A DNA stretch of 64,000 nt. Origin: Dimorphilus gyrociliatus. Lineage: Eukaryota; Animalia; Annelida. This document shows, piece after piece, positions 1 through 64,000 of the stretch. Position 1 is the stretch's first letter; each line of letters begins with the position of its first letter. The notes under the pieces are model-generated. The model had not been told where the DNA came from. It made no database searches and saw only the letters and a program-made list of their open reading frames with translations. Location: NCBI GenBank assembly GCA_904063045.1, contig CAJFCJ010000003.1:2280504-2344503 (forward strand). The letters are read 5' to 3'. A program made the position numbers and the translations under genes.

Positions 1-2312
1 AACTAAAGAAGAGGTCTAGAAATCATTTAAATATTTAAATGTGATAAATTTTCCATGGAAATGAATAAAAACCCGCTAAATGATTATCTCCTTCAACGCT
101 ATCTATACTTGAAAAAAAAATATAAACTCTTTTCTTATTAAATCTATTAATAGTTTGTTTTTCCTTTTTTCTTTTGTAATTCTTTTTTACCTATTATCGA
201 TTGACTGCTCCCGTTTAAAGCTTTTCAAAGAATTCGATTTAGAACCAGGCTAATTAGTATAATATTTAATGACGAAATATTTTTAATTAATTTCAATATA
301 CCTGTTTCTTTGATAAATGAACTAATTTATTAATTTTTCTATATAAATAAAATATATTAGATTATAATAAAGAGAATCTTTCTATTTGATTTTAATTGTT
401 TTAGCAATAGTTTACTTATTTTTTGAAGATTGATAATAAAAGAACGTTTTTTTAATGGCGGCATCGAATTCCCTCTAAGAACGTATATTGAAAATATTGA
501 AAGGAATTTTATATATAGTGTAACAAAAGTATATAATATGCATAATAACATCACCAAGGTCTTTTTCCTTGAGTTTAACATTTAAAACGATAACAAGATT
601 GTAAAATATAATTATCAAAACATAATTATTCATAATCTATTTATTTTAATAAAAAAATTATCGTTTTCCATTGAAGTTTCATTTAAATACAATATTATAT
701 CTGTATGAAAAGTAAAGATAATTAATCCTTCGGAAATTACTCAAGGTAAGACGGATAGAATAGGCAGACTTTCAAATGATACACAAACCTCTATACAGAC
801 GCTTTAAAGATTTCATAGAAATGTCAAAAATAGAGTAGAATTTTTATTTAAAATAGCAAATGACGAAAAAAAATTGCTTAAATTCATTGATGAGAATATT
901 GAAAATGCTGTAAAAAAGACATTCAGAATAGTTAAATTGTTTAATACTTGCTTATTTACTTATCAGCAGCTAATACTATATACTTTAAGTTAAATAGAGT
1001 ATTTCGGTTGCCATAGTAATTTTTTTCATCCGATACTTTATCTAAGGCTAACTAACTATTTGTAAAAAGAAAGTAAAATGAAATTCTATAACATTTTTTT
1101 TATAAACTTTACACTTATATCCAGTTAGGTAGAATCTTAAGGCTATATGAGAATTCTGATGGGAGACGTCTTATTATATTCTTATTATATCAAATATTAT
1201 TAGTATAGCATGTAGATATGTAAATTAAAATCATTATATGCATCTTCGGAAATACTATTTTCCTTTTTTTAAAAGGCTTCCAACTGAGAGAGATTTACCT
1301 TAGAAAACGTAACTGTAATTTAAATTAAACCGGAACTAATCCTATAAGAATATTTTCTGTAGAAGGTATTTCAAAGCATTCAAACAACGAGATTTATACC
1401 TTTTCAACATCTTTAATTAGTTTTGATAAAGTTGATAAGTTAAATGATATGGAACCTTTTTTTTTCTCCATAAATGAATAGTTTGTTAACTTGTAATCTA
1501 TTCCAAATTTGTCTTCCATTAAAAAGCAATCATTATCTTTCATATTTCCATATTTTGTCACTATTCAATAAATATTACATTCTATCCGTTATTTCTATCA
1601 GAAATACACCAGTTTTCATATTAATCTACACTGCTTAGAGGATTCGTAAACTCATCTATCCGTATTCTCCTCACAAACTGTTTATGAATGTCAAACAAGA
1701 AAAGAAAAAAACTGGAGCATTATAAAAGAACATAGAACAAAATAATAATAAACAACAAAAACATAAAAGTTCTGACAGATTGCGCGAATATTATCGACAT
1801 ATTAAATTTTAGTTATAACCTTGAAATTATTGATTTAATTTTCTATTTTAAAGCTTTTTTTTCATTGTAAATAATCTATTATTCTATTCTATTTTCTATT
1901 ATAAAAAAAAACGTAAGATAGAGAATTTCCTTTGATTGTCAATGTTACAAAATCTATATATTGTACACTGACCATGAAATTTATTGATTTAATTTGAATG
2001 ATTATTAATGAATACTTAATATTTTATTTACTATATTTTACTATTAAGTGTTTAATAGATTTTTCAGATATATTCAAATACTTCTAGTTTGAGGACAATT
2101 TCAGGTATGGAAGCTTTTTACATGTTCTTTCTAATTCTTCCGAGTATTTATAACATATAAAAGAACGAGGAGCGCCATCTACATACTAAACACTTTAGGT
2201 GACACCAGATGTTCAAAACGTTTCACGAAACACGTAAAAACGAGATCAATACGGTAAAAACAGTTTATAGCAGCTGAAAAATTCTTTATGAAAAGAAGAA
2301 TAGAGAGTAATA

Positions 2313-4471
2313 ATGCCAAATTTTATCTTACACGAAGCAGCTAAAGACGGTTATTTAGAACTGTTAAATAGCGCTACAAGACGAGAAGCGAACCAAAAGG
2401 ATGAAGATGGTATGACGCCCCTTATGTGGGCCTCATCAAAAGGGAATGTAGAAGCACTAAGAGTTCTTACATCACGTGGGTGAGTTAAACAATAAAAAGA
2501 CAAAAAGAAAAAAAGTGATTGTAAGTTTTACATTAAAGTTTTAACTAAACTAAAGATATACTGACTTTATTGCTTTATCAAAAGTAATATAGTTAAAATA
2601 TTCAACAATTTTAAGTAAAGTAAAGTTAATTGCTTAAAATGAGTAATAAAATATTAGTAATATTATAATATTGTTTTTAAAAAAGGGAAATTCTTTCAGG
2701 TAAGACGGCTTTGTTCAACCGTAATAAAGCACGTGCCTTATCAAAATTTTTCAAGCTTATCTATCTACAGGTTTAAAATTGCTTAAACTTAGGAAAAGAG
2801 TTTGAAAATCCCTTAGCTTTTATATTCTTTTCTTATCAACTTTCCCTAAAATACAATTATACTGTATAAGTGGACAGTCACAGAGATTAGTATAGATATT
2901 TCATATCAAAAGATGTGTTGAGAGAAGCGTTTCTTTCGTGGAAGTTTTTACTTAAAGCTATTTTGAATTTAATATACCATATATAAACATTGCTGTTATT
3001 GATCTATTAATAATTTATTCATTCATACGATCGCATTATCTCTATTTGTTCTCACTATACAGTTTGATTTTCTTTTTAAAAAAAAACAGTTACAAACATC
3101 AGTTATATTATATAATATAGGTGAGAAATAATAAAAAATTCATTTAAATTAAATTAATAATTAGTTCTAATTATACATGTATATTATTCACATATAATAT
3201 TATAATTAATTTTAATATAAAACGCATTATATGTACAAATAATCATAAAATAACGATAATTTTTAGTTTTGTTTGTTATTTATTTGGTTTGCTTTTTATA
3301 CTGTATATACAGTATATATATACTGTTTTCTATTTTGCAGAGCTAACGTAGATAAAGCAGATAACTCTGGATGGACTGCACTACATCATTCGGTTGCTAA
3401 TGGCCATGAGAAATGCGTAGAATATTTAGTCAATATTGGAGCTAATTTCTGGAATTTAGATAATGATTTAAGAACACCAATGCAATTAGCAGCTGTTTTT
3501 GATCGAATTGAAATTGTTCGATATCTGGATATGATTGTTGCTCAACAATCAGCACTTCATAAAAATTCTGTAAGAAGCTTAAAAGAAGTCGCTGAGAAGA
3601 AAGCTAAGAAAAGATTGAAAAGACGTGAAAAAGTTCTCGAAAAGTTAGAAAAGAATCAAAAAGACCAGGTTAAGGTCAGTATATATTTATGTCGTGACAG
3701 TGTTACTATAATTTTTGATGGAGTAAAACCATTTAATAAGGAACCTTTATTGTTTTATTATCTGACTATATCACGACTTTAAGAGATACTTTCTAAAAAT
3801 AGAATAAGAACAATAACTCAAAGGTTATTGACGAAGGAATTTTAAAGGATGACTTATCCGAAAGTTTTTCACAACATGTGGGTCTCTCCAATAAAGGTAC
3901 TGTTATTTCGAGGATTTTTGCCGGAAAGAGTAAAAGTAAACAGCCTCTAAATGGGACAACTAGAGAAAAGGTTACTCTCAAAAAGACTAAAACGGAATTA
4001 CAAGCCGATGGAGCAAACAGTGCTTGTAGTGCGCCGGCGGAACTTGGGTCCAACGAGCAAACTTCAAGTCTATTCGAAAGGCCTGGTTTGGGCTCTATGA
4101 TTATCATAAATAAAATAAAAGCGTCACTTGACGGAGTAAACGATGGAAGGGACGACGCAGATAGTATAGGTACAGCAAGGTCACTAGCAGTTCGACTTAA
4201 CAACTTTCAAGCGGACGTAGATGATCAAGACCAGGACGAAGAAGAAGAGTGTTCTGCTTTAGAACTCTTTCTGGAAGTGAACAATTTACATGAGATTCTT
4301 CCAAAATTAACTCAAGAGCGCATAGAGGCTAAGACCTTAATATCACTTGAGGAAAAAGATATAGATGAAATGGGATTTCCTCTAGGCATAAAAAAAAAAT
4401 TACTGGCTGCCATAAAAGAAAGAAAGGAGTGTTTTAAAAATTCGGCTATTTTAATAGACAATCAACTGTAA
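2313..4471 (+). CDS. USH1G: Ankyrin-repeat + SAM scaffold, SANS/USH1G (ANKS4B) family; exons 2313-2479, 3341-3674, 3803-4471 (~389 aa)
   Basis: Exon 1 read by eye ([41 protein letters not shown]) joins in phase through GT-AG to ankyrin ORF 3273. The central [12 protein letters not shown] matches the SANS CEN motif, and a C-terminal SAM domain follows ([27 protein letters not shown]). Confidence 0.9.
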
Positions 4472-4741
4472 AGTCTTTCAAATGAACAAAGATCCAAAAT
4501 TTTCAATCCTTCCTAAGAGAAAAATGTTGATTTTTAATTGATTTATTAAAAACAAACATTAGATAAAAAAAAAAAGAGTCAACGAAATTATCTGCCCTCT
4601 TTTCAACCTCTTTTTCTCTTCTTTTATAATTTATCTTTCTTTTTTTTTTAAGAATTAATAAAGATTGAACGTTTCAATTGTTTTTTAAATGTTATTTAAA
4701 ATGCAAACTCTCGATAGGAACCTCATGAAAATATAATTACT

Positions 4742-5933
4742 TCATTTTTTCTCATCTGCCTTCTCTTCCTTTACATTCCCTTCCTCATTCACTTCTGCCT
4801 CTTCTTTTATATTTTCTTTCTTAACTTGCTTAATATCTAAATCATCTGTCTTCTCCTCTGAAATTATTTTTCTTTTCAAATCCTCATTTAGCTCTTCTTT
4901 TACCGTCTCGTTCGTCTGTTCTTCCTCCTGTTGTTCTTCCTCGATTTCCTTATTCTCTTGCAGAGATTCATCAACAACGATGGAAGGAAATTTTTTAGAA
5001 TCTTTATTGTCTGTCCATATACTTTCCAACTTGATATAATATCTCTTAAATGACTGAATTTCAACACCTAACTCTTCACAAAGTCCTTTCATGACATCAT
5101 CAACATAGGCATTTATCAATAGATCTGCATTTTTGTCGTGTTTTGTTGGTTGTAAATTTACAATTATAATCTTTCCTTTGTTTTTTTTTGTTTTCATGGG
5201 CATATTACCGCAAGGTATTATCTGAAGGGATGTTCCTAAGCAGAGGCAAAGATCAGCAATCCTATAAAATGGTTTTAAACGAATCTTATAAACAGTTTCT
5301 ATATAATTTAGTAGAAACCTACTTGCAGTTTTTTTCCGATATTTCCAGAGCGCTTTCTGATAAATTATCTTCCCAATCAAGGATGGTATCCCTTAATTTC
5401 CCTCTGCAAAATCTTCCAGTCGGTTTTTTTAAAGAGCAAATATCACCGGTCAATTGTAAAGCCATTGTTTTAACAATAGTATTTTTGACATATTTACTAT
5501 GACATCTTTCACACTCTTCAACAAACATATTGCCATGTAATTCTGAAATTCTATTGCAAGGAAAGCCAGATCTTAAATGTAGGCCATCAACATTCTGAGA
5601 AATAACAAATTTTAAGTAATTTTTTCGTTCAAGAGCAACAAGGGCCAAATGAGTTAATGTAGGTTTTGCTTTTTCAAATGTAACATCAACTATAGGTTTT
5701 TGACCTTGTTTTTCAAGGGTCCAAACACCTTTAGGGCCTCTAAAATCAGGTATACCAGCCGAAGTACTTATTCCAGCACCAGTTATACATACTACATGCT
5801 TACTTTCCCGAAAATAGTTGGCTAATTGTTGAATTTTTTCTTTTAATACATCAGCGTCATCAAATTTCTCAGGCATTCCACATTTACCCTTGTGCTCGTA
5901 TGGAGACAAACCCTCAGCATAGTTTACAGACAT
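4742..5933 (-). CDS. SIRT6: NAD-dependent deacylase sirtuin-6; exons 5933-5323, 5261-4742 (376 aa)
   Basis: MSVNYAEGLSPYEHKGKCG N-terminus with GAGISTSAGIPDFRG, SQNVDGLH, ELHGN and CLGTSLQI motifs. A 61-nt GT-AG intron joins the two ORFs in phase. Confidence 0.96.
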
Positions 5934-6667
5934 CTCGTTTACCTAACAATAAAAATTAGTAATAATTAATATACTAATATAACAATATATATTAAACAAA
6001 ATTTACTATAGCAGCTGTGAAGAGTAAACTGAAAATTCCAAAAATAACCAAGCTTTAATTCTATTGAACAGAGAAGAGTATTACTGTACAATTTCTATGA
6101 TTGATTCCTTCATAGTTTTCCTCTCAAACCACGTAAACATAAATAATAGCCTATTTAAATAAAATTAAATACCAGTTAATATTAAACAAATAAAACACAA
6201 AATATATATAGTATATATATATATATTATATTAATAACAATTTATTTATAGCTCTCCTTAAGATTAATTCGAGCATTTTATCCATTACAAGAATTGGACT
6301 CTTAAAAAACACATGTAGATATTTGTTTATAAAAATATTCCTCTGCATTTGTAATTTCCTTTAAAAAAATAATATAAAATAGATTATAAATGATATAACT
6401 TACAAATACAGATTCTATGCATGTTTTACTTAATTTGGATCATTTTAAAATAGTTTTCTGATTTTTTATTTTGCTAATATTGGATACGCCGGTAGTAGTA
6501 TAAATTTCAAAAAAGAAATCAAGATATATAAATACTTGACATTTCATGCAGTACTGAAAAAAGGAGCTTTAAACAATAAAATATCTATTACCTGGTCAAA
6601 TTCGACTGGAAGCAAAGTATACTTCTGATATTACCATCAATGGAAAAATAATTCACTTCATACCTAC

Positions 6668-6676
6668 ACCGGAAGT
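6668..6676 (+). promoter_or_regulatory. ETS/GABP-type motif ACCGGAAGT in the SIRT6/MAIP1 divergent promoter
   Basis: Exact consensus in AT-rich DNA between divergent genes; a second copy lies at 12343-12351 in the ARIH2/MRPS22 divergent promoter. Function is inferred. Confidence 0.4.
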
Positions 6677-6863
6677 GGTGGAAAAAATGAAGAGACATAG
6701 ATATAGAATTAAAATGTATTTTTAAAAAATACCTCTATGCTAGTTATAGTAATGTTGTTATAAATTTTTTAAAATTGTATTTGATCCTTTTATTTTAAAT
6801 AAAATACTTTGTAGACTAGTATAGCAGACATGATTCACTTTTGCACTATAGTCCACAAGGCAA

Positions 6864-8046
6864 ATGGCGGCACACATGAAGAGATATTTATTTAATAAAC
6901 TATCGAGGATTTTGTTAAATGTTGCTTTTGATAAGCAATCTCTAGGATCGAAAACTAGTTATCGGATCAATTTCAACCAATTTAACCCTTCAAAATATTC
7001 TTCCTTGTTTGTAAACAACTTTCAGAAAAACTCAGTTCGGAAGTGCAGTACAAATAGAAATGAAAATAAGAGAATTGATTTAAAATTGATGGATTTTGAA
7101 GAAAGAATATGGCCTCATCCACTAAAAGTTTTTCGTAACAAATTCTTTGGTTTCCTCATTCGAGGATATTTTGACCATGATTTTTCAAGTCAAGAATTTT
7201 TAAAAGGTGCTGAACAGGTTGGATGCAAATTTTCCTCACTTTAAAATTTAATTTCTAGTTATTTTACTAATTGATTGAATAATTATTAAGGCAATGATAG
7301 TCGTTTCGAATTTAATATCATCTGGAAATTTTAAAACTCTATCGGAGAAGAAATATACGATAAAATCTGTAAGTTTAAAGATTACAACTATTATATCTAA
7401 ACAGAAAAGTCATATCACGTTTTCTTAAAAAAGATAATACCAGAAATACAGAAGAACTATAACCTGTTGACACAATCTCAAAGGCACTTTATTGCCGTCA
7501 ATGCAGAGGATATCTTCTTGCAGTTTATTTATGAAATTGGTATGATTTTTGATGACGCTACAAGTAAGTTTTACTCTAAGAAATAGTATATCTTAAGTGT
7601 ACTATTGCTTATTAAGCATATGCAATTTTTGTTATACCAACTAATGATTGATAAATAATATAACGCAGAGGAGCGCTATGTTGAAATAACTGCAGCTTTT
7701 CAAGGATTGCATGGCCTTGCGGATTCGCAAAGACAATCTGAAGAAGATCTTTCATTTCAAGAATATATGGCTGAATCCGGTGAAAAGCTTTATGTTACCA
7801 ATTATAGGTTAGTATTATTATATCTATTTCTGAATACATATAAAGCATTCTCCCTCTTTCAGATTCATTAGAGAATATACCAAAGGAAAGGACGACGTAT
7901 GGGTTATAAATCGATTAAACCATTTCAGTCCTAAAGAAATTGTAAGCAAAACTGGTATTTTTGATCGTTAGTTTTAAATTACTAATATTTGTATCTTCAT
8001 AAGATGCGATTGAAAAGTTTATTTTAATAAGACGATTAAATCTTAG
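6864..8046 (+). CDS. MAIP1: m-AAA protease-interacting protein 1 (C2orf47-like), mitochondrial; multi-exon, exact 3' end uncertain (stop at 7971 or 8046)
   Basis: Basic presequence-like N-terminus followed by IWPHPLKVFRNKFFGFLIRGYFDHDFSSQEFLKGAEQ. Later exons end in FIREYTKGKDDVWVINRLNHF, typical of the family. Confidence 0.85.
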
Positions 8047-8512
8047 AATGAAAGACAATAAAATATAATATCAATAATAAGACTTTCTATTTTCAAGTTA
8101 AATTTGCTGATTTCAATACGACGAAAATAAGAAAACCAGGCCTTTAACTAGAATTTAAAGGGCTAAATTTTTTTTTGGGGCTTAATAAGAAAATAATTTA
8201 TTTTCAAAAATGCGCTACAAATTGTCTTTTTTTTAGTTTTTCAAACAAAAAACAGGTTATCATACTAAAAAAATTTAGCATTGATGGCAATTTTTATGAG
8301 TACACAAAATAAAACACATATAAATAATATATGTACGGAAAGTATATGCATATAAGCTTTATATACATATAAAGCAAAAACATAATTTTATATATATATA
8401 TATATATTATTTTCTTTCAATTACACTTTACACAAGATATATTTTTATTCGTTTTTTGACTGTAAATCAGAAAGTTAAAAAACAACTGTTTTATTAAACT
8501 TTTGATTGCCCT

Positions 8513-11133
8513 TTACGTTACAAGGAATTCTCGGACTAGAGTTAAGCGACGCTTTTCAACTACGTCCATTTTATTTTCAATGTCCTGTGTGAAAAGAAAT
8601 TTTAGAAACATAGTAGCGACAATTATATCATTTCAATAAAGTAACTAACACCACGCGAGTCCAAAACAGCTCTTTCAATATCATAAGACAATGCTTCTAC
8701 TGCACTTTCCAGCTGTGCTTGTTGATATTCAAACTGTTATTTGAAAATGGTTTTAAAAATATGAGCATAAATATTGTAAGATTTGTACATATACCAATTC
8801 TTTTCTAGCTCCTTTTAACATGTAGTAAGCATAAGGATAAGTGTATTGAAGAGTGTAACGACATCTTCGCAACAATTCACCAGCTTTGTTCAAATATTGC
8901 CAGTCGATCCATGTGCCGTCTTTTGTTGTTACCTTTTCTTCAATTTGTTTTGCAATCTCCTTCATTTTGTCCTTCTCTTTTCGCAGAGAATTGTCGTGAT
9001 TAGCCCACTAAAATTATAAACATAAATAAAATAAATAAACTACAACTTGAAAATAACTTACGCGTTCAAAATAAAATAAATATTTCTTTAAAGCCTCCCT
9101 AGCTTGAGCATGCTCAGATTCATTAGCAATATTAGGGTTTTCTTTGTATTTCGAACATTCATAATATTCCGAACCATGTGCACTCCAATCCCCAAGACAC
9201 ATCCAACAGAAATCGTGACCACATTTTTTACATTTCTAATAATTAATGATATTTATATTAAAAAAGTTGCAATTGTCGTTAGTATATATCTTTTATTACC
9301 ATGTGATTACATCCACCATCTTTTTCAATACATACTTGGCACTTAGGACACTGTCAGAATTAATAAGTAGATAAGAGATGTTCTAATTTTAATAGTAAAA
9401 AATATTTCTTACATCCTTAGTATGAGCGCTAATGTAATTTGCCGTCTCTGAATCATCGGCACACTTGATCAGCCATTTCTTAATTGTATCGCAATCGGCT
9501 GGTGCATGATAATCGATTCCACATTTGAAGCTAATATCAAAAGGATTTTCAGTTATTTTAAAATGTACTTTCCATATAATAGAAAATAAATATTGCGAAT
9601 GCAGAGTAATGCCTCACCAGAACGTAGTTTTGCATTTTTTGCAGTCAACTCTCTTGGCTTCCTTAGCTTTTGCTTGTATTACAGCTGTGCAATTCGGTCC
9701 AGGACAATAAAGCAGCTCAGGATGGTTCTGAGAAAAATTTAATTTATCATGTTTATTTTCATTTTAGGCAAAAAACGTATTCTATTTCTGAAATTAATTT
9801 CTTTCTCGCATAATCTCATTTGTATATATATTAATATGCTATGACTCAAATATTGTTAATACTGAAAGTATTGAGTGCAGAATAAAATATACTCACAGAA
9901 ACATAGCTTCTGAATGTTAGCTCCTGATATTGCTGACTAAGTTTAGATTGATTTCTGCATCGTAATATAGAAAGAACGAAATCTTCCGGCATTAAAACAG
10001 TACAGTCAGTTCCCATACATCCAATTGCTAAAGATACATATAAATTTAGTTTATAATTAACTTTTTCATAAATCGTTTACAAACCAGTCGAAACTCCATT
10101 CAGTATCTGAACTTCGAAGTGTTGACACCAACATGTCTCACAAAACCGATGCCGACATTCAACCCCCAAAAGCGTATCAACTTCTTGAGCACAGACAATG
10201 CATTCGTTTTTGCGGCTAACACCCTGTGAGTGAAAGTATTATGATATGATACCATATATGAAATAGAGGTTTATGACATTTGAATGAAACTGATTTAAAC
10301 TTAACTGCTAATAGTAAAATTTTTAAAATTTGTGTATCAAAATATGTAAAACTAATCATTGGTTTAAAATTGTATATTAACAAGATAATAAATTTGTTAG
10401 TCAAAATGATAAATTTACAGTAAAATCACATTTAAATGTGATAAATATTATATTTGGTATATTTATATATAGAGGAAGGTCATTGTATCTATATACGATC
10501 TCAGAAAGAAAAATAACTCATGGTGCAAAAACTGCAAAAACAACTTTTGTTATTAAGAAAACTTTTTGCCTCAAACAACAAGAAACGGCGTAGTATCTTT
10601 ACAGAAGCTAGAATATGGACTAGAGAAATATATTTGCATTTAGCCGTTCCGAATATGAGTATAACAATGATTTTTCGTTTTTCTCGTCATAACTCTCTTT
10701 TACTATTTATTTTTACATAAGAGATAATTTACCTTAGCTATTTTAGAAGGTTTTATCTTTCCATTAATCAACAATTGTTCCGGGTTTTGTCTATATTCGG
10801 CCTCTATCTTTTGAGTATTCCAAGAATAGTTATGTAAAAGTAGTTTTGCCAACGAAGGAGAAACCTTTTTTAATTAAAATAGAAGTTAAGGCAATATAAA
10901 CTAAACTTATTTATTATAATCCATTAAATAGATTTAATACTCACATCAATTGTTTTACACATTGTTTCAACTGATGTGTTTAAGAGCATTTCTACCTCAA
11001 CAACTTCTAAAATTTTATACTCGAAAGATTCTGGATCTTTATCGTTATCAGTATGAGTTACATCGGGATCTGGATCATTGTAATAATCTTCATCACTGCC
11101 CATGTCACATTCCTCCATTTCGTTATCGTCCAT
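8513..11133 (-). CDS. ARIH2: RBR E3 ubiquitin ligase Ariadne-2 (TRIAD1); multi-exon
   Basis: Acidic N-terminus with DPESFEY, then RING1 (CIVC...[10 protein letters not shown]), IBR, RING2 [17 protein letters not shown], and an Ariadne domain with [14 protein letters not shown]...[17 protein letters not shown] and GTWIDWQYL. These are ARIH2-type motifs. Confidence 0.95.
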
Positions 11134-12342
11134 TTTTTTTATCTTCCTCTCTTCTGTAAAACAATTTACAAGAGTTTATAAAAATAACAATTTAATAGTC
11201 AGTCAGTTGTACTAGAAAAGCTATTTCAATTTCCCCTCTCCCATCTGCACTTCTTGTAAAATCAGACAAGCATAATCTTGAAAAAATACTGTATACTTAA
11301 TGATAAAAGTTTACAATTACAAAATATTTTATATAAATTTCACTATTGATAAATTAATTATGAATTTAGTATTGAGTATATTAATAATGACAGAAAGTCA
11401 TAATTACCCATATTAAACGGATTATAGAGAGTCAATTCAATTCGAAAGTGAAAATATAGTTTCTATATTTGGATATACTTGTTTAAAATTAAAAATATCT
11501 ATTTTTTAAAATTAATCATTATACATTTTATTATATAACTTGTTATATCGAATAGCTTGTCTAAATCAGCGCAATATTTCGTAATTGAACTTTCATCTTG
11601 ATCTAAGAGTTGGTTGAGTAAGAAAAAGGTCACACCTTGCTTTTGGTGAGTAAGTAAAAATTAGCAATGTGTACTCAGCTAATCAGAAAAAAATCACTAA
11701 CCGAAATTCAATAAAATTTAATAAAAAAAATGGTAAAATCGTGTTCAAACTAAACTATTTATGAAAATTTATTTTACTGATTTTCAGTCAATACAATTTC
11801 TATTTAATAAAACATGGTCTAATCTATTTTTCTTTTTGGCAAATTTTTTCGATGTGGTTAACCATACCTAAGTAAATTTTAATTTACCTTGTGTAATAAG
11901 AAAATTTCTTGATTTATCTTTAAAATTTAATCTAATAAACTACGGTAAAAGTATAAAAAATAGATAAGTAGGTTGTTGCTAACTCTGCGTTGAATATTAG
12001 GCAGACCAATGACTTGGCAATGTTTCTATATTCATGAAGAAATCATATTGAAAGAGACTATTTTCCTCGCTAAGCATGCTAAATCAAAGACTACGTCGAA
12101 TATTTTTAATTTTAAGGCTTTAATGACTTTTTTGGGAATAGTTTTACTAAAAATGATTTTAAGGAATAAAACGATTATTGGCTCAATAAAAGGAGTCGGT
12201 TGGTTTTAGAGATAAAATTTAGAAAATAAACATACCTTGCAGAACTTAGTTCAATAAGTGATAATTCTGATTTGAGTTAAAAGTCAGAATCCAAAGGAAA
12301 GATTTATAAAACGGATAGAAATATAAAACTAATAACAGTCTC

Positions 12343-12372
12343 CCGGAAGTGAACTTTTCATTGTGACGTCAC
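12343..12372 (+). promoter_or_regulatory. ETS motif CCGGAAGTG plus palindromic CRE GTGACGTCAC upstream of MRPS22
   Basis: Both consensus motifs lie within 30 nt, about 65-90 nt upstream of the MRPS22 ATG. Function is inferred. Confidence 0.45.
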
Positions 12373-12435
12373 TCTACGGTCTCTGCACAAAGCACATTTT
12401 GAAAAACTTTTCATAACCTTGCTTTATTGTTTAAA

Positions 12436-13889
12436 ATGCTATTAAGTCATTTAACCCGGAATTTGCGTTTCAATTCTGGAGCGACATGGTGTAGAAAATT
12501 TTCAAGAACTGTCTTAGCATTAAATGATACAAAAAGTAAGAAAACTAAACCGACCCTTCGAATTATACCGCATTGTGAGCGATAATAAAAGAAAATTACC
12601 GTTTTCAGATGTTAGCAAGTATGCTATGTTTTTTGATAAAAGAGTGCAGCATATATTGACTGACATTACTGGTAGAGATGAAGAAAAAATATATCGTCCA
12701 AGATACAGGGACACTGCAAAACCAACTTATCGTTTAGTAACTGATAAAGAATTAGAAAAAGTTAGTTTTTCTAGCTTGACTATCTGACTTTTATAAATAA
12801 ATACCTTCTTTATAAAAGCTTAAAAGCGATGCTGAAGAAAAAATTCAAAAAACTCTTCAAATCCCTCCAGTTCTTGATGAAAAACCGGATGTTAATGTAA
12901 TTCTTTCCAAAGACGAAGCCCTGGCAGAGCATGATCAATTTAATTATGTTTTTACTGATATCAGTTACAATATACCTCACGAGGTTTGTGTACTTTCTCA
13001 AGTAAGGGATAGTAATTTGTAAATATTCAAATATTGTTCTAGAAAAGAACTGTTACTGTCCGGGAAAAAGATGGAACATTGAGACTAGCCACAAATGATG
13101 AACACAAAAGAATGATACAAGTGTATTTTCCAGGGGAAGGCAGAAAGCACTATATGCCTAATATGTTTACAGAAAAACATCTTGAGGTACTCTAAAACCT
13201 TTAGAATTCATTCCCATTAAATGTTATAGATTGTCATTTGTAACAGCGATTATTAGAAGAAGGCGAATACGAATACATTCTTGATAGAGCTTGTGTTCAA
13301 TTTGATCCTGATGAAACGGATTACATTCGAGTAAGCATATAACTGTTTAATTATTAGAATTCTATTGGACACATAACGTATGTATATACATTAAATATGA
13401 CAGGTCACTAGAAGAGTTTACGAATATATAGCAGACAGGTCGGACTTTATGAAGTTGTATTCAACGAGGCATTTTGGTGCTGCCGCCTTTTTTTTAACAG
13501 TGCAAAAGAATATTGATTCTTTTATTGCTGTATTAATTAACTCTAATTTGTATGTATATAAATATATCGCATATTAGTTCCTATAATTATTTTACAATGT
13601 AATTATTAGGTTACATTCTGCAAAATCTCTAATTGATGTCTATTATATGGTACATAATCAAGAACAAGGCTTACCAAAAGAATGGTCAAATTTATCTGAC
13701 GAAGAAGCCATAATGGTTATTGTTTTTTTCATTTTTTTTCAAAGTTAAACAAAAACGGAATACTTTCAACTAATATTGTTATTTTTCTTAAATTAGATGT
13801 TTGCAAAACAAGAAGCAAAGGATGGATCTAGAATAGAATTAGCTTTACAAGTCTATAAAGAAAACGTTGAACGAGAAATGTCAAGTTAA
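12436..13889 (+). CDS. MRPS22: Mitochondrial ribosomal protein mS22; multi-exon
   Basis: Arg-rich presequence exon (MLLSHLTRNLRFNSGATWCRKFSR) splices in phase 1 to FFDKRVQHILTDITGRDEEKIYRPRYRDTAKPTYRLVTDKELEK. Later exons match mS22; stop TAA at 13887-13889. Confidence 0.9.
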
Positions 13890-16786
13890 TCAATTTTCGT
13901 TGGGCCATAGAAATTTTACTATAATGAATATCGTTAGTGAAAAAAAAGAAACATATTATAAAGTGTAAATAAGTACTTTTTTTTGTTTTTACTTGTTTCT
14001 TTGAAAAATGCGCTTTCCTCTTCAATTTTCATTCTTGAATAAAAATTATAATCTGAACTTCTATATCATCTCATTTTAAATAAGTTTTAAGATGGAACCA
14101 AAGATGGCGCTGTTATATTAGCATGGATGAAAGTTCCTCAACTTTTTTCTCGAATGACTCTGGTTGGTGGAATGCTGTGTCACGTCACGTGAAACGAATA
14201 AATAATAATTCGCGTGTTTCTTTATCCTCGTGTAACGAATGCTGATTCGAACAGTTACTTAAACTAAATAATACATTAATAACTATTTTTTGGGTTAGAA
14301 AACACAAGTATAAAAAGGTTTGTATGATATTTTATTGGATGCTAGATGTAATTTGTGTAAATGTTCAAAAATACTGATGTGTTCCACGTTGGAATGAAAC
14401 TCCTCTTTATCTTGAAACCATCTAATTTTAGTTTCGAAATATTTTGTTTATTTTTGGAGAGAACCTCATATAAATGTATAGTATATTGGTCAGAAATGAA
14501 AAAGAAAATTAATAATAAGTTTGCTTTTAGGAAGAGATATAAAAGAGAATTCTCTAATATAGGACGACAGTAATCAGTGCAAATTAAATTATTAAATCAT
14601 TAAATTTCTATTATTTTTATATATTCTTTAGAATTTGGAATATAGGGATATGAAATTTGTTTCTAATTTATATCAAGTATTAAATCTCCTTTTATGGTAA
14701 GATTTTGCTTTAGATGTCCTTGCGCTTATTTACAGAAAAAAAATAAGGCCTATAATCTCGTCAAACGTATGAATACGTTCATGGTATGTATTGACAGATT
14801 AAGTTATTCAATGAATTCATCAAAATTTCAACTTATTTGTATTTTTTAATGCTAATCTGAATACTATTTAAGAGCAAGAAATGTATGTTCTTTAAATTTA
14901 TATACAGAGTGTATTACATTCTTTATAATTTTGTAAGGAAATTAATCAAATAAATAATTGAATGGACTAGATTTATGACGTAAAAGAATTTTTTTAGTTT
15001 ATAAGTAGATCATGAATATTTATATTTTATGTTATGTTACTATAAATAGCCTCAATAATCTCTATTATTAAGTAATACTAACAATATTCAAGTACTTAAA
15101 AAAAGCGTTCTATGCCTTTGCTAAAGAGTAAGAGAAACGTTAGTTTTCAAATGATTGAATCATAAAATGATGCAGAATTGATCATAGGTTTTTTTTTATT
15201 ATAAACATTAGGATCTAAGATTTCAATTACTAATACCTTAGTCCCTGGATTACTTTTATAGGCTTGCATGCTAATTGATCATACCTTACATCATGAATCA
15301 TAAAGATTATTAGAGCAAAAATAAAAGAAGAGAAGGAGGAAATTTAACGTGCTAAAAAATAAAAATTTAACCGGCTCTGAAGTATCATATGAAGTTGTTA
15401 ATAAACACCGGAGGAATGGAAACAGTGTAATAGGCCACCAGCCAAAATAAATTGTAAATATTTTCCAAAATTAGCGACAGTAATTATAAAATGTGTAAAT
15501 AAATAAAAAAATGATTGTGAGTAAGACGGATTGATCTACCGTTAAAGCAAAAAAATAGTGCAAACTAGGCAAACTAGGTTGATTCATTTAGACGGTAGCG
15601 ACGTCTAGTGATTTATTGTAATTTATCCTGAGCTATATCACTTGATATATTTTGGACACTCAAAACAGGTTTGTCATTCTATATTTTTAATCTTTTGGTT
15701 CTAATAAATTTTAACAATAGCCTTATATAATAAACTATGAAGTGTCTAAGGGAAAAATACTTGCCCTTCTATTCCTTTGAAATGATATAAACAAGTATTA
15801 TGGATAGCGAAAAAAATAGACTATATGTACCGTATTGTAGTTTACTTTGACGGTATAAAACAAAGTAAATAATATAAAATATATGTTTCTTATTAAAATT
15901 TAATTGTTATTGTTTCCATTTTATAATAGCTGTGTTTATTTTTAAAAAATAACATACTGTATATAATGAAAAATCATAATCTTGTAACTTTGTTACCAAT
16001 TGTAAGAGACTATAAAATGTAACTTAGCCATAGAACAACCATTCTAATTGATCTTAATAGAAATGTTTTTCAAAAGTAACCATATTTCTTGTCTAGATAA
16101 AGATAAAAAATATTTTCGTTAGATAAGATCTATACGATCATATATTATCTATATTTATAGTACACTACTATTATTGTTTTCCTTTCTTTTTCAATCAGAG
16201 ATTTTAATACATATTTCTTTTTTTATCCTTAAAGTTACTATTATTTTTTATTACTTATATTTAATAGTATTTATTTAAATAAGCAAATTAGCTTGTTTTC
16301 ATTCATAAGTTTTGAATTCTGATAGTTTTTTTATTATACTTCTACTAAGCCTATTTTTCTTTTTTTTCTTTGATAGTGTAGAAGTTCTTTTTTTGTTTAT
16401 AGAACTGTTTTCCTCATGTTTCTTATGAGCTTTCGTTATTTTGCATTTTCTAGTGTTTTTTCATTATCATCTTTTCCGATTTTTAGAATATTCTTCAACT
16501 CGTTTCCTATTATAGTCCGGATTTTTCTGAAATACTATTTTTATATGTACTGTTAGCTTAATATATAACTTTAAATATGGACGATGTTTTGTTGTTCCCT
16601 GTCTTCCCCAGTGCAAGACTATTGATTCCTCTCTGTCACGTGATCTGAATACAGGAACTCAATTTAATAAATGCCTGTATGTAATTTTTAGATCGTTTCA
16701 TCTGGAAGCCGGTTACCAACGAGATATATCTATGGAAATTTAAAGTTATAATTTTAAATATCTACTACTGGAAAGAAAAGAGTATC

Positions 16787-19700
16787 ATGAAAACTGCACC
16801 AGGGATAGCACAAAGGACCCCAGACAATTCTCTTAAAGCTGCTCCACCTTGCGGTGGTCTTTACAATCCAACTGACAGCAGAAATTGTCCAAGTTCATTG
16901 AATATTCGCAAAAAGCTAATTGGAGAAAATGGAAATTTCGCTGAAAGGTTCATTTACATTTTGATTAAATTATAAATAAAGTTTATTTAAAGAAGAATAA
17001 TAACTATCAATTTTTTCCCAATATAGTATTATCTGTTATAATGGGGGCACTGTATCTACATATTTGGCAAAGTCTTGTCCATCAACTCTTATTGCTAGAG
17101 AAAAGTCTATAGAAGAAAATAACAACACAAGCAAACCGTTACCATCGTAATGATTAGTTTTAATTAAGTTAACCTATTTAAACTAAAAGATTGTGGCTTT
17201 TTCTTCAGTACAATCGCCAATGTTGAAAGAGTATCACTTAAAGACGGATTTATTAGCTGTTTACGTCCGATTTGGACAATGTTTGGAAAGAATGAAAATA
17301 AGACAAATGGTAAGAATAGTTTTATTTATAAATAATTATCGTAGACGTACACTCGTAAGTAGAATTCTGTTTATGAGAGTAAGCCATCCAGATAGGCCGT
17401 TTTACGGATGATGTTTCTTTGATGAGCCCTCCATACAAAAGATACTTTAATGGAATTACATTGTATTTATAAAATATTGTTCTGCTACTGTTTTTGCTCT
17501 ATTAATGTTAATAATTATACAGTGTAAGCTTAGAGAGTATATTTTATTCTTTAATATTTCCTGAGCAGAACACTTCTAGCGTTTCCCTTTCGAGCTGTAG
17601 ACAATGATTTATTTAACACATGCAATTGAGCTAGATAAATTACAAAATACCTTACGATTTAATTTCTGTGTAGCAATCATACTAATGAGATATTCTCTAC
17701 CAGTCTCTTTATTAACCATATATTCTTATCACTATTATACAATTTGCAATTTTTTGCTGTATAGTCAAAATTAAGCTAACTAATCGTAATTTCTCATATG
17801 GTGCCATATTTAAAATGTTAAGTATTATCAAAAACGTATTAAATGCAATAAAATCGCAATAATCATTTATCAAAGCACCTGCTAATAAACTTTGTATAAA
17901 AAGGACGCTAGGTACTTATATACATACTGCAAAAGTATATCAATATCTTTAGTATTCAGATATATTTTTCTTGGTTATTTTATATGAGTACGTCGCTTTC
18001 AACAGTCACGAATTGCCGTGACAATTATCTGATCTTACAAGTCTGTTTTATTTCATTTGAAAATCACCATCGTTCAAACAAGTTCTTATTGTTCCTAATA
18101 ATATTGTCCTACTAATGGGTTTATCTTCATCCGAATTTTGTTTAAAAAGGCAAAAAACCGATGATCTATATTTCTCAGATTTTAGTTAGCTTTTAATTTC
18201 TTTTACCTTTAAAGGAAGCCCCCATTTTTATATTTTTTTATTGCCAATAAAAAATAGAGTCTCTTATGTTTTATAACTCACTTACCTTTTCTTTTTTACA
18301 GGAAATTTCGACGATGAATGGGAAATTCCTTTTGAATCGATTAAAGAACTGCAATGGATTGGTTCGGGAGGCCAAGGTTTGCATTTTAATTAGTTGTTAT
18401 TATAGTCCGAAAATAATTTTTTATACAATTTCCTTTCCCTTTTGTAGGAGCTGTTTTCTTAGGCACATTTGGAAGTGAACAAGTTGCTGTTAAAAAGGTA
18501 CACGATAAAGCACAAACAGAAATTCGACATCTAAGGAAATTGAATCATCCCAACATTATTAAATTTAAGTGAGTACATCACAAATCAACAAAATAATGAA
18601 ACTATATATTTTTCTCATTTTTTATTCTTTTAGAGGAGTTTCCACTCAACCGCCTTGTTATTGTATTATAATGGAATATTGTCCAAATGGTCAATTATAT
18701 GATATGATAAGAGATAATAAACAAATTCCTCCACCTATTGTCGTCGATTGGGCCAAGCAAATTGCTAATGGAATGAATTATTTACATTCTTTCAATATAA
18801 TTCACAGAGACTTAAAAAGTCCAAAGTAAAATCAATAAAATGCTATAAATAAGAAACTAGATAATTTAAAAAAAAATCTTTCTTTAGTGTTCTGCTAGCT
18901 GAAGATAATATAATCAGGATATCCGATTTTGGAACAAGTAAAGAATGGAACCAAAAGTCAACAAGAATGTCATTTGCGGGAACATGTGCTTGGATGGCTC
19001 CTGAAGTTATACGCTACGAACCTTGCTCAGAAAAAGTCGATGTTTGGTAAGTTTATCAATTTTACAAAAGTTAATCATCACTACTATTTTTATGTAACAT
19101 AATAATAATTGTACTCTTGTTAATCTTTAGGGCTTATGGAGTTGTGCTTTGGGAATTGCTAACGGGTGAAATTCCTTATAAGAACGTCGATCAGTCTGCT
19201 ATTATATTTGGGGTTGGAAATAATTCTTTAACATTGCCGATACCATCAATGGTACCTAATGGTTTTCAAATACTGCTACAGCAATGCTGGTAAAGATTTT
19301 AATATTTAAAAGAATTTTTATCATTGAACCTTTAATGGAAATATATTAGATTAACATATCTTTTTAACATGTAGGAGTGAGAAGCCAAGAAATCGGCCTT
19401 CTTTCAAGTTAATATTATCTCATTTGGAAATTGCCTCCTCTGATCTCTTAAATATGCCAGCTGAAGAATATTATGGGATGCAGGTGAGGATAAATAAGCA
19501 TATTGCACTTGTAATGTCTTTATTTCTTTCCTTAATAATAATATTGTTGTTCTGTAGGCTTTGTGGAAGAATGACATAGCTGAACAATATTGCAAGTACA
19601 AATGTGAACCGGCAAGAGTAACTCAACTGGAACAAGAGTTAATTAGGAGGAGACGGGCAGAACTCAAACATGCTCAGGACATAAGGTTACATTATGAGAG

Positions 19701-20896
19701 AAAATTTGAGCGTGTTACTAATTTACATAACGAATTAGTAATACTTATGAATCGATTGAAATCAAGAGAAATTGAATTAGCAAAGTAAGCTTAATAAACT
19801 TAATTATTTTACATTTTTATAAATATTTTAATGTTTGATCTCAGGAAGGAGAGGAGTTTATCCGTGAAAAGTAATAAACAAAGGAGTTTATTGAGGCCAG
19901 TTATGAGAGCGCAAGAAAAACTTGGCAAAACTGTCAGTCAGAAAATGCATAAATGCATTTCTGATCCAGGTACTAGTCCAGTCAACAACAATCCTCCGAA
20001 TTCTGTTCTACAAAATCCACCGGATGAAAAATCAAAGATTCAGCGTAGATTTAAAAGAAGTAGAAAAAACCAATCTTTAACATCATCTCCAATACAACAA
20101 ATGAATGTCATCGAGCAATCAAAGAAATCTATGCAATTGGAGTTGAGTGTAAGAGATACAAATGTTACAAACAATAACATTGTGGAGAATGTTGAAAATG
20201 AAAAGTCGAAAGAAGACAACACAGATTTGTCTACTTCTAAAACTAGTGAAATGACCTCTTCGAAATGTTCTGATATGATGACGTCTTCTAAAGGAAGTGA
20301 TATAATGACCTCAAGTGCAAGTGCAGTATGCGCTGATGTTGAATCAAATTGTGCCTCTCCTAAATCTTCTCCCAAAAAGAGAAGAGAAAAATCTAAGAAA
20401 GTAGGTTTTTCTATAGAAAAGAACGGTGAAGAAAGTGAGAGGACCAGGCGTAAACTAAGAAGAGTAAGTTATTAACTTTACTTTCTATCTTATTATAAAA
20501 ATCGAATTTCATCCAATAAAAACTAAAATAGCAAGATCAGCAAGCTGAACAATCTTCGGACAGCGACTCAGAAGATCCGAAGAGTGATCTCAAAGGAGAG
20601 TGGAGTAGTTCGCTATCTACCGAACAACTACATATCATTCTAGAACAAAATACTTCTGACGAACTATCTGAAAAAGAGGCTGCCTTTAAGAGATTCAAAG
20701 ATATATCTTGCCAAGATCTACAAGTAGATAATAATAAAATTTCTTTATACACATTATTTTATAACTTCTTTTTTATTTTATTCTCTAGAATTATCCAATT
20801 GATGTTCTTTCAACAAGTAACTCAGAAGACGAAGCTCCCTCTGACGTTACTGTTAGAAAATCTAGAAGTTCTTTGTCTGAAAAGAGCTCTTACTAA
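16787..20896 (+). CDS. MAP3K13: Dual leucine zipper kinase (DLK/LZK/Wallenda, MAP3K12/13 family); multi-exon, probable non-coding 5' exons at ~14.7-16.7 kb
   Basis: [13 protein letters not shown] pre-kinase motif, [45 protein letters not shown], and zipper [23 protein letters not shown]. It is an ortholog of both vertebrate MAP3K12 and MAP3K13. Confidence 0.93.
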
Positions 20897-21287
20897 CGTC
20901 TTTCCAACGAAGGAATGATTTCCATTTTTAAAATGAACTGATACAAATATTTTTTATTCTAAGTTTTGTGCCAAGCTCTTTTATTAGTCATATTCTATGT
21001 TCTTTTGTTAAAGACAGATTGTTTTTTTTTTTTAATTGTTACTTGTTAGTTATATCTATACTTTTTTGTATCATGACTTTTTTCTTTTATAATGTCTTAC
21101 TCACTTAATAAAGCTTTTACTCTAAAAATTCAAATTGAAAGAACTCCATTCTACGGATTTTTATTATCACGATTGAATAATAATTTTGTTCTAAACATCT
21201 ACGGAAAGTAAGCATAAGAAAGCTTTGAATTAAATGATCTTGTCTACGACAGTGGGATAGATTATCTTCCAACTCTTTCGGATAGAT

Positions 21288-22778
21288 TTACATTTCTTCA
21301 TCAATTGGTCTGAGAATGATTTCGTTCATCTACAAAAAAAAAACAAAAACAAACAGTCTATTAATATTTAAATTCTTTTTAAAAACTAGTGCAACTTTTT
21401 ACCAACCTCAACGCCAGGAGGAGCCGATAGAATGTTAATAACAACTTCAGCAATGTCCTTTGGTTTTAGAATCTATATTTGACAAATTTTTAACGTAGCT
21501 AATTAGAAAGAGTTGACTTTTATACGATAGTTAACCTTAATATTCGCAAAGATAGCACGATGGGGCTTCAGCATTTCCGTATCGACAAATCCAGATGAGA
21601 TTTCCTGTAGTTCATTAGCTTATTGAAATTGAAATATTTGTTAACTATTCACTTCAACCTACTGTAATTCTTATCTGACTTTTTTCGCTACGAAGCTCCT
21701 GTCTAAAACCTTCTGTTAATGCTTTAATAGCAAACTTCGTTCCCATATAGAAATGTGCAAAAGGAATATTTGGAATAACATGTCCAAGTAAGCTGTTGAC
21801 ATGTTAATTAAGTTTAAAGAAAACAGACAAAAAAATCAACAAGCAGCACTTATTGTAACCTGCAATTGTTAATAATGTGACCATTGTCAACTTTTCTTCT
21901 CTTAAGTTGTTTGTAAAACTCTCTGGTACAGATCGACATAGCCAGTACATTTACCTAAATGATAAATTAACTTTAAAAATGATAAGATACTAAATGAAGA
22001 AAACAACCTCGAAAATGTTTTTCCACTCCTTAGTTTTTCCTTGTAAAAGAGAAGTCGTAGCCAACAATCCAGCATTATTAACGAGTACATCAACACCACC
22101 AAAATCGTTTAGAATATCGTCAAAAACTTCCAAAATATCTTCTTCGTTACGTAAATCGCATTTCATTGCTACGAGTTTACCTTTTGCTCCAGATTGTTTC
22201 AATTTTGATGCCAATTCCTGATAATGGAAATGTTAATTAATTAATATTAATTATTTTTAGTATTTCTATTGTGAAAATGTTCAATTGAATGTTTTTCCTT
22301 TATTGAGATTGATAAAGAGAGATTATTGAGAAAACATCGTAGTATTTATTTAAGGGATTTTTTCAATTGAAATAATTGGCAGTTTCATAGAATGGCATAT
22401 AAATCATTCAAGTGTCTAAAAATCAGATTTCAGAATCTTCAGTTGTTCTTATATCAACACTTATAATACGATACTGGATTAGTCTTTCTCAACAACTGAT
22501 TAATCTTCTCAAACTGGATCTCAAATTACGAATATATATATATATATATATATTCTCTTTAACGGGAAAATGGAATAGAGACAGTGGAATAGAGAATGAA
22601 AAACTTTAAAATTAACGATAAACAAACTATGAATTGGTAAACTTACCTCTATTCTATCATATCGCCTTGCCACACCAATTACAGTCATGCCCCATTCGGT
22701 GAGAATTTTTGCAATTGCAGCTCCTATTCCGGATGATGCTCCTGTAACTAGGGCTACTTTATTTGACCACTTGTCCAT
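21288..22778 (-). CDS. DHRS11: Short-chain dehydrogenase/reductase, DHRS11 family; multi-exon
   Basis: MDKWSNKVALVTGASSGIGAAIA Rossmann motif, GGVDVLVNNAG and catalytic YMGTK. Last exon MNEIILRPIDEEM*. Confidence 0.9.
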
Positions 22779-23152
22779 CTTTTCAAAGTTCCTGTTGTTT
22801 AAAATGAAAAATGAAGCAAAAAACATTTAAAGTGACATTTATGATACAAAAATGAAGTTTAGAATAAGATTTACAACTATGAATGTCAGTTGTCTGAGAG
22901 AATTTCTCATTGACTGTCAGTTGTCGGCGTTGAACTTGATTATGAACGTGCAAGATTGACATGAACAAATAATTGCAGTTGTCAAAAGAAATCTTTTAAC
23001 TGTATTTACTAATTTGCATATGAATTTTTTGACATACAGTTTTTTGGTTCGGTTTTTCTTTATTTTTATTATAATAATCGAATAGGGAAAACATTGTCTA
23101 GGAGAAATACTATTAGCTCTTGAGTTTTTTCTCTATTTTATCCAAAATATGA

Positions 23153-23829
23153 TCAATCTACTGACGTGTTTTCATTATTCATACACTTCTCAATAAATTT
23201 TTTAATAGAATCAACAACGGTATCAGTGTGTTCCTGATCATTGTCATTATGAAATATAATGTCCCATGACATATTATGATCAAGTTCACATTCAGACCAT
23301 GAATCGTCAATTCCTTTTACATAGGACCAACCTCTCTCTTTTCTGATTTCTTCAGAAACTTCTATCCTTACAAACAAATGCGGACATTCACGTTTGTCAA
23401 GAATATACTTAATGTCTGATGTTCTCCTGATATCGCTAACAATCCAAAGTGGCTTTAAAGCTGCTTCTTTAACAGCAATTCTGGAAAAGATGTGAATATC
23501 TTCTTGCATTTTATTCCAGCTCCAATTAGATAATTCCAATCGAAATTTTTCTTTATATGCCGAAGAATCAAGTAACTTTTCGTAATCTATACCTTGTTGT
23601 TCTTGACAGAATAAATATTTTAGGGGTTTTGCCATGGTAAGAACATGATAAAATTCACTATCAAATCTAGAAGTGTAAGTTATAAAAGACAACTTTATTA
23701 GAATTAAAAAGTGAAAGATAAGAACGAAAATAATAATATTTACTGATTTCGTAGGATGTTTGTTAAATAATCTTTGCCGCTCTTTCGTTTTCCGCTTATA
23801 AAAATAATACATCTTGGAAATTCTGACAT
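23153..23829 (-). CDS. PMVK: Animal-type phosphomevalonate kinase; exons 23829-23744, 23666-23153 (199 aa)
   Basis: Exon 1, in a different frame from the ORF track, reads MSEFPRCIIFISGKRKSGKDY (P-loop). It splices in phase 2 to KPLK...YKEKFR...WIVSDIRRTSD...GIDDSWSECELD. Confidence 0.94.
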
Positions 23830-24260
23830 ATTTTTCACTGCATTCTATACTATTACAATGAAATTACACCAGTAATCTATGAAAATGTTGGAAACAATGA
23901 GTGAAAGATATATTAAAATACCAGTTTTTAAAAATTTCAAAAAATCGGAAGTAGTATTCACATCTTAATTTTAAAGATAGTTATTAATAGATAGAAATAC
24001 CTAACAAGTATACAAGCTAAGTCTTATATAAATATTGAATAAATCTCAAATAACTACTGTAAATTTTCACTATTTAAACATACCAAAAAAAGACGATTTT
24101 TTATTATTGTAAATCAGACTTTATTTAATAATTTATTCTTGAATTAATATTCGCTTATTCGGACGTAATTAAACGATTTATATGCGTATACACGCTTATA
24201 ATATTATAATGTATTATGAATTGAAATTGAATGAAAGAAATATATAGAATGTCTTCTATT

Positions 24261-26759
24261 CTAATTAAATAGTTTACTTTCTTTATTCTTCAATAAAATA
24301 TCTTTCATATACCTGAATTGATAAAGAGGTAAAATATATCCATTAAGCTGTTGCCAATTCCAAGAAAATAGAGGTCTATAAACATAGTATTAAGATTATT
24401 TATTTGTTTAGATATATTAAAAACTAGTTTACCCATAATCCATTACTCCGTATACTTCTATTCTAACCTTTCTATTTCTCATTCTATAGTCGATAATTTG
24501 ATGAAGGCAATTCTTAACATAAACTTCGTACGAATTACTTTTTAACTTTTCGAATTTTGTTCCAAGTGAATTAAATGTATGGTTGAAAGATGTTTCGAAT
24601 ATTGCTAAATAACCTTTATCCTTATTTAGACAGTACTTTCTTTAAAGAAGATAATAAATAACGATTATTTCGAATAGAAGAAAAACAATAAAAACATATT
24701 TATTAACTTACCTAAATAGATAAGCGTGAAAATTTGATTCGAACCATTCGCTTTCTATTATTTATTTATGGAAAAGAAGATATTCATAAAAATAAAAGAA
24801 CTAATTTTGATAATTTTAATAAAGCTCACTAGGTGGAGTTGAAAATCTATATAGATAAGTATCATCTTCGGATGATAATACGACAGATGGAAATTTATCG
24901 TAAAATTCTGTTGAAGTTAACTTTTTGCAGCATTCATCAAATCCAACATCAATTGAACCAGAGCATCTCCATATTACGACTCCCTTACGCAATTCAGTAA
25001 ATTCAATTTTAATTTCATCGTTATCGTTAATACTTTCAGGAGTTTTGTATCTTTTAAAAAGGAATATTTCCATCTTATTAAGTAAATCCTCAATACCAAT
25101 TGGAGAGTTTGTCTTGAAATATTCTAATAAGTAATCGATTTTATAGAATACTGTCTCAATTCCAACACGTTTCTTTATCTTTTTGTTGTTGGTGGAACTG
25201 ATTTGACTGCAAAATATTGATTAATAATGATATTAAACAAACATATATGGAAAAATACTTCAGTTTGATATTTAAATCAGTCTTCAGTGGATTGCAGAAA
25301 AAGATACATAGGTTATTTTGATGATCCATTACTTTTTTACTTTGTTTCTTACACATACCATCTTTACATTCATCTTCGTGCATATGTTTAATATCATCTT
25401 TACTATCCATTGAATGATTAACCAACATAGTCATAATAACAGTACTCAATGGAATAATAAAATATTGTTCGTTTATTGAACTATCATCAAAAACTTTTAG
25501 CCATTTTATTTTCATTATTTTATCAGTAAATAATGATAAAGTACTAATTACAATACCATTAACACTACTCTTTTTATAGTGAGAGCCCAACAAATAAAAG
25601 ATCTTTAATAGTATTTGTAATACTTTTTGATTAATAATTGGCATTTGTTGTATAATAAGTCTACAAGTTTCAAAATTTTCACTCTCCTTTTCAATTTCCG
25701 GTCCAAAATGTTTAACAATTCTCGTTATAATTGCACCAATATGACCTTCAACTTCACTTTTAGAATCGTAATTGTTCATTTTAAAAGTTGTATTTAAAAT
25801 GTCTTTATTAGCTTTAATGAAAATAGGTAAATGAATAATTATATGAATAAAGAGCGAGAAGCGAAAGCAATTAACTAACATAGCTTTTTTAATTTCTTAA
25901 AAGAAGGAAAATCACCGCCAATCCTTCGAGTTTCCGATTGAATAATATCTTTCATCTTACTATAATAGAAATAAAAGATTTCTGCTGCGCATCTATCAGT
26001 TAACGCGTCCAATTCTTTGAATACATTAATTATAAATCTAGATATAGTTATAGTTGATATGGAATTATCATCTTCTAGAATATCCGCATCAAACCATTTC
26101 GTATAAGCCGTCTTCATTAATTCCTTCATAACCTTAGCAGATGCTGGCCTCCTGAAAACTTCATGTTCGTTGTGTATATTTTTTAAAAGATAGTCAATTG
26201 ATGTTTGTAGCATAGATGGTATAAAATTAAAATTCCTTATCATTAAAAAATCCCATAGATTTCCGCATTTTTTATATATTTCTTTTACTTTTCTATTTTT
26301 AAAAAAACTTGATTTAGCATTTAATAATCTAAGAGATTTAGCTTACTTTTTCTCATTCTTCTTCTCTTCATTACTATACTCTATTAAATCTAATAAATCA
26401 GATCTTTTCAAATTATTCGTTCCGCCATCTTCTAATCTATAAATAGAACATTTTATTTGACACCTTCTACTGTATATATTAGTATTTGTATATAACGCAT
26501 GAATATTTATTACTGGGATAATTTCTTGATAATTGATATATTATTTATTCTACCATCTAGGATTTTTCTGTTCATTATTTGTATAACTCTAACTTGACTT
26601 GTTGAAGCTTCTTCTAATTTATCAAAATCAACATTTTTAACTTCAAAATCCTTCTTTACAATGCTTAAAAACAGATATAAAAATATTAAAATATAAGAAA
26701 TTATCATTTGATCTATATTTTAACCTTGTTGCCCTCTTTTTAGTTGGTAAAATAGTCAT
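24261..26759 (-). CDS. Highly divergent RhoGAP + START-like protein (DLC1/STARD13/crossveinless-c-like architecture); multi-exon
   Basis: Spliceable in phase by eye. RhoGAP-like IPSMLQTSIDYLLK...EVFRRPAS (Arg-finger position) and IIQQMPIINQKVLQILLKIF; START-like GVVIWRCSGSID...DTYLYRF and RIEVYGVMDYG. Similarity is weak. Confidence 0.6.
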
Positions 26760-27578
26760 ATTTGTATATTAATTTCTTAGAATGTTCTTTTTTTTGTTCT
26801 TTTTCTCTTTTACTATAGTTTTTCTTTTAAAATTTAAAAGTTATATGTAAAATTACACCGTCATAGTTAAAATTCGTATATATATACAGTATACTGTATA
26901 TACTGTGTTTAGTTACCAATACCAACAATGGATATCTTTGTTAAAAGGAAAAAGACAACCTCCAAAATATACAGTTTGCAACTCTTCCAATGTGTGTTTG
27001 TCCTCGAACATTCTTGTTAGCAAGAGTGCTACTTGTATAAGGAACTTAGAAATTGTATTACTTTAGTAAAAGCTAAGCGTTTTAAAGGTTAGTCTCGTAC
27101 AAAATAAACCTTAAAAAAAGAGAACACAAAGAATTTTTAAATTTCGTGATTAGTTGATTAGTTTATAAGAAAAGACGATTGGCGATAAGGAATTGTTACT
27201 AAATTAATAGTTGTAACTATATTTTTGTACATGTTTTGTTCCTGTTTATTTAAAAAAACAAAAAAGATTGTGTGATCATTCAATTAAATTTGAACAAATA
27301 AGGAGAGGGAAAAGCCATCCAAAAATAAATATTTTTATATATGTTAATCCTCTGTTCAGTAAATGCATATAGCCCGCATTTTCAGACTGTTCGCCTCTTC
27401 TGTATCCGTTAATAGTTCATAATTATCATTGTTTCCATCCGTTAAATTCCCATCTGAAGAATATTGCGGAATTGTGTTTTTGTTTTGTAAACAAATTATA
27501 AATAAAATTGTGGAGAAAAAAATTAATAGAGAAATCAACAAAAAACAATATGGAGAAGAAAATAAACTAAAATGATCA

Positions 27579-29640
27579 TCAATATCCCATATCATTTTCA
27601 TCAAAATCAAAACTACCTTCGGGTTCTTTTACTTGAAAAGAATAGAAAAGAGATTTGCTATTTATCCAGCTGTATGTATTATCAAAACGAAGAGTGTCTG
27701 TAAAGGAAATTTAATATATTGATAATTAATTATTTGAACAAAACCAATATATAGGAGAAAATAATATATATCATTTCTCTTTATGTTTATAATTTCAACT
27801 TACAGAATCCTGGCAACTTGCAAGTATAGACGCCATCTTCAGGCACTAAGTGAGAGTTAACCCTCATAAATGCAATGAGTGATGTTTCTTTACGATTTCC
27901 TGTTTCTGTTTCTGGTCTGTCAGGTTTATAGAAAAGGCCATAACGAATATCTTTGCTGTCAGTTTGAAACGCCCAACTATTGATAATAAATATGTTCATG
28001 AAAATTTCAGATCCTTTATCTTGTCATCTGTTATAATACCTTAGAATGGAGCTGCGTTTTTCTACTTTTTTTGTAACCTCCATTATTTGTCCACGGGGTA
28101 TATTTACCTTAGTAAATGAAGAGGAATCGAAGCTCTAAATTTATCAGATAAAATAATGAAAAAGAGTAAAATTATAAAATATTAGAGCCATAGGATACCT
28201 ACGATAGAGTCCTTGAGGTAAAAGGATGTTGGAATGGATCCCCCAAGAGAAATTCTTGATCTGCAGTAAGGATCACCGTCTTGATCAGTTAGACTACCGC
28301 CCCAATTCTGGGGTAGAGCTTCTTCACCAATTTTATCGACGAGCTCCTCTTTCCAATCCTTACCCAGAATTTTAATTTTATTTTTGGTTCTATTTGTTAA
28401 TAAAGGCTTCACGGCATCAAATATTAAAGGAAATATCTTGGGAGCGTTTATTACGTAGCAAATATGTAAAGCTTCTGGATAGTTATCTTCTAAAATTGCC
28501 AAAATATGAAGAAGGATATCCATTCCAGGCGTGAATAGTAACTTAAGAGTGAAGTCTGATAAATCGTTAACAAGTATAATTTGATCTGGAGCATCCCTGC
28601 TTTGTATTTCCCTGAATAATTTCTCAGAGCGATAAATCTGATATTTAATCATATCCGACTTTTTAGCGCTTAATGTAAGACCTTTAATATCAATTTTTCC
28701 TGGCACATCAATCCATACAGCGTAACCATCCTTCGACCTAAAAAGAGGACAGAAATAAATAGAGAAATAAAAGTACACATATCTAAATAGTATGAGTTTT
28801 TATTTCAGCAGATAGCTGTAGGAGGGTAACGTAATGCCAGTTTCTGTCTTCCTCAGCCAACCCCTTTCTTAATATAAAAAGGCGTTTGATCTTAAATTTT
28901 AAAGGAACCGCGAAAGCTATTATGATAAAAAACAGTACAGTAAAAAAATAAAAACAAAGTGAGGATATAATTTATGTTGGCAAAAAATTTTCAAAAGTGT
29001 TCATATGTCAGTTCTGTCAGTATAATAAAAAAAAAAGGCCGTCTCTTGTTTTTTTTCATCATTCCTCTTTCTCTCAACATTTTGCTCGCAGTATGTCAAT
29101 CTTTCTTAAATATCAGTAAGCTTAGATCTTTACACCATGGAGTTTAAAAGAAATATTCCTACAGTTATATATATATTAGTATATGTGCAAATAGAAAGTT
29201 TGTTTGTACTATATATACTTTAGTATATGGAAATGAGAGGCTACTTTCAATGAGATGCTTTGGATTCATTTTCATTTAGCCAAAACGACAATATATAGAT
29301 TAACTCTTATAATTTAATATCTAAAGCATGTTTTGACATTATTATCAAGAATATTCATTCAAACTAACCATCCGGAAAATCCTCCAGGAACATAGGTCTT
29401 TAAAACCAACGGGACTTCCCATGAGAGAATATTTTCTATTTCCCATTTTCTCCTAAATCTCAAATGTTCCAAAATTCGATGTTCGGCCTTTTCGACATCT
29501 ATATTCCTGGCTATGAGGAATTTTTCCAGATGTCTATCTGAGAAAATGGAGTCATCTACATTAGCTATTCTTAAATCATTACGTAGCTGTTCAATTTTGG
29601 AACTTTCCACCTCAATAGAATTTAAATGTGAATTTTCCAT
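27579..29640 (-). CDS. SEC14-like lipid-binding protein (CRAL-TRIO + GOLD; SEC14L2/3/4-like)
   Basis: DRHLEKFLIARNIDVEKAE (CRAL-TRIO N), LEDNYPEALHICYVINAPKIFP, LPQNWGGSLTDQDGDPYC, and GOLD with NSHLVPEDG and FDNTYSWINSK. Confidence 0.92.
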
Positions 29641-30689
29641 CGTAATATGAGAATTAAGTTGCCTAATATGATATCAACATCTTGTATTAAATTGTCCTGC
29701 CGCGGATTTCCCCGGGCTTATAATGACGTAATATACGAGAATTCCCTATTTCCTCAGTTACTAGCCGTGACGTTTTACTGTTATTTCTTCTGCTAGCAAA
29801 AAGCTCAACCAAAACAAAGCAATACAGATCACATGATGATTAGCTGATATTGTTGAATCATTTCAAAGAGTCTCATTAAAATTTCATACTTGATTAGCAA
29901 TTAGAGAATAGATAGAATTACTTTAAAAGTTCAATTCAGGAATATTCTAATTATTTAAATGAACTTATTTTTTACAACAGTTATAAAATAATATTCATAT
30001 ATTTTATTAACTTTAAAGTACGTTTAGGGTATGCTAAAGGCACCATTAGTATAAAAATAGATAAAATGGACAATTTCTACAATTTATTCAGCAAATATTT
30101 ATATTCATATATAAGAATGAGGGCAAATATCAACAACAATACGTTAAAATATAAATAGCATTTGTTGACTTGGTCTCTCTGTGGTCTTTTAATTAGAAAA
30201 TTAACTAATTCTAAATTAACGAAATATATTTAATATACCAGTTTGCATTGAGAACAATTTAAAAAAAAATAAAATATTATATGTTGTATTGTTCTTTAAA
30301 AACTTAAATCATTTTATTTCTGTATCTATCAAAGGTCGAAACGATACTGAATAATCCGTTTAAGCAGTGTAGTGGTGGAGTTACGTAAGAAGAAGTACAT
30401 CTAAAAAAAAACGAAGATTCATTTTATTGTCTTACATCGTCTTACTATGTAAATATAATTTCAATTTATTTAATTAAAAAAGAAATTCAATGATTTAGCA
30501 TTTATTATACAGTCTTATTTATAAAATATGAACGGATTAAATACTATATTTAAATAGGTTAAAAATTATATTTATGACTAATTTGTTATTTAATTTTATA
30601 TGATTGATGTTTATCAAAACAAAAAAAAAGTGATAATCTTAATTAAATGCGCACCATGAATAAAATATTCCTTTCTTTAGTTATTAATA

Positions 30690-30692
<3 letters not shown>

Positions 30693-30720
<28 letters not shown>
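30693..30720. repeat. (AG)14 microsatellite
   Basis: Directly visible dinucleotide run. Confidence 0.95.
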
Positions 30721-31243
30721 GTGTACAGATTTTTTCTTTCTTTCTATTATTGTCTTATCCGAACTTAATACTCTTATTCCTATAAAAATATATATAAATA
30801 TATATTTACTGTATATATAAAAATAATTAGGCCTAGCGATTAATTTTGTTTTCCTTTTTATTGACAAAATAAAACAGTATGTATAAGACTACAGTATATA
30901 CAGTATAGTGTACAACGTATAAATATGTGTGTTCTATTTTAAAAATACAATAAATAACAAGTAAATCGAGAATGTAATATAGCAACGTAAAGAATATCTA
31001 AATACGTTTAAGGAAAGACCCCAAAAAAAAAAAATACTAATAAATTATAAACTGTTTGTCTAAGAAAAGTTAAATACTTAATATATGTTATTTGTTTGTA
31101 AAGTATACCAATAAATTAGAAACATAAATCTTTCGTTTTTTTTTTTCCTATTTTCTTTGTCTCTCATTTTTTTCTCTTTTCGTTTCTTTTTAACATTAAA
31201 CTTTCTAATTATTTAAAGTTTATCATTGTCAATAAAAGAAAAT

Positions 31244-31877
31244 ATGTCTCCAAAGAAATACCTACTTTTCACATTAATTGAGATATTTATTAGTAAGTAT
31301 ATCTGCTATAATCTAATACTATATTTAGTAAATGTTAATCTTTAGTAGAAAGTGCCTTATCTATACATTGCTACGAATGTGAATCGAGTGAAAATTCCAG
31401 GTGCGGATATGATGATACGTTTTCTATTCCACCTTCACCAGAAGAAAAAACCGTTAAGAATGGATGTAATTCTTGTACCATGTACGTTGTACCATTTTTA
31501 AGTGACACTTCTAACGGTTGGACTAAATTATTTTTTTATCGTCTTATTTTTCATAATTTTCAACTTCAATTTTTAAAATTTTCATCTCAGAAATTACTGT
31601 TCGGACAACCAGATTATGTTATAGGAATTTAACTTTGGGAGATGCTAGTGAAGAAAAATGCTTCAGAAGGAAGAGAGCTATATTCTGCTCGTGCAAGACT
31701 GACTATTGCAATAATATTGCTGTTATTAATAATCGTATCATAAAGAAATCTACATTTCTCTATTCCAAAAAAGCAACAACTCAATCAAGTTCTTCTTCCT
31801 CTTTGACTGAGATTAATTTTCTATCGTTTACAGTTACAATAATTGCAGTCAGAAATATTCTATTATCAAGAGAATAA
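31244..31877 (+). CDS. Ly6/uPAR three-finger protein (quiver/sleepless-like) with signal peptide and probable GPI signal; 3 exons
   Basis: Spliced product MSPKKYLLFTLIEIFIIVESALSIHCYEC...C...CNSC...C...C...CSCKTDYCN has 10 Cys ending in CN, then a Ser-rich spacer and hydrophobic C-terminus. Confidence 0.85.
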
Positions 31878-33320
31878 AGAATTATACTGTATTCCAACCG
31901 ATATGTTTTCCTTGAATCTTTCCTTCGTTAATCCAACACCAGTTTCTTATTACTGTATTATAGATGTTTATAAATATGTATCTGTTAAAATGCATAACAT
32001 ATAATATAATACTACACAAAAGCATAAATTGTTAAGTTTCTATTTATTTGCTTATTGTAGTATAACAGTAAAATTTTATCCAATTTCTATTTATTGTTAA
32101 ATATAAATTACCAATATTATATACTGTATATTATATCTGATTAAACGCTTGTATTAAATAAATGATCAAGTCAAATCAATTAAAATAGTTCCGTATTCGT
32201 AGTAAAGTTTATATATACTGTATTCTCTGCTAATTGACATAAATAAATATTTTTTATGATACTAAATATGATATAAAGAATATATTATTTGAATATTATG
32301 ACGAAATGAAGTAGTTTAAAGAGAAAATATTGAAAAACCAGATCATTCTGCAATAAATAAAAAAATACTGTAAAGAATTTATTTTATAACTGCATTTAGG
32401 ATACATCCTCTTTGATAAGAAGAAATAAAGGCATCCAATAAATGGATATATAAATACCATATAATTTTTGCTGTTATCCGAAGAAATTCATTAATAAATA
32501 GGGAATTTTCTTGTTGTATAGCATTTATAAATTAGAACATTGAGAATGTTTTTATACCTATTCCTCCTTTCCCAAAAAGATATATTCAATGTTAAATATT
32601 TCATTATTTCACTTTTAAAATGATAGAATTTAATCAATTAAAGTTAAAAAAAAAAAAGAAGAAATAGCGGGAAAAATATGAGAATGAAATGAATACTCTT
32701 TGTTAAAGAAAACACCAGTTTTCTTAGAACTATTGTAATTAGTCTATTGGAAAATTTATAAAAAAAATAGACCTTTCCTTAATCTTTTTATTCTCTCTCT
32801 TGGCGCTTTTCATTTCTTGCTCTCTTACACTTATACAATATATACCTATATATACAGTATATACTGTATATCTCTTTTACATCCTCACTCTCATTCCTCC
32901 TTTTCCATAGATTATAAACTACCATTAACATATAAAAATGGTAGTAGAAACTAATTAATAATCTCCTAAACGTTGATAGAGTAGGCGAACTTGTTGTTTT
33001 CTATTATACTTGAGAAATAATGAATAAGTTCTAGAGAGAAGAAATCTATTACCAGACTATATATGAATAAAAAGGAGTATATTGAAGAAAAAAGGGTCAG
33101 AGATAGATAGATAATCAGATAAATAGGCAGATAGATAAGCAAAGTAAGAGAGAAATTAAGTTCTAAAATTCAAAAGATAGCAAACAAAGTCAATTAAGTA
33201 GGATTTTTGATATCGTTTATACAATATAAACTCTCTAATATCATAAGCTAAAAACATCTATTTGAAACCAATTAGAGTTATTCAATTTAAATTTCATTAG
33301 CCAGTCTGAAAACGTCAAAG

Positions 33321-33348
33321 CTCTCTCTCTCTCTCTCTTTCTCTCTCT
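33321..33348. repeat. Imperfect (CT)n microsatellite
   Basis: Directly visible. Confidence 0.9.
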
Positions 33349-36300
33349 TTGAAGAAAATATCCAACTACAATTATACTATATGTAAAAGATCTACCTATA
33401 AGATCCTATCTTATATTATTTACGTAATTTTGAAATATTTGTCAAGTTTCTATAAATAATCCCAGTCTATCTAACTTTAATAGTAAATTCTATTGTAATA
33501 TGTGCTTTTAAGCAGGTTTCCCTTTTTAATTATGCGCCCTTTATTTATCTCACATCATATAGATAAATATATTCATATATATATATTAAAATATGAAAGT
33601 ATATCAAGACAAAGCATCAAATATTAATGTCTTTGTACACAACAGATATGAGATTGGGAAATGGATATAATAGAAATTTTGAGAGAAATTCTATTTTCTC
33701 GTCTGTTTCGTTTGATATTGGGGGTGATGGGATGGAAGCTTGAAAGAGCTGCTTAGAATTCTTTGAAAAGCAGTAATCCTATGATCCGAGCGTCTCTCCC
33801 GATGGGATAAATCTAGCTATATCATAGATGTTTAGAAAATATTCACTAAAGATATTTGACTGCATTTAAAGGAATATATAATTAATTAAAGACGGCAACA
33901 AATCAATTCCGCTTAATTCGTGACTAAACTATTATACTTATCATCGCTTAGCAATGGTCAAAATTAAATAAAACTCTTTTCGTAATTATCCCCTAGGTGG
34001 CGATAGATAAATCACGACTATTGAATAAAATTTCATCCATACTAAGTGTCGAATTCAGGGAGATTAATAAAGAAGCATCTCTTCCACTATAAATATTTTA
34101 ATAGTAGGTTAAGGAAGCACATTCGTTTGCATAATAGAGAGGTTTTATCAGGAAAATTAAGTGGTTTACTTGAATAATATAGAACCTATTATCGTAGTAT
34201 AATTGTGTATAAGGTAAAACAAGAATTCGTAGTTATTCAATACCGATAAATAGTATTGTTCTCCCTCTCGAGTGACTTTCTTGCTGCGTCTTTCTCAACA
34301 AAGAACCTTGACAGAGAAGCTAATTCTTTATTGGGGGAAGAGAGAAGGAGCTAAGAAGATTTTCTCTCTGTTTTTCTTACTCTTTACCAGATATAAGAGA
34401 AGGTCGAGATAACTATAATAATATTCTTTTTTTTATTAATAATTACACAATTCAAAGAAGTAATTAAGATTCTTAATTTTCTCAACGAAGATTTATAAAT
34501 GAGCTTGATGGTTTCGCAGAATCCTTATTTATTCTTCCTTCTACGCTTTGAAATGAAAAAAAATAGAGGAAGAATATCATTCAGATGAGTGAAACGGAAA
34601 TTTTTTCTCTCACAAAGGAACTTTGAACGGAAGTTGGGAGATTATCGTCTTTTTGAGGGAGGGCGATTAATGGAAAGAAAAGACCTCGTTTCCGCCCTTT
34701 ACGATATTCGTTAGACCTTGCTTAAATTAAATTCCATGCTATTAATCTTTGGGCAAGGCTACTCAATGCTATCAAGATGAAGTTGAATTCTTAAATTAAG
34801 AGCATCCGTTAATGCTTTTAAAGTATTAGAAACTCTCGTTCTGGTTATCCGTTTGAGTAATCCTAAAAAGCGACATCCCAGTGCGGCTATACACACCCTA
34901 CTCTTATCTATTTTGCTGTCTAATTGTAAAAATGCTTTAAATAGCTATTTATATTGTTACACACAGTTATTGATGTATAATAAGATAATATCGTCAAAAA
35001 CTTTTTTTAATAGCTACAGTACATCTATAGTATTGTATATATCGTATCTTGTTTAAGACTACCCAGGACAAGCATCGAGTGTCATGGAATACGAATGAAA
35101 GTGTTTGGTATCAATGGTATAATGATAGAAAAGTATCTTCACTCATGTTAATTTGACAATACAAGAAATCTTTAATGAAAACTATATCACAAGCTATAAA
35201 TTCTCAAATTTCATAAAAGCTCCTTAGTTACTTAATCTGAATTATTAAAACTACGAATTAACTGCGCTTCTTTTAATTCATAAAAAAATATGTCTCTTTT
35301 GTCGTAATATATTTTTCATTCTATTTCTTTGAGCTTAGCTCTTCTCACCAAACAAATTAGTCGTTTTAATAGCATATGAACTTCTTTTGAAGAAATTTAT
35401 TGGATGATATTCAGTTAATACCATATAGTTTATAATCATTAAATTAAAGAGAGCGAGTGTGGGAGAGGCCTACTTCAACCTTCAGTCAATTTATCATTAG
35501 ACAACTCCCACTTCCGAATACGCTTTTCGATAGTTTACCGTTGCAAAACTAATTCCGATTATTCAGCTTTGGTACTATATTAAAATTAGGCCTATGGTGG
35601 CCGATGCAAAATTCAGGGTTCGCGTACAACGCGTGCAATTTTATACTTTTTATGTCCCAAAAAAAGGATGTTATAGGGTTAACGTAAGCAAAGACTGGCA
35701 TTTCTTTTTCTTTATACTATTTTATCTCTCGCTCTTAATGACTTTTCCTTATTCTCCCTACTTCCCATTCCTTCTTTTCTAAGCTGCGTAAATAAAATAT
35801 TGGCAAAAGATCGTTGTGATAGGCCTACACTTTCGCGCCTTTCTCGGATTAATCTAATCTTATATACTGTACAATCCTTCAACGCGATTCTCTCTCTTAA
35901 TCTTTCGGCAAGGAGACTTCGTACAGAGTTCAACCGTAGTACGTTTCCATAGGCAACGGCGCTTAGGCGTAGCGGGAAAAAAATCGACTGAAAGCTAGAC
36001 GGAGGTCGACTTTGTACGTATCCCGATACCAAAAATCGATAAAGTTGGCTGTAAATTTGTTCGACTGGGGAATTTTTATATTCTTAATTTATCGGTTTCT
36101 AGAAATGGATCCAGCATCATGTAAAGAATGATCCCAGTTGGGTAACAACTCTTTGCAGAATCATCTTTGAAAGGTATCTTTGGGAGTAATAGCCCAAGTT
36201 GTTTAACAAAGGGTAAAGAGTATTCAGTATCACTCTGTTGCTAAAAATGAAGTTGAAATAGGAGAGGAATTTGATGAAAAAGATGCAAATTGAAATGGAA

Positions 36301-36835
36301 AGGATGAGAGAACGGAGTAGAAAAAAGATGATGATTCATATGTTAAAAATAAAATGAACTGGAACAATTTAACTTTTCAACCCAATTTAATTTTCTTTTT
36401 AATATTCCTCACGAACTTTGTATACATTGCGTTCTAAAGCGATATCTTCATCACGAAGTGTATTTTTGCACAGTAAAAATTGTAAAACAATTCTCTATGA
36501 GAATATTAGAAATACAAAAGATGCGGGAAATATAAGGGAAGGGCGGTGCAAAAAGGGGTAGGGGGTGGGATAGGAAAAGAAGATAGTGGGGGTATGAGGG
36601 GAAAAGCTGGGGTACAAGATTAGAAATACAGGGGGGAGATAGTTGGAATAACTGCCATTTGTTCCTTTGTTACCAACAATCCTAGCCCTCCTTTTACATT
36701 CATAAGAAGATATTCTACATAACAATAAAACACGCCGATAGTAAAAAATTTTCCCTCAATTTTTTTGTACTGGGATCAAACCGGATATGACCGCTTCTTT
36801 GCTTGAAATCATATACATTAGTTTAAAAGGACTTA

Positions 36836-36878
36836 AGATAGATAGACAGACAGACAGATAGACAGATAAATAGATAGA
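36836..36878. repeat. (GATA/GACA)n tetranucleotide repeat
   Basis: Directly visible; related GATA runs at ~33103-33137 and ~50277-50300. Confidence 0.9.
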
Positions 36879-37643
36879 AGCAAAGAAAAAAAGGAGAAAG
36901 AATAAGAGTGGGGAAAATAGTGGAAGTGTATTATCAAGCGATGCATTCTCTTTTATTTAGAGTGGAAATGATGATTCCTGAGCTGAACTTTCCCTACTAT
37001 GAAGTATGTGTTGTAAACCAAGCAATCACCTTCCACCTGACCGGATACGTTGTTTTCCTTGTTTTCAACCTATACTTCGCGCCAAATCACTACTTCTTTT
37101 GCCTATATGTGAAACATATACTCAAACACAAATCGTAGACAGACAAAAACATACGAAGACTCATGTACACATACACACATACACACACGTACGTATACAC
37201 ACATATATGCGTATGGACGAGATACGTACGCCATACATTTTCATAACAGTATTTGTTACATCTACCCGCGTAGATGTTCTATAGCAGAACTCCCATAAGA
37301 AAAAGAGTATTGTCAAGTTTTTACTGAATTGGCGAAGCGGAAGTAAAAGAAGGGAAAGTCTTGGAAAGGAAAGCGCTGAATTGAAAACAAACCAGAGGGT
37401 AAGAATAGGTTTGTTAAAAGAACGATATGATGATATTAACAAAGTAGGGGAATAAAATAAAGAGAAAAGTGGTTCGTAAGAAAATTCGGGCCGACCGTCT
37501 GACCTATTTTAGCGAAATGAGTCACACACAGGCTAAACAGAATACATCTGGAGAGAGTGGCGCCGCAGTCGAGTATTGATTCGGCCGGCTGCACCGCCTT
37601 TCCTACGGCAGGATCACCGGATTCTAAAACTAGACGATTCGCC

Positions 37644-40202
37644 ATGGAAACTTACCTAAGAAGTATCACCGACCGAATTAAACCGATTTTGGAACAGGCT
37701 ATGAAATTACAGGTTCATACCTTCTTACCCTACGACAGGATAGAAGCACTGCTGATCCTAACAGCCCCAGCCCTCAGGAAATCATTCACCATGCATATTC
37801 TTGATGAATATGGTGGAGGTGGAACATTATGTTCACCTGGCGCAGATAACGATATCCTTATCGAATCGCTCAAGACCAAGCTACCCGACGCCATCTTGCT
37901 GTTGGTTAAATCGAACTTTCCACAGAATGTCGATATACAATTGAACGCCCTTATCTATATTGGATTACCTGTAGTCGGTAAGATTATCATACATTTGGAT
38001 GAAAATTTGGACTGTACGGGACAACCTTTCATGGGAGAGTTGCCGAAGCCAATCGATGAATACAGGCCTAGATTTAGCAGGTACGTGCCCCCAGAGTCCT
38101 TAGCGAGGAGTATTGATGAAATTCTAGATGATGACGCTTCTTCGTCACTTCCCGAACCGATTTATCAGGTGGATTTTGGCCAAATAGATAAATCTAGCCC
38201 TAATAAAACGTCAAAATATTCCAAGTTTGTGTGCCTATCTTGCGATAAAGTTTACGAAGATGTCGATGAATACCGGGATCATGTACTCTATCATCTTAAA
38301 GATATCGAAAAAGTACTCGCTTCGACTTACGTTGAAACAGTTGATTGTTCAGGAGATACAAAGTTATATGTGTGTAAAATGTGTGATACAAGATTTGAGT
38401 CTTTGAAGACAGCTGGGGGCCATGTTCGACATCGCCATCTACCGAACGTCTCAACGCAATCTTCTTTAACTTGTCCACTTTGCTTAAATAAGTATAAATG
38501 TGTCTATGACTGTGTCTATCATATAAAGACAAGTCATTTAAAAGAAAAGAATTATGAATGCCGATTTTGCCAGAGGAAATTCGCTCAAAAATGCAACATG
38601 ACTAAACATATAAAAGATTCTCATGAACAAGAATTGGCCCTACCTCTTCCTCATACAGGTTTACCATCTTCATCTTCGTCATCTTCATCATCTTCACATA
38701 GGCCAACAAAGAGTGTAAAGCCTATACCAGTAAGTCCTAAAAAGGATAAGCTTGAAAGGCTTATTGTTAAGATAAAGAAATCTTCTCTTGGTCACCACAA
38801 AACAGAATCACCTCATACAAATTCTGGTCATCATGAAGAACGTCAAAAGTATGCTCATGGTAAGATGCAATGCTTAGGATGTAGTATAAAGTTTGACAAT
38901 CAGGAAGAATTTAATAAGCATATAAAGATTCATTTAGCAAAATTAGAAGCTTATGTTCCATCAACGTATGCTAAAATTCTGAAAGGAACAACAGGTCATA
39001 AATTTGAGTGTACGTTCTGTAAAAATAGATTTCCATCTATCAAATCTGTTTGCCTACATATTGCAAAGAATCATTTAGATATGAATGAAATTAAAGAGAA
39101 CAGAGAATGTTTAATATGCGGTTTAAAGGGTCGGGCAACATATGATGTTGTTAAGCACATGGAGGGTGTTCATCTTAAAGAAAAGCATACATGCGCAATT
39201 TGCAGTAAAATGTTCTCAAGAAAAGCAACTTGGGTTAAGCATTTAAAAGAAGTACACTCTGCTAAAGAGCCCGATAGTGAGGATGACACTCTAACAATCG
39301 CTGTTGATTCACCATTAGTAGTAGCTAGTCCGAGTAAGCCCGTAAAAGAAGAAGTTGAAAATGGTGTTGACGGAGAAGAAGAGAATGGTGAACTTCCAGA
39401 TCCAACTTTAGAGTGTCGTAAATGCGCAATGGCCTTTTCTGATTCAGAAACATTTAAAGATCATGTCCGAGAAGTTCATTTAGACGATTTGGAACGTTCT
39501 CAACCAGATAATTATGTTGTAAAGGTTTCAAATGATTATTTCGAAGGTTATCAGTGCGATATTTGCAAAGAGAATTTTAAAACTTACGAAGCGGCTACAC
39601 TTCATGCTACTAGACGTCATTACTTGGCTAAAGAGGAACAACAGTGTCCCGTTTGTTCAAAGACCTTCCAATCTGTTTCAGCGGTGCTAAGTCATTTAAG
39701 GGGGGCTCATCTAGCGGAAAACCAATTTCAATGCGAGGCCTGTCATAGAATTTTTGCTAAAGAGGAAACTCTTAAAAATCATACTTGCCAAAATGCTGCG
39801 AACAAAGCAAACATTCGACTCTCTGCTCCTACTAATGATAATAAATGTTTACAATGTGACAAAATATTCTCCAATAAGTGGAATTTAACAAGACATATGG
39901 CGGAAATTCATCAGAAGATTAAAAGATTCTCTTGTAAGATGTGTCCAAGAACATTTTCTAGGAGTTGCGATGGAATAAAACATATGCAACAGATGCATCT
40001 TATCGATATGTATAAATCACCGGAAAAAGGGGAAAAGTGTGATGTTTGTAGGCAGGAATTTTCTGATAAAATACGACTATCTGCCCATAAAAGATCCAAA
40101 CATACTCCAAAGAGGTTCAGATGTGACGTTTGCGGTAAAAAGTTCATGTTCCCTTCGGAACAATATGTTCATACGAATATGAAACACACATGGGCTTTGT
40201 AG
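37644..40202 (+). CDS. Intronless multi-C2H2 zinc finger protein (~852 aa, about 16 fingers) with a duplicated unannotated N-terminal domain
   Basis: Single 2.56 kb ORF; first ATG (gccATGg) at 37644. It has repeated CxxC-x12-H-x3/4-H motifs in four groups of four and no TGEKP linkers. Confidence 0.92.
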   Translation: METYLRSITDRIKPILEQAMKLQVHTFLPYDRIEALLILTAPALRKSFTMHILDEYGGGGTLCSPGADNDILIESLKTKLPDAILLLVKSNFPQNVDIQLNALIYIGLPVVGKIIIHLDENLDCTGQPFMGELPKPIDEYRPRFSRYVPPESLARSIDEILDDDASSSLPEPIYQVDFGQIDKSSPNKTSKYSKFVCLSCDKVYEDVDEYRDHVLYHLKDIEKVLASTYVETVDCSGDTKLYVCKMCDTRFESLKTAGGHVRHRHLPNVSTQSSLTCPLCLNKYKCVYDCVYHIKTSHLKEKNYECRFCQRKFAQKCNMTKHIKDSHEQELALPLPHTGLPSSSSSSSSSSHRPTKSVKPIPVSPKKDKLERLIVKIKKSSLGHHKTESPHTNSGHHEERQKYAHGKMQCLGCSIKFDNQEEFNKHIKIHLAKLEAYVPSTYAKILKGTTGHKFECTFCKNRFPSIKSVCLHIAKNHLDMNEIKENRECLICGLKGRATYDVVKHMEGVHLKEKHTCAICSKMFSRKATWVKHLKEVHSAKEPDSEDDTLTIAVDSPLVVASPSKPVKEEVENGVDGEEENGELPDPTLECRKCAMAFSDSETFKDHVREVHLDDLERSQPDNYVVKVSNDYFEGYQCDICKENFKTYEAATLHATRRHYLAKEEQQCPVCSKTFQSVSAVLSHLRGAHLAENQFQCEACHRIFAKEETLKNHTCQNAANKANIRLSAPTNDNKCLQCDKIFSNKWNLTRHMAEIHQKIKRFSCKMCPRTFSRSCDGIKHMQQMHLIDMYKSPEKGEKCDVCRQEFSDKIRLSAHKRSKHTPKRFRCDVCGKKFMFPSEQYVHTNMKHTWAL

Positions 40203-41420
40203 AAATTTATAAAACTACAAAAATTAACTGGATTTTTGACTATATTTCTCATTTTCCGGTCCTTTTTTATATTGGTATACCTTTTTTCGTATGTTTACTC
40301 TGTGGTTGGTTTTACCGGAAATCTTCTATCTTTCTAACTTCCGGCGCAGGTCACTTTGTACAATTTTCTAAATGTATATAGACAGTTTTATGTGTATATG
40401 TTTTTTTTTAGTTATACATTTTTGCGTGTCGACAAACCTAAAATTTTTCTGTTGTCTCGTATTAAAACTAATTACAAGAGGATGTTCTTTTTAAACTACT
40501 TGTTAAGCAGAAGAAATGCAAAAAGTGTCGTGTTAGATTCGAACCAAGGCTGACAATTTTGTTATTTCTATTCTTCTTTCTTGTCTTAACCTTTTTACAA
40601 GGTTAAAATGATTAATGTCCTAATGATACATTATCTTTTTAATGTTCTGAAAAATAATGTCATTTCTATTTTTTTTTAAATAACCGGTAGATGGCGGCCA
40701 TAGTTAATGGGTTTCAGGTTCGAAGAGTTTTATATACTGATTGTAAATGATGATAAATACGTTTTTTGTTAGGTAAAAAAAAGACGCAAACGTGAATTTT
40801 TTTAAAAAAGAAAAAAATAAATAAAGATAAAAAATATAAAAAAAAGTTGTTAATTCTTTATCTTTGACCTAATATAAAAATTAAATAGTCAAGTATTTAA
40901 TCTAAAGGGAGAACTATAAATTGAATTAAAACTCTCTTATACATTTATAACATATTATATATAAAGCAGAGTTCTATAACTTTTATTACAAATGAACCAA
41001 CTAGCCTTCTTCCTTCTCTTCTTTCAAACTTTAAATATCTTGCTTTTTAATGTTATAGTAATTTCAAACAATAGAAAGTATAAACAAATTTAAAGTCCAA
41101 CTATTAAAAGAATAAGTTGTTATACATAAAAATAAATTGATATCATTAAATATTGAAAATATCTATAGGAAAGATCGAAAAAATGTCACTCAAAGATAAT
41201 TTAAGTATACATCGAATGTAATTTATGGGAAAATTGGTGGAATTCGGTGATTAGTTGACGTTCGCCCTCGTTGCCAATCTAATCTCCAATATTCTTCATT
41301 TACAAATTCGCATAAATAAAACATGAGGGGCAGAATTTGCCGGCCCATTCAGGCATTTGTCGTTTATTCTACATATAGATAGAAACTAAAGGATCAAAGG
41401 TGAAAATACCGTAGTTCAAC

Positions 41421-44200
41421 ATGGGTGCATTGTTATCTTCATGTAATGGATTTGGTGGCCTATATATCTTTTTAAAATCAAAGATGGCGAGTAAACCAAA
41501 TATGTTGAAAGTAAAAAGTGATGAATCGCTCCTAAACGGAGGTATGATAAACAGAAAAAGAACTTGGACAATATCCTCTGCATGGAAGAAAGCGGTTAAA
41601 AGTAATCCAGATAAATCTGCAGTTTTCATTGATGAATATTCCTTAACTTATAGACAAATGGATGAATTAATGGAAAAGATAGCACTTAACCTGCAGTTGC
41701 TTATATTTCAAAGAAATACTCCTGAAGAAAGACTAGAGTTTTTTTTCGGTCGTTCCTTTGAGGATGATAAATTAACAATTGCAATCTGGATGGATCCATC
41801 TGAGAAAAGAATAGCTGTGCAATTAGCAGTGTGGAAGTTAGGTAGAGCGTATGTTCCCTTAGATGACGTTCTACCTCAATCTAGGATCAAGACAATTCTC
41901 AAAACCGCCAAACCAGTATGTATTATTACAGATTCAGAGGAGAGAGAACGCCGACTACTGGAATGCAGTGAAGATGTTTTCGTGGTTCATTCAAGCAACC
42001 TCGAAGTGTCTTCGGAAAAGGGATTGATTAATGATTACGAAATATTAACGGATGGTGACGACGCTGCAGCCATTCTCTTTACATCTGGCTCAACAGGAAT
42101 TCCTAAGGGAGTTATATTAACCCATGGAAACATAGAAAACAGATTACAATGGCAATGGGATAATCTACCATTTGAAAATGACGATATAGTTTGCCATAAA
42201 ACTAGTCTTTTGTTTGTTGATTCATTAACAGAACTCCTTTCTGGACTTCTTTCTTCGACTCCTATAGTCGTTTTAAGGTCGGAAACTGTGAAAAATGTTG
42301 AAAAACTTGCCCATAGTATTGAAAGGTATAACATTACTAAAATTACTGTTGTTCCTACTCTTCTTCAGAATATTCTCGAGGTATTTCGTTGTGATTGAGT
42401 TACTAAAGTTTTACAGTAATTGTTTTTAAAAATTTGTCGTTTCAATGCTCATAATATCGAAATACCTCAATCTTAACAAACGGCCTGTAAAATGGAAGAA
42501 ACTACTATTGCGAAATTGACGTCACTCAAGTCAGTTGTGTCAAGTGGGGAGGCTCTATCCGAGGAATTGGCAAAATCATTCTTTCAAATCCTACCGAGTT
42601 CACAGCTTATTAATTTCTTTGGTAGTACAGAAACAACCGGCGATGTTACCTTTATTGTTCTTCGGAGCATTGAAGATGTTGTAAAATATAGCCACGATTC
42701 AATCGTAAGCATTGGAGTACCTCTAGAAAATACTATTATAGAGTTAATTGATAATTATGGACAACACGTGAAGTTAGGAGAAGTAGGAGAGATTTTGGTA
42801 ACTGGTTCTAATGTTTGTGCAGCAACGATATGTGATGGTAATTTAGTCTTATATGGAGAGAATAAGCCGATTAAAATGGGTGACATGGCCTTCATTGAGG
42901 ATGGAAATCTATATTATTCAGGAAGAATAGATTGGCAGATTAAAATAAGAGGTCATCGGATTAATCTGCAACAAATCGAAGAGCTGGCTAATTCTCATCC
43001 GGATGTTAAGAGAAGCGTGCTATTTAATAGAAGTGAAACCAATACAGAAAATCGTCTTATACTCTGCTATGAGGGTCAAATTGATGAGCGTAAATTAGAG
43101 TCTTATTTGGCTGATGGCCTACCACAATATTCCGTTCCTAATGTTGTTGCTAGATTGCCTAAGATCGCTTTACAGAAACACACCGGAAAAATTGATCGTA
43201 AAGCTACTGAAGCTGCTTATATTGAAAACGTAAAAAGTTCACTGGAATCGGTTAACCCGGATAATATAGAAAAGTATATTTTGACGATAATCTGTACAGA
43301 ATTATGTCTGCCACTGGAAAGGATAAGCGTCCAAGATTCATTTTTTCATTTAGGTGGAACGTCAACTTCAGCTGTAATTACTGTTGCTAGACTAAAGGAA
43401 GTTGGCTATTCAATTACGATATCTCAGTTCCTCAATTGTAAGCTTTTGGATGATGTCATTCAAACAATCGTGGAGAATCAGAATCAAATACAAATATCTG
43501 ATATAAATAATGATAAATTCCATACTAGACCATTGAGAGCTGATGATAAATCAGAGGTTTTCAGACAATGCGCATTGGCCTTTTTAACGAAAACGCCATT
43601 GGATGTAGCTGCCGGTGTTACCACCGAAAGTTTTTACCATCTATTAGAATCGGGATGGAAATATACACTTGACAGTGGTGTATCGCTTGTGGTTGAAAAT
43701 AACGATGGAAAGGTTGTTGGAGGAACTATGTTGTTTGATTTAGCAGCTCCCGTCGAACCATCTTTTGTAGGTCCTGCTGAGATGGTTGGAAATATTCTCA
43801 ATGAACTTGAACTTCCTGTAATTGAGGAATACTGTAAAGAGGGTCGATGGCTAGATTCTTTCGCAGAATTTACTGATGATTCTCTTCAAGGGGATGAGAA
43901 CGCAATGATATTATATAAATTAGGTCAGGAAAAGATTAGAGTAGGCGTAGAAAAAGGTTTTGACGGTATTATAACGGTAGACGCCCATCCAGTGACTCTG
44001 GTAAGTTTGAGGGAATAAATTAAATACTCCTCTACGAACTTATACCAATTACTTCTCTTCAGGAAATGGACTTAAGATTATTTGGTTATATCGAGATCAA
44101 AAGAGTTTATCCTAAGTTTTGGGTTTTTAACGGACAAAAACCATTTGATGGATTGCGGGATGACTATGCTGTAGTATGTTGCATAAAACACTTAACATAA
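41421..44200 (+). CDS. ebony: Ebony-type NRPS-like beta-alanyl-bioamine synthetase (A - T/PCP - aaNAT-like domain); exons 41421-42380, ~42483-44000, 44063-44200
   Basis: LFTSGSTGIPKG, NRLQWQW, FVDS, SSGEAL, NFFGSTETTGDV, YYSGRIDWQIKIRGHRI, TGKIDR (A domain); FFHLGGTS carrier-protein Ser motif; GNAT-like C-terminus ending GQKPFDGL...VCCIKHLT*. Confidence 0.93.
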
Positions 44201-44910
44201 AATAGGGCGGCGAATAGGATAGACTATGGAGCTAATAAAGACATATACTTCTTGACACTAATGATGACGAATAATTTTAAGGAAATTCGAAAATAAAGGA
44301 ATTGATTTAAAAAATATATATTATATAAATTTGCTTTCTAAGCTCGTATTACTAATTTGTTGCTTTTGCTTTTTCTCTAAATAAGCTAATATAACCATTA
44401 TTTAAACAATCGGAGTAATTTTCTTCGTTTAATATAATTAATAATAAAGTTCATTTTATTCAAAATCTTTACAGTTATTTCATAAAAAAGCTCTCATTAA
44501 AATACAATATCAGCGATCCGAATAAAATCATCTAAATGATAATCTGGTATAAGGGTGTTACCCAGATGGAAAGGCTTATGCAGATTAATTAAGAACCCTT
44601 CTGAAAAGTTTACTTAGGTTCTTTTGGCTTCAAGAAAACATCTTGCAGCCAGCATTCATCGTGTAGTTTTACAATTAATACTACCAGTTTAGTTTTTTTT
44701 GTAAAAAATATTATTTATGTTACTTGATGTTTATTTTCGTATAATTCTTTTTAGATTGATAATTTTTTTTGAACTAATTAATTACCTATGAACCATATTC
44801 AACTGTTAAATTGTTACTTTTTAATTCGAAAATAAATGTCCTAAAGATGGCGCCAGATTTCCAGACATGCGCACAAATTCGATTGGGAATTGCACACAAA
44901 TGATAGAAAA

Positions 44911-47134
44911 ATGGTATGTTGCCGTTTATTAAACAATTTTAATGTTCATCTCAATCTCAAATGATGATTATTATTTGTTGCACAATATTTAATAATTTAA
45001 TGATTTTCGTATTGAAAATTTAAATTTTCCTGCTATATAATCAAGGAATATATGCCGGAGACTCCCACAATATTTACGCTCTGACTTACTTTCATTTTTA
45101 ATTATTTCTAAATGACTTAAATCGATATATTTCATTGTGGAAAATATTAATTATTATTAGGTATAAGAGAAACTTATGTATAAGCGTATTTTTAAGAACA
45201 CTATTAGTCATGTGACTATGTTCTGTTGACTAGTATCATTTTTTTATTCTAAGTAGTTAGTAAGAAACCGTATTAATGATACGGAACGCTATCGGTGTAA
45301 ATAAAAATAATTTTAGTAATTTGATTTAAGTATATGTAAGAACAAGGAATAACTGTCTCGAATAATTCCTGTATTTTATGTGTAAACTAGCTTCAATTGA
45401 ACATGCAGAAACAATTAACTACAGGAAGAGATTTTGTGTTTATTTATATTGTATATGTACTTTACTGTATATACATTTATTTTTTGTTGTCCTACCTTTA
45501 GAGTTTCTTTGGATTTGGCCCAAGCGCCGATATCGAAGTAGTTCTCGACGGCCATGAATCTCGTAAATTAGCTGATATCAAAACTGATGATGGAAAGAAA
45601 GAAAGATGTTACTTGTACTATGATGGCGAGACAGTTTCCGGAAAGGTAAAGAATTAAAATTAGAATATAGAAATGTTTCCATTTTCACTCCTTCTTCTAA
45701 CTAATAGGTAAATATTAATATGAGGAAAGCTGGCTCAAAACTGGAACATCAAGGCATTAAGATAGAATTTATAGGTCAAATCGGTAAGGATCGTTAAAAA
45801 ATATAAGATTACAGTTTGCATCATTAAAGCAATATTTTTCATCTGTTTAGAATTGTATTACGACCGCGGGAACCATCATGAGTTTACAAGTTTAGTCAAA
45901 GAATTGGCAAGACCGGGTGAAATAACTTCAAATTCTAGTTATGATTTCGAATTTGTTCAAGTAGAAAAGCCATATGAAAGTTATACAGGAGCGAATGTAA
46001 GATTAAGGTAATTATTCTTATATATTATTGAATATACTGGACAAAGAATATAAAAAAGCAACATAAAAGAAAGCAATAGGTTAAGGCGCCATCTAACGAT
46101 TTCCATCAATCGTTATATATTATTTGCTATTAAATTCATATATTACATATATTGTGCAGATACTTTTTACGAGTGACAGTTGTGAAAAGAATAACGGATT
46201 TAGTGAAAGAAGTTGATATGATTGTGCATACATTAGCCCAATACCCAGAAATGAATAATTCTATAAAAATGGAAGTTGGAATAGAAGATTGCTTGCACAT
46301 TGAGTTTGAATACAATAAGTCAAAGTCTGTTTTATTAAATAATTATTAACAAATAAATCTTATTATTATGATTTCATATAGATATCACTTGAAAGACGTT
46401 ATTGTTGGTAAAATATACTTTCTTCTAGTACGAATTAAAATAAAATATATGGAAATTCAAATAATTAAGAGGGAAACTACTGGAGCCGGTAATGAATACT
46501 TCAGTTGTTATTTGTATATACTATTTTTTTTATGAAATTGCAATGTAAACAGGTCAGAATTCATTTAGTGAAAATGATACTATAGCTAAATATGAAATTA
46601 TGGATGGTGCTCCAGTCAGAGGTGATTAATATTTATTGATAAAATTATTTGCTATATTAAACATCGACTTTTCTCTAACTATTCTTTATAGGAGAATCCA
46701 TTCCAATTCGTTTGTTTCTTAGTGGATATGAGCTAACACCAACCATGAAGGATATCAACAAAAAATTTTCTGTTCGTTATTACCTGAATTTAGTGCTTGT
46801 TGACGATGAGGAACGGCGGTATTTTAAGCAACAAGTTGGTTTTATATATTATTTTAGGCTTTGAACTTCGTATTGATAGATATTGTGTACTCTTTAATTA
46901 AAAATATAGGCTCCCGGGTATAAACTACTAAACGAAAGCTTACTTTGATATTGAAACATAACTAATATAAAAAAAATATGTATATCTGTATATATTTAAT
47001 AATTTTCCTTTTCTTCTTTTCTCTAGGAAATAACAATATTCCGAAAAGCTGAAAAAGTTAGAAAACCTATACAGCAGGGACATAAACAAAAGGACCGACA
47101 AGTGGCTAGTTTCGAAAATGCTACAGAGAATAAT
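44911..47134 (+). CDS. VPS26: Retromer subunit VPS26; first exon encodes only ATG (44911-44913)
   Basis: M|SFFGFGPSADIEVVLDG...[94 protein letters not shown]. Confidence 0.97.
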
Positions 47135-47375
47135 ACGCAGTAAAATTAAAAAATAATAATTTTGCATGAAAGTGTTACTAACAAGTTCAAAAGAGACGTT
47201 TATATTTTTATTTGTGTTCCCGTTTCGTCCTACTTTTTCATGGAATAATTCTTCGAATGAAGTAGATTTGTATCATTAATCGTCGACGTTATGTAGATGT
47301 TACAAAAGAATTTATTAATATACTATATAATTCTCTGTACAGAGTCTACTAGTCAATTATAATTTACAATAAAAT

Positions 47376-47437
47376 TCACTGCACCATCAGAATCGTTAGC
47401 TGTTCTAGGTTTAACCAACGTTCGTCATTAACAGTGA
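47376..47437 (-). promoter_or_regulatory. SECIS element (form 2) in the thioredoxin reductase 3' UTR
   Basis: mRNA sense reads UCACUGU-UA-AUGAC-GAACGUUGGUU-AAA-CCUAGAAC-AGCUAACGAUUC-UGAU-GGU-GCAGUGA. It has a 7-bp lower stem, AUGA..GA kink-turn core, 11-bp upper stem and unpaired AAA, ~75 nt after the stop codon. Confidence 0.93.
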
Positions 47438-47509
47438 TTACATGAAAATAATAGAAACTGTTATTACCTACCCTAATCCTTATCAGCTAAGATAAAGAAA
47501 GGGTAGTAA

Positions 47510-49761
<2,252 letters not shown>

Positions 49762-50380
49762 AATGTCATAAAACAGCGATATTACATGCCAATCACAATC
49801 TTTTACAACATAACAGAGATTTAGGCCTACTCCTTGTTACTTGTAATATATCATCATTAAATATATCGAAATTGAATAAAAGTCTAGAAACACTAAAGAA
49901 GTAATCTTGGATTGTAAAAACAAAATTCTTTTATATAAATGAAAATCTAAAAAGAATAAGTAGAGTAGAGTAAGCATGTTTTTCTTTCCATTCCATTCCT
50001 ACATCTATAAATAGAATGTTCTATTTTGTATTGCAACTGATAAATAATTCTGATTTCTCTCTCAAAATATTAGAATGCAAATTTATTGAACTTCATAGCT
50101 TTTTTTTGCTTTTTCAATGTTAATTGTCATTATTTGTATGTCAGACTTGCAGTATGCGAGATAGATTAGAAAGCACATTGAAAACTACTGAAGAAACAAA
50201 AAGAAAAGAACCACTCTAAAGCTACATGCTAAAAACGGAAGATGACTTTTTAAAAAAAAAGAATTTTATCATTATTAGATAGATAGATAAATAGATAGAG
50301 AGACGAAAAAAGGAGAAAAGAATTTTGGTTGTTTTTTTTTGTCGTTGTTTTCGTTATTTTCATTCTTAAAATATTCTTGT

Positions 50381-53196
50381 TTAAAAGCCAGCCAATTCGG
50401 TAAAGGTTTGATCCAAATTTTCGCTGATTGCCTTGTATTTCTCCTTCTCGGCGAGAAGTTCATCCTCCAATCGGTCGATCTCCTTCTGCAATTTCGAAAC
50501 GGCTCTCTCAGCCTCGGTGGCACGGTGTTCTGCCTCCTTCAGACGCGACGTCAGATCCCTGATCGATTCCTCGTAGCTTTCCTCTCTTTGCGATGCCTCC
50601 TGTTCGCTAATTTCCAAGGATTTCATGTTGTTGCCTACAACCTTCAATTCTTCCTCCAATTCAATTATTTTTCCTTCAGCAGCCTCCAAGCGGGCTTCTG
50701 CTCTTTCAAGATCCACTTCTGTAATGGCCAACTTTCTAGCTGCCTGTTTTATTGGAGAAAAGAAAAAAGGATGTGAAAATGAAATCTTATATAGGATCCT
50801 ACTTTCTCATCAGTACTCTATATCTTTTAAATAAAAAAGCAGATGTGATGAAGAAACTATTAAAAAAGAAACAAGTTCACACCTCTTCGTATTTGTGGTC
50901 TGTTTCTTCACCAAAACGGATCGTGTCTTCTAATTCCTTCTCGAGTTGTTGGATCCTTTCATCGTTATTCAAATTACGATCTTCAAGAACTTTACGTCCT
51001 CTGTATTATTGTCGATCTTCGAGTTAGTTAAAAGGCGGCATTATGTGTGAAGAGCACCGAGTCCAAGACCACGTACGAAATACGAAGAGGGGAACTATAT
51101 GGGGAAAATATAGGGGAAGGGAAGGGAAAAAGGAAAGAGGGTTGGATCTTTCATTCACCTCATCATATTTGCGATCGGCGTCTTCGGCTATGAACTTGGC
51201 CTCTTTCAGCTGCGTTTCGAGCGTATCAATTCTTTCGTCATCAGCCAAAGATCGGCTTTCCAATAACTTTCTTTCTCTAAAAACCACGAACTCTTTGATA
51301 AGAAAGAGAAAGAGCAAAAATAAAAGAAAAAAAGTCTCGGACTCGAACTCTTCGGCCAAAAAAAATAACAATAAACGAAAGCAAGAAACCGAATAAATGA
51401 ACTTTCACACATTCATTCATACAGGTAATCGTGGGAAGAAGACACCTATGGAGAAGACTCATTCAACCTTTCACTCTCGTCAGAGGCTTTCGATGCCTCC
51501 TCGAGTTTCGTATTCGTCTGCAGCAGTTTAGTCTCGTTATTCTCGTGATCTTCTTCTAGCTGTCTAAGGCGCTTCGTCAACGACTGAACCTCCGTCTCAG
51601 TCTGAAAAGAAAAGCCGAATTGAACGAGGTCGTTCAGAAATCTCACCTTTCAGTATCTTCGGCTGTTTTAGATGCTTTGTCAAGCGTCTCTGTTGCCGAA
51701 TCTAACCGCGAAGCAGTCTGCTCGAAATCCTCTTCTAAGAGCTTAATTCGACGAGTCAAAGCACCTACTTCTGCTTCGGCCTGTTTACGCGTTCATAAAA
51801 ACGGATTAAATACAAAAATTGACGCTTTAAGAAAAATTAGCGTCTAGAAAAACTTTTAGCATTAAAGAGATTATTTGTTAAGAGAAAGTGAGCACCCTTT
51901 TTAAACAGTAGCTTATATTTTTCAATTCCGAGCCAATTATGGTAAACTTTAGAGATGACGTTGATTTGAGAAGATAGGCAACGCTAAATAAGCCTTTATA
52001 TTTGGAGTGTAACTTTTCTAATTCTTCTCTAACGTCAAGATCTTCTCCAACGTCTTCGCAATCGGAAAAGAGGGAATAATCGTTGAGTATATAAGAACTT
52101 GAGTCAATATTTGTTGGAAGACAACTGCCTTCAGGTTCTGGACGTCTTTCTGTAGAGGTAACTGATTGGCTGAGAGAAGAGGGCGTGCCGGATAATGAAT
52201 TTTTCATTGTTGGTCTCTTAGAAGTTTTTGTGGTCTTTATGCGGCATCTGCATTCGTTACCTTCCGGAATCGATTCAATTGAAGCACCTCTCCTATATTT
52301 GGCATGAATAGGACAATCTTTCCGTGAAACAAGGATCTTTTTCCTTTTTTTTGTTGATGAGGCATCGCCCTCCCTGTCGATCTGCTTTTCATCAGATTTC
52401 TGTTTTCTTATCTGCTCACAAGAGCTTCTCAGATGAACGACATTTTCAAAATCGCATCCAGGACAAACGGAATGCGTTGAAGAAAGGGTGGACGGTAAGC
52501 AGGAAGACAGTTCAGTCGCCATTCGTTGGAAGAAAGTGCGTAATTATAACCGAATACAGGCCCGTAGTATGGCTGCCAAACTATTCGCCTATTCTATATT
52601 TAGATCGAGGCGAGCAGTATCGGATGTTAGGTTTTTATAGGCGTATGTACGTATAAAAATATATACTATATATAAATACACGTTTGCTTTCCAGATACCC
52701 ATGCAGACAGGCTAACTTTTGCAGTAGAAAGCGTATTTTTTTTACACTGCATGCCTGTTTTTTACCTCTCATTTTTTTACTTCCATTTGTTTTTAACTTT
52801 TCTTTCATTTTTCCTCTATAATTAACTAAGAAAAGTGAAAAGTTTCGTTATACTTACGTTGTTATGTTTTTTCTCGGTTTCTTCCAATTTTTGGGTGGCC
52901 TCTTCCAATTGAGTCTGAGATTGATCTAACTCACCCTCCAGTTGATTTATTCTTTTCTGTAGATCGTTGATTTCTTCTTCTTGCTGTTTAATGCAATAAG
53001 TATAGGGTATTAGGAAACAATATATATCTTTGCACAGTTTAACTTGGCTCTTTATGAAACTAACCTTGGCGTTCTTGTCTTGTTGATCCTTCAGATTTTG
53101 CTCGAATTGATCGGCTTTGTCCAATGCAGACTCCTTTTCCAGCTTCATCGACTGCATCTTCTTTTTGATAGCGTCCATAGTATTGGTAGCAGCCAT
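50381..53196 (-). CDS. TPM: Tropomyosin; exons 53196-53065, 52983-52858, 3A 51780-51647 or 3B 51601-51468, 4A 51276-51159 or 4B 51000-50883, 50743-50381
   Basis: [16 protein letters not shown] start, continuous heptads, canonical 284 aa from MDAIKKK, and all splice phases consistent. Confidence 0.97.
51896..52522 (-). CDS. Alternative internal first exon of tropomyosin (209 aa, low-complexity, Tm1-I/C-like) splicing to exon 3
   Basis: Same-strand ORF in intron 2 with an upstream in-frame stop and a phase-0 GT donor (AGG|GTGCTC) at 51895. The junction reads [18 protein letters not shown]|[12 protein letters not shown]. Confidence 0.8.
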
Positions 53197-53714
53197 CTTG
53201 GTTGATTTCTATCTACTTTCTTCCACTTCCACCGAGAAAAAGTTATGAAGAATCGAAAATTTCGATTTTTATTTGAAGGACCAACGAAGAATGCCGAATA
53301 GCCAGGATAGGACAGCCAACGATAGGTGGAGCTAGTATCGGTAAAATTATTTAGCTGGAATGTGCGTTATTTCTCTCTTACGGCTATACGCCTCTTCTAT
53401 AGGGGGTTGGGGTGGAAGATTCGTTTATAGACGGATTGGCTTAAAAATACGAATTCAGGGAGGCCTACCTATTTCACTTATTATTATGCACCTAGCATAC
53501 ATAGACAGGTTTTTAAATAAGGATCTAACGCTGTTTGAACTCAGTCATTTTATCTTTTTCCTACTATACTGGGTAATTGCGATTATTAGAAAGATTTGTG
53601 AAGCACACGATACTAGTCACATTAGTATCTTTGTTAAACTACAGTATACTATGATGCTTAGAGCTGTCATTAAACTTTTCAGAAAAACTGCTGATTCGCA
53701 TGTGTTTCATGTTA

Positions 53715-53724
53715 CCTTTTATGG
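53715..53724. promoter_or_regulatory. CArG box (CCTTTTATGG) ~520 nt upstream of the tropomyosin ATG
   Basis: Perfect CC(A/T)6GG; SRF sites are typical of actin-cytoskeleton genes. The same 10-mer also occurs at 14688, so chance is not excluded. Confidence 0.35.
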
Positions 53725-55009
53725 TTACTTTTCGGTAGAGAAATGAAACAATTTTCATATTGTCTAAAGATGGGTAAGGAAAAACATACCACAGAGGGCG
53801 CGGTAAGAGGGGGATTTTTAGGCATGTAATCGGTAATCCCGTAGGTCGCCTCACTGATCTATTATTGTAAAAAGTTGTTGTTGGGTGTTAGCAAGTTGTT
53901 GCCGGAGAGGAAGAAGAGATAATCTTTGCTTATTCTAATAGTCATTAGCAAATCGGTTCGATTTACCTATTATACACTCTATAGTTCCTAGAATGACAAA
54001 CATGTACAAATGGATTTATTTTGAGAAAAGGGTCGACTTTTTTCTACATAAAGAGAGTTATATTTCCCTTATATCTGTTACATAATATGTACAATTGACT
54101 ACAATCCTGGAAATCCCCAATAGACTATATAATAAGTATATTGGTGCAATCCAAACGAATTCGTCAAGTTAATAAGATTGATAGGCCAACTGTAGAAAAC
54201 GGAAAGAGCATTAGCATATTAGTGATGCGGAAGATGAAGACGGTACCGTCTAATCTGAAAGCTTCCCGAAAGAAAAAAATCTCATAGATAAGTATATACT
54301 CGTTAGGCAGGAGCATATCGACTTTCGACTAGAAAAGATTTTCTACCAAAACGTCAATTATCAGTGCAAAAAGTCTATCCCGCGGAAAGATTTCTATTCG
54401 GTTATACAGTTCATATATTCGGTGTTGACAAGGTACCATACGCATGCGCGTTGATGGGTTCTTAAATGCTCTTGTACAAACGTATTATAATAAAAGTCCA
54501 CCTTTCTTTCACTAGTGACATTTATTCTCGAGTAATATCGGTCTATTAGAGGCAGAGTCTACATAACTCTGTATATATACACTACATATATATATATATA
54601 TATATGTTTATATGTTTACATATATATATTTATACGTATAGATACAATATACAAATATTGTTTTGAAAAGTGCTATAGCAATGATTTTTCACATGTTTGC
54701 TTATGAATTGAACTTGTTGTTTACTTTTGTACAAAATAGAATTTTAAGTTGTCTATAAATGGTATTTTCCTGTTAATGTCTATATTTAGTTACGTTTCTG
54801 GCAATTATATCTGTATATTTGCGTCTTTAACAATTATATGAGTAATACGCAAACGAGATTTATGAGGGTAAATAACGTTCGAAATCGAATGAATACTTTG
54901 TCGGTTTGGATTTGCCTGGCAGTCATTTCTCTCCATTGACTTTTTCTCACTTATCGGCACTAGAGGGAGCAAGTGAAAAATTTCCCGCTGTCAGTCATCA
55001 GCATGCAAA

Positions 55010-57504
55010 ATGGAAGGACGTCGGCGACTTGTTCTACAACTGACTATACTATTTTTTCCAATAACTGCTCCAACTTACCCAACAATATCCTCAACTTGTA
55101 AGTTATTGTAACATTATATATATGTTTGTTTAAGAGTAGTTCAGCCTGATTTTTCTTTGCTTTTATAATGAATAAAAAAGGGAGAGAGCGAGAGAGAGAG
55201 AGAAAGAAAGAAGAAAAATTTTTTTCTCTCTTTCTATAATATGTGAAAACTTGTTACTCTTCTGTTAGTAAGATGGAAAGATTTACCGTAATATTTGTCG
55301 CCTACAAGTATCCAATCAATTAATTGATTAGACAGGTGTAGCGTCTCCTTTTTTCAGACACTCTGCCGTCTACAGACGATCCTTGCCCTTCAAAGGAAAG
55401 TCTGAAAGTGACGGGAGCAACTGTAAAATCGACCAAATTCGCATTGGAAGGGCTAAATTCATCTTGCTTGCTATTCGAGGCAGCTAAACGGTCGGAAAAT
55501 TATCGTTTCAAATTAGCTGCTCATTTCGAACAATTTCATTGGGAGAGCTGTTCAGTTATTTTAGAAATCTTCTTAAATGGAAATGATTCAACAAGAGCCG
55601 TCACTCAATTAAGCTGCGGTAATAAAAAGCCGGAACGACAATTGACCAGCCTGAGCGATAGTATTCTATTCAAGGTAAGAAAAAAAGCTGCAAATAGCTC
55701 AGACAAATGTTTGTTAAAGGTCGGATGTTGAAAATCTAATAAAAAACGCAGTTTAATAATCTATAAACTATACAAGATAATTTATATCGAATATTTTAAT
55801 ATTGAGAACGAATGTTTATTTATTCATCCAATAAAGATTAGAAGAAATTCAACGGACGTTGGTAGGTTCGGATTTCATCTGGTTTTAGCTTCTTATTCAG
55901 TAGGTAAGCAAAATAATAACATTTCATTAGAGGCTAAAAGGAAGGAAAAGAATTTTATTCTTTCCTCTTACCGTAATAAAATAGATAGAGAAAGTGAAAG
56001 TGTAAAACAGATAGTAATTGTGAAAAAAAAATGTTTATATTATATTTCTAAATTAGAAGAGAATTGCGTCGATTTCCGATGTCAAACTGGACTATGCATC
56101 GCTGAAAATCTGGTTTGCGATTCTGTAAATCATTGTTCGGACGGAAGTGACGAAAGGCCCCGAGCCTGCGCTAGTATATTTTTGATAATTCTTGTAAACA
56201 AATTCTACTTTATTTTTACTTTAATCCAAAACTTTAGATCGTAATATGATAGGAAATAAAGGAAAAGTTGGCCTTGGAGTCGTGATAGGTCTGACATTGG
56301 GCTTACTTTTACTATGTGTTTTCGGAATGGTTGGTTTAAGTATTTGCTGTAAAAGAGGTAGCACCTTGCAGAGATACGGAGAGACACCGACTACTCTGGG
56401 TGAGCTGTTTCATTTAGTATTTAAAACAATTTTTTTTTATCTTCCAAAGAAAGACTAATGCCTTTTTTCTGACTTTCATTGTCATTTCTTCTTAATGCTT
56501 GCTTTCATTTTAAATCAAAAAGCGGAAAACAAAGCCGATCAACGTTTCGATCAAACAGCGTCAACCGTTCTGCAAAATAAATATATGCCAGTGCCGCCTT
56601 CTCAATGCGTCGGTAAGTGCGAATATAAGTAATATTTTATCATTAATAAGCTAACAACCATCTTACGTTCTTACGTACCATTCACGTGAATGGTTTTTTT
56701 AAACTTTATTATCTACGCCATCTGCCGGTAATTTAGCTATCTATGAAAATAAATTTCATTCATATCTTACAAGTGACGCTATAAAAAACCGAAACATTTT
56801 TAAAATAATGCAATAGTAAGTCATTTTAAAATGCAAAAAAAAATAAAGTTGAAAAAGGCAAAGAGATAATGTAGAAACTTATCTAGAAGGTCATAAATCT
56901 TTGGCCCCCGGATCTTTCAAAGAGCTTTTCGAGAGATGGTATATCGAATGAATTCTTCAGTAATTAATATGATTCGTGTATGGAGAAAGCCATTTTATGG
57001 TTAATAAACTCCCTTGTAATATTACTGATTTGAAAAAACTAGTATTTCTATGAATAAGAGGATGTTTTTTTTTGCCATAAAGAAATAATATGGAAAAAGG
57101 AATTAGATAGAATACTAAGTGTACGTGAAAAGCATAGGTTTGCCTTTTAAAAACTGGTTGTAGATTTTTTTTTCTTTTTATTCATTATTTCTCTCTTATA
57201 CCTAAAAAATTCTGTATGTAATTAATATCGATTGAAGGAGAACGAGTACAGTCCCTTTCTTCCTTTCTCGCCCTATTATACTCTTAATCTTTATATTCAT
57301 AACATAGTAAGAGGGAATTACCTGCATTCATATTAGGGGTTGAAGCTAAGATAACCTTTATTTTTAAATATTTGTACATTAGCCTGCAGGTCGGACGCGG
57401 AATCAAGAGGACACTGACAATGTCGGACCACGCCCAGTGTACCTCGACATTACTACATTCATTCAGACGAGGAGGAATTGGAAATGTGCTTGACGACTGT
57501 CTAA
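55010..57504 (+). CDS. Single-pass membrane protein: signal peptide, CUB-like domain, LDLa repeat, TM, cytoplasmic tail (Neto/CUB-LDLa-like); stop at 57417 or 57504
   Basis: MEGRRRLVLQLTILFFP signal; exon 55358-55674 is CUB-like; FRCQTGLCIAENLVCDSVNHCSDGSDE is LDLa; VGLGVVIGLTLGLLLLCVFGMVGLSICC is TM. In-phase tail exons at 56523, 56887-56938 and 57390. Confidence 0.75.
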
Positions 57505-57748
57505 TAATGAGAATTAGATTGTTGGAATATAGGCGACAACCTCTGTCCTGGACGAAAGTCTGTAGGATATCGACGTTGCATTGGACGTGGTCGAGAAATC
57601 GGATAAAAATTTTATTTTCTTCTTTTTTTATTAACTAAGAAAAAAACAGACTGTAGGAGACAAACTCTTAAACTCAAAAAAGAAAGATATTGTGATTTTT
57701 TTTTAATTTAATTAATTATTGTTGTGGATTACTAGCCCGTTTGAAAAA

Positions 57749-58162
57749 TCAGGAATTTGTAGTTGGAAGAAAATTAGCTACTCGTTTTTCAAGTTCCGCT
57801 TGATGTTCTTTTAAAGCTTTAAACATAGCAGCTCTCTCCATATCTGAAGATATACTCTCCATACTTCCCCAATCCGGTAGATGGCGATTTTGAAAAGAAC
57901 CGTGAGGTGTTAGACGAGCAGCATCCCTCTTAGCTATTAAAGGAGGCGTTTTCACTTGACGAATATCATCTAGTTCGTTAACGAGTTTCTTCTTATCCTT
58001 TATGTGTCTCCTATTACACCTTAACCGCTGAGCATCGAGCTTTTCATTCTTTTTCTCCAATTGCTTGTCGACCGTTTTGTTATTCTTTTCACAAATTGCA
58101 AAATTCGTTTTGGCAAGAATTTTTCCACTGGCTTGTAACATAACCAAATCTTGAGAAGACAT
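57749..58162 (-). CDS. Small basic coiled-coil protein of unknown function (137 aa, single exon)
   Basis: ATG-initiated ORF, more GC-rich than its flanks, with heptad-like KQLEKKNEKLDAQRLR and ELEKRVANFL segments. No family recognised with confidence. Confidence 0.55.
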   Translation of the reverse strand: MSSQDLVMLQASGKILAKTNFAICEKNNKTVDKQLEKKNEKLDAQRLRCNRRHIKDKKKLVNELDDIRQVKTPPLIAKRDAARLTPHGSFQNRHLPDWGSMESISSDMERAAMFKALKEHQAELEKRVANFLPTTNS

Positions 58163-59087
58163 GATGAAAGCAATATAGATAATTTTCTTTCTTTCTTCAC
58201 GATTCTAAATTATACCAGATGAACAGAGAAAGAATAATGTTTCTATGTCTTTTTTTCGTTTAGTCTTCTTGTCTTTTCTCTATTAAAAAGGATAATTTTG
58301 AATAAAGCTGCTGATATATTAAATAATAAAGTATTTATAATATATACGAAAAAGAATTAAGTCGATTAAGAATTTAATATGTCGATTGCCTCCGCACAGG
58401 TTCGAAACAATCTAAACACAAACGGTTTTTTGTTATAAAATCGTTATCTTTTTCAATTTTCAAGTGTTCTCCGTCAACTGAATATTTATAGTTATACTTG
58501 ATGTTGTTTACAAGAATTTTCCCTTATCAAATAGATCAGCAGAATCCGAGTTCGGGCGTCTTATTTGTTCGAGTTAACTACATGTAATAAATTAACTATT
58601 TTCAACCGATTTCGTACTATTATGCTTGAAAAATTAATGAAGGATTCAACATATTCATGTTTTTAAAGTTGATATTCTCATATCAATGCTTTTAAATTCA
58701 AGAGTTAATCATACATTTTAAGGAGTTCTTATTGTATAATAATCAAAAAGTTCTCTTGAAGACGATCCCCTATGAATGTAAAAACTAATCAAACAGTCGC
58801 AGCAACACTTATTTATCGTAATCTTGAAATAACCTTACTTTATTTAATCTCCTATCCAAATAATATTCTTCATAATTTTCAATACGATATCCAATATCTA
58901 TATATATTTATAGTTTTATATAGGAAAATGCACCAATAAATAATCTTTCAGGATCGAATCAAACTTGTTTAACTCTTTATTTTTATCCAACTGTTAATTA
59001 AATCAGTGATTGGCAAGAGCCAACAAATGTGATACTAAACAAATTATTCGATTCATAGGACTATGAAATCGTTCTCAGTCCGCAGAC

Positions 59088-60249
59088 ATGAATACCCTTA
59101 TTCGCATCCACATATGTGCTTTACTGATTCAGGCCCAATTAAATCTAGGATCAGAGATTCGAGATGTGACTTTCTTCGGCCGGAATTGTAAAGGGACTGC
59201 CCAAACTTATAATAGGAGAGTAAGGAGTAAGATAGATTGTCTTCTTTTGTGTTTGGGTAAGGTAAAATGCGAAGCTGTAAATTACCTAAGGGCATCCAAC
59301 GAATGCCAATTAGTGAACTCAGAACATCTGATCAGCAAAGAAGCAGGAATCGAGTATCTCACGGTTAATTGCTTACCTACCTTTTTTTTTTATTTCCTAC
59401 CTAAATCCTAAATATGTGCAGCTGATAATAGCATATACATTTAAATATATAGTATACATATATATATATACATGTAAACGTATATATTAAAGCTAATAAT
59501 ACCTATAAAACTATCAATAATTCTGTTATATAACGCTGATATTTTTATATAAATATAGATCATATATATTCATATTAACTATTTTCAATTTCCAATCAGA
59601 CTATAAAAAGTTCATCGTGTGAAAAAAAGCAAGTAGAAGGTAATTAATTTATTTAAAGAAATATTTTTAAAACTAATCTACTCCATCTATCGGTTTAATT
59701 TGTTTTTTTTTATTTATTTAATATTCTTTATTTCTATTTTTATTCTAAAACTACTCAGGATTTCAAGGGTTTGAGATTAAACCAAGAGCCAAAACTGACA
59801 ACCTAATGAAGTTTATGTTAATATTTCGAGTCGATAAAAAATTTAGAACCAGTGGCCGAGTTGTTAAAGTTAGCTATTATCAAAATGTCTACGATGAAGG
59901 AGTTACAACTTTCTACACGAATATATTCCAAACTAATTTTGATGGTAGACCCTCTCCCAACCATTATAAGCCTGCCAAATATGCTAGATGTGATGTTCAA
60001 AGAGGGGGAATAAACGAATGTGTCATAGATATCAAGTTTAATATAAATGATGTTATTGGCGTTTTTTTCCCAGAAAATTCTGCAATTCCTTATAGTCAAG
60101 GGTGTTCTTCGGAAGAGGAAGATTCGACTCAATTAAGTATTTCAAAAGAACCAATAGAAAACCTAGAAGCAATAATGTTACAGCCAGTAGAATTCTACAA
60201 AGTGGATTGTAGAGAGTATAGTTTAAATTTTACGTACGTCTTTGATTAG
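59088..60249 (+). CDS. Secreted protein with PAN/apple domain plus unannotated C-terminal domain; 3 exons
   Basis: Signal-like N-terminus and SKIDCLLLCLGKVKCEAVNYLRASNECQL (PAN pattern). In-phase GT-AG joins through a 40-nt exon (~59600) into ORF 59806-60249. Confidence 0.75.
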
Positions 60250-60342
60250 TTAGTAATTTACTGTTATTCATTACAATAAAAACATTAACAGATAATAAAA
60301 AATATATATATAGATATTGTATATATTAATATATCTTATCAT

Positions 60343-61787
60343 TTATGAACTATCTATTTCACTAGTGTCAATCATCTCAAACTTTTCATAAGTAGGTTCC
60401 GTTGACTGTTTTCTGCATTTGACAAAACAATTCTTGACTACGTACACTAGATAAGCAACTGATGGTAAGAGCGACCCAAACACTGCATAAGATATTGGAA
60501 CGAGACTTGCAAGATCAGATTCCGGATGTTGGAAGGAAACGTTTAAAAGAAAAATACTCATTGCAACATTTTGGAATCCAGTTTCAACCGCAATTGTTAT
60601 GTTTTTATTTCTACCTTGTTTAAAGATTACTGCAATTAAAAATCCAAAACAGTAACCGCATGCCGATAAGACCAGACAAGAAGAGATCAACTTGAAATTT
60701 ATAAGTGGTATCATATACCAATTAGAGTAGAGTAAAACCGCAAAAAATACCGTGCCAGAGCTTATCATAAAAAGCTTCAGATACCGACCAACAATTGCTG
60801 AGAATTTAGGCAGGAATCTAGTCAAAAGCATTCCAATTATTACTGGTATTGTTAGAACTGCCAGTGACACAAATACATTTTTTATGGGTATTTGAATTTG
60901 TGTGTCTGCTAAAATTCTTGTTCCGAGAACATGAATCCACATCGGTGTCATCGCTACAATAATGTTTTATTATCTCCAATTAGAATACATTTTCAAAATA
61001 TTGTATAGCATCTTCAACTAACCAAGTGCTGCAAAAGTACTTACAGTACTCATAGTAATACTTAATTCGAGATCTGCGTCTAATAGGATAGCGAAGATAT
61101 TACTCCCACCACCTCCAGGTGCTGATCCAATCGTTAATAGTCCTATACCAAATAAAGGATTCAGATTCCAAATCTTTGCTATTATAAAAGAAAGCTAAAG
61201 AAAATTTAAAGAAAAATGTTATGATTCGAAAATGTCTGTAAATATTTACGAACCGGTGCCATTAATGCAAATTGACAAAAGAAGCCAATAGCAGGAGCAA
61301 TTGGTCTTTTAATAATATTCAATAGAAGCGATACGTTTAGCTTACAACCGAAACCTATGTTATTTGCCACTATTAACATTCCGAGAATAATTATAAACCC
61401 AATTTTTATCGAATTCCTATTCGATACAACTATTATCCTGTTATTTTCCATATTAATGGATAAATTCGTCTGATTAATTGTTTGAATAAAATCAAACTTA
61501 GTAATCCCAATAAACTCTCCTCTAAGATTTAACGTTGTCTCATTATCCAATTTTAATGTCGAATCATTCAAGTATGCCACGTTTCGATTTGTTGTTGATA
61601 TATTAATAAAACGATTTGTAAAGAATTCATCGTAATTATCGCATAATGTTAAATTAACAAAGAAATTTATATTGATACTTGAAGAATGTTTCAAGTTAAT
61701 TTCCTTTGGATCGGTATTAATTTCAATCTGACAAAGATCACTACAAACTAGTGCTAAATTAAATAGTAATACCAATAATTTGTACAT
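60343..61787 (-). CDS. SLC10 sodium/bile-acid symporter family protein with extended extracellular N-terminus; 3 exons
   Basis: NIGFGCKL...KRPIAPAIGFFCQF, SAPGGGGSNIF...DLELSITMS and AVETGFQNV are SBF motifs; a signal peptide and N-glycosylation sequons precede them. Confidence 0.93.
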
Positions 61788-62813
61788 TGTTCAGTTCATC
61801 GACAGATTTCAAATAATCAGTTAAAATAAAGAAAAAGAGGCTTATCTTTAAAGAAAGTAGGTCTACTTAACAAATTGAACGAAACAAGAGAATAATAGTA
61901 AAAACATGGCGCTTTATATTTATATAAATATGTATATTATATATATATATTACATATATCTACTGTATATATTTGTATTATGTTTACATATTTAATATTA
62001 TATACGAAATATGCACAGTAATTTCGTTCTTTTACTATTCTTCCTTTTGTTTAATTATGTTACACAATAGATTATATGCATTATTTATTTTATTATTCTC
62101 TATATATTGGCATTATAAATATGAGAAGTTTTTAGTTATTAGTTTCTATTATTATTTATTGATTAATGATAGTATTTCCATTCATCAATCATTTTACTAA
62201 GAAATGGTAGTGGTTTTATTATATAACCTTTAGAAAGTAGATTAAATATGAACTTATATTAATTTCCATTCATACTTCGTTTGTTTACAAAAAAAAACAA
62301 TAATAAAGATTTTCTAATTTGGATATTGATAGCAAAAAAAATCTGTGTTTGTAGCGATGCAAACTTGTCTTGAAAAGATTTTCGCTAATCTTGAAACCTC
62401 CCCAAATTTAGACGTACCCGGGTACCTCATCCGTTTTCTACTTTCCGGAGAATTTTAAATGACTTTACATTATCGCTCGTCGAACAATTTCCCACAAAAG
62501 ACCTAATGCTCATTGATAAGACATATAGAAGCTCCTTTTGGGTATGTATAGACCAAGTTATACACAATGCGATGTCATTAGACTAGTTTACATCCAAATA
62601 AGTGACAAAAACGAATAAAAAAGGGTTTTTCCTTGGACATACCCGAAAATCCATAGTTCCTGTGTAGTGAGAAATATATTACTGATTTGTTAAAATATAA
62701 GTCACGACCTTTATGTTGATTAATGCTGGTGGCTTGTTGACACTACGGTAAAAGTACAATCGTGCCCTGCATGACTAATAGGGCTCTTAGAAAAGAGTAA
62801 ATAATTTCTTAAA

Positions 62814-64000
62814 ATGGTTCTCAAAATGGATAGTACAACTTATCAAAACTTTCCCATTGTATCAGCAGTAACAAAAGTTGTTTCTCCTAAAGAAAAGGTT
62901 TTTATTTTTGTTATTATAAGAAAGGAAAGAGATTTTGTATAGCTGAAACTATTATTCAGACGTTTACAATTCTGAACTACTTTATTTAAGACTGAAAAGT
63001 TTGAATTTCTCTCTTAATTATTAATGTGATGTTTACATTATTTATCGGTTTTCAGAATGATTGAGACAGGTAATAATTTGCTTACCTTAAGTACTAAATC
63101 CAAATAGAAGTATCCGTTATAATATTAATATGTTTGAAACAATATGAATGACGAATTATCACTTTATATATTGCTTAATACATATTAAATTTATAATTGT
63201 AGTTTCTTATCACTAGGAAAAAAAACAACAATATATTGAAAAAAGAGTTTATTATATCTAAAATATGACTCTTTCCATCAGTTTCCATATATCACTATCA
63301 TGGTATGACATTCTTAATTGACATGATATCAGAAACCTAAACACACTCGTGCTATACTATTTAATTAAGCATCAGACACGTTTTTTAGCATTTGCTATTT
63401 GTCGCTTTTTATCGTTGGCCTTTTGTACTTAATTTGCAGCCTCTTTATGGCTGATAAACGACATTTTGATATTACTAATCGGTTAACGAACACGAATGTT
63501 TTTTTTTTCTATTTATGAAAACTTGATCATTTACACCTGATTTGCTAGATATATTGAAAAAAACTAGATTTATTAATAATGACTTCCAATGCTACTGGAG
63601 TAAGTAAATTTGGATGCTATTTGAATTCTGAGAACAAAGAATATAGTTAAAATATTTCTTGTTATCTATTCTCACCATTCCTGAAATTGCTCTTTGCAGG
63701 GGGCTAATGGCTTCGATAATTTGAAGAATTATATGAAACAGAGTAATGATTTCATAAAAAATTTATCCGGTTTGCTCCAAGAAAGGTAGAGGTGATAAAT
63801 TTTTATCTATTTATTACAAATATTTCTTGTACAACTAACCAGGAGCGAAGCAGAATTAAATTTTTCAAAGAATTTATCAAAGATAAGCAAAAAACTAAGC
63901 CGTTATTGCTCAACCGAACTAACTATTTACGAGGCATGGGGTATGTCAGCTTCGGAGATGGAACAAGAAGCAGAAGCTCACAAGAATGTTTCAATTGCAA
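62814..64000 (+). CDS. NOSTRIN: F-BAR (FCH) protein, NOSTRIN-like; 5' part only, with candidate first exons at 62814-62897 and 63579-63599
   Basis: GANGFDNLKNYMKQSNDFIKNLSGLLQER|SEAELNFSKNLSKISKKL...AWGMSASEMEQEAEAHK matches the FCH N-terminus; truncated by the window end. Confidence 0.72.

Follow-up and report, generated by a model that had tools for sequence, protein, structure and literature searches.

The closest described system is the atypical tropomyosin aTm1 (Tm1-I/C) of Drosophila, which links kinesin-1 to oskar mRNA as adaptor and regulator, and in which the activity inhibiting the kinesin-1 heavy chain (Khc) has been mapped to the N-terminal region. The protein (SD21996p; PDB 7bjg, 7bjn, 7bjs) is encoded by a tropomyosin gene, with an alternative head that replaces canonical residues 1-80 and joins the rod at residue 81, and published work places Tm1-PG residues 81-165 in aTm1. 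The papers name I267, L271 and L279 of aTm1 as the kinesin-contacting residues, and describe the bound Khc site, an alternative cargo site engaged at 2 Khc : 1 aTm1, as evolutionarily conserved. Filament assembly of Tm1-I/C requires a tail from an alternative 3' exon, and this low-complexity tail is reportedly limited to the Sophophora subgenus, with aTm1 itself stated to be restricted to Drosophilidae. Such descriptions have made aTm1 look like a lineage-specific peculiarity. Canonical tropomyosins (PF00261), in turn, possess 80 N-terminal residues that supply the head-to-tail overlap and the first actin-binding periods. RefSeq and GenBank furthermore hold long tropomyosin isoforms, which are automatic annotations without a stated aTm1 link. 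These start with their own Met, continue with a head of the pattern RPEPEG...P(L/I)FSD...KFAII..EL.N...LKR, of which only parts are present in the arthropod forms, and end with 204 tropomyosin residues (Haliotis rufescens X10 XP_046340959.1, Octopus bimaculoides Tod p 1.0102 X27, Aplysia californica X10, Patella vulgata X8, Hyalella azteca X5, Macrosteles quadrilineatus 9A/A/B X3 and Paralvinella palmiformis KAK2162088.1).

Here we analysed a window of 64,000 nucleotides from the tiny marine annelid Dimorphilus gyrociliatus that includes the tropomyosin gene (Table 1). Inside intron 2 of this gene lies a minus-strand open reading frame of 214 amino acids to its stop (51878-52522), with a phase-0 GT donor directly behind codon 209, after position 51896 (AAAAGG/GTGCTC). 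A sequence-only reading had described a 209-codon exon with its own ATG, a Ser/Lys/Arg-rich composition and such a donor; frame, composition and donor were all recovered, with 35 Ser, 20 Lys and 14 Arg among the 209 residues (Ser 17%, net charge +6), although GTGCTC is a weak donor sequence. A KKRKK stretch is also present in the head. We consider it likely that the 209 codons form an alternative first coding exon of an aTm1-like tropomyosin, a non-actin form that most likely binds kinesin-1. Transcription would probably be driven by an internal promoter, located within the conserved block immediately 5' of the ATG, and the head is predicted to splice to exon 3a (51780) or exon 3b (51601), both of which are true acceptors of mutually exclusive exons according to the RNA joints. 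The frame stays open for 413 amino acids with any exon combination. The product would be an atypical tropomyosin composed of a 188-residue head, predicted to be mostly non-helical and Ser/Lys/Arg-rich with short Cys/His motifs, a 21-residue helix and tropomyosin residues 81-284. In contrast to canonical tropomyosin, with which it would have every rod exon from residue 81 up to the C-terminus in common, the predicted isoform thus has a 209-residue non-tropomyosin head in place of residues 1-80, and would be devoid of the segment needed for head-to-tail assembly on actin. Pfam PF00261 matches the rod exons.

Table 1. Features of the tropomyosin gene in the window, with the evidence for each.
Feature	Positions	Strand	Basis
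Tropomyosin exon 1, 5'UTR and ATG at 53196, conventional isoforms only	53065..53292	-	PF00261; joint 52983-53065 in four runs; contig ends
Tropomyosin exon 2, ending at canonical residue 80, conventional isoforms only	52858..52983	-	joints 51601-52858, 51779/51780-52857
Putative internal promoter plus 5'UTR, a conserved non-coding block directly 5' of the ATG	52523..52720	-	85-97% identity
Atypical head exon, 209 codons, own ATG	51896..52522	-	ORF; dN/dS 0.12-0.13, indels 0; 27 + 40 relatives
Conserved head module (RRPEPEG ... SLFSD ...), ORF residues 126-209	51896..52147	-	alignment of 26 members; profile match to Drosophila aTm1
Last 21 head residues (189-209), N-terminal coiled-coil extension with I196, L200, L207	51896..51958	-	alignment, AF2, heptads
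Predicted 115-nt intron, head exon to exon 3a, donor GTGCT conserved	51781..51895	-	interior diverges
Exon 3a, probable splice partner of the head	51647..51780	-	RNA joints; best PDB matches are Drosophila aTm1 chains; DgyrCDS2459 order
Exon 3b, mutually exclusive with 3a, same phase, possible alternative partner	51468..51601	-	joints 51000-51468, 51601-52858
Exon 4a	51158..51276	-	RNA joints 50742-51158, 51276-51647
Exon 4b	50882..51000	-	RNA joints 50742-50882, 51000-51468
Single fused terminal exon, coding portion, with canonical ...TELAGF end and stop	50381..50742	-	RNA joints

The link to aTm1 was approached via the junction between head and rod. Drosophila aTm1 (PDB 7bjs_C) reads FSSDTMMKFNIIRNELHNIMNTQLKR before and AESEVAALNRRI after this junction, and beetle, leafhopper and amphipod proteins share the motif, such that the insect sequence given in the sequence-only reading is real. 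When anchored at the junction, the motif score of the Dimorphilus exon was reached by 0 of 20,000 shuffles. Without such anchoring, however, scanning the window in six frames returned a junk ORF at 44419+ that matches the motif score of the true site, and the case is therefore built on more than this motif. A PDB search with only the last 55 residues of the head yielded nothing beyond chance matches (glucagon receptor, E 0.3), and the homology became detectable only with a peptide spanning the junction and then with a family profile. Indeed, the match to 7bjs_C improved from 35.4 to 58.8 bits once the 25 residues preceding the junction were added. Moreover, with a profile of 26 family members restricted to the pre-junction module and containing zero tropomyosin residues (A2), 7bjs_C ranked at the top of 177,635 PDB sequences (E 2.3e-5; next unrelated match E 0.25), and the alignment stops at the very same junction, bearing out the proposed correspondence with Tm1-I/C. 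The Khc contacts are retained as well, with I267, L271 and L279 of aTm1 aligning with I196, L200 and L207 of Dimorphilus, and the T2 residues L296, L300 and L307 correspond to L, F and L in exon 3a and to L, H and L in exon 3b. At the level of sequence comparison, membership of the Dimorphilus head exon in the head family of Drosophila aTm1 is thus supported.

The shared part is a coiled-coil extension of about 20 residues with the pattern KF.II..EL.N...LKR, homologous to aTm1 262-281. AF2 modelled one helix that starts at ORF residue 189 and crosses the junction (pLDDT 93-98), and hydrophobic residues occupy 20 of the 25 a/d positions of the heptad ladder in register, as compared to 2-11 in other registers; the model hence suggests that the 21-residue extension continues the tropomyosin coiled coil N-terminally in register. 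For the head alone, AF2 with a three-sequence alignment was uninformative (pLDDT 33.8). Like its fly counterpart, the head is probably mostly non-helical, with a basic or Ser-rich composition, yet similarity was undetectable beyond the last ~26 residues in a comparison limited to the solved fly fragments, and Dimorphilus has one residue fewer before the junction, where T277 of the fly protein loops out. The two proteins also differ at the opposite end: fly aTm1 terminates in an Asn/Ser-rich tail, whereas the single fused terminal exon of Dimorphilus encodes the canonical C-terminus, and alternative 3' joints were absent from the RNA contigs of four runs. As the fly-type low-complexity tail is absent, we do not extend to Dimorphilus the intermediate-filament-like polymers that the sequence-only reading had brought up from the fly.

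In the extension lie counterparts of the residues that pack against the Khc tail in Drosophila aTm1, and kinesin-1 binding as in aTm1 appears most likely in view of these conserved contacts; a role in RNA or cargo transport would be possible. A less probable but still sizeable alternative is that the isoform is real and spliced and yet does not act via kinesin-1, being instead nuclear (KKRKK), nucleic-acid- or metal-binding (Cys/His) or actin-modulating. The conserved head motifs HC(D/P)IH, CTC, RPEPEG and P(L/I)FSD are indeed without counterpart in the solved fly fragment, several of the short Cys/His motifs are invariant, and Pfam matched no family to this head exon or to seven other heads. 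On the other hand, the Khc-binding extension is the only head part with a known function in the fly, it shows the strongest conservation across the family with its contacts retained, and its target site on Khc is the one described as evolutionarily conserved.

The coding status of the exon was assessed by comparison of Dimorphilus with two related taxa. In all three the exon is exactly 209 codons long, with neither indels nor stops, and dN/dS is 0.12-0.13 at a near-saturated dS of 0.73, with 16, 23 and 67 differences at the first, second and third codon positions. Similarly, 5 of the 6 head-exon variants listed for a metatranscriptome contig fall on third codon positions. Upstream, an in-frame TAA located 8 codons 5' of the ATG is conserved, and the block at 52523-52720 retains its high identity between the three taxa at this dS, as opposed to only 47-65% for 52750-52857. 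It includes an invariant TA-rich element at 52652-52676, and Rfam assigned no family to the block, the two matches far below the gathering scores being rejected. Downstream, the donor AGG/GTGCT is kept in the three taxa while the sequence past it is not: the frames beyond ...CLKR differ in sequence as well as in length (5, 38 and 46 residues), and the predicted intron displays 63% identity with 3 gap openings. Judged from this comparison, coding constraint is present up to the head-exon donor and stops there.

The public gene model DgyrCDS2459 (CAD5113281.1) uses the same donor at 51896, exon 3a and head residues 38-209, however with exons 1-2 attached through a cryptic internal acceptor and with the conserved first 37 codons dropped. 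It implies that the exon is an internal cassette, joined from exon 2 to an acceptor at 52411 within the ORF, yielding a 462-aa tropomyosin with a 172-residue insertion. We could reproduce CAD5113281.1 exactly from the window with such joints, and a Pinctada model is similarly merged. Nevertheless, the joint 52858-52411 is found in no run whereas the joints of exon 2 with 3a and 3b are, and the discarded codons 1-40 are under the same purifying selection as the rest (dN/dS 0.09-0.12). Conservation covers the ATG and the preceding 200 nt, the RefSeq models and an mRNA contig of other taxa start with their own Met in the head, and the head-to-tail architecture of tropomyosin would be disrupted by a mid-rod insertion. 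We consequently find a cassette improbable, and rejected the arrangement of DgyrCDS2459 on account of the unseen joint and the conserved first 37 codons. With respect to the proposal that the exon is undescribed, this held for the literature searched, but not for the databases, where the mis-joined model already contains most of it.

The RNA data comprised assembled contigs from four runs, a same-species transcriptome-like run (X10) and three marine metatranscriptomes. Such contigs show presence rather than absence, and a minor spliced path could drop out at assembly. Every conventional splice was present, and the joint from 51896 to 51780 or 51601, on which the sequence-only reading had relied for confirmation, occurred in none of the contigs of the four runs, which can report presence but not absence. 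All contigs across the head-exon donor are unspliced (records 12 in X10, 4 in X1 and 15 in X2), and a word-indexed search for a spliced isoform of the Dimorphilus clade returned only two genomic ORFs. Expression and splicing in Dimorphilus therefore rest on comparative evidence, including a JGI contig of 1,977 nt with an intronless head-plus-rod ORF, representing a spliced mRNA of another marine lophotrochozoan.

The unspliced contigs would also suit a separate gene nested in the intron, whose 214-aa product would always remain separate from tropomyosin. Depth in X10 is 499 for intron 2, near the 198-360 of other introns, and amounts to only 1-10% of the exon depth, and depth at an intron level is accounted for by the pre-mRNA expected from a very highly expressed gene. 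The unconstrained sequence of taxon-specific length after ...CLKR, the heptad helix of the last 21 residues that runs continuously into exon 3a, and the fusion of the homologous head to tropomyosin residue 81 in every other phylum speak against a nested gene, which we judge just as improbable as the cassette. A decaying relic or chance open frame in an AT-rich intron, compatible with the lack of specific expression in the RNA contigs and with the ability of AT-rich junk ORFs to mimic a short motif, has a negligible probability given dN/dS 0.12 over 209 codons with zero indels and stops in three taxa and 60+ homologues, and was rejected by the selection test.

The preferred reading, an alternative first exon of an aTm1-like tropomyosin, is accompanied by a wide distribution of the family. 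Relatives were recovered with 27 matches in an exhaustive search and 40 in a word search, from annelids, gastropods, a cephalopod, a bivalve, an amphipod, beetles and a leafhopper. RefSeq isoforms among them stem from Haliotis, Patella, Gigantopelta, Aplysia, Biomphalaria, Octopus, Hyalella and Macrosteles, and further proteins from three beetles, Paralvinella, Pinctada and Bulinus. The head joins the rod in phase 0 within the tropomyosin gene, and the count of tropomyosin residues after the junction is exactly 204 in all complete models. The Dimorphilus head is shorter than those of the RefSeq isoforms and the most divergent of the family (35-46% identity to other modules), with EKLHSKY where others have ERYHKR and with a departure from their NTNTMLKFAII. 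Protein atlas scores of 0.78-0.84 lie below the reliability line of that resource and serve as a lead only.

Homologous heads are joined at tropomyosin residue 81 in Annelida, Mollusca and Arthropoda. This distribution is consistent with an origin in the protostome ancestor or earlier, in line with the ancestry suggested by the sequence-only reading, and the aTm1-like system is probably ancient. More tentatively, and with somewhat less than even confidence, kinesin-1-binding atypical tropomyosin may represent an ancient adaptor dating back at least to the protostome ancestor, with an uncurated head domain of ~90 residues that would regulate kinesin-1 and/or bind RNA in annelids, molluscs and arthropods. 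If the head and the kinesin-binding extension are common to annelids, molluscs, crustaceans and other insects, the pairing of kinesin-1 with atypical tropomyosin would be an old and general element of cell biology in bilaterians or protostomes, one that can be tested in the oocytes and neurons of spiralians. The conserved head motifs would in that case be candidates for the Khc-inhibiting activity, and corrections would be required in many gene models for tropomyosin, the public one of Dimorphilus among them. The head consensus over ~90 residues reads RPEPEG - YD.II.S..P.FSD - ERYHKR - IF.AAQM.NTNTM.KFAII..EL.N...LKR, often preceded by HC(D/P)IH and CTC, and the beetle heads combine RPEPEG with the Drosophila-type helix.

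Translation, together with splice joints in contigs assembled from RNA, placed the tropomyosin exons on the minus strand (table), and their positions put the head ORF inside intron 2. Its frame is closed by an in-frame TAA eight codons 5' of the ATG, and at codon 209 it reads AAAAGG/GTGCTC, a phase-0 GT donor after 51896, 115 nt before exon 3a starts at 51780. The sequence-only reading had described a Ser/Lys/Arg-rich 209-codon exon with its own ATG and phase-0 donor, which is accurate, the 209-residue peptide comprising 35 S, 20 K and 14 R. In the RNA contigs, exon 3a appeared paired with 4a (records 3, 11, 19) and 3b with 4b (records 2, 9, 14, 18; window 50882-51780), which suggests coordinated choice of these exon pairs.

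Features of the tropomyosin gene and its intron 2 (window coordinates)
Feature	Position	Strand	Basis or remark
Exon 1	53065-53292, ATG 53196	minus	translation and RNA contig joints
Exon 2	52858-52983	minus	translation and RNA contig joints
Conserved non-coding block	52523-52720 (~200 nt before head ATG)	minus	85-97% identity between taxa, sharp edges
Head ORF	ATG 52522 to stop 51878	minus	reading frame
Exon 3a	51647-51780	minus	mutually exclusive with 3b; translation and RNA contig joints
Exon 3b	51468-51601	minus	mutually exclusive with 3a; translation and RNA contig joints
Exon 4a	51158-51276	minus	mutually exclusive with 4b; translation and RNA contig joints
Exon 4b	50882-51000	minus	mutually exclusive with 4a; translation and RNA contig joints
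Terminal exon (single, fused)	coding part ends 50384	minus	translation and RNA contig joints

Two related taxa, represented by Logan genomic contigs only (P0001, P0002; loci L001-L006), display the same tropomyosin and thioredoxin-reductase neighbourhood as the window, with the head ORF present. Up to the donor, the ORF is exactly 209 codons long in all three taxa and aligns between taxa without gaps at 83% nucleotide identity, compared with 63% and three gap openings in the 115 nt past the donor, and 49% in intron 1. Differences at codon positions 1, 2 and 3 amount to 16, 23 and 67, with a dN/dS of 0.12-0.13 at a dS of 0.73, and codons 1-40 are constrained equally to the remainder. The donor AGG/GTGCT is conserved, and past CLKR the three frames split at once (5, 38 and 46 residues to stop). 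On these comparisons, the head ORF is a protein-coding exon, with constraint starting at the ATG and stopping at the donor. The relatives' contigs (L002 10105-11204; L003 6838-7937) also keep the gene order of the window: tropomyosin is followed downstream by a thioredoxin-reductase-like gene with Pyr_redox domains and, further along, by Vps26.

Exon 3a alone identified chains of the Drosophila atypical tropomyosin aTm1 (Tm1-I/C) in 7bjn, 7bjs and 7bjg as its best PDB matches, with 35.4 bits to 7bjs_C. A peptide spanning the junction between head exon and rod, at canonical residue 81, raised this score to 58.8 bits, the 25 Dimorphilus residues preceding the junction and the following AEAEV aligning to FSSDTMMKFNIIRNELHNIMNTQLKR and AESEV of aTm1. 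None of 20,000 shuffles reached the anchored motif score; when all six frames of the window were scanned without the anchor, one junk ORF equalled it, and the short motif alone is therefore insufficient. A profile of pre-junction residues from 26 family members (A2), containing zero tropomyosin residues, was searched against all 177,635 PDB sequences. The top match was 7bjs_C (E 2.3e-5), followed by 7bjg_A, with the next unrelated match at E 0.25, and the 7bjs_C alignment reaches the last profile position and stops at the fly junction. The proposed correspondence to the Tm1-I/C junction is thus borne out by both the peptide and the profile. In the fly protein, 20 unique residues (262-281) lengthen the coiled coil, with I267, L271 and L279 forming a hydrophobic core that contacts kinesin-1 (Khc) and T277 looped out (PMC8247599). 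The three core residues align with I196, L200 and L207 of the Dimorphilus head, and its single-residue gap falls at T277. From EL.N to the junction (last eight columns of A2), 15 proteins (Dimorphilus, Paralvinella, Aplysia and others) have 7 residues and 45, including all arthropods, Haliotis and Octopus, have 8, the extra residue coinciding with the looped-out T277.

The suggested wider distribution among protostomes also held up. A profile of the three Dimorphilus-clade exons retrieved 27 proteins (E <= 1e-3) among 1.84 billion, and a word search queried with the protein of Paralvinella gave 40 matches. These include the annelid Paralvinella palmiformis, the gastropods Haliotis (three species), Patella, Gigantopelta, Aplysia, Biomphalaria and Bulinus, the cephalopod Octopus bimaculoides, the bivalve Pinctada, the amphipod Hyalella azteca, the beetles Callosobruchus, Acanthoscelides and Phyllotreta, and the leafhopper Macrosteles. 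Many further matches are genomic ORFs ending in (K/R)R followed by V, i.e. reading through a GT donor, and in every complete family model the junction is followed by exactly 204 residues. Common to the spiralian heads are RPEPEG, YD.II.S..P.FSD, ERYHKR and IF.AAQM.NTNTM.KFAII..EL.N...LKR; arthropod heads share the last helix, beetle and fly being nearly identical (127 bits), and RPEPEG is also present in beetles. P0042, an ORF of 531 residues that comprises head and rod on a 1,977-nt JGI contig free of introns, is direct evidence of a spliced head-rod mRNA in some marine lophotrochozoan. Judging from these similarities, the Dimorphilus head exon adds a new phylum to the aTm1 kind of protein, which would be protostome-wide. 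Cys/His motifs are conserved among the heads: that of Dimorphilus contains C8, H17, C20, C23, H30 and C35, then CPIH and CRC (residues 8-35, 70-93; window 52405-52522, 52240-52320), and other taxa (P0045, P0047, P0024, P0010, P0013, P0017) an N-terminal C..C...C..C, then HC(D/P)IH and (L)VCTC. These motifs may be zinc-binding sites, and a KKRKK stretch may serve as a nuclear localisation signal.

The exhaustive protein search also recovered the public D. gyrociliatus model DgyrCDS2459 (P0003, CAD5113281.1), which was rebuilt exactly from window exons. In this model exon 2 is spliced to a cryptic acceptor within the head ORF (pieces 51896-52411, 52858-52983, 53065-53196) and 37 conserved head codons are missing; two isoforms have probably been fused in it. 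The Pinctada (P0067) and Bulinus (P0060) models appear merged in similar fashion. RNA runs were ranked by the head exon alone, and four, the marine metatranscriptomes X1, X2 and X3 and the same-species X10, were compared over 49800-53600. X10 is identical in sequence to the window, transcriptome-like, and includes all conventional tropomyosin joints. Neither the joint named as a check in the sequence-only reading (51896 to 51780 or 51601) nor the public-model joint 52858-52411 was present in contigs of the four runs; such contigs lose rare variants and can document presence but not absence. X10 record 12 (1,122 nt, depth 499) continues unbroken from exon 3a through the head ORF to exon 2, and X1 record 4 and X2 record 15 likewise cross the donor unspliced. 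As intron 2 has a depth comparable to the remaining introns (198-360), amounting to just 1-10% of the depth over exons, this RNA resembles pre-mRNA from a transcript of very high abundance. Contigs of X1 and X3 break at 51300-51335 with long A-rich loose ends, at a low-complexity intron stretch beside exon 4a.

Predicted splicing would yield a 413-residue product with any combination of exons 3 and 4, devoid of tropomyosin residues 1-80. Since tropomyosin without these residues cannot build the usual head-to-tail polymer on actin, none would be expected of the predicted isoform. Folded alone, the head reached a pLDDT of 34 from a shallow alignment, compatible with disorder, and the junction model (P0003 175-345, 11-sequence alignment A3) is predicted as a single helix from ORF residue 189 across the junction (pLDDT 93-98). 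An a/d ladder from F193 across the junction has a hydrophobic residue or Ala at 20 of its 25 positions, versus 2-11 in other registers. The isoform would expose an extended helix carrying the fly Khc-contact residues. At the positions of fly L296, L300 and L307, which form a second set of contacts, exon 3a retains L, F, L, as opposed to L, H, L in 3b, so 3a would be the likelier splice partner. Because the fly N-terminal region with a minimal coiled coil (residues 1-335) is enough for function and Khc inhibition, we propose, by analogy, that the predicted Dimorphilus isoform binds kinesin-1. The intermediate-filament-like property invoked from Drosophila does not transfer: exon joints and coding ends reveal that the fly-type low-complexity tail is absent from the Dimorphilus gene, and such behaviour is therefore not to be assumed.

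Previously, aTm1 was stated to be 'present in Drosophilidae' (PMC8247599) and its tail 'limited to the Sophophora subgenus'. A Pfam search detected no family over the head. The notion that the system is undescribed stands insofar as, of 73 papers using the term 'atypical tropomyosin', none concerns conservation beyond flies in its title or abstract; the exon is, however, partly included in the mis-joined DgyrCDS2459, and RefSeq already has predicted head-bearing isoforms for molluscs and arthropods.

The block upstream of the head ATG is far more conserved than synonymous sites are, and in the same taxa identity reaches only 47-65% over the 5' stretch of intron 2 (52750-52857). An Rfam search of the block matched no family. 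Within the block lie an invariant TA-rich 25-mer (52652-52676) and one short uORF of 37 codons starting at 52702, and we infer an internal promoter and 5'UTR.

What the first reader, a model, noticed from the sequence alone, without database searches (positions are those of the whole stretch)
51049..51353. Long-range intronic RNA duplex that brackets tropomyosin exon 4A
Seen (mRNA sense): GAAGAG-UU-CGAGUCCGAGAC (51353-51334, upstream intron) is complementary to GUCUUGGACUCG-GUG-CUCUUC (51069-51049, downstream intron). This gives 12 bp (one G-U) plus 6 bp, GC-rich within pyrimidine-rich introns. Pairing would loop out exon 4A with both splice sites while leaving the 4B acceptor free. Known: competing intronic pairings drive mutually exclusive splicing in Dscam1, 14-3-3 and Mhc. 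Inference: an undescribed structural switch for 4A/4B choice.
Basis: partly seen in the sequence, partly recalled or inferred. Interest (0 to 1): 0.7.

Follow-up and report, generated by a model that had tools for sequence, protein, structure and literature searches.

The report
RNA duplex looping out tropomyosin exon
Two short GC-rich stretches in the introns on either side of one of two alternative tropomyosin exons of a tiny marine worm can pair into a strong RNA helix, which probably helps the cell skip that exon and use its twin; the kind of mechanism is known, but not from this gene or animal group, and it is not yet proven here.

Summary
The complementarity is real. In mRNA sense (minus strand), 51353-51334 pairs with 51069-51049 as a 20-bp helix with 3 G-U pairs and one bulge (-30.7 kcal/mol; -34.3 with flanks). 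No dinucleotide shuffle of the two introns reaches it (0/1000, 0/300; z about -7). It is the strongest of 1,272 equally spaced segment pairs in the window. Each arm is the other's best partner in the pre-mRNA, and arm 1 is unique in the genome.

The gene is the one canonical tropomyosin of the annelid Dimorphilus gyrociliatus. RNA contigs from four studies show only 3A-4A-5 and 3B-4B-5.

New here: a neighbouring element (51090-51078) is perfectly complementary to the 4B donor. Its pairing crosses the first helix, so the two folds exclude each other.

Limits: close relatives are withheld, so covariation of these arms was untestable. Global folding does not favour the helix (ddG 2.4-9.8). Other annelid-like contigs carry conserved docking/selector-like pairs at the same exon cluster, but with unrelated sequence.

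Verdict: probably (about 0.5) a new member of RNA-structure-controlled mutually exclusive splicing. Function is unproven.

The parts
51334..51353 (-). Arm 1 of the long-range helix. It lies in the intron between exons 3B and 4A, 114 nt after the 3B donor and 57 nt before the 4A acceptor.
   Evidence: unique in the genome; its best partner in the pre-mRNA is arm 2
51049..51069 (-). Arm 2 of the long-range helix. It lies in the intron between exons 4A and 4B, 48 nt before the 4B acceptor and 18 nt before the branch-site-like TAACTAAC.
   Evidence: I3
51159..51276 (-). Exon 4A (118 nt), enclosed with both splice sites in the 264-nt loop of the helix.
   Evidence: RNA joints 51276>51647 and 50743>51159 in four runs; translation
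50883..51000 (-). Exon 4B (118 nt), the alternative to 4A.
   Evidence: RNA joints 51000>51468 and 50743>50883 in four runs; translation
51072..51096 (-). Element E (core 51090-51078), 8 nt upstream of arm 2. It is complementary to the 4B 5' splice-site region and, more weakly, to the 4A one.
   Evidence: the repeat finder I2: 13/13 complementary. Extended duplex -24.9 kcal/mol; best partner of E in the gene (z -4.8); 0/300 shuffled introns reach it
50873..50898 (-). The 3' end of exon 4B plus its donor (GUGUGA), partner of element E. This pairing crosses the arm 1:arm 2 helix.
51023..51030 (-). Branch-site-like TAACTAAC for the 4B acceptor, left single-stranded by the helix. Little pyrimidine tract follows it.
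   Evidence: read from the sequence; the branch-site assignment is inference
51468..51601 (-). Exon 3B (134 nt). Its donor GUUGAA matches the consensus only at GU. In RNA contigs it is joined only to 4B.
   Evidence: joints 51000>51468 and 51601>52858; sequence
51647..51780 (-). Exon 3A (134 nt), with donor GUGAGA. In RNA contigs it is joined only to 4A. It is separated from 3B by a 45-nt intron (51646-51602).
   Evidence: joints 51276>51647 and 51780>52858
50384..50743 (-). Last coding exon (exon 5) with the stop codon, common to both isoforms.
   Evidence: Pfam PF00261 in its homologues

Best explanation
The two arms form an intronic RNA helix in the tropomyosin pre-mRNA of Dimorphilus gyrociliatus. 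The helix loops out exon 4A. It shortens the effective distance between the weak 3B donor and the 4B branch site/acceptor from 467 nt to about 160 nt, and so favours the 3B-4B-5 isoform. When the strong 3A donor is spliced to the nearest acceptor (4A), arm 1 is removed with that intron. Arm 2 then has no partner, and the adjacent element E can pair with the 4B donor, hide it, and let 4A splice to exon 5. The two pairings cross each other, so only one can exist as a nested fold. Shown: the complementarities, their statistical excess, the exon structure, and the exclusive 3A-4A / 3B-4B joints. Inferred: that the helices form in vivo, that they cause the choice, and the order of events.
For: Helix strength and excess over chance. 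The arms are mutually best partners and arm 1 is unique in the genome. G-U pairs make the sense strand 7 kcal/mol better than the antisense. RNA contigs of four runs from four studies give only the joints 3A-4A, 3B-4B, 4A-5, 4B-5, 2-3A and 2-3B, so 4A is skipped exactly in transcripts that use the 3B donor, and the helix sits inside that intron. The flanking introns (191, 158 and 139 nt) are 2-3 times the genome's median of 66 nt (PMC7854359). The second complementarity, E with the 4B donor, is 13/13 (-24.9 kcal/mol; 0/300 shuffles) and is topologically exclusive with the first helix. Analogy in other annelid-like tropomyosin genes with 4A and 4B orthologues: in contigs L011, L018, L028 and L093, perfectly conserved intron blocks (7% of intron bases) are each other's best partners over 4-5 kb. 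A block after exon 3 pairs with blocks about 200-290 nt upstream of the 4A and 4B acceptors (z -3.7 to -5.1). L052 has its own -38 kcal/mol pair bracketing the 4A orthologue (0/100 and 0/60 shuffles).
Against: No sequence of these introns from a relative could be obtained, so there is neither conservation nor covariation for these arms. In the MFE of 467-, 719- and 1037-nt contexts the helix is absent. Arm 1 is predicted to pair with the 5' part of exon 4A and arm 2 with exon sequence. Forcing the helix costs 2.4-9.8 kcal/mol, and its pair probability ranges from 0 to 0.39. A constitutive helix does not by itself explain why 3A never joins 4B. Paralvinella shows no significant pair around its 4A orthologue. 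In the other contigs a generic flank-complementarity test is weak (z 0.2 to -2.0 except L052), and 4B-flanking controls also give two strong hits. The conserved blocks of the other annelid-like contigs have no detectable sequence homology to the Dimorphilus arms. Contigs drop rare isoforms, so 3A-4B or 3B-4A transcripts may exist at a low level.
Confidence: 0.5

Rival explanations
1. The complementarity is a neutral accident with no effect on splicing. Tropomyosin exons and nearby sequence are rich in GAAGAG/CGAG-type words. Arm 1 resembles such coding words (for example exon 3A 51735-51716), so a complementary intron stretch could find a partner by chance.
For: Arm 2 also pairs at -22 kcal/mol with GAAGAG-rich exon 3A sequence. 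The helix is not in the MFE. No conservation data exist. The generic test in other annelids is inconclusive.
Against: 0/1300 shuffles reach the energy, and it is the top of 1,272 real-sequence comparisons in the window. Its position exactly brackets a mutually exclusive exon. A second, independent significant complementarity lies in the same 158-nt intron. Introns in this genome are under strong size reduction, yet these keep GC-rich islands.
Confidence: 0.3
2. The two GC-rich islands are functional as single-stranded binding sites for splicing regulators (intronic enhancers or silencers), and their mutual complementarity is incidental. 4A/4B and 3A/3B are coordinated by tissue-specific proteins.
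For: Both isoforms appear at similar contig depth in whole-animal RNA, as expected for tissue-specific isoforms. The other annelid-like contigs have conserved UGCAUG (Rbfox-type) motifs right after the 4A donor, which shows that protein-based control exists in this exon cluster.
Against: Dimorphilus has no UGCAUG in the exon-4 introns. A 20-bp register-perfect complement is not needed for protein sites. G-U wobbles rather than mismatches occur at the three non-Watson-Crick positions.
Confidence: 0.12
3. The inverted repeat acts in another double-stranded-RNA process: it promotes back-splicing of exon 4A into a 118-nt circular RNA, or it is an ADAR or Dicer substrate.
For: Intronic inverted repeats that flank an exon are the usual driver of exon circularisation (established knowledge). 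The geometry fits.
Against: read laying reports joints that go back as well as skips, and no backward joint at 51159/51276 was listed in four runs. No A>G differences were listed in the arms. However, contigs drop rare forms, and intron coverage existed only in X2.
Confidence: 0.05

Closest known systems
Looping-out of an exon by base pairing between its flanking introns (reviewed in PMC9198270)
   Same: The complementary arms lie in the upstream and downstream introns. The enclosed exon with both splice sites is skipped. The outer donor and acceptor are brought together.
   Different: Here the enclosed exon is one of a mutually exclusive pair, and its skipping is tied to the choice at the neighbouring exon-3 pair. 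No experimental test exists.
Competing RNA pairings in two-exon mutually exclusive clusters, e.g. mammalian ATE1 exons 7a/7b (PMC7797038) and the duplication model of Ivanov and Pervouchine (PMC6071210)
   Same: It is a two-exon cluster of homologous, equal-length exons, with intronic elements whose alternative pairings place one exon in a loop. There are traces of duplicated intron sequence: the word AAGAGTTCG occurs at 51352-51344 and 51295-51287, with a degenerate copy before the 4B acceptor.
   Different: No second strong partner competes for the same arm. The competition proposed here is between two crossing helices (arm 1:arm 2 versus E:4B donor), not between two selectors for one docking site.
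Docking site / selector sequences of arthropod Dscam1 exon 6, 14-3-3 and Mhc (PMC6071210, PMC4691838)
   Same: This is long-range intronic pairing that decides which variant exon is used. The unidentified annelid-like contigs L011, L018, L028 and L093 do show this layout: one conserved block after exon 3, with best partners upstream of 4A and of 4B.
   Different: In Dimorphilus only one pairing is seen. The animal is a lophotrochozoan and the gene is tropomyosin; no paper in the searched library links tropomyosin with docking/selector elements.
Hairpin controlling chicken beta-tropomyosin exon 6B (Libri et al. 1992, as cited in PMC9198270)
   Same: It is the same gene family, with a mutually exclusive exon pair and RNA structure that lowers the use of one exon. 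Element E masking the 4B donor is the closer analogue.
   Different: The exon pairs are different (vertebrate 6A/6B are residues about 165-188; here residues about 125-164, from my own knowledge of tropomyosin exon maps). In the chicken case the structure involves the exon and its own flanks, whereas arm 1:arm 2 is purely intronic and spans the exon.
Steric hindrance between a donor and a nearby branch site (alpha-tropomyosin exons 2/3; general mechanism in PMC6071210)
   Same: It may apply to exons 3A/3B, which are only 45 nt apart.
   Different: It cannot explain 4A/4B: that intron is 158 nt and the 4B branch-site-like motif is about 130 nt from the 4A donor. Introns of this species have a median of 66 nt, so even 45 nt may be spliceable.

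Membership tests
Exon looping-out by flanking intronic complementarity | Stable complementary arms, one in each flanking intron, beyond chance | tested here: met
   -34.3 kcal/mol; 0/1000 and 0/300 shuffles reach it; top of 1,272 window comparisons
Exon looping-out by flanking intronic complementarity | The enclosed exon is skipped in a substantial share of transcripts | tested here: met
   The 3B-4B joint (51000>51468) skips 4A in all four runs, at contig depth similar to the 3A-4A form
Exon looping-out by flanking intronic complementarity | Pairing is maintained in evolution (conservation or compensatory change) | not testable with these tools
   Near relatives are withheld. Reads of relatives covered exons only. 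Distant annelid-like contigs share no homologous arm sequence.
Exon looping-out by flanking intronic complementarity | Disrupting the pairing changes splicing and restoring it rescues | not testable with these tools
   Needs a minigene or genome editing
Exon looping-out by flanking intronic complementarity | The helix is part of the favoured fold of the pre-mRNA | tested here: not met
   Absent from the MFE; ddG 2.4-9.8 kcal/mol; pair probability 0-0.39 depending on context. Predictions for long, protein-covered nascent RNA are unreliable.
Docking site / selector competing pairings (Dscam1, 14-3-3, Mhc type) | One docking site is complementary to a selector next to each variant exon | tested here: not met
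   Each arm has a single strong partner and the next is at least 12 kcal/mol weaker; only a 6-bp match to GCTCTTTC (51315-51308) lies before 4A. The feature is met in contigs L011, L018, L028 and L093.
Docking site / selector competing pairings (Dscam1, 14-3-3, Mhc type) | The alternative pairings are mutually exclusive | tested here: inconclusive
   Arm 1:arm 2 and E:4B donor cross (order arm 1, E, arm 2, 4B donor), so they cannot both be nested. A pseudoknot is not physically excluded.
Steric-hindrance mutually exclusive exons | The intron between the two exons is too short, or the branch site too near the donor, for splicing | tested here: not met
   The 4A-4B intron is 158 nt. For 3A/3B the intron is 45 nt, which is undecided because the genome's median is 66 nt.
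Reading-frame/NMD-enforced exclusivity | Including both or neither exon shifts the frame | tested here: met
   The exons are 118 nt (3n+1) and exons 3A/3B are 134 nt (3n+2). This removes double or null products but cannot enforce 3A-4A / 3B-4B coupling, since 3B-4A and 3A-4B would be in frame.
Circular-RNA-promoting inverted repeats | A back-splice junction of the enclosed exon is present in RNA | tested here: inconclusive
   No backward joint is listed in four runs, but these are contigs, which drop rare forms
Known structured RNA families (Rfam) | A match to a curated covariance model | tested here: not met
   No match at E up to 1 in 50300-53400

The most novel reading that the evidence does not exclude
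The helix is one half of a co-transcriptional two-state RNA switch that couples two adjacent mutually exclusive exon pairs. Splicing of the strong 3A donor to 4A deletes arm 1, which frees element E to mask the 4B donor. Use of the weak 3B donor leaves time for arm 1:arm 2 to form, which loops out 4A and forbids the crossing E:4B-donor helix. It would be the compacted descendant of a docking/selector system that operates in the exon-4 cluster of annelid tropomyosin genes. That would be the first such system outside arthropods and vertebrates, and the first RNA-structural explanation of coordinated choice between exon clusters.
Probability: 0.2. Interest if true: 0.75.

Novelty: new member of a known kind. 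Interest (0 to 1): 0.55.

Why it matters
Tropomyosin is the classic model of mutually exclusive splicing, yet structure-based control is known there only for one vertebrate hairpin. Docking/selector systems are documented mainly in arthropods and in a few vertebrate genes.

If the helix works as proposed, it extends RNA-structure-driven exon choice to annelids. It also offers a very small test system: all elements lie within about 900 nt. That system bears on an open question, namely how choices at two neighbouring exon clusters are kept in step (3A with 4A, 3B with 4B), when both mixed combinations would be in frame.

The conserved complementary blocks in the other annelid-like contigs suggest that the principle is older than this species.

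Tried and rejected
1. RNAduplex on whole introns chains distant loops and is useless as a local statistic. I replaced it with a local alignment plus windowed duplex energies.

All three were repeated correctly.

3. Repeat or transposon origin is rejected: arm 1 is unique in the genome.

4. There is no paralogous tropomyosin gene for an intragenomic comparison. The second hit is only 42% identical over part of exon 5.

5. No Rfam family matches.

6. Relatives:
- Word searches with exon 5, P0001 and P0144 found no protein above 90% identity except the species' own model P0230.
- Look-ups for Lineus and Aplysia isoforms failed because only the longest product of a gene is indexed.

7. Paralvinella: there is no significant pair around its 4A orthologue. 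The shared 7-mer GGACTCG in the corresponding intron is at chance level, and that GC-rich stretch has many equally good partners.

8. Homology between the Dimorphilus arms and blocks A1, C2, c3 and D5 of the other contigs is undetectable by blastn-short or nhmmer. A by-eye alignment of arm 2 with D5 (about 53% identity, shared GGTC and CACAC ends) is too weak to claim compensatory change.

9. The pair found in L018 (119 nt before the 4A acceptor) is not conserved in its sister L011.

10. A generic test asking whether the flanks of 4A are more complementary than the flanks of other variants is inconclusive.

11. Donor-masking elements like E recur only in L052.

Full report
**What is there**

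The window carries, on the minus strand, a tropomyosin gene. RNA joints from four public runs, each from a different study, fix its exons:
- exon 1 (about 53295-53065)
- exon 2 (52983-52858)
- exon 3A (51780-51647)
- exon 3B (51601-51468)
- exon 4A (51276-51159)
- exon 4B (51000-50883)
- a last exon (50743-50384)

The database protein DgyrCDS2459 of Dimorphilus gyrociliatus (P0230) matches every exon at essentially 100%. The genome is 77.9 Mb, close to the published 73.8 Mb (PMC7854359). The window is therefore from this miniature annelid or something near-identical. A whole-genome search with exon 5 finds one full match and only one weak partial one.

**The observation**

RNAduplex pairs them over 20 bp: 6 bp, then two U-G wobbles beside a bulged U, then 12 bp with one G-U. 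The energy is -30.7 kcal/mol, or -34.3 with a few flanking bases.

Evidence that this exceeds chance:
- Dinucleotide shuffles of the two introns never reach it. The first test gave 0/1000 (mean -14.0, min -28.0). A more exhaustive scan gave 0/300 (mean -15.2, sd 2.8).
- Real sequence is a better null. Among 1,272 segment pairs of the same sizes and spacing on both strands of the window, this is the strongest.
- The sense strand beats the antisense by 7 kcal/mol because of the wobble pairs.
- Each arm's next-best partner anywhere in the pre-mRNA is at least 12 kcal/mol weaker.
- Arm 1 is unique in the genome, so this is not a repeat family.
- No Rfam family matches.

**Splicing context**

The contigs of all four runs contain only these joints: 2-3A, 2-3B, 3A-4A, 3B-4B, 4A-5 and 4B-5. 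Two points follow.

First, 4A and 4B are mutually exclusive. Each is 118 nt, so including both or neither would shift the frame.

Second, the choice is coupled to the neighbouring pair. 3A goes with 4A and 3B with 4B, although 3A-4B and 3B-4A would be in frame. The intron between 3B and 4A is therefore never seen removed on its own. The helix lies completely inside the 467-nt intron that runs from the 3B donor to the 4B acceptor. It would loop out 4A and bring that donor and acceptor to about 160 nt apart.

Other features of the splice sites (read from the sequence):
- The 3B donor (GUUGAA) matches the consensus only at GU, whereas 3A has GUGAGA.
- The 4B acceptor has a perfect branch-site-like TAACTAAC (51030-51023), 18 nt after arm 2, but almost no pyrimidine tract.
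- 3A and 3B are 45 nt apart. Steric exclusion is possible there but not certain, since the median intron of this species is 66 nt.
- The introns around 4A and 4B (191, 158 and 139 nt) are 2-3 times that median.

Contigs cannot exclude rare mixed isoforms.

**A second element**

The repeat finder on the region shows a 13/13 complement. One side is 51090-51078, just 8 nt upstream of arm 2. The other side is the last 12 nt of exon 4B plus the first base of its donor (50894-50882).
- When extended, the duplex is -24.9 kcal/mol.
- It is the best partner of this element (E) in the whole gene (z -4.8).
- It is reached by 0 of 300 shuffled introns.
- E also pairs, more weakly (-18.8), with the homologous 4A donor region.

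Along the RNA the order is arm 1, E, arm 2, 4B donor. The two helices therefore cross, and as ordinary nested structures they exclude each other.

This suggests a two-state model:
- State 1: arm 1:arm 2 forms, 4A is looped out and the 4B donor is free.
- State 2: arm 1 is absent or unpaired (it is removed when 3A is spliced to 4A), E masks the 4B donor, and 4A joins exon 5.

This model is inference.

**Against the helix**

Thermodynamic folding of 467-2600-nt contexts never puts the helix in the MFE. Its pair probability is 0 to 0.39, and forcing it costs 2.4-9.8 kcal/mol. Arm 1 is predicted instead to pair with the purine-rich 5' part of exon 4A, and arm 2 with exon sequence. The 467-nt intron as a whole folds better than shuffles (z -2.6). 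Such predictions are weak for nascent, protein-covered RNA, but they do not help the claim.

**Comparative evidence**

Near relatives are withheld from the look-ups. The relatives' RNA covered exons only. Covariation of the arms themselves therefore could not be tested.

Paralvinella palmiformis (L004) has four exon-4 variants, with the 4A and 4B orthologues last and in the same order. It shows no significant flanking pair.

A degenerate pattern for the end of a 4A-type exon plus GT found 102 metagenome contigs. Many are cDNA-like or carry only a 4A-type exon. Five (L011, L018, L028, L093, L052) have the Paralvinella-like layout with both orthologues.

L011/L018 and L028/L093 are two lineages whose introns are about 50-65% identical. 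Only 7% of their intron bases lie in perfectly conserved blocks of 14 nt or more. Among these blocks:
- A1 (after exon 3) has as its two best partners, over 4-5 kb, block c3 (208-242 nt before the 4A acceptor) and block D5 (171-292 nt before the 4B acceptor). This holds in all four contigs (z -3.7 to -5.1). c3 and the 3' half of D5 are near-copies of each other.
- a2 pairs best with c1 before 4A (z -4.4 to -4.9).
- C2 pairs with the 5' half of D5.

This is a docking/selector-like layout, conserved in sequence but without covariation, because the blocks are invariant.

L052 has its own -38 kcal/mol pair bracketing the 4A orthologue (0/100 shuffles; 0/60). It also has an element in the 4A-4B intron that is the best partner of both donors, as E is in Dimorphilus.

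These blocks have no detectable homology to the Dimorphilus arms. A generic flank test is inconclusive. The comparison therefore supports the principle, not this helix.

**Literature**

Looping-out, docking/selector systems (Dscam1, 14-3-3, Mhc, srp), the competing structures of ATE1, and the chicken beta-tropomyosin exon 6B hairpin are all established. No paper in the searched library links tropomyosin with docking/selector elements, and none treats splicing of this gene in Dimorphilus.

**Verdict**

It remains unproven and is incomplete as stated. It is a single helix rather than a competing set, and the interesting extras are the 3/4 coupling and the crossing element E. I class it as a new member of a known kind.

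Noticed in passing
window 51780-50883 (minus strand): The choice at two adjacent mutually exclusive pairs is coupled. RNA contigs of four runs join 3A only to 4A and 3B only to 4B, although the mixed forms would be in frame.
   Followed up: partly
window 51096-51072 and 50898-50873: Element E, next to arm 2, is 13/13 complementary to the end of exon 4B plus its donor (-24.9 kcal/mol; 0/300 shuffles). It pairs more weakly with the 4A donor. The pairing crosses the arm 1:arm 2 helix.
   Followed up: partly
window 51646-51602 and 51467-51462: The intron between 3A and 3B is only 45 nt. The 3B donor GUUGAA is very poor, whereas 3A has GUGAGA.
   Followed up: no
window 51352-51344, 51295-51287, about 51018-51010: The word AAGAGTTCG occurs in arm 1 and again 11 nt before the 4A acceptor, with a degenerate copy (GAAGATCGA) before the 4B acceptor. 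GCTCTTTC (51315-51308) resembles the 3' part of arm 2. These may be traces of intron duplication together with the exon.
   Followed up: no
window 52874-51751 (minus strand): RNA contigs cover this stretch without a break, from the end of exon 2 into exon 3A. The stretch includes the ORF 52543-51881. The public model DgyrCDS2459 (P0230, 462 aa) splices part of that ORF between exon 2 and exon 3A. It could be an alternative first exon, a retained intron or a chimeric model.
   Followed up: partly
L011, L018, L028, L093 (coordinates on the gene strand, as): These are unidentified annelid-like contigs with four exon-4 variants. Invariant intron blocks after exon 3 (A1, a2) are the best partners of invariant blocks upstream of the 4A orthologue (c3, c1) and the 4B orthologue (D5). 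This is a docking/selector-like network not described in the searched literature.
   Followed up: partly
L011, L018, L028, L093, L052: first 20 nt after the 4A-orthologue donor: UGCAUG (Rbfox-type motif) is conserved directly downstream of the 4A orthologue and in other conserved blocks. In Dimorphilus the only UGCAUG in the gene is at 52705-52700.
   Followed up: partly
L011 about 3432-3447 and its orthologues: The conserved block A1 starts with AGCAG|GTAGTG, which looks like juxtaposed 3' and 5' splice sites (recursive-splice-site-like or a decoy donor).
   Followed up: no
many loci, e.g. L010, L041, L042, L045, L061: Contigs named Ga0056..., Ga0126... and Ga0209... carry a 4A-type exon (85-89% identical in protein) but no detectable 4B orthologue before exon 5. 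By their names I take them for host DNA in worm-associated metagenomes; this was not checked.
   Followed up: no
window 51267-51248 and 50983-50964: The 5' parts of exons 4A and 4B are 75% complementary to each other over 20 nt (repeat finder I1).
   Followed up: no
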